A DNA stretch of 64,000 nt from Eledone cirrhosa (lineage: Eukaryota), in NCBI GenBank assembly GCA_964016885.1, contig OZ024753.1:34038001-34102000 (forward strand), written 5' to 3'. Within the stretch, counting starts at the first letter, position 1, and each line of letters starts with the position of its first letter. Made by a program: the position numbers and the translations under genes. The notes under the pieces are model-generated. The model saw only the letters and a list, made by a program, of their open reading frames with translations. It was not told the DNA's origin and did not search any database. Shown here in pieces: positions 1 to 64,000 of the stretch.

Positions 1-1331
1 TTTTTTCCACGTGTACTTTGAAGTAAACCGATCGGCTGGAGAATGTTTAGCTTTCCATTGCACATAAAGCCAAACATTTCTGTGAGAGAAGTGGGAAGAA
101 AACTAAAGAATACCAGTGAAAAGCAGTCGGCATCATAATGGAATTGAAAAGTAAGCTATAATAGGAAAGCTATGGAAAGCTATGGAAAGCTATGGAAAGC
201 AGCTATAAAGGTAAACTTAAATGCTAAGCTAAAAGGCTCACAATGATACTGTCAATGTTTCAATGAACATTTTTCTTAGGTGTTGTTATTGCCATTGTTG
301 TTGTTCTTAGTAATGTTTCTTATGAGTTTTTCCTGTTATTCATGTTAGAATTGTTTCTGTTGGTCATGTTGCCATTCATTTTACATTTCAATCATTTTTG
401 TATTATTGTAGTTTGTTACTGTTGCTGTTGCTTTTTCAGTATTGATTTCTTGTTTTTGTAGTTAGTTTTCTTCATCTTGTTCGTTCTGTTGTCAATATTT
501 CTACTGTTGTTATTATTATTATCGTTATTGTTTTTGTTTTTGTGGTTCTTGCTATTGCTCCTTTCATTATGCAATTCTCTTTTCATTGATTGATCTAAGG
601 CATATTTATGATCCACATAGGGACAAATGAAAAGCTTTGTTGATCTGTATTACATTATATCAACCACAAAACTATAACAATAACTAATAAGTACGACGAT
701 AAAAATTAAGTGATGTGATAATGAATTAGAATGAAAGCAACAATAATAAACAATTACAGTTTAACAACAACAGCACAACAAATGGCCATTATACAACAGA
801 GAAGAAAAACCAAACATATAAAAACGACCAACATCGACAGCCGCAATAACAATAACACACAGAAAATATATATCAAAAGATTTCACGGCAACAATAATGA
901 ATACAAGGATATATCAATTTTTTCTGTCATTTCAGTTAATGTTATTTCAAAACATTTGAGATAATTCAATATTTACAAAAGTTTTAATACATAGCTATAG
1001 TATGTAGATAAAAAAAAATCGTTCTAGAGTTATTTTCTTCTGAAATCAGAGCTTATGTTGTTAGATGAGATTCCATTCAGTATCATAAAGTGTTTTTGTA
1101 TTGGAGTTGCTATCGTTGTTGGTTCATTGACTTAACATCATAATACGTTCTGAGTTCAAATCCCGCTGAGGTCAACGTTACTTTGCATCTTCCCCGGGAT
1201 TGATAAATTAAAATACCAGTTAAATACTACTGAGTTCAATTTAATCGACCTTCTCTTAACTCGAAATTGCTGACCGGGGGTGGTGACTGAATGATATGTA
1301 GGCAGAAATGTGTTGACTGGAAAATATAATA

Positions 1332-1482
1332 ATCCACATCACCATCTTCATCACAACATCATCATCTTCATCATCATTCACCATATTCATCATCATTATG
1401 ATGAACATGATCATCGTCATCATCATCGCTATCATAATCATCATCATCATCCCTACCACCATCATTATCCTCATCCTCATAA
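1332..1482. repeat. Degenerate (CAT)n microsatellite
   Basis: Direct reading. Confidence 0.9.
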
Positions 1483-1546
1483 TTATATAATTTATTAATA
1501 TATTTCTTGACATTTCAGAGTTCGATTTATCTTCATCATATTATTA

Positions 1547-1726
1547 TGGATTGGCAGTATTGGGAGAGGGTCGGACGCTATGCTTTGACATATAGAGTTA
1601 CGGCCCTTGCCATTCTGAGTTCAAATCCCGCCGAGGTTAACTTTGCCTTTCATCCTTACGGGTCGATAAAATAAAGTACCAGTAATGCACTTGGTAATTG
1701 CTGGCCTTGTGCCTAACGTAGAAACA
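1547..1726 (+). mobile_element. tRNA-derived SINE, same family
   Basis: Near full length; ATTATTA on both sides. Confidence 0.93.
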
Positions 1727-2504
1727 ATTATTACAAATTCCACGTGTCTCGATTTTCTCTCAGCAATAATAATGATAACTACGATTAGTTATCAAAATTA
1801 GAATTACGAATCAAAAATACCAAAATTTGATACAATGTTTGTCAGGTAATTTATAAGAATTCTTGGCATAATAACAACAGTAAAGTAATGTCGACAATAA
1901 CCGTATTCCAAATTTATAAATTACCAAACCAGTTATTTTCCTCCTAGGCAAGATATGAACGTAATTATGGTAGATAGTTTTTAATACGTTTAACAGTTAA
2001 CCAGTCTCTGTTACTAATAATTACATCTAATAAATCAATTGTGACAGTTAGTTATAGCTGTCTAGAATTATTTGTCAGGATTAGAATGGGAGATCATATT
2101 ACTAGATGGAGAATGTGTCTGTGTAAGTCTTGAAATGTCAAGCTACTTAGCAACTAAATTAATTTCAAGTTTGAGAATACAAAATTTGCTGCCAAATCTT
2201 ATTTTACACGAATCTGCTGTATCTTATAACAATGTCAAGCTCATTTTAATATTTAAAAAGACATCTTCAAATCATACTTTATCCCCATAATACACTCTAC
2301 AAAGCTCTTGTGCTCAGTTTAACGATGTAACTATTAAATAATCATAATAGTTAAATACCAGAATGTGATAAAAATTATACGAACCATGTCACTTTACAAT
2401 AGATATCTTAATGTCGAGATATTCTGCTTACATATGATCAGTATGGGAAGGTGTTTAGTGTCAAAACTGTAGTTCAACTGATGAAATCTTAACTCTTTAC
2501 ATAC

Positions 2505-2616
2505 TCGCTAAAAATTGTTCGTGTTTAGTCAGAGAAAGGAGGAAAGCGCCCATAACATTTTTAGTGCCTGTACTACCAGTGACATAAAGGGAGAAAGCTA
2601 TCTTCAGATCAGTGAA
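2505..2616 (-). CDS. Candidate internal exon of an unidentified minus-strand gene
   Basis: caccag|FTDLKIAFSLYVTGSTGTKNVMGAFLLSLTKHEQFLA|gtatgt; open frame in non-repetitive DNA; no homology confirmed. Confidence 0.25.
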
Positions 2617-4381
2617 CTGGTGCGTATGTTTGCAGCAAAGTAAATTTCATTAAAGACACATTAGCGCCAGGTAATAATATTAAACCTGAATCACCCGACA
2701 ACAGTAAGGGACCCTCTGACTGAAATCATACTTTTTCTGTGTACCTACCACTCTTACAATGATCTCTACCTCTTTGAATTACCAGAAATTTCCCAACCAT
2801 CCATACGATCAATACATTTATCTCATCTTCATCTAACTTTATTCCTCCATTGTTTATTCTCTTCAGAACCTATGCTTTTTAAACGCCCGTTAAATATGTA
2901 TTTTACCAAACAATATATCTACATCATAAATTCTGAGTTGGTTAGTAATTACATACACGTCATCTATTCATTCGTGCATCGAAGTTTGAAGAAGTCTTAA
3001 GTTATTGGGTATTTCACATGTTTCATAATCTATCTGCAAAAGCATCAATTAATACACTTCAAGATAGTCAAACTTTCTAGGAAATATATACATAAATTTG
3101 TTTTTATATACCACGTTTGGCTCTCAAGCAAAGAGTGAGAGCGTATCCATTATCTATTGAAAATAGTTAAAACAAAGCACATTTGCCCAAGAAAGAGATA
3201 AATCCGTCGGTGGACAATTTATTGGAAAATAATAATTGCAACTCTGCATAAATATATTATTTGAAACCAAACCCAACGCTCATATTCAGCGTGTGTGCCT
3301 ATGTGTACGTGCGTGTGAGCCTGTGAATATGTGTGTGCGTGTGTGTATGTATCCATCAATGTTTGTGTTTTTGCTTTTTTCCCCCCATAACGGAGTGTTT
3401 CTATATAACGTGATCGATGAAATAAGTAATAGATTGTAATAAGTACTGGAATCGATATGATCACCGAAAACCTTTAAGACTTTGCCCCAGAATGACTTCA
3501 AATGATAAATGAAAGAGAGTGATGAATGGAAAGAGAAGCAGGAGAAATGGAATTTTAGGCGACAAAGGAGGAACAAAGGACTGTTACTTAAAAATGAGAG
3601 GGGGAGAGGAGAAATGGACATGCACACAAACAAACATTTAGAAATATATATTAAGATTTACGTAGGTTCGGTTAAACCTTTCAATATTTCTTCACAGACA
3701 TGTATTTATCGTATATCTCAACTACTTAGCGGTTAATATATCTTATTGAATTAACTATAAGCATTAGTATTTATATCATACAAATCGCAATATTGAATTC
3801 ATTGTCCCTTAGAGTATTTACTGGGCTTATAAAGCCATTAGATGTGCATTTATCTGTGCATATTGAATGGTGTAACTATCTCTAAGGATGACGCCAATTT
3901 GAGCTAGATCGTTCCCTCCGCAGAGAAATACGTAAACAATGTTTTTAAAGATATATGTTTATATAAGGCAGTGGGTTACATAGTACATTACCGCAACTTC
4001 AATTAAATTTTGTACTGTTTCTATATAGATATACCTTTATCGTATGCTCTTATGTATAAGCTCAAACTTTATGGGGTTAATAACATCAGTTCTTTATGCA
4101 CAATCTCTAATCACCCGCTGGTCATTATTGAGAAGATTATTATTAAATTAAACGCACCAGCAAATAAAAAAGAATTAATATTATTAGATGTAATTTTCTT
4201 TTCATTTTCCCTTTGGGAATTATCAGAGATATGAAAGCGAGTTCATTGTTTTCCCACAGTTATCATGTTAACTACAAAGTTATGGTAAAATATGTATAGG
4301 TTCCTAGGTTATTGTATTCTTTAATTTGTTATGTGCATATTTCTATGTAAACAGGCACGCATATAAATAGACATATAAATA

Positions 4382-4432
<51 letters not shown>

Positions 4433-4513
4433 TAATACACACATATATAACACACACACACACATATTTGTTTATGTATATATGTATATATATATATATA
4501 TCTAAAAAAAAAA

Positions 4514-4681
4514 GTCTAAAGTCTGTCTTAAGCCAGAAGGCTCATTTGGCCGGTGCTTATCCCGGTTTCATGGCGTGAAGCGACTGAGAGTACAAGACTC
4601 TCCCCCCCCCCCCGGACAGGACGCCAGTCCATCGCAGGGTTAAACCTCCAACTGTTGCTGGTACTCATTTTCAGCTGAGTA
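4514..4681 (-). mobile_element. SINE 3' part with a V-domain-like segment
   Basis: Minus strand ACTCAGCTGAAAATGAGTACC..CCTGCGATGGACTGGCGTCCTGTCCGGGG..AGTCGCTTCACGCCATGAAACCGGGATAAGC and an AGACTTT tail. Confidence 0.7.
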
Positions 4682-4747
4682 TACTTATATTTATATACAT
4701 GTATGTATTAATTTATTAAAATAACAGATTAAAGTTTAAGCAAAGAA

Positions 4748-4782
4748 TCGCTGCTTTCACCCTTAACGGGATCTTCTGAAAC
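4748..4782 (-). ncRNA. Degenerate hammerhead-like motif
   Basis: Minus strand CAGAAGA-T-CCC gttaa GGG-T-GAAA; one core substitution; lies in a unique island next to a TA tract. Confidence 0.35.
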
Positions 4783-4907
4783 TAAAAAAATCAATCTGTG
4801 AACGCAGAAGTAAATATTTCGAAAAACGTTGCAACCGAATGAAAACAGGATGACGATACTTTGGTTCGTGGAGACGTTCCCTGGCAATGAACGGAAAAAA
4901 AGCGAAG

Positions 4908-4963
<56 letters not shown>

Positions 4964-4965
<2 letters not shown>

Positions 4966-5235
4966 AGGAGATTCCAACCAGAATGGATGCATTTTTTAAG
5001 GGTATGTCAATATTTATTTATAAAACTAACCTATATTATATTTTATCTGATGAAATCGCACCATAGTTTGCTCTGGTGGCCTTGAAATATGTATAATGAA
5101 ATAAATATGGTTTTATAAATATAGTTTCCATTTGTTAATATATTGTATATTTACTCCAATAATTTGTTGTGTGCTTTATATCAGTTATAAAAATATTTTG
5201 CTTGTTGTATCCCAACAAATTAAATATAACCTCTA
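4964..5235 (+). mobile_element. Hammerhead-bearing mini-element, family A (Penelope pLTR-like), between TA tracts
   Basis: Homologous to 52126-52365 and 49483-49580; (TA)n on both sides. Confidence 0.7.
5039..5103 (+). ncRNA. Hammerhead motif (family A), partly decayed
   Basis: TATTTTAT-CTGATGA-..CACCA/TGGTG..-GAAA-TATGTA-TA-ATGAAATA; stem I pairs TATTTTAT with ATGAAATA. Confidence 0.7.
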
Positions 5236-5330
5236 CATATATATATATGGATATATATGTATATATTTATATATATGTTTGTATATATGTGTGTGTGTGT
5301 GTGTGTATATATACATATATGACATATAAC

Positions 5331-5390
<60 letters not shown>

Positions 5391-5393
<3 letters not shown>

Positions 5394-5856
5394 CGTTTCT
5401 GAATTTGTTTAGCAAGATTCTTTATCTGAAATCGTTTACAATTGAAAACACACACAAAATGAAAACACACACACACATAGAACAAACAACCAACCAACAA
5501 TAAATAAATAAACAAATAGAAAAATGAACACAAACACACACAGACACCCGGATGTGGCACATGCGCAAACTGAGCACACAACACACACACAGAAACAAAA
5601 TGGCGTAGGATAGAAGAAAGAAAAGGCACAGAAACGAAGAAAGGAATCCCCAGTCACTGAAGAGGTCACAGAGTGTGTGACGAAAGGACTATGACTATAT
5701 ATATAAACAACTATCTGGTTGTGGAACCAACCAACCAACCAGAAATTTATAAGTTTGTAGATTTGTAAATTTATAAATTTATAAATATATAATAAATTGA
5801 AGTGAAAGCAACTGGTGCGTGTGTTTCTTATTGGCAACATGACCCTCCCAAAGTAT

Positions 5857-5860
<4 letters not shown>
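5391..5860 (+). mobile_element. Family E hammerhead element with an inverted terminal segment
   Basis: 5593-5860 aligns to 42073-42325; 5391-5431 is the reverse complement of 42345-42386. Confidence 0.7.
5652..5696 (+). ncRNA. Minimal type I hammerhead ribozyme motif (family E)
   Basis: AGTCA-CTGAAGA-G-GTCACA gagtg TGTGAC-GAAA-GGAC-TA-TGACT: 5-bp stem I, 6-bp stem II, intact core and a very short helix III as in Penelope-associated hammerheads. Confidence 0.8.
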
Positions 5861-5906
<46 letters not shown>

Positions 5907-6821
5907 CAAACAAATGACGTTAAGTGCAAGATACATATGAAACAAACAAGGCGAACATCAAACAAACAAAATCGAACAAAATATAACCCAATACTGGACT
6001 GGTACATTATTTTATCAATCGCGAACGAAAGCAAGGCAAAGTTGACTTCGGCAGGATTTGAACTCAGAGGGAGCAGAGAGCCGATACGAATACCACAAAC
6101 CCTTCTACCCGACGTTCTAACGGCTGAATGAGTATATGATACACATACTGAATATCACACTTAATCAGAACAAAAATTCACATCCTGTAGCAATGTAAAC
6201 TGAAATACATGTGTCACTGATTTTCCTGTAATCTTGATTCAACATTCCTGCCGATATGTGTCGATAATCAATCACTATAAAGTCGGAAATGTGTTTCCTG
6301 TATATCAACGACGATAATATGAAAGCATAAATGTTTAAAACTAAATCTAACGCCGCGCGCTTAACTCTTAATGTCAATTAACTAGTATGGCGGTACGCAT
6401 GAAATTCAAATTTATGTTAATAATAGTTTGGATTGAAAATGGAGCTGGATCATCAGTTGACAGAAAATCGGTGTTATCGCATTAATTGAAAATCTATGCT
6501 CTGAAATAGGGACACAGCAGAACATCTGAATTTAACACTGTAAATTACCGAACGGCTTCACACTATTATATTGGTGACACTGGTTTCAATAATATATTTT
6601 TCTATATCTGCTGGGTGTGATTTAACGGTAGGCAAAGCAAGCAGAAGCAGGAAAAGAACCACAAAAAGGCGCTTCATTTTTCTTTAAACTATCAACACAC
6701 TTTTTTCTTTTAATCTTTGTTCTATTTCGTACATAACAAATATATACACACACACATACTTTCCAAATATATGTATAAGCAGAGACACATGTAAATATAC
6801 GCCCCTACACACACACACACG

Positions 6822-6856
<35 letters not shown>

Positions 6857-8040
6857 TATTGATTGCGTCCTTTTAAGTAAATGCCAAGAATGAGAAGGGA
6901 TAGACAGAGAAAGTTAACGTTATTTTACCTTTTACACTCCATTAGGCATTCAATAATAATACTTATTATTATTATTATTATACCAACAACAACAACAGCA
7001 ATAACAACATCAATAACAATAAAAATACCAATCTAATGAATGCTGCGAAATTTCATTTTGCCAAATCAGCACGCTTTCTTTCTTACTTTTTAATTCCATT
7101 ATGTATATACTTTGAAGAATGTTCAAATCTCTTGACTATTTTTATAGAAATAACTTCGTTTAATTTATTCTTTGATTTCTCTCTTAAGCTTTTGTTTTAT
7201 ACTTAGACTTTTGATGTCGTTGCTGTTGTTGCTGATACTGTTATTGTAGTTGTTGCCCTATTCTATTTGGTATTTGTCTATCTGTTTTCACGTCTGAAGA
7301 TAATTTCAGAAATACTCTACTGGCATTCAATAGGCAACCAAAGACAGAAGAGGCATAACCCTTTCACTTCCAATTAATTTTTGTAACACAAACTTTATAT
7401 AGGAAATGTATCTTTAAAACTAATATAACTAATATTTTCCAAAAATTTCTACTACATGCGGTGAATTGGTAGACTTGTTAAGACAAAAGATCTTTGGGTT
7501 TTATTCCAGCCGGTTATACTTTTAGCTCAAATCCTGCTGTGGCCAACTTTGCTATTCAGTATTTGTGGGGAGCTTAATAAAGTAAATACCAGTCAAGTAC
7601 ATATAAATTTCTAGTCCAATGCCTATGTTAAAATATATTATTTTCTAACAACTCATTTTTGATCCAGCATATCTATGATTAAAGATGTTCCTTCCTCAAC
7701 TATCGCATGAAGTGTTGACAACATTTATCGTTCGTTTTGCTACATATTCACCGCCTATGGTGATTCTTCTACATCATCACAATATTTTTTTTTTAAATGA
7801 CTTCATTTTCTCAAATCCATACTTTTGCTACCTAGCCAGGCTTACAGAATAAGAAGCCATGTTTGATTTGTTAACATGGACCCTACTAATAACCTAATGT
7901 ATAACAACCCCCGAATTATCACATTGATAAGAAAATTTTTAATTGGCGAGGAGATAACTGTAGTGACCTTAGAACCGAACGTGTTCAAAATTTCTCTCGT
8001 GGTATGCAGCGTGTATGTATGTATGTATATATATATATAG

Positions 8041-8173
8041 CGAGGGAAAAGTGGTAAGGAACCAGGTGGACCATAACGCACCAAAGTACTCAATACTTAG
8101 GGTAGTAGAGTGGGTAATAGGAGTAAGTAAGACCCCGACGGCTGAGCTCAAGCCGTTTCGACGGCTAATTCTG

Positions 8174-8174
<1 letters not shown>
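8041..8174 (-). mobile_element. Family D element carrying the 3' half of a hammerhead
   Basis: Minus strand CGAAACGGCT-TGAGCTC-AGCCGTC-GGGG (6-bp stem III, GUC site); homologous to 51314-51445; TA on both sides. Confidence 0.7.
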
Positions 8175-8261
<87 letters not shown>

Positions 8262-9096
8262 CATGCATACATATGTGTGTGTGTTTTTTTCTTTTCTTTA
8301 CAGTCGTAATCGTAATATCACAACTTTAATTGGTGTAAATTGGCAAACTCGTTATGGTATGCTGATTTAATATTCCTATAAAGCATTCTGTTCAGTTAAT
8401 ACAGTGCACTACTTTCGTTCAATAACTGCATTTAAACAGTAGTTTGTATTTGTTTATTAGTTACATTGTAATATTAGATTTTCTGAGAGTGTCTTAAGAC
8501 TAATCATATAAAATAATAGAGGGGTTAATTGATTCACACTTTTATCTGTAATAATCAGTTTGAAATCAGAAACATCAATTGATTATTGAAGCTTTAACAC
8601 TTCAACAATTATTTTCTGTTATGTGAATCAATATTATTTTAAACACGAAACACTTAACACCTAATCAAAAATCATTTACAGTATAAACGAACGATCATCT
8701 GTCGTAAATTGATTCACCCGTCTTGGGTAATCAAGTAAGCGATATCTTAAAATATCATTACTAATTGTCACTTTATTCATTTTATCCTATATAATTCCCA
8801 ACAATTGGTCACATTCTTGTCCTTAGTGATAAACTGAATTTTATAACGACACAAAGTTTCTACTCACCTGACTAAATTAACCCGATTTATTGACTTTTGT
8901 CGGGAAAGCAGCTTTATGAAGACTTTTTCTCGTTTTTAAAGCTGACATTAACAAAACGTTAATGTTAAAAATAAAGATTTGTAAATGCTTTGTAGTTTAA
9001 CATTGAATAGTTTCCTTCACAAAAATAAATTAATCAGATTATTTTATAGTCATGTTCAAACTGTTTTAAATTCCATCCCACAGAGAGATTTTGAGT

Positions 9097-9177
<81 letters not shown>

Positions 9178-10174
9178 AACAAATACGCAATGTCTCAATA
9201 ACGAAACGAAATATTGATTTCTTTTCATAACCAAAAAAACAACGCTAGGCTACACATGAGAAAGTTATTCAAAAGCATAAAAATCCTTCGATGTGAAAAT
9301 ATAAATATGTGCTAAAAAAAAGTTGGTTTTCATAAAAACATATTCACAGGGAAAATAGTAAAGGAAAACCTTATTTGGACAAGTATCTTCAAATAAAATC
9401 CAAACACAAACTGAAAAGAAAACGATTTAATGAATACTGTTCAAAATATCAAAACTGAAAAACTATTGAATATTCAATAGTTTTAATATTCAATAGGAAC
9501 GTAAATGTAATAGATTCACACTTTAGTTTTACATATAAAACCATTAAGAATTCATCAATCACACGTGAAGGTGGGAGTGAAAACCGTAAATCGATATATT
9601 ATCAATATATCCATCATCATTTAATGTCTATTAGAAGATTCTTCATCAGAGAACAGGCAGAAAAGGTCCCCTCGTTGAAGTCCATTTTTGTCTTTCATTC
9701 TTCCGGAGTCAAGAAAATAAATTACCAATCAAGTACTGGGCTTGATTTAATCGCCTTCATATACCACCAGCCAAATATTCCTGGAATTTTTCCTAAATAA
9801 GAAGCCATTAATTTATGTCTAATGATGCTGGTGATGGAGATACATAGAAACATTAAGCTCCGCCAAAAAAGTTATAGTGTTCCGCAAGATAAAGTGTCTC
9901 TTTATAAACTTTAATTTGAAAACATTTTTATATGACTATATTTTCTTTCTCGAACAATTTTCTTTCATCTGTCTTATTAAAATTAGGGTGGTGAAGATTA
10001 TCCATAAAATATATAATTATGGGTTCCTCGACAAGATAGGTTTTGGAAACATTGATCTATAGAAGTATTCTTCGTTATGTATAGTTTAATAGATACTTAT
10101 CTGAAACCTACAATAATATCTCAACAGTTATTTATATATTTGAAGTAAATGTGTGTAAGTGTGTGTCTGTACTT

Positions 10175-10357
10175 TCTTGGGTAGGAGCCCCTACACGGAC
10201 ACACTGGAAGAGGGAGACCGAGAATGATATATGTTGATGCCCTAAGGACAGACACTGGTCTCTGGAGACGCAAAACATAGAAGCGACGATGAAGGACAGA
10301 GACTGCTGGAGAGAATTCGTCCATGGATTTCGGAAATTTTACTCGCCCTAGATAGAT
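10175..10357 (+). mobile_element. RTE-clade LINE 3' end
   Basis: EPLHGHTGRGRPRMIYVDALRTDTG..MKDRDCWREFV followed by a (TAGA)n tail; same family as 43325-43635. Confidence 0.8.
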
Positions 10358-10604
10358 ATGTATGTTATATATAACTGTGTTCTCCTAGAACACTTTAGTT
10401 TGTTTAGATTTCTGTATACTCGTACATATCTTTAGTGCTTGCACTTTATATCTCATCTGTTTTAGTTTAACGTTCCAATTTAAATATACTTGATTGTTTA
10501 ACATCATCGCCATCTCCAGTTATCGTGTTCAGTTTCAATATCATGGATCGCCATTCACTGTATTTCAAATCTTCCTAATTCTTGATATTATCTATCCAAA
10601 GAAT

Positions 10605-10792
10605 AGGGCGGTGGATTGGCAGTATCGGTAGAGAGTCGGACACCATGCTTTGAAGCATAGAGTTACGTCCCTTTATGATCTGAGTTCAAATCCCGCCGAG
10701 GTTAACTTTGCCTTTCATCCTTACGGGGTCGATAAAATAAAGTACCAGTAATGTACTGGATAATTGCTGGCCTTGTGCCTAAAATAGAAACA
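10605..10792 (+). mobile_element. tRNA-derived SINE, young short subfamily
   Basis: A box TGGCAGTATCGG, B box GAGTTCAAATCC, central CCTTTCATCCTTACGGGGTCGATAAAATAAAGTACCAG; 18-bp TSD ATTATCTATCCAAAGAAT. Confidence 0.95.
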
Positions 10793-11384
10793 ATTATCTA
10801 TCCAAAGAATTTTTATTTTTCCTCATGCTCCCTTTCCATTTATTTTGCTTTCTATTAATCTATTAATATTCTCTGTAAACTGTTTGTTTGTTGTTGTTGC
10901 TGTTATTCTTGTGTTTGCTTTTTCTATAATTAAATGCCCCAAAAATAGTTTTATTTTCTCTCTTTCACGCTGAGTTTTCTGACTCTTTCTTTGTTCCAAC
11001 AGATTAAATAATTTTACATTTTATTAATATAGTTTACTCAGAATGTATGTGCCCAAAATAACTATATATTAACTTATTTCTATAAACTTATATCAAATAT
11101 ATAAATCTTAAAAGTCTGTATATATTGAAAGAGACTTTTGAATGATGTTAATAGATGTCATTCCTTCATATCAGATGTGCAACTATTTATATTATCATAT
11201 ATTCCATACATGATTTTTCATCATTTATTAAATTTATGTCAAGAAAATTAGAATTTAATTTATTTCTAGGTTCGTTTGTTTCTATAATCTTTACAAGAAA
11301 ATTAACATTGAAATGTTCATAAAACAATTCAATGAGATTTATTGTTATAAAATTAGACAGAGTGAGTGAGAGAGGGGGCGAGAC

Positions 11385-13576
<2,192 letters not shown>

Positions 13577-13814
13577 GAGTTCATGAGTTTGGAATTATTC
13601 TATGTTTTTTGCGTTATCGTTTATTCTGACGTCCGATGAAAGGCAAGATTGGTAGAGCATCAGATCAAACGCCAACTGATATTTATTTCCTTTTCTTTCT
13701 GAATACATAAAATAATTGTCTGTCTTCTATATCTCCGATGTGATAAAACAAATTATCTGTGAAATATGGAGGAAGATTCAATAGCCTACATCATCTATTA
13801 ATTGAATATGTAAC

Positions 13815-14075
13815 TTAGCACTATAGGCATGTGGTTAGAATTTCTCACTACTCAGGAAAGAATCGCTGAACAAATTTTACGGGCAAAACCAACCGGCAAG
13901 AGACCCAGAGGTAGACCCCAAGCAAGATAGTTGGATAACATCCATGAACTTGGTCACGCTTGGGGACTCAGCCGGATCAGTTGAAGACGGTCGCCTCTGA
14001 CAGGATCTCCTGGAACGAGTGTTTAAGGATTCCGCCCTTCACGACCCTCTCAGGAATAAGTGGGCAAAGAGGAAA
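13815..14075 (+). mobile_element. RTE (Expander/Rex3-like) LINE 3' end
   Basis: HVVR..QERIAEQILRAKPTGKRPRGRPQAR*LDNI..QLKTVASDRISW. Confidence 0.8.
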
Positions 14076-14305
14076 AAGAAAACAAGAAGAACCTCGCACT
14101 GAATTAAGAAATCGTTGTATTTTACCGTTTTATTTTCATAATAATTAGCATAATCGTTAAAGCGTCGAAATATGATTTGCGACATTTGTTCTTCCTCTCC
14201 TCGATCTGAGTTCAAATCCTTCCGGGGCCTATATTGCGATTCCTTCTTTCGGGAACAAATTCTGACGCAACTCACTCACTCACTGTCAAATTCTCACGCA
14301 GCCCC

Positions 14306-14347
<42 letters not shown>

Positions 14348-15511
14348 ATATATATCTCCACCTAAATAACACATCTTGAATGTTCAGCTACGTTTGCTCT
14401 CAACTACATGGGCTCCTAAAATAATTAGCAGAGTATGGTACACATTAACAAGTCGTCTTCGACTGCGACAAATGGTCTTAGTTTTCAATAATTTTTTACA
14501 AACGTAGTTATAGGAAACGAGAAATATATTTTGTGACAGAAAACAAATTTATTTTCGTTATTCCAAGTATGCATTATCTTATTAAGACTTAACTATGTTA
14601 CTATCATATTTTATGTTTTCTCTTCTTGTTAATGCTTCAGTGTGTATTGATATCCTTTGTGTTTCCATACATGAATGTAGAACTTTTGTATTTCTCTTAA
14701 GATTTAATTAATTTCATCAAGATCTAGTTTACAATTCTGCACAGTTATAATTATCTACTGTATCTTCTTACATAAGCTAAAATATCATTCTCTGTTATCT
14801 TTATATTTTCTATATGTAATTATATTAACAAAGTTTATAATCTAATATTAATTAGTAGGCATGAGCTTTAGCTGATATTTTACAATTTTCCATATAAATC
14901 TATGTTCGTATCTTCACAAACATTTTAACAATTTTCCTCATATTTAAATATTACACATCCAAACTACGTGGATGTATTTCAAACATTTTGAATCAAATAT
15001 ATTTAGCGTAGTATTATAAATACACTTAACCAATAATATACCACATACATATAAATATGTGTATGTGTGTGTGTGTTTATTGCACACGACAAAGACAACG
15101 GGGAAAACAAGAAGCGTCCCTTCTGGAAATTCTTATAGTTTTTGTGCATGACAAAGATAAAGTGAGTCTTTCGATGAATTACACAAATTAAAGCAAAGAT
15201 CTGGCTACAAACCAGTGTGCTTCAAATAAAAACGGAACGATAAAAATAAGTCGTGCAATCAACTTACCCGGAAAGGTGAGGGTACTTGGTGAACAGCAAC
15301 AAGTCTAGCAGCAAAAAGAGATAGTGCTGAACATAACATTTGATCAAGAAGTTAACTTCCTCCAATGCAATTTGATTTCTCACTCGAATTATCATAGCAC
15401 GTGACACCTAATTTCCTGTGGCTGAGACATCAGCAGCAGCAGGCTGCCTATAAGCAGAAAGCCATGTGGACACATGCCCAGAAATTCGCAGTTATTATTA
15501 TAAACAATAAG

Positions 15512-15696
15512 GGGCGGTGGATTGGCAGTATCGGTAGAGGGTCGGACGCCATGCTTTCCAGCATAGTTACGTCCCTTTACGATCTGAGTTCAAATCCCGC
15601 TGAGGTTGACTTTGCCTTTCATCCTTACGGGGTCTATAAAATAAAGTACCAGTAATGCACTGAGTAATTGCTGGCCTTGTGCCTAAAGTAGAAACA
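15512..15696 (+). mobile_element. tRNA-derived SINE, same family
   Basis: Full length; 18-bp TSD ATTATTATAAACAATAAG. Confidence 0.95.
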
Positions 15697-16224
15697 ATTA
15701 TTATAAACAATAAGAATCTGATGTATTGAGAGAGTCCTTATAGCAACGAACAAATTCTAAACAGTATTTATTCCGGTTCTTTACGTTCTTAGTTCAAATC
15801 TCGCGGAATTCAACTGTACTTTTCAATCTTCCGATGCCAGTAAAATAAGATATCAGTCAAGTACTGTGGTTGATATAATCGACTTTCACATCCCCGAAAA
15901 TTTCTGATTTTGTGTCTGCGATGGAAAACATTATTATAAACGAAATCACGTAATAAAATGATTTATTCGTTATTTAAGACGGTAATTTAATAGAAATCAA
16001 TACTGTCTACTCATGCAAAGTAATCAGTAAAGACGGTTATGTTTAAATCTTAAGTAGTTATATGGGGTGACAGATATTCAAACACAGAAGTAGTTGGCAG
16101 TATGAAGAGTCATGAAATTAAGACATTGGAAATATTCACTACAAGTAAATTTTTAAGATGTTCAGATGATATATTTTGTGGTGATATTGGTTCTGGTGAA
16201 GTATTTAAAACTAGCTTATAATAT

Positions 16225-16550
16225 TCAAATGAAGCAACAACAAAAAAAGAAAGAGAAAAAAGGAAAAAAGAATGAAGCAACGAAGGAAGGGAAGAAAGGG
16301 AGAGACAGATTCTTCCCGAGTTTTAAGTGGTGATTCGGTCGTGTCCCGCAAAAGGAATGACGAAGGTATTGCCACGAAGAATTGCCAGCGAGACCCGCTA
16401 CCACTGCCACCCAGCCTCACAGGGCTCCTTCCTCAGGTGGGCCTCGGTCTTAATTTTGACAAGGAAATCGGCATTGTGGGGGCCAAGAACACCTGAGGTC
16501 CCGAGGGTGACCTCTACGAAAAGGAAGCGATCGGACAAGCCTCAGTATTT
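16225..16550 (-). mobile_element. 3' end of a CRE-like (restriction-like endonuclease) non-LTR retrotransposon
   Basis: Minus frame 16550-16356 reads KY*GLSDRFLFVEVTLGTSGVLGPHNADFLVKI..EPCEAGWQW*RVSLAILRGNTFVI, matching the CRE C-terminal ET.G..G and QR.S.AI.RGN motifs. Two stops split the frame, so it is absent from the ORF track. Confidence 0.75.
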
Positions 16551-17167
16551 GTTTAGAATTAACATTATGTTGTTAAGAGATTTATTACGGCTTTGACATC
16601 AAATGTCTTCTGCTATAAGAAAGAAAACTATGAGACTCATGTAAAGAATGTCCTACTTTATTGTAGTAAAATACTAAATTAGTAATTACGGCTCCCACAC
16701 AGACACACCGACAACTGAATGAGATCTATTGGATATGTTTTGTTGACAATACAATCCTAAGACATCGATGACATTGATTTGTGTGAAGTAGAGAGGATAT
16801 TTTGTTTGTATAGACATGTAACAAAAATTGATTTACATGCTTGGAGAAAACAAACGTCAAAAGTTAATCCTGGAGAGTGTATTTAACAAAACATTACAAA
16901 TAGCAGATTATGGTGTCTAAATTAGGTTTTAGTTCGCTAGGTTTCATAGAGTAATTGGTGAAGAATGAACATGACTGGAAAGTTGGTGTGTTACGTCCAT
17001 ATCCAACCCATGCTAACATAGACAAATGATGGGAAAAGGAGGAGGAAGAGGACGAAGGTGGGTTATATGCAGACCTACCAACCTCTAAAAACCCAGACGG
17101 GGAATACTATGAAACAAAGTGCCCCAAAACGGGGAGAAATGAGGCAAAAAGGGGAGATTTACATAAT

Positions 17168-17339
17168 TGTTTCTACTTTAGGCACAAGGCCAGCAAATTA
17201 CCCAGTGCATTACTGGTACTTTATTTATCGACCCCGTAGGCAAAGTCAACCTCGGCGGGATTTGAACTCAGATCGTAAAGGGACGTAACTATGCTGGAAA
17301 GCATGGCGTCCGACCCTCTACTGATACTGCCAATCCACC
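17168..17339 (-). mobile_element. tRNA-derived SINE, same family
   Basis: 14-bp TSD GAGATTTACATAAT; small internal deletion. Confidence 0.93.
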
Positions 17340-18769
17340 GAGATTTACATAATGAAAGCTATACCCATTTTCATAAGAAAAGAAATTTCTCATCCACTCC
17401 AAAGTGAGTGGGAGATCTCTTCGTCGGATAGGTAGAGTTTACAGGTCTGCAGGCGACAACAGTGGGTTATATGATAAGCATGTGGAAGGTGGTAATACTG
17501 ATGTTTATCAACATTGCTGTGTAGGTGACTATTTATTAATATATGTGTTCGGCGTATTTTGGTTAAAGTAAGAATTGTTCATTGTAAAAATGTGAAAGTA
17601 TATTCAAAATCCAACGGTAAATACATGAAACTGCACAAATGAATACAAGGAAGTCTCTGTGTTTAGAACCGAAGTTTATGAACAATAAGTCGTGGTAAAC
17701 TAAATATTCTTCATGTATTCTCATAATATTTAATTGAGAAACTGTTCACCGTTATCTCAAAATACATCTGCCTGAAGGCAATTTCTGTTTGTTAGCGTCA
17801 GAACACGCTCTGTCAATAAACCAGGTGGTATTGTTTCTATTAACTAATTCTATAATTAAACACAAACTAATTCAGTCTTTTCCTTGCACAAACAATTCAG
17901 GCTCTGAACAATGTTAATGCTTCGAGATTCTCTAATTGAAATGAATAAATATGTAATATCTTCAATTAGCATGTAACTGTTAAGTCAATTGTTTTCATTT
18001 ATGATATTATGCGACTTTACAAATATACTCTTTATCCAACATATCCACGCAAGAAGAAATTAGTTTCTTCGGTATGCCTGCTGATTGTTTACTTCTAAAA
18101 CTACGTGTTTATGAATTATTACCAGGAAAGATTGAAAAGCAGGATTTGTTTCGTAATATTTTTTATGTTATAATATATATAGGAAACTACTCTATTGAAG
18201 ATATTATACGATGCGCGGTTTTCTGGTTACTTGATAAATCAAAAACGAAATACAAATACACTAACACATACAACTTCTTTAATAATCGGTAACTATAATA
18301 TTTAGTATCAAACAATACATGAAAGTTATGACCACGTAGTACAAAAACATTTCCTTTAGCATTCATTTATTAATCTTTGATTAACATTAAGTCAAATATT
18401 TCTTCAGCTTCTATAACAGATTGTGACGGGAATGTATAAATACCTACTTGTTTTCAGATGTTTACGCTGGTCCTCCCACCCATTTCAACACAGAGATGAT
18501 AGTATTCTATTCATAAAGCATTAAGTGTATAGCTTGAAGGTTTTATTTACACGTACATTCTTCAGAAATTCAATATGTTGTTATTGTATGAAAATAATTC
18601 CTCTTCATTGTTAGCAATAAGTCAAACGCAGAAAGGTATATTGCTGAAGCGATTTTAAATACAACATTTACAAAAAAGGAAATATTTACCTATTGTACAC
18701 CTCTAAAAAGAATGTAGACACATTCACGCATACACACACAAACACACACATATTTTTTTTTTTTTTTGG

Positions 18770-18978
18770 AGCGATCGACTTTCGTCAAATCGGACCGAGG
18801 AAACAATGTTTCCGTTGGTCTTTCCAGTTGCTAATACTATCTATCGGTCGCAACTCCAGGTAGAAGGAGCAACGTGAAATAAAGTGTCTTGCTCAAGGAC
18901 ACAACGCATCGCCTCGTCCAGAAATCGAACTCACAACCTCAAGATTGTGAATCCAATTCTCTAACCACTCAGCCACAC
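18770..18978 (-). mobile_element. tRNA-headed CORE-like SINE
   Basis: Minus strand GTGGCTGAGTGGTTAG..GAGTTCGATTTC..TGTGTCCTTGAGCAAGACACTTTATTTCACG; related pieces at ~25325-25395, ~47095-47195 and ~56100-56190. Confidence 0.8.
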
Positions 18979-20282
18979 ACACATATATACATATATATAT
19001 ATATATATCCATTCCCAATACATAAATAGGATTTTGATCGCAGTAACCTACAAAAGCTGATGAGCTCAATGTTTATATAGGTCGATCTATTCATTTTCTT
19101 ACGGCATGGCTACGATGTTTCAGCAAAGTGTGTGTTCGCTAATCTTCAAAAAAGTATTGGTTTTCTGGAGAATTCTGTGAAAACAACTAAAAGATTATAA
19201 TGGAAACTTTACCACTATCAATGACAACTTTCTACATGAATATAGTGAATGTGTTAAAATACTTTCCCACCTGGTTTTCATAACATGAACATAACCTAGT
19301 CTAATACAGGACAAAACCTAACTGAGTTTATAGATATTTTTTTGTTGATTTTTCTATTGGTTTATTCAAGAGAGCAAGAACGACTCCCTTCACCTTCTTC
19401 GGGGTCTTCGAGATTGATAGAAGAAATGAGAGAAACTATCCACAGACCAGAGACTTAGTCTTAATACTAGAAACAGAATGTATTCCGCTACACAATTCAA
19501 ATTTCACGAAAACACTCTTTATCTAGGAAGTTTCCTTTATATTTGGCATCGCTAGATAACATTAAACAGTGACTCTTTCGATTGACATGTCTAACAATCT
19601 TGCCAAATAAATCTAAATAATTCTTCAATAAAACTTTGAATATAATTAAAGAGTTGAAACGATATTTCTTCTTTTCTAGAATACGAAGAATGTATTACAT
19701 CAACCGTCTGAATTGAATAATGTTTTAACAACTAAAGTTCATTAAAATAAACTTACAATCACTATCATCGCTATATATACGTAACTAAGACAATGTTTCA
19801 TCTTATAAACGTAACTTTCTGATTGATCAATTGAACATCAGTAAAAGTATTAACACACCACTAAGTGAAAACATTCCCATTTACACACACACATACAAAC
19901 ACACAAACACATACCAACACCCATGCACACATACATACACATTTATAATTAATTGATAGATATGATCAAATGAAAAGACACTGCCAATTATATAGATATT
20001 TTAATGGAATCTATTGTTATAGCAAATGTAAATCAATAAAAAGATCAAGGTAAGATTAAACGAACAAATCACCTGAAGGGCATGAACATATATTTATAAT
20101 AATAATAATAATTATTATTATTATTATTATAATATATCTATCTCTGCCTTTCTTTGTTTCCATTTTTATAATATATACATCTACATATGTACACGCATAT
20201 TCATATATATTGTATATAACTATATGAATATATATATAATTATGCAATTATATACATATATATTCAAATATATATATGTATA

Positions 20283-20401
<119 letters not shown>

Positions 20402-20909
20402 TTATATATACATTCCTGTATACGTTTGTAAATCTCTACTGCAGTGTGCTATTTTCTATTTTTTCGTTATTTTAACATCTGTAAATACATTAACTATTTT
20501 ATCCTTATATCATGACTTATATCAAATTATTTTAGTTATTTAATATTATAATTAAATGTAGCAAATATGCGTTTGATTTCATTTTTACTTTTTCGTTATT
20601 TCTGTTTAGTATTAAACCCAACTGATTTATCTTACATCAATGCTAACACAACACACTAATTAAACAATTTGTTTATGTTTTAGTTTACTAATTCTTTTAT
20701 CAAATTAACCCTATACTTACTTCCTGGTTATTATATGAAGGTAATACGTATATGCTATCAGATAATGATATTAAAAAATCCAAATACTTTTCAAAGAAAG
20801 TTACGTCGCAGTCGTACGCTGCTCAAATGTATTTAATAGTGTTTAAATTGTGTCTCATGAGTTTCGGTAAATGGCGTTCCTCAGTAATATTATTATTAAT
20901 CTATTAATC

Positions 20910-21096
20910 AGGGCGGTGGATTGGCAGTATCGGTAGAGGGTCGGACGCCATGCTTTGACGCATTGAGTTACGGCCCTTTCCATTCTGAGTTCAAATCCCG
21001 CCGAGGTTAACTTTGCCTTTCATCCTTACGGGTCGATAAAATAAAGTACTAGTAATACACTGGGTAATTGCTGGCCTTGTGCCAAAAGTAGAAACA
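20910..21096 (+). mobile_element. tRNA-derived SINE, same family
   Basis: Full length; ATTATTATTAATCTAT repeated on both flanks. Confidence 0.93.
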
Positions 21097-22192
21097 ATTA
21101 TTATTAATCTATGTTAATCTCTTTGCTCATAGTATATTACATACATTTTTGTATCTATATCATGAATACCATGCGATCAATAGTCATACCATCCGTATCA
21201 GGTGTCTCCAACTTGCAGGTAACAAAAGGCCATGATTCGTCTCAGAAAATTACACATTGTATAATGTGGTCCTGTGTTTTATGTTCATAGGAAAAGAACG
21301 GGATGGTTATGACTGGAATGTCTTTCATCCTAGCTCTGCTAGACCAGAGCTTACTTGGGAATAAACAATACTAACATCAATATAAAACTGACAGTTGTCA
21401 GTGATGGGACTTGTAATTCGGAACTGTAAAGTAAGGATAACAAAGTTGTTAGATTGTTACCCTGAAGGTACCTTATTAGTCTTTGATATTTACGTGATAA
21501 AATTCTTTAGTCAAAAGAAAATTTGAGGAAACTAATTCGGATCGGGAAACCTTATGTTCTTCTGATGCTGAACACCTTGTTATATTCACAAATTTTAAAA
21601 CACATAGATGAATCATGCTTCGATATGGCATTGTCAAACAACAATCTTTTTACAAGACATTAGCTTGTTGCTGTTTTCTTTGTGTTTGGTGTTCATAGCA
21701 AAGAATAGGATATTGATAAATTGAACAAATATTTTTCTATAGAGTAAATATTTGTCGTTTTGCCATCAGACGAAATAAATCTGTAACCATCTTTAACAAA
21801 TAACTGAAATACCGTTATTACGTTGCCGTCTTCTGACCAAATCGTTGATGATTAAATGAGGATTGGTAGTGAAAATACTTTTCTACTTTTCTTGGTTATG
21901 TCATTCAAATGATAACATTTGTTTGAACTGCAACAAGTCTATATAAACGGTATGTCAGACTGAGATTACAGAAAAGTGACTTTCAGGGATTTCCTACAGT
22001 TTGGAGTGGTTAAAAAGAATTACAAAAATGTAAATAGGAAAGAGGAAGCGATTATCTAAATCTACTCTTGAATACAATGACAGCTGTCACTATGTACCCT
22101 AAATACGCCTCCTGCTACCTCTAGCAATGCCAGTTTGAACGTTGATTTGATTGGTTTCACTGAGATGAACTCAAAATTCTGTCGATCATTAA

Positions 22193-22315
22193 ATTGGATG
22201 TAAAAGTATGAAGATGGGAAAGGTTCGCTTGACACAGTGTATATATATAGGTATATATATATATATATATAATTATGTATGTATGTGTATGTATGGATAT
22301 GTCCATATATGTATG

Positions 22316-22388
<73 letters not shown>

Positions 22389-22650
22389 GCATATATATAT
22401 GCATATGTATATACATATATATATATACATATACAAATATTGGATGTAAAAGTATGAAGATGGGAAAGGTTCGCTTGACACAGTATATATATATAGGTAT
22501 ATATATATATATATATAATTATGTATGTATGTGTACGTATGGATATGTCTATATATGTATGTATATGTATATATATATATATATATATATGCATATATAT
22601 ATATATATGCATATGTATATACATATATATACATACATATACATATATAC
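22193..22650. repeat. ~246-bp tandem duplication of unique plus microsatellite DNA
   Basis: ATTGGATGTAAAAGTATGAAGATGGGAAAGGTTCGCTTGACACAGT at 22193 and 22439, each followed by the same variant TA tract. Confidence 0.9.
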
Positions 22651-22679
22651 ATATATACACATATACACATATACATATA

Positions 22680-22789
<110 letters not shown>

Positions 22790-22865
22790 TATATGTATAT
22801 ATATATATATATGAGGTAGGCAGACAGATGGATAAGTATAGATATATACAACTAGATAAATATAG

Positions 22866-22911
<46 letters not shown>

Positions 22912-23341
22912 GACAAAGATAATGGAAAAGCAACGGATACATATATATGTATCCGTTGCTTTTCCATTATCTCTACACCCCCATATTTTATACATACACA
23001 TATATAGATATAGATATACATATAAATATAAATACATATGATCTATACATATAAATACATATGATCTAAAGCGTTTTAGATCATAGATAAACTGTAGCTT
23101 TGAGAGACTAAAGTCAAACTATTTTCGAGGCTTATACAAATAACATATGCTGGTTGTCAAATTACAATACCAATGTAAACATAAAATATATGATGATAGA
23201 TTATGGCATCCATTGTTGTAGTAATGATGTGGGTGATAGAGATGGTGGTCGTTGTTGTCATCCTAACACCAGCAGCACTTGTAATCATATTTTTTTTCAT
23301 CTGACAATGTTACAAAGCGTGTAGCCTGTGATTGCAACAGC

Positions 23342-24232
<891 letters not shown>

Positions 24233-24305
24233 GCCTCCTTAGATTAAGTGTTAGTCAATGGAACAAGTTAAGCTGTGTAAACGTAAATACAGACAGACAC
24301 ACACA

Positions 24306-24343
<38 letters not shown>

Positions 24344-24509
24344 TACACACACATACACAAAGAGAGACACGCATATATACACAAGGTATATAATCCTACC
24401 TACAAAAGACTACTAATTCGTCGAATAAAAAGACGGATAAATTGATGGAAAGTTGATGCATAAAATTGATTAAACGACAGACAGACAGACATATAGTCAA
24501 ACAAATAGG

Positions 24510-24577
<68 letters not shown>

Positions 24578-24670
24578 GACAGACAGATACGTACATGCAA
24601 GTATGCATACATGCACACATACATACATACATACATACATACATACATACATACATACATACATACACAC
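24510..24670. repeat. (TAGA)n and (CATA)n microsatellites
   Basis: Direct reading. Confidence 0.97.
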
Positions 24671-27600
24671 ATAAATACGTACACTCATCGATAGTTATAC
24701 ACATGCATTCGGAGGTATTCTACAATCAAAAAATCATCATAAACGGGATATTAACCAATATCGATTTTCATCGTTTTTATACATGAAATCAATTTTGCTA
24801 GCTCCTCTATGTGCTGTCCCATTAAAATATTTTAGTAATTATGGCTCCAGTCTGTCTCACTTATTAGCTTGGACTTCGAATAGAAATTTACACACTTCAA
24901 TGGGTTTTTTTTTTCCTTGTTAAGTGATGGCGAATTAAAGGTGTTGATATTGTGGTAGAAATAGACGTTACCATAGAATATATTTCTATATCATCGTCAA
25001 CATCGTATGTATTCAGAGCGTTAGCTAAAATTTATAGATATATTCTGTGGTACACTGTAGTAATGAAATAAAATACTGTTAACACATCAGTGATTTATTA
25101 TTTACAGAGTCTAGTCTGTACTTTCATGCCTATTTTCTGATTACTAACGTGTTATATTTCTAAAAAGTAAATTTCGGGTGATATCATGAAATAGCTGTGA
25201 TACAAAGATGTGTTCTTTAACCGGAGAATCTTTGTTTAAATTCTAGTTGGGACTTTTACAGATCTCATATTAGATATTCTCTTAATTATCTCACGTTTAA
25301 GACAGAAGAAAGGAACTGATCATAAATTCAGACCAAGGAAACAATGTTTCCATTGGTCTTTCAATTCCTGATACTATCTGCCAGGTGCAACTCTTGGCAG
25401 AAAAAAATGTGTTGATCATTAGATCAGAGCAAGGAAACAATGAAATAGTGGGACAATATTATGAGTTAGGAAAATATGTAACAATATTAAAGATTATTGT
25501 TTGCTGTCAATAGAGAACAACTTTGTATGACGATGGTGACAAAGTGGGTTAATTAAACGGTTGGGTAGAGATGAAATTATGCTGGTAATATAAATAACAA
25601 CGATGATACTTTGCCTCGAGTGGAAATTGCAGAAGCACAATAATGTTGTTGTAAGTACTTTTTCCTGGTGGGGAAACCAGAGCCTTCGCTTTGGTTGGAA
25701 TCTTTCCGCATGTTAACATGTATCTTCAGGTTAAAACCAATTGGCTCCTAAGTCTATACATGTGATGTTCTTTCTATTTCTATTGTCCTCCATATTATTT
25801 CTCCTTCACTTGTTTACCTTATTTCTGTGATATTTGATTTGTGAGTGTTTTTTTATGTTCCCAGCATCTATAAATGTCTAACATTTAGATATTTTCTATA
25901 TTTGTTTCCTCATATTTCCTCAGCTTATTTCTGTGTACTTTTGTTTCTAAATATGTTATTGCAATATTAGGATTGGACTCATGTACGACGGCGCTTTAAG
26001 ATTTCAGCATTTGCTGTCACCTACACAGTAAAGCAATTTTTTTTTTTTTTTCGTTTCTATAAGCTGATGCTGAAGTTAGATTTTGATTTTATACTTTGCT
26101 ACTTTACATTCTACTTTGTCTCTGCCTTTTTTTTATCATTTCACATATTCCTTAATCTCTTCTACTTTGGTTGTGTGTGATTGGTTTCTTCGTTTACTTG
26201 TTAATTATTTTTCCTTCCTGAGTTACATTTAGCGTTAACTATACGCTTGTGAAATTTATTGATTTTTATCAGTTGCATTTGTTTCAATTCGTTACCTTAC
26301 TGTTATACTTATTTCTTTACTTTTTTTAATCCAGTAAATCTTCAAAAAAATGTTTTATTCAATAGAAACGTCTCCTGATTTGGTCAATCTTGCATAGGAA
26401 TCTATTTTCTTGCGTCAAATTTCCTTTTAGAATATTTTATCAAAGCCTTTTACTTATTTGTGTGACTTTTTCTATGTATTTCTATAGTAATAAGTTTATA
26501 ATGCTATTAATACAGATTCTTCAATGTTTCTCAGTTATTAAGGCCATGTTCAGTTTTAATATGAGTTTAGATATATGCATTTGTATTGATCGTTAGTTCA
26601 GCTTCTAATAGTTCATTGATTTTTCTTAATATTTTCATTGAATGTAATAAACTTATCCTTTAAATGTGGATTTTTAATTTTTTATTCTGTTCTATTTTAT
26701 GACATATATAGAATAAATATATTCCATGAACATGTTAATTTAATTTTACAAAATAATGTAGCAAATGTTTGCTATAATCGTCGGTGTTGTTTTTGCTATA
26801 GTTAAGATTATTGTTGTCGATGCTCAGCTTCAGGTCAATCGTGATGAAGCAGATATCTGTTTCGATGGGCTAATCACTAGTACATTGCACTCCTGGCGGC
26901 AACAATGACTAGTGAGTGTCTGTAGCTCGAAACTGTCTGCAAGATACTCAGCCACTTTACACGCTAATACGATGAAGGGGTTGTTCAGTTGATCAAACAA
27001 CTTCAATACTCATCATCAGAATTGACGGGAGATCCATTTATGTATGTAATTATGTAACAAAGTAAAACTAACTAATTTATCTATTATTGTAATTTCTTTA
27101 CTAAAAAGGAAAATTTCCATTTGCAATAAATGTTGAGAAATTACTGTGAAAACAGAAAATGTTTCCAATGTTTACGCTACAAGTGTTCACTTCGATTAAA
27201 TGTCGAGAAATATTTTCCTTCGCCCTTTATTTCAGACATTCGCACTTAAAAGGTTAAGAAAGTAAAATAAGGATGTTTTGTACTTGTTTGCATGTTAAAG
27301 GAAATTTTACACAAGCCTGTATCTGAAAGGAATTGTGTAAATGCAGTCATAGAATAAACATATGTTGAATGTGTAAACATAAGTATTTGTGCAAGGAAAG
27401 GAAATATTTGAAAGTAAGTGACATATTTGATTGTGTATGGATTAGAACTATATGCATAAGACTTTTAGGGGATGACAATAGGAAGTGAATTACGAGATAC
27501 GAAAATACAGAAGACAATTTAACACTATAAACTGGGTTAATATAGAAACATTCTAAATAATAAATGTTACTGAGGAGGGAGTCAAACATAGACTACGATG

Positions 27601-28426
27601 AAAAAATGAATATTATGGCTATTGAAGAATGAGTTGGCAGAAATACTTATTGAAGTGATAGTTGTGGTGAAAATGCTAATGCTGGTTACAATTTTAGTCT
27701 GGATTTTGTTAGTGAAATCCTGGTGGATATTACTCCTGGTGGATATTTTAAAGCAATAATATAATTTTCGTTCATATTTCATATATTTACTTTAGGGATG
27801 TCTAAAATGCGTTCAATTTTTTTTTCTTATTTCCTTATAGTATTTGAAGTAGATGTAATTTGATAAATCACATTGATGTAAAAACTTGAAAAGAATAAAA
27901 TCATATACAAACTAAGAAACATGATTTATGAAATAGAAAAAGCAAACAGATTTTTTTTTAAGAACATAATGTAGCTTAAGATTACAGCAATTGCGCAGAA
28001 CAAAATAATTGAAAACAAGTATAATGAAGTTTAAACACAACACAATCTACTTTGCGTCAAGCCTCAAGTAATTTATCTTAAATATGTAAAGAACTACACT
28101 CAGAGTATAAAACTGTTTTTAACCCATTAACGTCTTTATGGGAAGTATTTTATGGTTTGCTAAAAGCTTAAAGTGTTTTACAGAACAAGAAATTATGGAC
28201 TTTATGATACAATATTTCTTATTTTTTCCACAATATATAATGAGACTGGTGTAAAGATGCTTATATCGATAGCTTTCACCAGTTCCCTTACTACTGTATA
28301 CGTATATCACTGGATGGATAAACAAATTTGTTATCTATCTCCCTCGTGCAATAGTTTTCTTACTATTTCCAATATACTCTAAATGGAAGAGAAGTAAAAC
28401 TAATGTATATATATATTTATGTATGC

Positions 28427-28565
<139 letters not shown>

Positions 28566-29030
28566 GGTTGTGTGTTTAGTAACATCTGACATTTATAACA
28601 CAGTAAAGTTTTGGTAACCTTGGGGAGATAATGCAAACATACTATTACATATCACTCGAAACTAGAAATTACTATTACTAGAAACAGTGCTAGACAAGCG
28701 GATATAATGAAATGAATACTTATACACTACTGTTCCTAGATTCGTGGAACCGGAATAGATAAAAGGTATCTTCGACCGCAGCTAGATGTAGTTACGTTCA
28801 AATATGTTGAAGTAGTGATAAACGAACTACTTTCTAAAATACATATCATAAATTAAGCAAATTGCTTGAGTTGCTAGAACGTTAGATAGAATTACAGGCG
28901 GTATTTATATCTGATTTTTATGTTCAAATCCCGTCGAGGTTAATTTTGATTTTCATCAATTCTGGGTCGAAAAATACTGTATTATTCCTGCAGTGGAATC
29001 GATCCTTCTTTTTTGAATAAAGTTCTTTAG

Positions 29031-29190
29031 AAAATATCGGTTGTGGTTAGACCTGAAGAGACATTGGTTCCACTAGGTTTAGATGCCCAGACATCCAGAC
29101 ATGCAGTATGTCCGGACGATGACATTCCACAACTCCTTGTAGAGATGGAGGAATACATAGTAAAAACATATCTTACAAAGGTTAAGGCGA
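29031..29190 (+). mobile_element. Probable highly decayed mariner transposase relic
   Basis: Across frameshifts: HWFH/RFR..SGR/DDDIPQLLVE, the motif order of the mariner HTH linker (WF.RFR.GD..SGRP..DDD.L..LVE). Confidence 0.4.
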
Positions 29191-29846
29191 CTACTTTAAT
29201 ACTTATCAATGATTTATTTTCATTTCAAATATCCATCAAATATTTCCCGGGAGAACTGAAGAAGTTATTTTTGTCTTCCTGTTATTATTTTGCAAACGCT
29301 TAGACAAAACAATCATCAGTTCCGAAAGAAACCTATATGAATGAGTAAATCAATCGAATTTTATATTCTTTATTATAAAGAAGATTATGATGGGTTGATG
29401 GGTTTCACAGAGCTTTTTACTTTATTAAGTATTGCTTGAATACAATTTTCTTGTTTCTTTACCGGAACAATTCAATATTCTTCTCAAAACTGCCAAGACA
29501 CCCAGGATTCCATGACTTCGATGAAAGTGAGTTTTGTTCGTTTTTGGCTTGTTTGTGTGTTTTGTTTGTTTTTGTTTTCTATTAAGGGTGAAACAAAATA
29601 AACATAATAAATATCCGAAGAATAAAAATAAGTAAATCAATAAGAGAAGATTAAATATTGGTTTCCTTCGTGCAATAATGTCTGTGACTCATTTACATAA
29701 GAGCTATTGGATTTTAGTGGCACACAAGTGTCTTTGCTGCGTTGGATGGTTTTTTATTGGCAATACTGGCAAACTTGCTTTAAAATGGTTCTTCTTCTGC
29801 AGAACTAAATGGTCAATTTTAGTTTTCAAGAAATAGTTATTTTATT

Positions 29847-29880
<34 letters not shown>

Positions 29881-32800
29881 CGTGTGTGTGGGAGTGTTTC
29901 TGTTTCCTTTATGGCTTCTTATTATTATTATCCTTATTATCAGTAGTAGTAGTTGTTGTTGTGGTGGTGGTGGTGGTGAGTAGTGGGGTGGGGTGGAGGT
30001 AGTGGCGGTGGTGGTAGTGCTGCTGCTGTTGTCGTTGTTGTTGTTGTTGTTCTCGGCAGTCTTATTTTTATTGTGTACTTTGACATCGCAACCGAACGCA
30101 TTTCTGTTCGTCTTTGGCACGCGCAGTGCTTTGTTTTGCTTATGTGATTTTTATTGTATTGAAAGTACTCTACATAACATTTGTGCAATGTATAGTGAGG
30201 CTATTTTCTCTATCTTGTATATATATGAAAATCAGTGATTTGGTTTTTGTTAAGTGTTTATTCATATCGTTCTTTCATCCCAAGACACGATTGCTTTTTT
30301 GTTTTGTCATCTCCATTTCCAGATCTTATAATTATGATAATTCCGCCATTTGTTTGCCGTCATCATTCAGTAAAAGTAGTTAAAAGAAACACTCGTGAGA
30401 ATTTCAAAAAATTTGTCATTTCTGGAAGTTTAGATGTTAATCCATTACCGACATATCTGTGGTGTATTGATAGAGTTTCATTCTACGGCTATTTATTTAC
30501 TTATTTTGCTATACAGTCACATCATCTGCATGAGCAACGCGTGCATACCAAAACAACTCATCTGTGGGGAATCTGCCTTCGTACACAGCTTCTGCGCAAT
30601 TGTTGACTTTCCCTTTAGATTCCTTTTTTCTCTGACCAGTTTTGTAGGGTATTGACTATGGAGTGGTTTTTTTTTTTTTTTTCTATTTCTCACTTACTTT
30701 AATTTGTAACTCTCTATTCCTGTTTTGTTTTGTTTTTTCGTTACCTTAACCATTGCTGGTGCTTTAACCTAAATTCATACTTTCAGCGTGATTTATTTCT
30801 ATTTTGTACTTTATCGATTCCTTGTAAATAGAAAAAAAGTTTTTGTTTCGTTTTGTTAGTTTTGTTATTGTTTTTGTTGTTTTTTTTTCATATTTCTTTA
30901 TTACATATATCAGTCTTCCTCAATTTCCTTCGAAGTATTTTTTCATTTCGACTGTTGTTATTATATAGTGATTTTCTATTTGTATCAGTGATATTATTGT
31001 AGTAGATTTTTATCTTTATTTTTGTATTATTTGTATTGTTATTGCTGCTACTACTACTACTACGACGGCGACAAAATTTGCTGAATTCTTGTTGTTGACA
31101 TTTGATGCCAATGTCTTCAGTTGTTAGAAAGGCATTATACAAGATTGTTGCTGAATAAAGAAGAATATTTTTATACAATTATGTTCTCGTGGTGCTTCCA
31201 TAGTTTCTTAGGCAATGCAATTAATGTGTATATTATAGACATTTCTCTCCGTTCTGTGAAATTCCAAAGAATTAAAATACATTTCTGTTATTTTGAGCTC
31301 AATCCTGCTATTATGTCGTATAACATAACTACTAATCTAATCTATTTTTGCTTTTATTATATATTATAATAATATATCTTAGTTTGAGTCATCTATGTTC
31401 ATTCTAGTTTAGACAAAATAACCTCATGAGATGTTTCCAATATCATTTCCATCGAAACCTATCTTACTTCTGTTTTATCTGCTATGAGATTTTCACTGTA
31501 CCTGATTAACATGTCTAGCATCTATCCTAATTATCAAGATAAATTACCTCGACTTCAGACCTTAATCATTTGCTGTCATTTTTATTTTGTTTTGTATTTA
31601 ATCAGAGTTTTTTTGTTTTTTTTTTGTTTTTGTTTTGTTTTTTTTTGTTTGTTTGTTTTTTTTTTTTTTTTTTTGGGGGGGGGTTCCTCTGATGTAACCA
31701 GTATGATATTTGTTCCTCTTATTTAACCTTCCGTTTTCCAGTCAAGATAGGCGGTGAATTGCCAGAGTCGTTATATGTCAGATAGAATGCTTTGTGGTAT
31801 TCGTTCCCGCTGCCTGTGCTGTCAGTTCAAATCCCACCGAGATCAATTTTGCCTTTTATCCTTTCGAGGCAGATAAATAAAATACCAATTCAGTACTATA
31901 ATGTACTCGATTCTTCATCACACACACACACACACACACACTCCTTCTTTTTCTCTTCTCTGGACGAATTAGCTGGAGAAGAGGATGAACTCCGCCAGGT
32001 TTAAGGTGAAATTGCTGTAATTGAACTTTCAGCATAATGCCAGATAAATAAGTACTACAAGACCTTTTACATAACGGAGGAGGAGGAGGACAAATATATG
32101 AAGAATAAAAATATGAAATATATATTACTCACAAGTAATTAATTTTTAAAAAATATATAAAACTTAATTAAATTAATGTCGACATTTGAAACAATATTGT
32201 TTATTTTAAATATTTCATTTGGGAATAAATGTATCTGTGAGTGTTATTTTAAAACCGATTTATAATCAAAGGTCAGATTTTCAATATATCTAAAATCAAA
32301 ACATATTTATTGTACATCGCTAAAGTCATTTTACATTGTAGCATCAAACCACCAGAAGGTTAAACTCCATCGTTTTGTTCAATATGTTTCCACCATTGAT
32401 TGCTTGCTTTCGTTCAGAAGATCACAGCTTGCTGTCCACTGACTCCAGCAGGGTCTGCAAATACTAAGCGTCCTTGAACTAAGCTCAAAATTTCAAGTAT
32501 TTTGATTTTTAAAAACAACATAATACACGCATGCTATCAGGTGTTGGTTTCCTATTTTTAGTTGTTATTTTTGCGATATAAAAATCTGGGAGATGTATAA
32601 TTGTAAAGCTTGCGCGGGCGTCTGTGTGATAATTCATTTACATGAAATGGTTTCTTGATATTTGGGAACCCCAGTTCTGATTTCTCAGATAACACTGAAG
32701 TTAAAAAATCTATCTTTATATTAAAAGAAAATTAAAATTTTACACTATAGAAAGATATTTGTATATTAAGTGGTGCAGCTCTAGCCATCATGTTGTTTAC

Positions 32801-33807
32801 AGCAAATTGCCCAAATTAACACCACCACCTGGCCCTTGAGGACTTTTAGCAAGATCTACTCTGCTGCAAAGATTTACTGCTCATAATCAGTGCTCTTACT
32901 TATAACTAAGTGATTAATGTGTTGTACTTTATTTCATATCATGCAATGTTACTGTGGAAGGACATATCGGATAAAGGGATAATTATATAGTTCTAATTAT
33001 GTTAGTCAAGAGACGACGAATTAGCAGAGTTGTTAGAAGATCAAATAGAATGCTTCGTGGTATTTGTTCTGGCTCTTCGTGTTCTGTGTTCAAATCCTGA
33101 CTAAGTCAACTTTGCCTTTCATCCTTTTGAGGTCGATAAAAACATTACCAGCTCAGTACTGGATTCCATTCTTCCTCTCTCTATCTCTCTCTCTCTATCT
33201 CTCTCTCTCTCTCTCCACTTCTATGAAAGAAATCGGCTGTGCTCATACCTGGAGACGGTTGTGCTATGTCAGGTTTAAAATGCCCAAAGCACGGTTCCAT
33301 CGGGAGTTACGAATACATACATGCTACATATATTAACGAAGAAAAATAGACGCTAAGGTTATAGATGGAAGGCATTTTATCGTAGAAAAACAACCAATGG
33401 TTTGTTTGGGGATGTCCTGGAAAAGATGTTCCATGGAATAATTCTAAAGTTTAGATATGTCCAATTGTTCTCTAGTCCATTATATATTTCAATTTTTAGT
33501 TATTATTGTAAAACAAAACAGGTGGTATTTTATCACACAAATACAGCTAGAGATTTTAATTAGATGTATATCTGAAGAAGTGAAACAAACATATTATAAC
33601 CAATATTATAAAAGATGTTAGACAATGATAGTGAAAAAAATTGAATATTCAATTATTGCTAACGGTGTACATAGTGTATTTACTTTTTTACTCTATTTGA
33701 CATATTGTCATTCAAATGTTCCAGAATTATTTTATAAAACAATGCTGAATTCTACGTTATTAAAATGTTAGGTACACATACAAAGCTGACGTACATACAC
33801 ACAAATA

Positions 33808-34696
33808 TACGAGGTGTGTCAGAAAAGTTCCAGAACTGATGTCACAAAAGATTTATTTCAAACCCAAACTTCACACTAAGAGTTTTCTCCTTCAAAGTAA
33901 TCCCCCTGGAGTATGTAACTGTAATCTTAGCTCTCTGCAGCGATCAAACTTTTTTCTTCATAACTTTATATACATGTCCTCTGTTTCAGGTCGTCAAGCA
34001 ATGAGCACAGAGCAACGAACAAACTTGAAGTTTCTGGTACGGTTGGGGAAAACTCCGTCAGAAGAACTGGGATTGTTGCAGCTCACGTGTTTTTGAGTGG
34101 TGCAAGAGGTTTAAAGAAGGACGCAAGGACGTGAAAGATGACCCCAGGAGCGGAAGGCCCTCAACAACCAGGACTGAGGTCAACGTTGAGCGCGTCAGGC
34201 AGATGGTGCGTAGCGATCGTCGGTTGACTGTTCGATTGATGGCAAATGAGCTGGGTGTGAATCGGGATAGCGTCTGGAAGATTCTCACTGAAGATTTGGA
34301 CATGCGGAAAGTCTGCTCGAAGATGGTGCCAAAACTGCTGAACGATGACCAGAAGGGTCGACGCATGCAAGTGTGCCAGGACATCTTCGAGCATTTTGAA
34401 ACCGAACCAGACTTGCTAGGGACAGTCATCACTGGTGATAAGTCATGGATCTTCGAGTACGACCCGGAGGGGACCGTTTTGAAGACGTGGACGACATCAA
34501 AAAGCCGTGACGACGGAACTGCGGAGGATCCCGGAAGAATCCTTCCAGGAGTGCATGCAAGCGTGGCAGAAAAGGACGGAAAAGTGCATTAGATTCCAGG
34601 AGGTTACTTTGAAGGAGAAAACTCTTAATGTGAAGTTTGAGTTTGAAATAAATCTTTTGTGTCATCAGTCCTGGAACTTTTCTGACACACCTCGTG
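33808..34696 (+). mobile_element. Internally deleted mariner DNA transposon with ~100-bp TIRs and TA TSD
   Basis: TA|TACGAGGTGTGTCAGAAAAGTTCC ... GGAACTTTTCTGACACACCTCGTG|TA; inverted similarity covers ~33808-33910 and ~34594-34696. Confidence 0.95.
34001..34629 (+). pseudogene. Mariner transposase pseudogene
   Basis: MSTEQRTNLKFLVRLGKT..VFEWCKRFKEGR..DDPRSGRPST..RKVCSKMVPKLL..ITGDKSWIFEYDPE, then a jump to RFEDVDDIK..FQECMQAWQKRTEKCI..GYFEG. Frameshifted and missing the region with the 2nd and 3rd catalytic Asp. Confidence 0.93.
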
Positions 34697-34714
34697 TATA
34701 TATATATACACGAG

Positions 34715-34793
<79 letters not shown>

Positions 34794-34800
<7 letters not shown>

Positions 34801-35010
34801 AAATCAAAAGATGATTAAAATTGTTCCATATATTTTATTATGCGCATTTCATAAACAAATATCATCATTGAAATGCGCATAATAAAATACATGGAACTCT
34901 TTTAAGCATCTTTTGATTTTATATTATTTATACTCCAGTCCTATAAACTGTCGAGTGCTACTTATCCGATATTTGCATTGCTTTATTGTGCTACAATAAA
35001 ACTCACCTCA
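34794..35010 (+). mobile_element. Family B fold-back element, truncated inside the ribozyme
   Basis: Inverted arms ~34794-34851 and ~34869-34926 contain GAAATGCGCATAATAAAATA; the 3' extension matches 55575-55660. Confidence 0.7.
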
Positions 35011-35103
35011 TACATATATATATATATGTATAGAGAGAGATATACGTAAATATATATTGATATATGTATATATATTTAAGGATATATATATATATGTGTG
35101 TGT

Positions 35104-35222
35104 GTAAGGATGAAAGGCAAAGCTAACCTCGGTGGGATTTGAACTCAGAAGGTAAATGGCCATAACTCTATGCTGCAAATCATGGTGTCTTGCACTTTAT
35201 CGATACTGTCAATCCACCGCCC
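35104..35222 (-). mobile_element. SINE 5' half, same family
   Basis: Reverse complement of the tRNA head and start of the body. Confidence 0.85.
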
Positions 35223-35477
35223 TGACAAACGCTATAATAAGCGCTGTAATATACGTACTTCTCTCAGACACAAACTTTGTACTCTCTAGAAGTATTAATG
35301 AAGATGAATCTATATTCTATAATAGACAAAACGATCATGCTATTCTTAATAGATTCGAATTTCCTTCGACATTCCATTCACAAGAGAATGGTTAATCATA
35401 ATTCTATTGATAAGATTACTGACGTATCTGATGCTTCGACTTGTCATAATAATAATAATGGTTTCTACTTTAGGCAC

Positions 35478-35823
35478 AAGGCCAGCAATTTGAAGGGAGG
35501 GAAAAGTCGATTAAATCGACCCCAGTGCGTTACTGGTACTGTATTTATCGATCCCGTATTTGCCTATGGTCGTGCGTTGTAACATCAAATCCAGAACATT
35601 GGAGTTACGAAGCAAACTTTTCAAGAATATAACCAGCTTACATATATATAAGGCCAGCAATTTGAAGGGAGGGAAAAGTCGATTAAATCGACCCCAGCGC
35701 GTTACTGGTACTTTATTTATCGATCCCGTATTTGCCTATGGTCGTGCGTTGTAGCATCAAATCCAGAACATTGGAGTTACGAAGCAAACTTTTCAAGAAT
35801 ATAACCAGCTTACATATATATAT
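35478..35823. repeat. 172-bp tandem duplication (SINE piece plus flank)
   Basis: 35478-35649 repeated at 35650-35823 with few differences. Confidence 0.92.
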
Positions 35824-35974
35824 AATGGGGGTGATTGTGGTGCTGAGATAGGTGAGCTGATAGTTGATACACTATAACACAACGAGTTGAACGAGCCTGC
35901 AATACTGAGCTCAAGCATCCACCTTACTATAAACTGGAATCATATCCAAGATGACTCTTAATTATTTATTGTCT

Positions 35975-36159
35975 GGTGGTGGATTGGCAGTATCGGTAGA
36001 GGGTCGGACGCCATGCTTTGCAGCATAGAGTTATGCCCCTTTACGCTCTGAGTTCAAATCCCGCGAGGTCAACTTTGCTTTTCATCCCTACGGGGTCGAT
36101 AAAATAAAGTACCAGTAATGTACTGGGTAATTGCTGGCCTTGTGCCAAAAGTAGAAACA
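35975..36159 (+). mobile_element. tRNA-derived SINE, short subfamily, with (ATT)n tail
   Basis: Full length, directly upstream of a second copy. Confidence 0.93.
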
Positions 36160-36169
36160 ATTATTATTA

Positions 36170-36200
<31 letters not shown>

Positions 36201-36205
36201 GTAGA

Positions 36206-36427
36206 GGGCGGTTGATTGGCAGTATCGGTAGACGGTCAGACGCCATGCTTTGTAGCATAGAGTTACGGCCTTTTATTATCTGTGTTCAAATCCCGCCGAG
36301 ATTAACTTTGCCTTTCATCCTTACGGGGTCGATAAAATAAAGTACCAGTCATGCACTGGGGTCGAGTTAATCGACTTTTCCCTCCCCCCAAAAAATTGCT
36401 GGCCTTCTGCCTAAAGTAAGAAACACC
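36206..36427 (+). mobile_element. tRNA-derived SINE, long subfamily
   Basis: Carries an extra GTCGAGTTAATCGACTTTTCCCTCCCCCAAAA segment before ATTGCTGGCC. Confidence 0.92.
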
Positions 36428-37657
36428 ATTATTATTATTATGACAAGTCGAAGCATCAGATGCGACAGTAACCTTATCAATAGAATTATGATTAACCAAA
36501 GAAAATTTAGGTTCGTCCAATTAGTTATTCATTCTTATTGTCAGTTTCGCTGTTTACTTTTCTTTTCTTTTGTAGTTTATTTTCCTTGGCTGTGTTTGTG
36601 TTGTTGTTGTTTTTTTTGTTTTGCTTTTTCTGTGTGTTTTTCTTTTGTTTGTTTCTTTTTGTCTTATCTTCGTTGAAAGGATACTTTTTTTATTTTTAAT
36701 CTTTTATACAAGATCTGTTTAGTCTTTTCCTGTATGACAACAGCAGATCATCGAAAGTTCCTCTCTTAATATCCATCAATAAAAAAAACCATCTACTCCC
36801 CCAGTACACATCAGAATAATGCTAACAATAATTACTAGAAGAGAATCGTCACTCCATCTTGTCATAATGCCAATTAAATTCCCTCCATTACTTCTATCTC
36901 CATGACCACCACTACCGTCTCTTGTGGTTACTACCTTAACAATTATCGCTACTAATACTATCACAAGATTCTTCTTCTTCTTTTTCTTCTTCTTCTTCTT
37001 CTTCGTCTTCACCCACTTATTCCTGGGAAGATTGTGGGGCCACGATATTTACTGTCCTACGTAACTAATAGATTTTGTAATATATTTATATACATATATA
37101 TATATATGTGTGTGTGTGTGTGTATGCCTGTGTGTAAAAGGTAAACAGAAATAAAACAAACGGTACAGCATATGGAAGGAATATATATGCAAACATACAT
37201 GCATACGTATATACGTACATAAACTTAACTGTACACTCCATATCAAAAAATCACAGAAACACACACATGTATATACACACACACAAACTCACATGTATAC
37301 TCACACATGCACACGTAAATACACACATATACATACGTAAACTGAATTGTACACGCCATGACAGAGCAATACATAGACATAAATATACACACCCACACAT
37401 ATGTATATATATATATATAGTTATACTTGGGGAGGGTCATATTTGTGTAATATTGCCAGAATTAATAACAGAACACACTCACTGTTTGGTTGGTTTTCGC
37501 TTCTCGCTTCTGTGTCTTTTATATCGGTAATCTAACTTACTCGGTCCTCAATGTTGCCATTGACTGACCGACGGTCAAAAATAATACAGATACAATATAG
37601 ACACAAACACATATATATAGTTTATCATAAATCTTTCGTTGCACATCTGCAACATCG

Positions 37658-38511
37658 TCATTTAATTTATTAAATTATTGATATTTTATTTGAGTGACCC
37701 GAATCTTCCTGGTCGTTTTCGGCTGCATGGGTGATTTTAGGCATGATCTCTATGTGTTGGTATTTTAACGATAGTTATAGCTCTGATTTTTCCAAATTAT
37801 TGAGCCCTCTGCCACATATATCGGATATTGTTTATCGTGATTTCGTGGGCTGATATTCCGATTCTCGATTTTTCTACTATATTTAGCTCTAGACCCTAGC
37901 TATTGACCAGTTAATTTTATTGATGATTTTTTTTTGTTGATCTTATTGACTGATGAATAGCTCTTGTTTATTTTAACATGTCTGTTGAGCACTCTGATTC
38001 GATATGTGATAATTTGTATTCTTACATAATTTACACATCACCGAATTCTTTCGCTAATATAAGGGTTCCCTCCCTTGCTGAATACCATGTGCGTTGTTTG
38101 GCTTCGGGTCCCCTCTGTATTATGGAACGAAATACTCGTTGAAGAAGCCTTTCCTCGTTCCTCTCTTCTCTAGAAGTCTTATATATCTTTTATGTGGGCT
38201 GATAGTGATTGGATTAAGGAATTGCAGAAACCCAAGAAGCTAGATTTAAAATCGTTCTAGCGGGTCCGGGTGAGTTTTTTACATTCATTTAATTTATTAA
38301 CTTATTGATATTTTATTTGAGTGACCCGAATCTTCCTGGTCGTTCTTTTTCGGCTGCATGGGTGATTTTAGGCATGATCTCTATGTGTTGGTATTTTAAC
38401 GATAGTTATAGCTCTGATTTTTCCAAATTATTCAGCCCTCTGCCACATATATCGGATATTGTTTATCGTGATTTCGTGGGCTGATATTCCGATTCTCGAT
38501 TTTTCTACTAT

Positions 38512-38512
<1 letters not shown>
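37658..38512 (-). mobile_element. Decayed RLE-type (R4/Dong-like?) non-LTR fragment with a duplicated ~225-bp end
   Basis: Frameshifted MCKLCK..LSHIESEC..NRH (CCHC knuckle plus RH) at 37978-38038; direct repeat 37658-37880 / 38285-38512. Confidence 0.4.
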
Positions 38513-41761
<3,249 letters not shown>

Positions 41762-42072
41762 CAGTTCAGATAAACCAACACAGATATTATTTTGCCTGTT
41801 TGAGGAGTTTTGTTTTATTTGCTCTTTTTTTTCATGAATTGATTACATTTTAACAGCTTTTGTTTTATCTCTTAACATATCTTTGATAGTTTTTCCTTCT
41901 ATAGATTTTTTTCTACTTTTTATAGACATTCGTCAATAACAGACGAAATCTTTTATTTGGGAGTGAACTATGGCGAGGTTTTCAGGTACAAATACACAAA
42001 CTACACCACACACGCGCGCATGTATGTATGTATGTATGTATGTATGTATATATGTATGTATAATATATATGA

Positions 42073-42386
42073 GAAACAAAATGGCGTAGGACAGAACAAA
42101 GGAGAGGCACAAAAAACAAAGAAAAGAATCCCAGTCACTGAAGAGGTCAAAGAATGTGTGACGAAAGAACTTTGACAATATATAAACAACCATCTGGTTG
42201 TGGAACCAACCAACCAACGGGAAATTTATAAATTCCTAAATTTATAAATTTATTATAATAAATTGAAGTGAAAGCAATTGGTGCGTGTGTTTCTTATTGG
42301 CAACATGACCTTCCCAAAGTATAGCATATCGGTTTTAACACACGTTTTCAGATAAAGAATCTTGCTAAACAAATTCAGAAACGAAA
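42073..42386 (+). mobile_element. Family E hammerhead element
   Basis: Homologous to 5593-5860 and ends in a TA tract. A diverged minus-strand end lies at ~37420-37485. Confidence 0.7.
42133..42176 (+). ncRNA. Minimal hammerhead motif, second family E copy
   Basis: GTCA-CTGAAGA-G-GTCA..TGAC-GAAA-GAAC-TT-TGAC; homologous to 5652-5696. Confidence 0.75.
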
Positions 42387-42932
42387 TATATATATATATA
42401 TATACACATGCACATTCATGAGTGATATATATTCACTCACGAATACATACACATGTACATATATACACACACACACATATATATACAAATATATATAAAC
42501 ACACACATATACATATAGACACACATATATATATATATATACATATATACACACGCACGCACATATTTACATATATACACACACACACATATATATATAT
42601 ACACACACACACACATATACATATACATATACACACACACACACATATATATATACATATATACACACGCACGCACATATATACATATATACACACACAC
42701 ACATATATACACATATATATACACACACACACAGTATATATATACATATATACACACGCACACACATATATACATATATACACACACACACATATATACA
42801 CATATACACACACACACATATATATACATATATACACACACACATATATATACATATATATACACACACACACACATATACATATACAAACACACACATA
42901 TACATGTATATACACACATATATATATATATA
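42387..42932. repeat. Mixed (CA)/(TA) array
   Basis: Direct reading. Confidence 0.95.
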
Positions 42933-43010
42933 GGAAAAGTAAAAAACAAAAACAATAATAAGGTGTGCAGTTACGAACAGTGTTGGTATTAGGTTCACGC
43001 TTGAGATTGG

Positions 43011-43060
<50 letters not shown>

Positions 43061-43324
43061 TGTGTGTGCGTGTGATTGAATCTATATAAAAAAGAGTGAG
43101 GTCTATAAATAGAAAAATGGATACGTAGAATTCATAGATAGATAAATATATATATTTATTTATTTCTTCATATATATATATATACATATATTTACATATA
43201 TTTACATCTGTATGTGTGTATATATATGCATGTGTGTGTGTGTATAGAGATAGAGAGATACATATAGATAAAGGGATATATATATATATTTATACATATA
43301 CATATAGAGAGAGAGATGTTTGAA

Positions 43325-43635
43325 TGTATCTCTATCTAAGGCGGGTAAAATTCCCGAGATCCATGGACGAGTTCTCTCCAGCGGTCTCTGTCCCACATTA
43401 TCGCTGCCATGTCCTGCGTCTCGAACAGACCAGGTGTCTGTCCTTAGGGCATCAACATACGTTAACCTTGGTCTTCCTCTTCTAGTGTGTCCATGTAGGG
43501 GCTCCCAAAGGAGCACTGAGTGCAATGTCAACTCTGGATGTCGGTAAGCAGTCCAGCTAACCTCAGTCTCCTCTGTGTCACTTTTGAGCTGACTTTTGGG
43601 ATGCTCCCATACAGCTCTGAGTTTTTCATCCTCAG
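43325..43635 (-). mobile_element. RTE-clade LINE 3' end
   Basis: NSELYGSIPKVSSKVTQRRLRLAG..VLLWEPLHGHTRRGRPRLTYVDALRTDT..RDRWRELV. Confidence 0.85.
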
Positions 43636-43655
43636 TGTATATATATATATATAAT

Positions 43656-43837
43656 TGTTTCTACTTTTGACACAAGGCCAGCAATTACCCAGTGTATTAC
43701 TGGTACTTTATTTTATCGACCCCATAAGGATGAAAGGCAAAGTTAACCTCGGCGGATTTGAACTCAGAATGGCAAGGGCAGTAACTCTATGTGTCAAAGC
43801 ATGGCGTCCGATCCTCTACCGATACTGCCAATCCACC
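43656..43837 (-). mobile_element. tRNA-derived SINE, same family
   Basis: Near full-length reverse complement. Confidence 0.93.
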
Positions 43838-44624
43838 AATACTCGGCAGACATATCCAGCAGAGCATTATCCTCATAGACGAGTGTCCTCATTGCATTTC
43901 CTATATTATGCGTGGGTTAGATAAGAACCAGTGTTAACGGAGTCGATACAATCTATTAAAACTCTCAAATGTTATGCTCCAGCATGGCCGTAATCCAATG
44001 ACTGAAACTATTAAAAATAATCAAAAGAAAAGAACTCTACATATTTGTTTCTCATTTGACACCATTTAAAATTGCACAAAATAGCAAATCGCTCCTCTAC
44101 CTTATTGTTTTAAATTAAATATTGTTTTTTAAAAAACAATACCCTAACACATTTAGTAATCCTATTAAATGGATTGTATTAATAATACCGTAAATTACTC
44201 TGGCAATTGAAATTAATCATTAAATATTTAAATGGGAATTTCTGTAACATCACACATAATGCTTGTTTTCCTGTTTGAAGAATCGAAAGAAAAACGGAAA
44301 CAAATCTCAACAAAGAGAAAGAATAACTATCATACATTAAACACACTCATTTCTTAGATATTTATTAATATTTTATGAATCAAAATTGATACAGCTACCA
44401 CCACTTTCATTCATATTAATCATACCATAGCATTCGAAGATCAACTGCAACGACATTATTGCTATTACTACAGTCATTCAGTCCTTCATTTTAAATAACA
44501 TGTTCAAAATAAAGACGGAAAAGAATTCTGTTATTAATCCACACTTCCGTTAAATATGAAATATTAAACAGCATTATAAATTAACTCCTGCATGATATCC
44601 TGTTAAAAATGAAATAAATATAAT

Positions 44625-44753
44625 TGTTTCTACTTTTGGCACAAGGCCATCAATTACCCAGTGCATTACTGGTACTTTATTTTATCGACCCCGTAAGGAT
44701 GAAAGGCAAAGTTAACCTCGGCGGGATTGAACTCAGAATGGCAAAGACCGTAA
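44625..44753 (-). mobile_element. 5'-truncated SINE, same family
   Basis: B box to 3' end present. Confidence 0.9.
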
Positions 44754-45605
44754 GTATATAAATGTATATAAATGTATATAAATAAATATAATAAACAAAC
44801 AAATATTTAATTGTTTCTGTGTTTTCTTTCCGCGATTGGAATACCAGCGGGGACACCTGGTCTATTTGTTAGGGGTTTTAGCTCCTGGCTATAATGTGAG
44901 CTCTATTCATTGACTGGTTAGTATTTTGTGTACGTTTACGAGACCTTTTATATTAGGTTGTGATAGTTCATTCAGCTGCAAATGAGATTTAACTTTACAT
45001 TGGACTATAATACGTTTTGTCCATTAACGTCACATGAAACCGATAAGCGCCTGGTGTTTTTCTATTCTGGATAAAGACTTTAATAATTAATGTAAAATAT
45101 CTAATATATCATATACCAGTTTCTGTAAACTTTAGCTATGCAGACATGATATTTTTACAAAGTCTAACTGAAATAAATTGGTAGAATGGATGGCGCGTCG
45201 AACAAAATGTCTTGCAGTATTTATTCTGGTTCTCTGCATTGTGGAAGTAAATACACCGAGATCAATTTTGTCTTTCAACCATTCGGGGTCGATAAAATAA
45301 AGTACCAGTCGAGAGGGATGAATTGATGGATGCGATTATAAGAGTGTTAAACGGGTTTGCCTTGTAATATGTGTCAATGCATTCGAGGTTTTTCTAAAAA
45401 TAGCGTTACTCCAACTAGCTGATCACTGCGTGGGTTTAGTATTGCTCAATCTGTTGTAAATATTGACACTTGGTCTCTGATTTGAGAACAATTCCTTCCC
45501 TTTTCCCCACTAGTCTCAGAAATTATGAAAAGAATATATATATATATATATATAATGTCTTTCCACCACTCCTCCTCACACCCTCGGAACTCTTTTCCTT
45601 TCCAC

Positions 45606-45645
45606 TTTTCTCCTGATAAAGGCCTTATGCCCGAAACATCGTCGT
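45606..45645 (+). ncRNA. Degenerate hammerhead-like motif
   Basis: CTGATAA-A-GGC cttat GCC-C-GAAAC; G8 mutated; about 60 bp downstream of a TA tract. Confidence 0.35.
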
Positions 45646-46085
45646 CCACCCCCCACCCCACACTAATATAAACATACATGTGTTCGAATCGTAAGGACTA
45701 AAATTTGCTGGGGTAAAAAATACTAACTACAGCAATATAGAATGTTATCCTTAACTTTAAATATTAAATTAAGAAAAATTAAGAAAAATAACAGACCTAT
45801 ATTGGGCAAAAATGCCTGGTAACAACTAGACAGTGTTGGAGACTGTTCGCAACGACTTATAAAGTGAAGTTTTCACGTTTCTCTGCTCCTCAGTAGTTGT
45901 TGAGAAATTAGTGATCCTTTCACTTCTAAAAATATTAGAGAATGAATTGTGTACGATATGAATTATCGCACGTGTCAATCGGAACCCAGCTTGTCTCGAA
46001 ATTCCCTGCCGCTAAAAATAGCAGCCTGGCTGACAGGACAATAAAAATTAACTCTACATGAAGGAGCCGACATATATATATATAT

Positions 46086-46314
46086 GTGTAAAAGGTAAAC
46101 AGAAATAACAACACAATCGGTACAGTATATGGAAGGTATATATTAGGTTAATGCTTGATATAGCAGGAAGAGGGTCTTAACGTTTCGGACGCTAGTCCTT
46201 CATCAGAAGAAAGAATGAGAAATGAAATAGATTAAGGGGACGGGCTGGATGGAATTGGAAAAAATGTCTTTAGATAAAAATAATAAGTCCATTCATGTTG
46301 ACATCTCTTGCAAA

Positions 46315-46315
<1 letters not shown>
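46086..46315 (-). mobile_element. Family C hammerhead mini-element
   Basis: Collinear with 52856-53078; the terminal part recurs at ~37130-37185; TA/TG flanks. Confidence 0.7.
46175..46210 (-). ncRNA. Minimal hammerhead motif (family C)
   Basis: Minus strand TCTT-CTGATGA-A-GGAC tagc GTCC-GAAA-CG-TT-AAGA; palindromic ACGT at helix III, as expected for dimer-dependent forms. Confidence 0.75.
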
Positions 46316-46346
<31 letters not shown>

Positions 46347-46738
46347 CAGGTCTGTATGAAGAATCTAATCCATGCAATTTAACAACCATACAATCATGCA
46401 TCGCTATTCAAATCTTTCTAATATTCACATGAGTGGTTTAGACTGAGGCAACAATCTACGTATCTTTAGCTAATCAGTAATGTAATAAACCCAGCCACCT
46501 CCAACACACTCACAAATAATTAATGCTATAAAATATAGTAATATAATGGTTTATAATATCATACAACATTTCAATTATCTCGTTAACAAGAAGCCAACTT
46601 ATAAAATATCATATATTCTGATCATATCAAATCGAATTTCCTTAATGAATAACAATAAATATCGGATGATATTCCCAGATCTCTGTCAGATTAGACAATA
46701 TTTCATGATTCCCAAATGTCTTTTATTTGTTTCATCCA

Positions 46739-46804
<66 letters not shown>

Positions 46805-46869
46805 AAATTCATTTTGAATTTTTCAGAAAAATATAAGGTCAATATTTTAATTAACATGGAATATTATTT

Positions 46870-47080
46870 TATTAGTGTTATTAGAATCGTTTTGAATGTC
46901 GAACAAAATGCCACGCGGTATTTATTCGACTTTTTACTTTCTGGGTTCAAATTCTGTTGAGATTAATTTTGCCTTTTATCTTTCCGGAGTCAGTAAAATA
47001 AAGTATCAGTGAAGTGCCTGAGTCGATTTAATCTGCTAATCCACTCTCACAAAATTTCTGACTTAGTACCTATGTTAGAC
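46870..47080 (+). mobile_element. Older diverged relative of the same SINE (one representative)
   Basis: GGTTCAAATTC..TTTGCCTTTTATCTTTCCGGAGTC..AAAATAAAGTATCAG. Similar decayed copies at ~1140-1290, 5995-6125(-), 7460-7620, 9680-9800, 15720-15930, 28860-28975, 31750-31905, 33010-33162, 45175-45310, 57680-57750(-) and 63660-63775(-). Confidence 0.7.
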
Positions 47081-47462
47081 TACTACTACTTCTAGTGGTT
47101 TTGTGGTTAGGATATTCGACTAATAATAGTGAGGTAGTGAGTTCGATTCTAGGCGGCGCGTTGTCTCCTTTAGAAAGATACTTTATTTCACGTTATAATT
47201 TAAATTGGCTATTTCAGCAGAGTCCTGGTTTAAGTTTGATATAAACAACGATTTGCTATAATTCTCTTCATGAGCAGAAAATGTGAGTACTCGTCCTCTA
47301 AATAACAGCCAATAAGCAGATAACATTTATATACCCTACAACCTCCCAACCAATATTTTTCAGTGTTAATTCTCACGGCTTGGTGTATAATTTAAACAGT
47401 AAGTTCTCCTATTTTTAAATTATCTCGGATTTTTCATTATCTATCTACATATACACATGCAT

Positions 47463-47495
<33 letters not shown>

Positions 47496-47636
47496 GTTTT
47501 TCACGTAAATCATTTCTATATACATTTTATCTTTTATTTTTAGTATTTTTCTCTTGGGATTAAAAACTTAAATTTTCTATTCTACTCTAAAGCGGTTTTA
47601 GGTACCGATAACAGCTCTGTTATTTGTGTGTGTGTG

Positions 47637-47698
<62 letters not shown>

Positions 47699-48677
47699 AT
47701 GTGTGTGTTAGCATGTGTGTGGGTGGGGATTTCTCACGAATAAAATTTAGAAATAGAATTACATTTGTGTGACAATTGATTTTTATTGAATTATTACTTA
47801 ATTGAATTTACTTTTCTACAAAGGTAATGTAGATTATATAGTTATTTCTTTTCGCATGTAACAGCGTAGCATTTCAACTGAAACCATTGGAAAATACTTT
47901 AGCATTTCGATTTGCATCAGGCGTCCAATTATCTTGTGACTACCTTTGGGGAAAAGCTTCAATTTGCTTGCGAGAAAGTCGCTAAAGTAAAACAAAATGG
48001 AAATCTTATATTCCAGACAATAGTTAATCAAACAAATAAATATATAAAAATCAATCAATCAAGTTCAATGTTTAAAACACAAGAGAATGATAGATAGACA
48101 GAGAAATTGAAATAGACAGAGAAAAATGTACTTTTCTCTACTGCAATCAAGAGTTAGCTGGTGATATTTTTTATGTGGTTTTCTATTCTGTTTTCTATTA
48201 AGCATTTGACTGGTTTTACCTATAATCAGGTTTGCTCTGATTGTGGGTATAATGGGATTAAAATCATGTAAATCATTCCATTTGTATATGTAGTAAAAAG
48301 CAACACACCATGAATAGTCGTATTTGGTTTTATAACTGAAACCTATATGAATTTAGGACTATCGGATCGTAAACGTCTTTCTTCAGATAAAGTAAAGTAA
48401 TACAATACAAAGCTGATTTTATCACACAAAATGAATACAATATATAAGCAAAACTTTTACGATTTATTAAGTAACAATGTCTTGTCACCTTTTTCAAATT
48501 TATCGACGAAGTTTTCAGAAATATTCATCCAAACATATGCAAAGACGCTGAGAACATTCTCAAGCAGAGAACCTTCATATACTTATTAACTCTTGGGGGA
48601 AAAAAACAGGAAGCTAATTTTGTAGCTTCTAATATATATATATATATTTATATATATATACATACATATATATATAT

Positions 48678-49105
48678 GTTTCTTTTATTTGCCACCAGGG
48701 CATCAAAAGTGGGACAAGTACAATGGGGGGAGTTTACAAAACAAGGCGTCCTCAATAGGGAGGAGGCAATAACAATATATAAAAATAAAATAAAATATAA
48801 CAAAAAATAAAATTTATAACAAAGTCCTCAATAGAGAGGAGGTGCCTTGGGGGGGGGGGGGTCGCACACACCCCCGAAAAAAAAGTGTGCAACCCTTTTC
48901 CTCGGGAGCACAGAGAGGGGTGCTCCCTTGGTCTTTCATCTTCCTCACCTATAGTCTGATGTAGAGTGAAGGCCCATTCACACGGGCCATTCTCGCCACT
49001 TTCACCCATCTTTAATAAAAAACGGCTGGGGTGCAGCACCTCTCTCTCCATTCTGATCCTTCTTCCGAAATGATATCGGAAGAAACGGACCAGTTGTTGG
49101 CCAGA
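48678..49105 (-). mobile_element. 5'-truncated L1/Tx1-like LINE end inserted in a TA array
   Basis: [29 protein letters not shown] (frameshift) WVKVARMARVNGPSLYIRL*, then a GC-rich hairpin-forming 3' UTR and AATAAAAGAAAC before TA. Confidence 0.6.
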
Positions 49106-49136
49106 TACATATATATATATATATATATAGACATAC

Positions 49137-49167
<31 letters not shown>

Positions 49168-49308
49168 CATACATATATATTTATATATATATACATATAT
49201 ATATATATTTATATATACATACATATATATATATATTTATATATATATACATACATAAATATTTATATATATATACATATATATATATATTTATATATAT
49301 ATACATAC

Positions 49309-49339
<31 letters not shown>

Positions 49340-49416
49340 CATACATATATATTTATATATATATACATATATATATATATATTTATATATATATACATAC
49401 ATATATATTTATATAA

Positions 49417-49449
<33 letters not shown>

Positions 49450-49482
49450 ATATATATATATATATCTACATATATATATATA

Positions 49483-49580
49483 CCCTGATGAACGCACACC
49501 ATAATTTAACTTGGTGTCCTTGAAATATGTATAATGAAATAAATATGGTTTTATAAATATAGTTTCCATTTGTTAATATA
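49483..49580 (+). mobile_element. Family A fragment in a TA array
   Basis: Near-identical to 5047-5140 downstream of the ribozyme core. Confidence 0.7.
49485..49541 (+). ncRNA. Hammerhead motif (family A), 5' strand of stem I lost
   Basis: CTGATGA..ACACCA/TGGTGT..GAAA-TATGTA-TA-ATGAAATA; starts 2 nt after a TA tract. Confidence 0.65.
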
Positions 49581-49894
49581 TCATACCTACATATATATTT
49601 TTATATATATACATACATATATATATATTTATTTATATATATATATACATACATATATATATATTTATTTATATATATATACATAGATATATATATATTT
49701 ATTTATATATATATACATACATATATATATTTATTTATATATATATACATACATATATATATATATTTATATATATATACATATATATATACATATATAT
49801 ATATATACATATATATATTTATATATATATACATACATATATATATATTTATATATACATACATATATATATATATTTATATATATATACATAC

Positions 49895-49925
<31 letters not shown>

Positions 49926-49938
49926 CATACATATATAT

Positions 49939-50533
49939 ATACAAATATATTACACAGAGAGAAGTGTGTTATACAGTGAGATGTGTGTAAAGAATTATTA
50001 CATGTGGGTTTAACCGTTACTGTATGGAAAACAACACCTACAGGTTAGAAATTAGATAGAAAGAACCCTAAGTCAGAATCAAATATCCGAAGTAGAGTTT
50101 TAAATTACTAACTTTATAACTATAAGCTTGCTGATACGAATCTATTTCGTTTCACCACTGAAATGTGTAGCGTACAAAACCACAGGCTCCTCAGTCAGCA
50201 AGCGTGGAATTGCTCGTCACACATCTAGCCTTATAGATTCGTATCAGCAAGCTTATAGTTATAAGGTTAGTAATTTAAAACTCAACTTCGGAGCTTTGAT
50301 TCTGACTTAGGGTTCTTTCTATCTAATTGCTAACCTGTAGGTGTTGTTTTCCATACAGTAACGGTTAAACCCACATGTAATAATTCTTTACACACATCTC
50401 ACTGTGTAACACACTTCTCTCTGTGTAATATATTTGTATTTGAGCTCAGTTGAAAATTCTCTGTTCTTCTTTGAGCTAATATTATTATTACTGTGAACTG
50501 CGGAATACTCTAATTCCGATTCTTGTACATAGA
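49939..50533. mobile_element. Family F fold-back element (~207-bp inverted repeat) in a TA array
   Basis: Arms 49939-50145 and 50233-50439 with a few mismatches; 87-bp spacer holds the ribozyme 5' half; ~95-bp right extension. Confidence 0.8.
50126..50203 (-). ncRNA. Type I hammerhead ribozyme with a full stem III (family F)
   Basis: Minus strand reads GCTTGCTGA-CTGAGGA-GCC..TGTGG/CTACA..GGT-GAAA-CGAA ATAGA TTCG-TA-TCAGCAAGC. This gives a perfect 9-bp stem I, an intact core, a 5-bp stem III and a GUA cleavage triplet. Predicted cut is between 50135 and 50134. Confidence 0.9.
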
Positions 50534-50803
50534 CATATATATATTTATATATATATATACATACATATATATATATATTTATATATATATACATACTAAC
50601 CCATACAATCACTAATACTCTTTTATTCCTAATTAAACCATTTTTCAACTGTGAACAATTTGTCAGCATTTTCTATTCCGTTTACCAATATATAATAACT
50701 TGTGTGTTACACCTCTATTCTTTTAACTATACATACATATATATATATATTTATACACAGTTCAAGAGTTCTTGTTTTGCTTAACTAATGAATATATATA
50801 TTT

Positions 50804-50872
<69 letters not shown>

Positions 50873-50874
50873 CA

Positions 50875-50938
<64 letters not shown>

Positions 50939-51047
50939 CACATACATATATATATACATACATATATATATATATATATACACATATATATATATTTATA
51001 TATATATATATACATAGATATATATATATATAGATATATATATATAT

Positions 51048-51120
<73 letters not shown>

Positions 51121-51133
51121 TATATATATACAC

Positions 51134-51190
<57 letters not shown>

Positions 51191-51197
51191 ATATATA

Positions 51198-51230
<33 letters not shown>

Positions 51231-51256
51231 CTATATATATATATATATATATATAT

Positions 51257-51444
51257 ATAGGAACCAGTAAGACCCCGACAGCTGAGCTCAAGCCGTTTCG
51301 ACGGCTAATTCCAGAATTAGCCGTCGAAACGGCTTGAGCTCAGCTGTCGGGGCCTTACTGGTTCCTATTACCCACTCTACTACCTCAAGTATTGAGTACT
51401 TTGGTGCGTTATGGTCCACCTGGTTCCTTACCACATTTCCTTCG

Positions 51445-51445
<1 letters not shown>
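51257..51445 (+). mobile_element. Family D fold-back element
   Basis: 55-bp arms 51257-51311 and 51314-51368 (1 mismatch, 2-nt loop), then an extension matching the reverse complement of 8041-8120. Confidence 0.75.
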
Positions 51446-51489
<44 letters not shown>

Positions 51490-51547
51490 TATATATACAC
51501 ATATATATATTTATATATATATATACGTACATATATATATATATATT

Positions 51548-51591
<44 letters not shown>

Positions 51592-51638
51592 TATATATTT
51601 ATATATATATATATATACGTACATATATATATATTTAT

Positions 51639-51705
<67 letters not shown>

Positions 51706-51709
51706 TATA

Positions 51710-51744
<35 letters not shown>

Positions 51745-51765
51745 GTACATATATATATATATATT

Positions 51766-51825
<60 letters not shown>

Positions 51826-51993
51826 TATATATTTATATATATATATATATATATACACATATATATATATTTATATATATATATATATATATATACGTAC
51901 ATATAAGTATATATATATTTATATATATATATATATATATACATATATATACAATATTAAATAAATGGAAAACTATATTTATAAAACCATATT

Positions 51994-52059
51994 TATTTCA
52001 TTATATATATTTCGGGGATATCATATTAACAATATGTTATGCCTTCATCAGACAAAATA
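51994..52059 (-). ncRNA. Hammerhead motif (family A), inverted twin of 52168-52233
   Basis: Exact reverse complement within the 152-bp inverted repeat. Confidence 0.75.
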
Positions 52060-52167
52060 CAATATAAACAGTTTTATAGATAAATATATTCGACATACCG
52101 TAATAAACATCAACTTCATTTGAAGACGGTATGTCGAATATATTTATCTATAAAACTGTTTATATTG

Positions 52168-52233
52168 TATTTTGTCTGATGAAGGCATAACATATTGTTA
52201 ATATGATATCCCCGAAATATATATAATGAAATA
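52168..52233 (+). ncRNA. Hammerhead motif (family A)
   Basis: TATTTTGT-CTGATGA-AGG..CATATT gtt AATATG..CC-GAAA-TATATA-TA-ATGAAATA; 8-bp stem I with two G-U pairs and a palindromic helix/loop III. Confidence 0.75.
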
Positions 52234-52385
52234 AATATGGTTTTATAAATATAGTTTTCCATTTATTTAATATTGTAAATATACTCCAAATATTTGTCGA
52301 GTGCTTTTATATCAGTTATAAATATTTACTAGTTGTAACCCAACAATTTTAAATATAACTTTACATATACATATATATATATATT

Positions 52386-52417
<32 letters not shown>

Positions 52418-52435
52418 CATACATATATATATATT

Positions 52436-52473
<38 letters not shown>

Positions 52474-52540
52474 CATACATATATATATATTTATATATAT
52501 ATACATATATATATATTTATATATATATATATATACATAC

Positions 52541-52677
<137 letters not shown>

Positions 52678-52680
52678 ATT

Positions 52681-52712
<32 letters not shown>

Positions 52713-52804
52713 CATACATATATATATACATATATATATATATACACATATATATACACATACATACATACATACATACATACATACATACATACATACA
52801 TACA

Positions 52805-52835
<31 letters not shown>

Positions 52836-52855
52836 GTATATGTGTGTGTGTGTGT

Positions 52856-53075
52856 GTGTAAAGGTAAACAGAAATAACAACACAATCGGTACAATATATG
52901 GAAGGGATATATTAGGTTAACGCTTGATATAGCAGGAAGAAGGTCTTAACGTTTCGGACGCCAACCCATCATCAGAAGAAAGAATGAGAAACAAGACAGC
53001 TTGAAGGGACGGGCGGGTTGGAAATGGAAAAAACTTCTTTAGATAAAGATAACAGGTCCATTCATATTAGCACCT

Positions 53076-53078
<3 letters not shown>
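52856..53078 (-). mobile_element. Family C hammerhead mini-element
   Basis: Homologous to 46086-46315 over ~225 bp. Confidence 0.7.
52944..52979 (-). ncRNA. Minimal hammerhead motif (family C), second copy
   Basis: Minus strand TCTT-CTGATGA-T-GGGT tggc GTCC-GAAA-CG-TT-AAGA; stem II is retained through G-U pairs. Confidence 0.7.
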
Positions 53079-53125
<47 letters not shown>

Positions 53126-53373
53126 GATAAAAATGGAACACTCATCGTCGGAACCTACGGAGATCCACGCGCACACAAAACACACACAGAGACACTCGCA
53201 CACACACACATACACTCACACACGCACACACACACAACAGAAGACACATTACCGTCGCAAACATGTGAATATATTTACCTAGCTACTGTAAAGAATTTAT
53301 TTAGAAAATCTGCTATATATATATATATATATATTTCTACCAGCCGAAATACGATTCTCGCTGAATTTATATT

Positions 53374-53438
<65 letters not shown>

Positions 53439-53717
53439 TATTTACGTAATAAATAAATATATATATAAGTATGTATACGTACGTACATATATGTATACAG
53501 ACGTACAGTAGTATATACATATATATATATACATACATGCACACATATACATATATGTACGTCTGGATGCATGTATATGTGTGCATGTATGTATATATAT
53601 ATATTTACATACTACTGTACGTCTGTATACATAATATGTATGTACGTATACATACTTATATTTAAGTAACATCCGTACTAAGAGTGAGAAATGAAATTTC
53701 GTTTCATTTTTTCTGTT

Positions 53718-53779
<62 letters not shown>

Positions 53780-54449
53780 ACTTACACCATTCTCTATTGA
53801 TGATATATTTTATGTTCTTCCCTTGTAGATTATATATTATACGATGTATTCCCAAGTTACTACAGCATTCTCTGGTTCTCTATTGTTATCTTTACTTTAC
53901 TGTGTTTTGTTCTTATCATGTATTAAACTAAGCGCTTTGGTCAAAAACGAATATTATTGTAGTTGTGTCTATTTGTTTTCGTAATATTCTTATTTTTATT
54001 TTATTTCTTTACTTTTTGTTGTTTTTTTTATTTTGTTATTCTGATTCTTTTTTTTTTTTTCTGCTGATCTGGGATTTATTAGATTGCTGCTGCTGATGCT
54101 GATGCTGTTGGTGGTGATGGTGTTTTATTTTTATTTTATTTTATTTTACTTTATCATTTGTTTCTTGCTTTGTCTCATCGTTTTTGCCCTTTTCATTACA
54201 TTATTGAGCTTCGCATGCTTTGATCTTATATATGCTTTGAAGTTATATATGTATGTATATATATATATATATAAATATATATATATATATGAATGTATAT
54301 ATATATATATATATGAATGTGTATATATATATATGAATGTATATATATATATATAAATGTGTGTATATATATATATATGAATGTATATATATATATATAT
54401 GAATGTATATATATATATATGAATGTATATATATACATTCATATATACA

Positions 54450-54487
<38 letters not shown>

Positions 54488-54493
54488 TGTATA

Positions 54494-54582
<89 letters not shown>

Positions 54583-54681
54583 GAATGTGTATATATATAT
54601 ATATATGAATGTGTATATATATATATATGTATATGAATGTGTATATATATATATGAATGTGTATATATATATATGAATGTG

Positions 54682-54712
<31 letters not shown>

Positions 54713-54717
54713 GTGTG

Positions 54718-54751
<34 letters not shown>

Positions 54752-54899
54752 TGTATGTATGTATATATGTATATATATGTGGGTGACTTTTGACATCCTG
54801 CAGGACTAAAAACAAAACCTGTCAAAGGGCAAAGGAGCTCTTAAGAGTCAATGGCCATCCAAAATCACCGGGAGAAATGACCCCTTAGCCTTTGTCGAG

Positions 54900-55280
54900 G
54901 CAGAATTCTAGGAGAAGGAAGACTCTGATATAACACCGGCAACCCTGATGGTATCCAAGGATGTTGACTTGTTCTTCTTTTTGGTAAATATAATCTTGGT
55001 TAAGAGAGTGGGACTGGCTTTCGGCAGTGCCTTTGCTCACTATAAATGGTTCACGGCACAGGCATTGCTTTATATCTGGAGATCTCTCTGCACTTGTCGT
55101 CACATGGTACCATGGGCCCAGCACTATGTGTCAATAATTGTCACAAGTGTAGTGTTTGTACCAGAGTTTTCAAGTCGCTGGCTGGACTAAAAAGTCACAC
55201 TCGATCAGCGCATCGGTAGGGGTTCTCCTACATGGATATAAAGTAGTGGCCGTACTCGAAAACGTGTTGGCAGCCACCAT
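54900..55280 (+). mobile_element. LINE 3' end with a terminal C2H2 zinc finger (RTE-like)
   Basis: 55142-55219 reads HKCSVCTRVFKSLAGLKSHTRSAHR*, preceded by a WRSL motif; a short 3' UTR runs into (TA)n. The left boundary is uncertain. Confidence 0.6.
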
Positions 55281-55327
55281 ATATATATATATATATATAA
55301 TAAAGAAGAAATTAAAAGAGTTCCATA

Positions 55328-55395
55328 TATTTTATTTTGCGCATTTCGAATATAAAATCAGCCCGAGACAAAAAGTGTTTTCATCAGATAAAATA
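55328..55395 (-). ncRNA. Hammerhead motif (family B), inverted twin, probably inactive
   Basis: Minus strand TATTTTAT-CTGATGA...CGAAA-TGCGCA-AA-ATAAAATA; the conserved U of NUH is replaced by A. Confidence 0.6.
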
Positions 55396-55467
55396 AGGTA
55401 ACATGATATGAGACATAGTAACACTTTCCTGTAAACAAGTGCTATTATGCCTCATATCATATTACCT

Positions 55468-55537
55468 TATTTCATCTGATGAGAACACAATTTTTGTCCC
55501 AAGATGATTTTGTATTCGAAATGCGCATAATAAAATA
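55468..55537 (+). ncRNA. Hammerhead motif (family B)
   Basis: TATTTCAT-CTGATGA-GAACACAA..TTGTATTC-GAAA-TGCGCA-TA-ATAAAATA; palindromic ATGCGCAT helix/loop III. Confidence 0.75.
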
Positions 55538-56390
55538 TATGGATCTCTTTTAACCATCTTTTAATTTCTTCTCTATTATATATACTCCAGTTCTACCAAC
55601 TGTTGCGTGCTACTTATCTGATATATACATAGTTTTATTGTTCTACAATATTACTCATCTTCTATATATATAAAGTTGTTTTTTATTCAAAGTGACGCCA
55701 ACACACAAAATTGGATCACATCCTAGTTTCACTAGTTTAATTACACTGAACAAAATATATATTCATTTATCGCTTTTGCTTTTTGGATTGATTTTTTATT
55801 TATTTTTCTTGGTTTGTTTTTAGTTTCGTTTTTGCGTCGTTTTTTGGGGGGTTTTTTTGTTCTGCTTTTTGTTTATTTTTGGGTTGTTTTTTTTTTGTCA
55901 TCAGATTGTGTTACCGTAAAACAATTCCATCGAGGTTTCGGCGACTCAATACTACGAGACATCAAACTGTTACATCAAAAATATGCACAGCATATCATTT
56001 TATATCAGAATTGTTATCTTTCCTCGTATAGGAGATACAGTATTTGTTTCAATACGAATTGATCAAAGGCCACGCCGTAGTAAGCCTGATTGTATGAGTA
56101 TTGTCGAGTGAGTAGGATTTGAACTGACGATCATGGGGTCGTGGGTTCGATTCACGCTACGTCTGTGAAAAAAGCATTTTCTTTCACGTATATATATATG
56201 TGTGTGTTTATGTGTGCATGTGTGTGTGTTTGTGCGTGTGTAACAAGGGTAAATTTTTAGGCGAAGACTGATATGTTTTATAATATTTCAAGCTCAAACG
56301 TAATTCCACAATCAGAAAAAAAATTAATCTATTCCTCACAGGCATAATCCGTACAATATTAGGGATTAAACTTTGAGGAAATAAATCTGA

Positions 56391-57231
56391 CTGGGTGACG
56401 TACCCAGCTTCACCCGGGTAAACAGATGATAAGAGAAGACAGGTAAAAGAGAAAATGACTGTATTGGATGTTTGTCTGGTTACAGTATGATGCGAGTCCG
56501 TGGCGTCTGTGTGATACAAAAAACAGTAAAAGAAAATCTTCCAGGTATACCAGATTCTTCATTGTACCATTTGTGCATAGTATATGAACAATTCTAGGTG
56601 CTCCCACCTAGAATAGTGACCTCTAGGAGATGGTTCATCTTCTGCCTGGCTGTAAAACGTGTATCATTGCATAGACGTGGTTTTTCTACGTTTCTCAAAA
56701 GGATGATGGAAGTTCCAATCTTTTATATTATATGTAGATATACATATAGATAATTAATATAAAAGATGATGCTCAGCCAGTTCGTCTTCAACCATCGCAG
56801 CACGCCGTCGCTGCTTGGCACCAGTGTTTCGTTGGCGTTGTTCAGCCAGCTCCTCTTCATTGATGGCGGCACGTCTTCGCCTCTGAAGTTCGGCGTTGCG
56901 ATGGCGCTGTTCGGCCCGTTTTTCTTCATTCCTGGCTGCACGCCGTCGCCACTGTAGTTCACTGTTTGATAAAGTCGAATTGCTTTTACTTTCTGTGGAA
57001 CGCTGCACGCACGCTCACATACATAAATATACGCGCACGTACATACACACGCACACATGGTAATTGTTACAGCGTTTACTTTGCCTCTGTTTCTTACTCT
57101 ACACTCTCACTCCCTCATTGGCATTATGCATATTAATTTAAGTTTGGCGGAGTCGTTTGAAACCAATGAAACAATGACAATCGAGAATTATGACACACGG
57201 AATACTGACATTGTTGAAATTAATATATAGA
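56391..57231 (-). mobile_element. Non-autonomous (internally deleted) Helitron
   Basis: Minus strand A|TCTATATAT 5' end; subterminal hairpin TACCCGG gtgaag CTGGGTA then CCAG|T (degenerate CTAG); helicase C-terminal relic SR-VGAPRIVHILCTNGTMKNLVYLE at 56540-56615; R/E-rich repeat relic at 56754-57008. Confidence 0.75.
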
Positions 57232-57344
57232 TGTGTTGTATGAATGCAGATATATAATAATGGATAGAAATCCTTGATGTAAAAATTTAAGACATTTGAG
57301 ACGAATAAAACATCTTTGAATTATATCCACTTATATATATATAT

Positions 57345-57404
<60 letters not shown>

Positions 57405-57416
57405 AAGTGTATCGAA

Positions 57417-57665
57417 CTAGACAATCTGAGTTTGTGCTAGTGCGTTGAACTTTCCCACTCGCTCTATGAATTCACGGGACTTCACTTCCGAAGCGCCAGT
57501 CCGTGATTCAGAGGGTACACATTTACTTATTAGTGGTAACCTCAGGATTATGTACTGGTGTAAACAATTTAGCCCGGACCAAACGAAATCGTTGGTTTCT
57601 ACTCCGTCTCCTGTGCACTGCGCTGCAATAATTGCACCCAGTACACAGAAGCCACGCATCAAATT
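57417..57665 (-). mobile_element. Possible old L1/Tx1-like C-terminal fragment
   Basis: GC-richer island; weak resemblance (ETNDFVWSG..REFIERV) to the 48.9-kb element. Confidence 0.3.
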
Positions 57666-58124
57666 CAGAGTTTGAGTTGTAATTTATCTATCGACACCCA
57701 CAAAATTATGAAAGACAAAGTTGATCTCTCTCACCGAGATTTGAACTCAGTGCATTTATATGAATGCATGCATGAGTACGCTTGTGTACGAGTTTGTAAT
57801 TTAGAAAGTAAAACGAAAATAAGGAAGACATTTACTTTACAAATAAAATAAAATAAATAAAATGAAACTATACAACTCTGAAATGTATAGAGTTGATGTT
57901 TTGAAAATGTACTAATTCAGGATGAATTACAAATAAAGTAAAATTCTCAAAACATCTTTGAAGTCTGTTGATACTGGATATAGTAGAAAGATAAGAAATG
58001 CGCTCGTTACAATGATCTTAAAAATCTGAACTTTATCTTAAGTGCTGCGTTGACAGCCATTTCTAGAACCTTCTTTTATCCTATTTCTCTGTTTGTATGT
58101 GTATTTATTTACTACATATACTCT

Positions 58125-62216
<4,092 letters not shown>

Positions 62217-62704
62217 TGTAGAGGTCTGGACGTATTTAGTGTTGCGCAATGTATTCTGTTGACGTCAACAACTAATTTCGAAAAAAGCAAACATTACGGA
62301 GGTTCCTTTCCCACCATCTTAACACTATTATATACTATCACTTCTATTTTACATTGCTGTAAAAGAGTAATATCAGAGATTTATTTTCAAAGAGATTTTT
62401 TAAGAAGAAAATCACACACACAAACGTGGAAATATATTCAAAGGTTATTAAAGATGTTGTCTTGCTTTATAGGCAATCCTGTTCTTTTTAGTTCAATTGG
62501 ATAAATTATTTCTGAAGTCTTACTATACTTTCATGATAGATATAAAAAATAAAAGAACATATAGCCCATTGCTCAATCTTTAGGTATTTACTAAAACGTG
62601 AAATCTCTTTACGAATATATATATATTTTTTAAACTTCACATGAATTAAATCTGTCGATTGAAGCTATTTCTTTAAAACTATATTGATTTATTTCTACTC
62701 AGCA

Positions 62705-63065
62705 TAAAATGGTCGTGTAGGAAACACTAAAAAAACGCGGTAAAAAGGCTCCCAGTCGACGCTGTAAAGTGGTCGTTTAGGAGACACGGTAAAAAGGCTC
62801 CCAGTCCACACTGTAAAGTGGTTGTGTAGGACACACGGTAAAAAGGCGGCTTCCAGTCCACACTGTAGAGTGGTCGTGTAGGAGACACGGTAAAAAGGCT
62901 CCCAGTCCACACTGTAAAGTGGTCGTGTAGGAGACACGGTAAAAAGGCTCCCAGTCCATACTGTAAAATGGTGTAGGAGACACTGTAAAATGGCTCCCAG
63001 TCCACACTGTAAATGTGGTTTGTGTTAGGAAGAGCATCCAGCCGTAGAAAATCTGCCAGAAACAG
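62705..63065 (+). repeat. ~49-bp minisatellite (~6 units) running into a SINE-like segment
   Basis: Unit CGGTAAAAAGGCTCCCAGTCCACACTGTAAAGTGGTCGTGTAGGAGACA; the last unit continues GTTAGGAAGAGCATCCAGCCGTAGAAA. Confidence 0.9.
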
Positions 63066-63277
63066 TTCTGTACGAGCGAGACACGGTCTCCCGACCAATT
63101 ATGTGGTTCTAGATTATATTCTTTTATGTGACACTTTGAGCAAATAAATTTGCTTCGTCTGGGATTGAACTCTATACTTATGATGATGTTGTGGGAGTGC
63201 TCTCTTGCATATTATAATCTGGCGAAGCTCATTTCTTCAAGAAAGAGAGAGATAAGCAGACAGATAGTCAGACAGAC

Positions 63278-63645
<368 letters not shown>

Positions 63646-64000
63646 ATTTACCTCTATATTGAATTAATACTTTATTTATCGACCCCGAAATGATGAAAGT
63701 CAAAATTAATCTCTCTGGTATTTGATCTCAAATCACAAAGAACCGGAAATAATTTTATCCGGCACTCTAACAACTCTAAGAATTCGTCTTGTATAGAAAG
63801 ATTATAAATTAATAAACCACTAGAATTAGATTTTCTTTTACTTTATTATCTGACAGAGAAAGGTTGTAATAGTTTAAGAGTTTAGTATTGCTGTATGACA
63901 TAAGCGGCTTTATTTATAGTCTGTTTGTTTTCTTCACATCAAATGCCAGCTGTTATAGTCAGCATTTGTCGGAGCCGTGTACTTCTTATTCATGAATGAT

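What the first reader, a model, noticed from the sequence alone, without database searches (positions are those of the whole stretch)
49939..50533. Complete hammerhead hidden at the turn of a 207-bp fold-back
The minus-strand ribozyme (50126-50203) has a perfect 9-bp stem I, a true 5-bp stem III and a GUA site, so it could cleave as a monomer, unlike the minimal forms. The second arm begins exactly at the loop III sequence (ATAGATTCGTATCAGCAAGC, 50233). A read-through RNA would therefore contain a ~200-bp duplex competing with ribozyme folding. The G-U pair at the base of stem II looks like CpG decay of G-C (inference).
Basis: partly seen in the sequence, partly recalled or inferred. Interest (0 to 1): 0.82.

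Follow-up and report, generated by a model that had tools for sequence, protein, structure and literature searches.

The report
Fold-back Penelope passenger with clamped hammerhead
This mirror-image repeat is one of hundreds of copies of a small non-coding mobile repeat that likely hitch-hikes on Penelope-like retrotransposons; its fold-back layout is already described for that class, and its hammerhead motif is conserved across copies and predicted to be braced by a pseudoknot, but cutting is untested.

Summary
In detail: 207-bp arms (201/207 identical) and a complete type I hammerhead motif on the minus strand. The stretch is a 5'-truncated, head-to-head insertion of a 537-nt non-coding repeat (at least 240 exact core matches genome-wide) in (TA)n. 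Copies end at two fixed sites about 87 nt apart; 45 of 86 loci are head-to-head and 23 of 28 classifiable ones pair one end of each kind, the known Penelope-like 'inverted copy plus one-sided tail' pattern. The turn at loop III looks like chance (10 of 90 junction ends fall in the ribozyme, 13 expected). The G-U pair is CpG decay within a small G-C subfamily, but most copies have a mismatch there. Core and stems are conserved across subfamilies, and the 5' flank pairs with all of loop II with compensatory changes: a likely pseudoknot brace, or a lock. Copies run through the cleavage site up to 1.65 units, so templates were uncleaved tandems or circles. No homologous autonomous parent and no RNA data were found. 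The scan has reported this fold-back pattern for other families in this genome. Known kind; modest interest.

The parts
49583..49938 (.). (TA)n-rich microsatellite, left target
   Evidence: sequence
49939..50231 (-). 5'-truncated sense copy of the 537-nt unit (about unit positions 245-537), ending at terminal site A next to (TA)n
49939..50145 (-). Left arm of the 207-bp inverted repeat
50126..50203 (-). Type I hammerhead motif: 9-bp stem I, CUGAGGA core, 3-bp stem II with G-U at its base, GAAA, 5-bp stem III, GUA site; predicted cut 50135/50134
50159..50184 (-). Loop II strand that pairs with the 5' flank
50203..50227 (-). 5' flank of stem I; forms a 5-bp inner and 11-12-bp outer helix with loop II (pseudoknot brace or inhibitory fold)
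50231..50237 (.). Head-to-head junction of the two truncated 5' ends, with a short imperfect overlap
50233..50439 (+). Right arm: second truncated sense copy (unit positions 331-537); has loop III, the 3' strands of stems III and I and the cut site, but no complete ribozyme
50440..50527 (+). One-sided tail (unit positions 1-85), ending at terminal site B
50528..50592 (.). (TA)n-rich microsatellite, right target
   Evidence: sequence

Best explanation
The stretch is one head-to-head insertion of a dispersed 537-nt non-coding repeat with a hammerhead motif, likely copied into a TA microsatellite by the enzyme of a Penelope-like retrotransposon. Shown: the unit is circularly permuted, has no long reading frame, sits in (TA)n, ends at two fixed sites (A, and B about 87 nt further on), is variably 5'-truncated, and about half of the loci are two truncated copies joined at their 5' ends, mostly one A end with one B end. 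Inferred: the endonuclease cut both target strands, each strand primed reverse transcription inside the element's RNA, one at A and one at B, and the two incomplete cDNAs were joined; this gives the inverted repeat with a one-sided tail, and the turn lies wherever the two cDNAs stopped. Inferred: the hammerhead was kept functional in source copies, as a slow or helper-dependent ribozyme whose weak stem II is braced by a flank-loop II pseudoknot, and turns rare tandem transcripts into unit circles of the retrozyme kind. This copy is most likely dead debris: one ribozyme only, a CpG-decayed stem II, no tandem.
For: Family and unit. Ends: of 144 segments in 86 loci, 69 end at A, 46 at B, 29 elsewhere; 45 of 86 loci head-to-head; AB 23, BB 4, AA 1 of 28 classifiable, binomial p=4.6e-4 against 0.5. 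A set chosen only on the ribozyme pattern gives 18 of 27 head-to-head and AB 7 of 7 classifiable (5 of the 27 loci were seen before). The two arms of a locus are closer to each other than to the median other locus in 41 of 44 inverted and 28 of 33 tandem comparisons. Two chimeric units have one end from this family and the other from a coding Penelope-like element, again one A-type and one B-type end (L003, L124). The genome holds large coding families of this kind. Layout, (TA)n bias and one-sided tail: PMC8557442 (passages); both-strand priming and two internal start sites: PMC11167929 (parts 1-2 of 4). Ribozyme selection: 0 subfamily-diagnostic changes in 41 core and stem columns against 20 in 73 others (2/45 vs 18/69, p=0.002, when the two mismatched pairs are counted as stem); position 7 and loop III vary freely; compensatory C-G/U-A changes in stem I and in both flank-loop II helices.
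Against: No coding element with a terminal repeat homologous to the unit was found, so the mobilising partner is not identified; two chimeras could also come from later deletions. The tail (85-89 nt) is longer than the 30-40 bp in print. The 10.1-11.1 pair is non-standard in 64 of 74 copies. Nested folding puts the hammerhead fold 6.4 kcal/mol above the minimum even for the isolated 78 nt (that model cannot form the pseudoknot). No 5' end falls at the cut site among 144 segments, so there is no genomic mark of cleavage. The flank-loop II duplex is only one of several strong duplexes in the unit (second of eight distinct top regions) and each helix has a single covarying pair. Loci were top-scoring hits, biased to long copies that span the ribozyme.
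Confidence: 0.85

Rival explanations
1. The unit is simply the truncated terminal repeat (pseudo-LTR) of a full-length coding Penelope-like element that my searches missed; no circle and no non-autonomous lineage is involved.
For: Truncated ends of coding families look the same in this genome. Searches score only the best 40 DNA candidates of about 1100.
Against: Copies that extend 5' of the ribozyme run on into the tail and 3' part of the same unit, head to tail, up to 889 nt; no mapped locus showed the unit running into a reading frame other than the two chimeras.
Confidence: 0.2
2. The flank-loop II pairing is a lock that keeps the ribozyme off in the transcript, and the ribozyme is nearly inactive or active only with protein help; templates are uncleaved linear tandems.
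For: The minimum-energy fold of 50110-50230 is that hairpin without stem I; mismatched 10.1-11.1 in most copies; 101 of 144 segments cross the cut site and none starts there (biased sample); the anole element's ribozyme was dispensable and protein-assisted in vitro (PMC11167929); 8 of 9 Xenopus retrozyme dimers did not cleave (10.64898/2026.07.22.740005).
Against: Core, stems I and III are conserved across subfamilies about 10-14% apart; short stem II plus pseudoknot is a described fast architecture (PMC3088659 passages); the two pairings are topologically compatible as written.
Confidence: 0.4
3. One reading: the antisense arm is placed at loop III to regulate the ribozyme by duplex competition at this locus.
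For: A minus-strand read-through of 49945-50530 is predicted to abolish stems I-III.
Against: Junction ends are spread over the whole unit; 10 of 90 lie in the ribozyme against 13 expected, 2 in 329-337. The antisense arm would need a promoter right of 50527, in microsatellite DNA; no host gene was recognised among the window's long open frames.
Confidence: 0.03
4. The fold-back is an assembly or long-read artefact, or a DNA-level palindrome unrelated to retrotransposition.
For: No listed contig or read bridged this junction (the lists were cut).
Against: Arms differ at 6 sites and only one has the tail; 45 of 86 loci have the same plan with different junctions and fixed outer ends.
Confidence: 0.03

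Closest known systems
Insertions of endonuclease-bearing Penelope-like elements (inverted 5'-truncated copy, one-sided tail, microsatellite bias; Craig et al. 2021, PMC8557442; Frangieh et al. 2024, PMC11167929)
   Same: Head-to-head truncated copies, two fixed 3' ends, tail at one end, (TA)n target, hammerhead in the terminal unit.
   Different: No reading frame; tail 85-89 nt instead of 30-40 bp; unit closes on itself head to tail.
Animal non-LTR retrozymes (Cervera and de la Pena 2020, PMC7229834; Li et al. 2026, 10.64898/2026.07.22.740005)
   Same: Non-coding unit with one type I hammerhead, AT-rich, partial tandems, same genome as coding Penelope-like elements; a weak base of helix II is also reported for axolotl HHR_Amex2.
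   Different: Unit 537 nt (170-400 nt in the 2020 paper; 51-972 bp in the 2026 preprint); dispersed, longest copy seen 1.65 units, no arrays found; circular RNA not shown.
Pseudoknotted hammerheads with a short stem II (Perreault et al. 2011, PMC3088659)
   Same: Stem II of two standard pairs, base-paired contact between loop II and a strand next to stem I.
   Different: Here the pairing extends over about 25 nt in two helices, and 10.1-11.1 is mostly A-C, C-C, U-U or A-G.
Minimal hammerheads of metazoan Penelope-like elements (Cervera and De la Pena 2014, PMC4209133)
   Same: Type I, in a terminal repeat, often as opposite-strand pairs 100-700 bp apart.
   Different: Those have a long helix II and little or no helix III; this one has a 5-bp helix III and a short helix II, more like the fungal and protist variants in that paper.

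Membership tests
Type I hammerhead ribozyme | CUGANGA, GAAA and UH in type I order around three stems | tested here: met
Type I hammerhead ribozyme | Stems supported by compensatory change | tested here: inconclusive
   One covarying pair in stem I (C-G 27, U-A 15 of 46); stem III nearly invariant; stem II has two invariant pairs
Type I hammerhead ribozyme | Standard pair at 10.1-11.1 | tested here: inconclusive
   G-U in this copy; non-standard in 64 of 74 family copies; U-U is tolerated in published cases
Type I hammerhead ribozyme | Site-specific self-cleavage | not testable with these tools
   No RNA run; needs an in vitro assay
Autonomous Penelope-like element | Reading frame with RT and GIY-YIG domains | tested here: not met
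   Longest stop-free stretch in the unit 97 codons; no homologous coding parent found
Penelope-type insertion product | Two fixed 3' ends giving a one-sided tail | tested here: met
   69 A and 46 B ends of 144 segments; AB 23 of 28
Penelope-type insertion product | Variable 5' truncation with inverted copy and partial tandems | tested here: met
   45 of 86 loci head-to-head; lengths to 889 nt
Penelope-type insertion product | AT-rich or microsatellite target | tested here: met
   (TA)n follows nearly all A and B ends
Penelope-type insertion product | Mobilised by a Penelope-like RT/endonuclease | tested here: inconclusive
   Two chimeric units only
Non-LTR retrozyme | Non-coding repeat unit with a type I hammerhead | tested here: met
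Non-LTR retrozyme | Tandem copies with two or more complete ribozymes | tested here: inconclusive
   3 of 144 segments cross the cut site twice; L168 has two complete motifs; no long array among 71 exact tail matches; this locus has one ribozyme
Non-LTR retrozyme | Expressed as unit-length linear and circular RNA | not testable with these tools
   No RNA holder listed

The most novel reading that the evidence does not exclude
The family is a circular-RNA retrozyme that is integrated by Penelope-type enzymes starting inside the circle at two fixed sites, one per target strand, and rolling past the unit end; internal initiation would explain how an RNA with no 3' end is reverse transcribed into the genome. 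Its monomer ribozyme works with a mismatched 10.1-11.1 pair because a 25-nt flank-loop II pseudoknot braces it.
Probability: 0.3. Interest if true: 0.6.

Novelty: new member of a known kind. Interest (0 to 1): 0.33.

Why it matters
The locus itself is ordinary retroelement debris. The family is a compact test case for two open points: how animal retrozymes get into the genome (their link to Penelope-like elements rests on co-occurrence and sequence kinship in the preprint read here), and whether the two internal start sites seen in vitro are used one per target strand. A 537-nt RNA with two mapped start sites and natural ribozyme variants (G-C, A-C, C-C, U-U, A-G at 10.1-11.1; covarying brace) can be assayed directly.

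Tried and rejected
Rfam gave no hammerhead hit. No RNA holder was listed; run X4 is of unknown kind and its low-depth contigs say nothing on expression. No listed record bridged the junction. Autonomous parent: DNA searches with three parts of the unit, three pattern searches and two protein searches (loci compared with the unit) found none with a homologous terminal repeat. L125, L126, L128 and L149 first looked chimeric but are separate neighbouring insertions. A general excess of CpG mutation in the ribozyme region is slight (8.2% vs 5.9%). RNAalifold on 76 copies did not recover the hammerhead or a strong consensus. Two single hints of cleaved templates are within chance: L066 has a segment ending at the cut site and one X4 contig has an inversion joint at it. 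Dropped before counts: three apparent segmental duplicates (L036, L163, L177), three overlapping loci, and truncated or gapped copies from alignments (76 of 79; 46 hand-picked, subfamily-balanced rows). One paper id was wrong and gave an unrelated paper.

Full report
Observation. The window shows an inverted repeat, 49939-50145 against 50233-50439, 201 of 207 bases matching, between (TA)n-rich tracts. The minus strand of 50126-50203 reads as a type I hammerhead with a 9-bp stem I, CUGAGGA, a 3-bp stem II starting with G-U, GAAA, a 5-bp stem III and a GUA site, cut predicted between 50135 and 50134. The right arm starts at loop III and runs 88 bp beyond the mirror region (tail, 50440-50527). 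Rfam lists no hammerhead.

Family. The genome is 3.0 Gb; I did not establish the organism, and the cephalopod terms in my paper searches were a guess from repeat content. A search with the element gave 1170 loose candidates, 40 scored. A pattern for the core plus this stem III gave 240 exact matches and 0 for the reversed control; the 100 listed all look like this family. Copies define a 537-nt unit that closes head to tail and has no stop-free stretch over 97 codons. In 86 distinct loci (144 segments, after dropping three apparent segmental duplicates) 69 segments end at site A (unit 531-537), 46 at site B (84-93) and 29 elsewhere; 45 loci have two truncated copies joined at their 5' ends; of 28 with both outer ends classifiable 23 are AB, 4 BB and 1 AA (p=4.6e-4). 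A set chosen only on the ribozyme pattern gave 18 of 27 head-to-head and AB 7 of 7 (five loci overlap the earlier set). These samples are top hits and favour long copies. The window's copy is AB: left arm about unit 245-537, right arm 331-537 plus tail.

The turn. Junction ends are spread across the unit: 10 of 90 lie within the ribozyme against 13 expected, 2 in loop III and its neighbours. In the first 34 junctions, 19 show a short overlap, as here. So the turn at loop III is where one cDNA happened to stop. A minus-strand RNA reading through both arms would lose all three stems, but it would need a promoter to the right of the tail; none is known and no host gene was recognised among the long open frames.

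Mechanism of the fold-back. Craig et al. 2021 (PMC8557442; passages only) describe an inverted 5'-truncated copy, partial tandems, a 30-40-bp tail often at one end only, and microsatellite bias for endonuclease-bearing Penelope-like elements. Frangieh et al. 2024 (PMC11167929; parts 1-2 of 4) show that such an enzyme cuts and extends both target strands and starts at two internal RNA sites that bound the tail, and that its hammerhead is protein-assisted and not needed for insertion in vitro. The family's pattern follows if each strand primes at a different site and the two partial cDNAs are joined (inference). Arms of one locus are closer to each other than to the median other locus in 41 of 44 inverted (3.6% vs 6.5%) and 28 of 33 tandem comparisons (4.3% vs 6.4%), consistent with one source RNA, though gene conversion would do the same. 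The arms here differ by 2.9%.

Partner. The genome has abundant coding Penelope-like families (24,187 and 36,088 loose candidates; weak Pfam RT and GIY-YIG matches below cut-off in 2 of 6 frames scanned). Their clade names (Neptune-like, Hydra-like) are my reading of motifs, not tested by a tree. None of the fetched copies shares sequence with the unit. Two insertions are chimeric between TA tracts: L003 has this family's A end and a coding family's tail end; L124 has this family's B end and another coding family's tail-less end. This suggests template switching in one event; later deletion is not excluded.

Ribozyme. Across four subfamilies 0 of 41 core and stem columns carry a diagnostic change against 20 of 73 others (2/45 vs 18/69, p=0.002, counting the two mismatched pairs as stem; one input set was selected on part of the motif). 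Position 7 (G, U, A) and loop III vary, and stem I has a C-G/U-A covariation. The base of stem II is G-C in 5, A-U in 4, G-U in 1 (this copy) and non-standard in 64 of 74 copies. Nested folding disfavours the hammerhead by 6.4 kcal/mol for 78 nt and 11.6 for 121 nt. The competing pairing is the 25-nt flank 5' of stem I with all of loop II; it is kept in every subfamily (-18.5 to -23.2 kcal/mol against -7.4 to -9.9 for shuffles), with one compensatory pair in each of its two helices (C-G 34, U-G 6, U-A 6; U-A 29, C-G 6, other 11; related sequences inflate these counts, and the regions were picked after seeing the fold). It is one of several strong duplexes in a structured unit. It can be written as a pseudoknot on the hammerhead; Perreault et al. 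2011 (PMC3088659; passages) report that 2-bp stem II plus a pseudoknot is common and fast, and that U-U at 10.1-11.1 is tolerated. Cervera and de la Pena 2020 (PMC7229834; passages) report an axolotl motif with U-U there and 22% cleavage in an hour. Brace or lock cannot be told without an assay.

Template. 101 of 144 segments cross the cut site, 3 cross it twice, the longest is 889 nt, and none starts at 340-344. The crossing count is inflated by how loci were chosen, but linear cleaved monomers could give at most about 196 nt from A or 283 nt from B, so the long copies came from uncleaved tandems or circles. No long array appears among 71 exact tail matches. There is no RNA evidence either way.

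Comparison and novelty. It works like a Penelope-type insertion of a retrozyme-like passenger. It is not an autonomous Penelope-like element (no frame). Retrozyme membership is partly met; circular RNA is untested. Li et al. 2026 (10.64898/2026.07.22.740005; parts 1-3 of 5) propose that animal retrozymes are non-autonomous Penelope derivatives and leave the mechanism open. Cervera and De la Pena 2014 (PMC4209133; passages) describe minimal motifs in metazoan elements, opposite-strand pairs, and long-helix-III variants in fungi and protists. Seven literature searches (listings only) showed no paper on this family or on internal initiation on a retrozyme circle; the library lacks most subscription papers and I read no supplements, where consensus lists could include this repeat. 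Earlier notes of this scan describe the same fold-back plan for other families in this genome; none matched this sequence. Verdict: real, a new member of a known kind, interest 0.33.

Noticed in passing
window 51255-51442; also 8045-8173 and 23589-23633: A second, very young fold-back family in (TA)n: about 55-bp arms plus a one-sided tail of about 75 bp; several genomic copies are 100% identical and many are head-to-head with different junctions.
   Followed up: partly
window 4991-5243, about 49485-49580, 51908-52370: Ends of a coding family resembling the Hydra clade (label not tested), with a minimal hammerhead motif on the + strand at 5047 and a similar remnant near 49485; two are fold-backs.
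   Followed up: partly
window 5454-5867, 42072-42326, 37405-37660, 50593-50747: Truncated 3' ends of three other coding Penelope-like families; at least five families share this window's TA tracts.
   Followed up: partly
L014:1487-1508 (unit positions about 225-246): A pyrimidine tract ending in AG/G, like a 3' splice site, lies just 5' of the ribozyme flank; in Drosophila Penelope the intron end maps to the start of helix I (PMC4209133). Mostly lost from the window's copy.
   Followed up: no
unit ends A and B (window 50439/50440 and 50527): Both terminal sites end in TTGTAT, follow a small hairpin and are followed within about ten bases by GAGCTC in the family consensus: a possible duplicated start signal.
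   Followed up: partly
L003:1490-2740 and L124:1319-3810: Chimeric insertions joining this family to two different coding Penelope-like families, each with one tail-less and one tailed end.
   Followed up: yes
window 50134 (run X4) and L066:1403: One low-depth contig has an inversion joint exactly at the predicted cut site, and one genomic segment ends there; single cases, within chance.
   Followed up: partly
window 34029-34592: Open frame resembling a Tc1/mariner transposase fragment (resemblance recalled, not searched).
   Followed up: no
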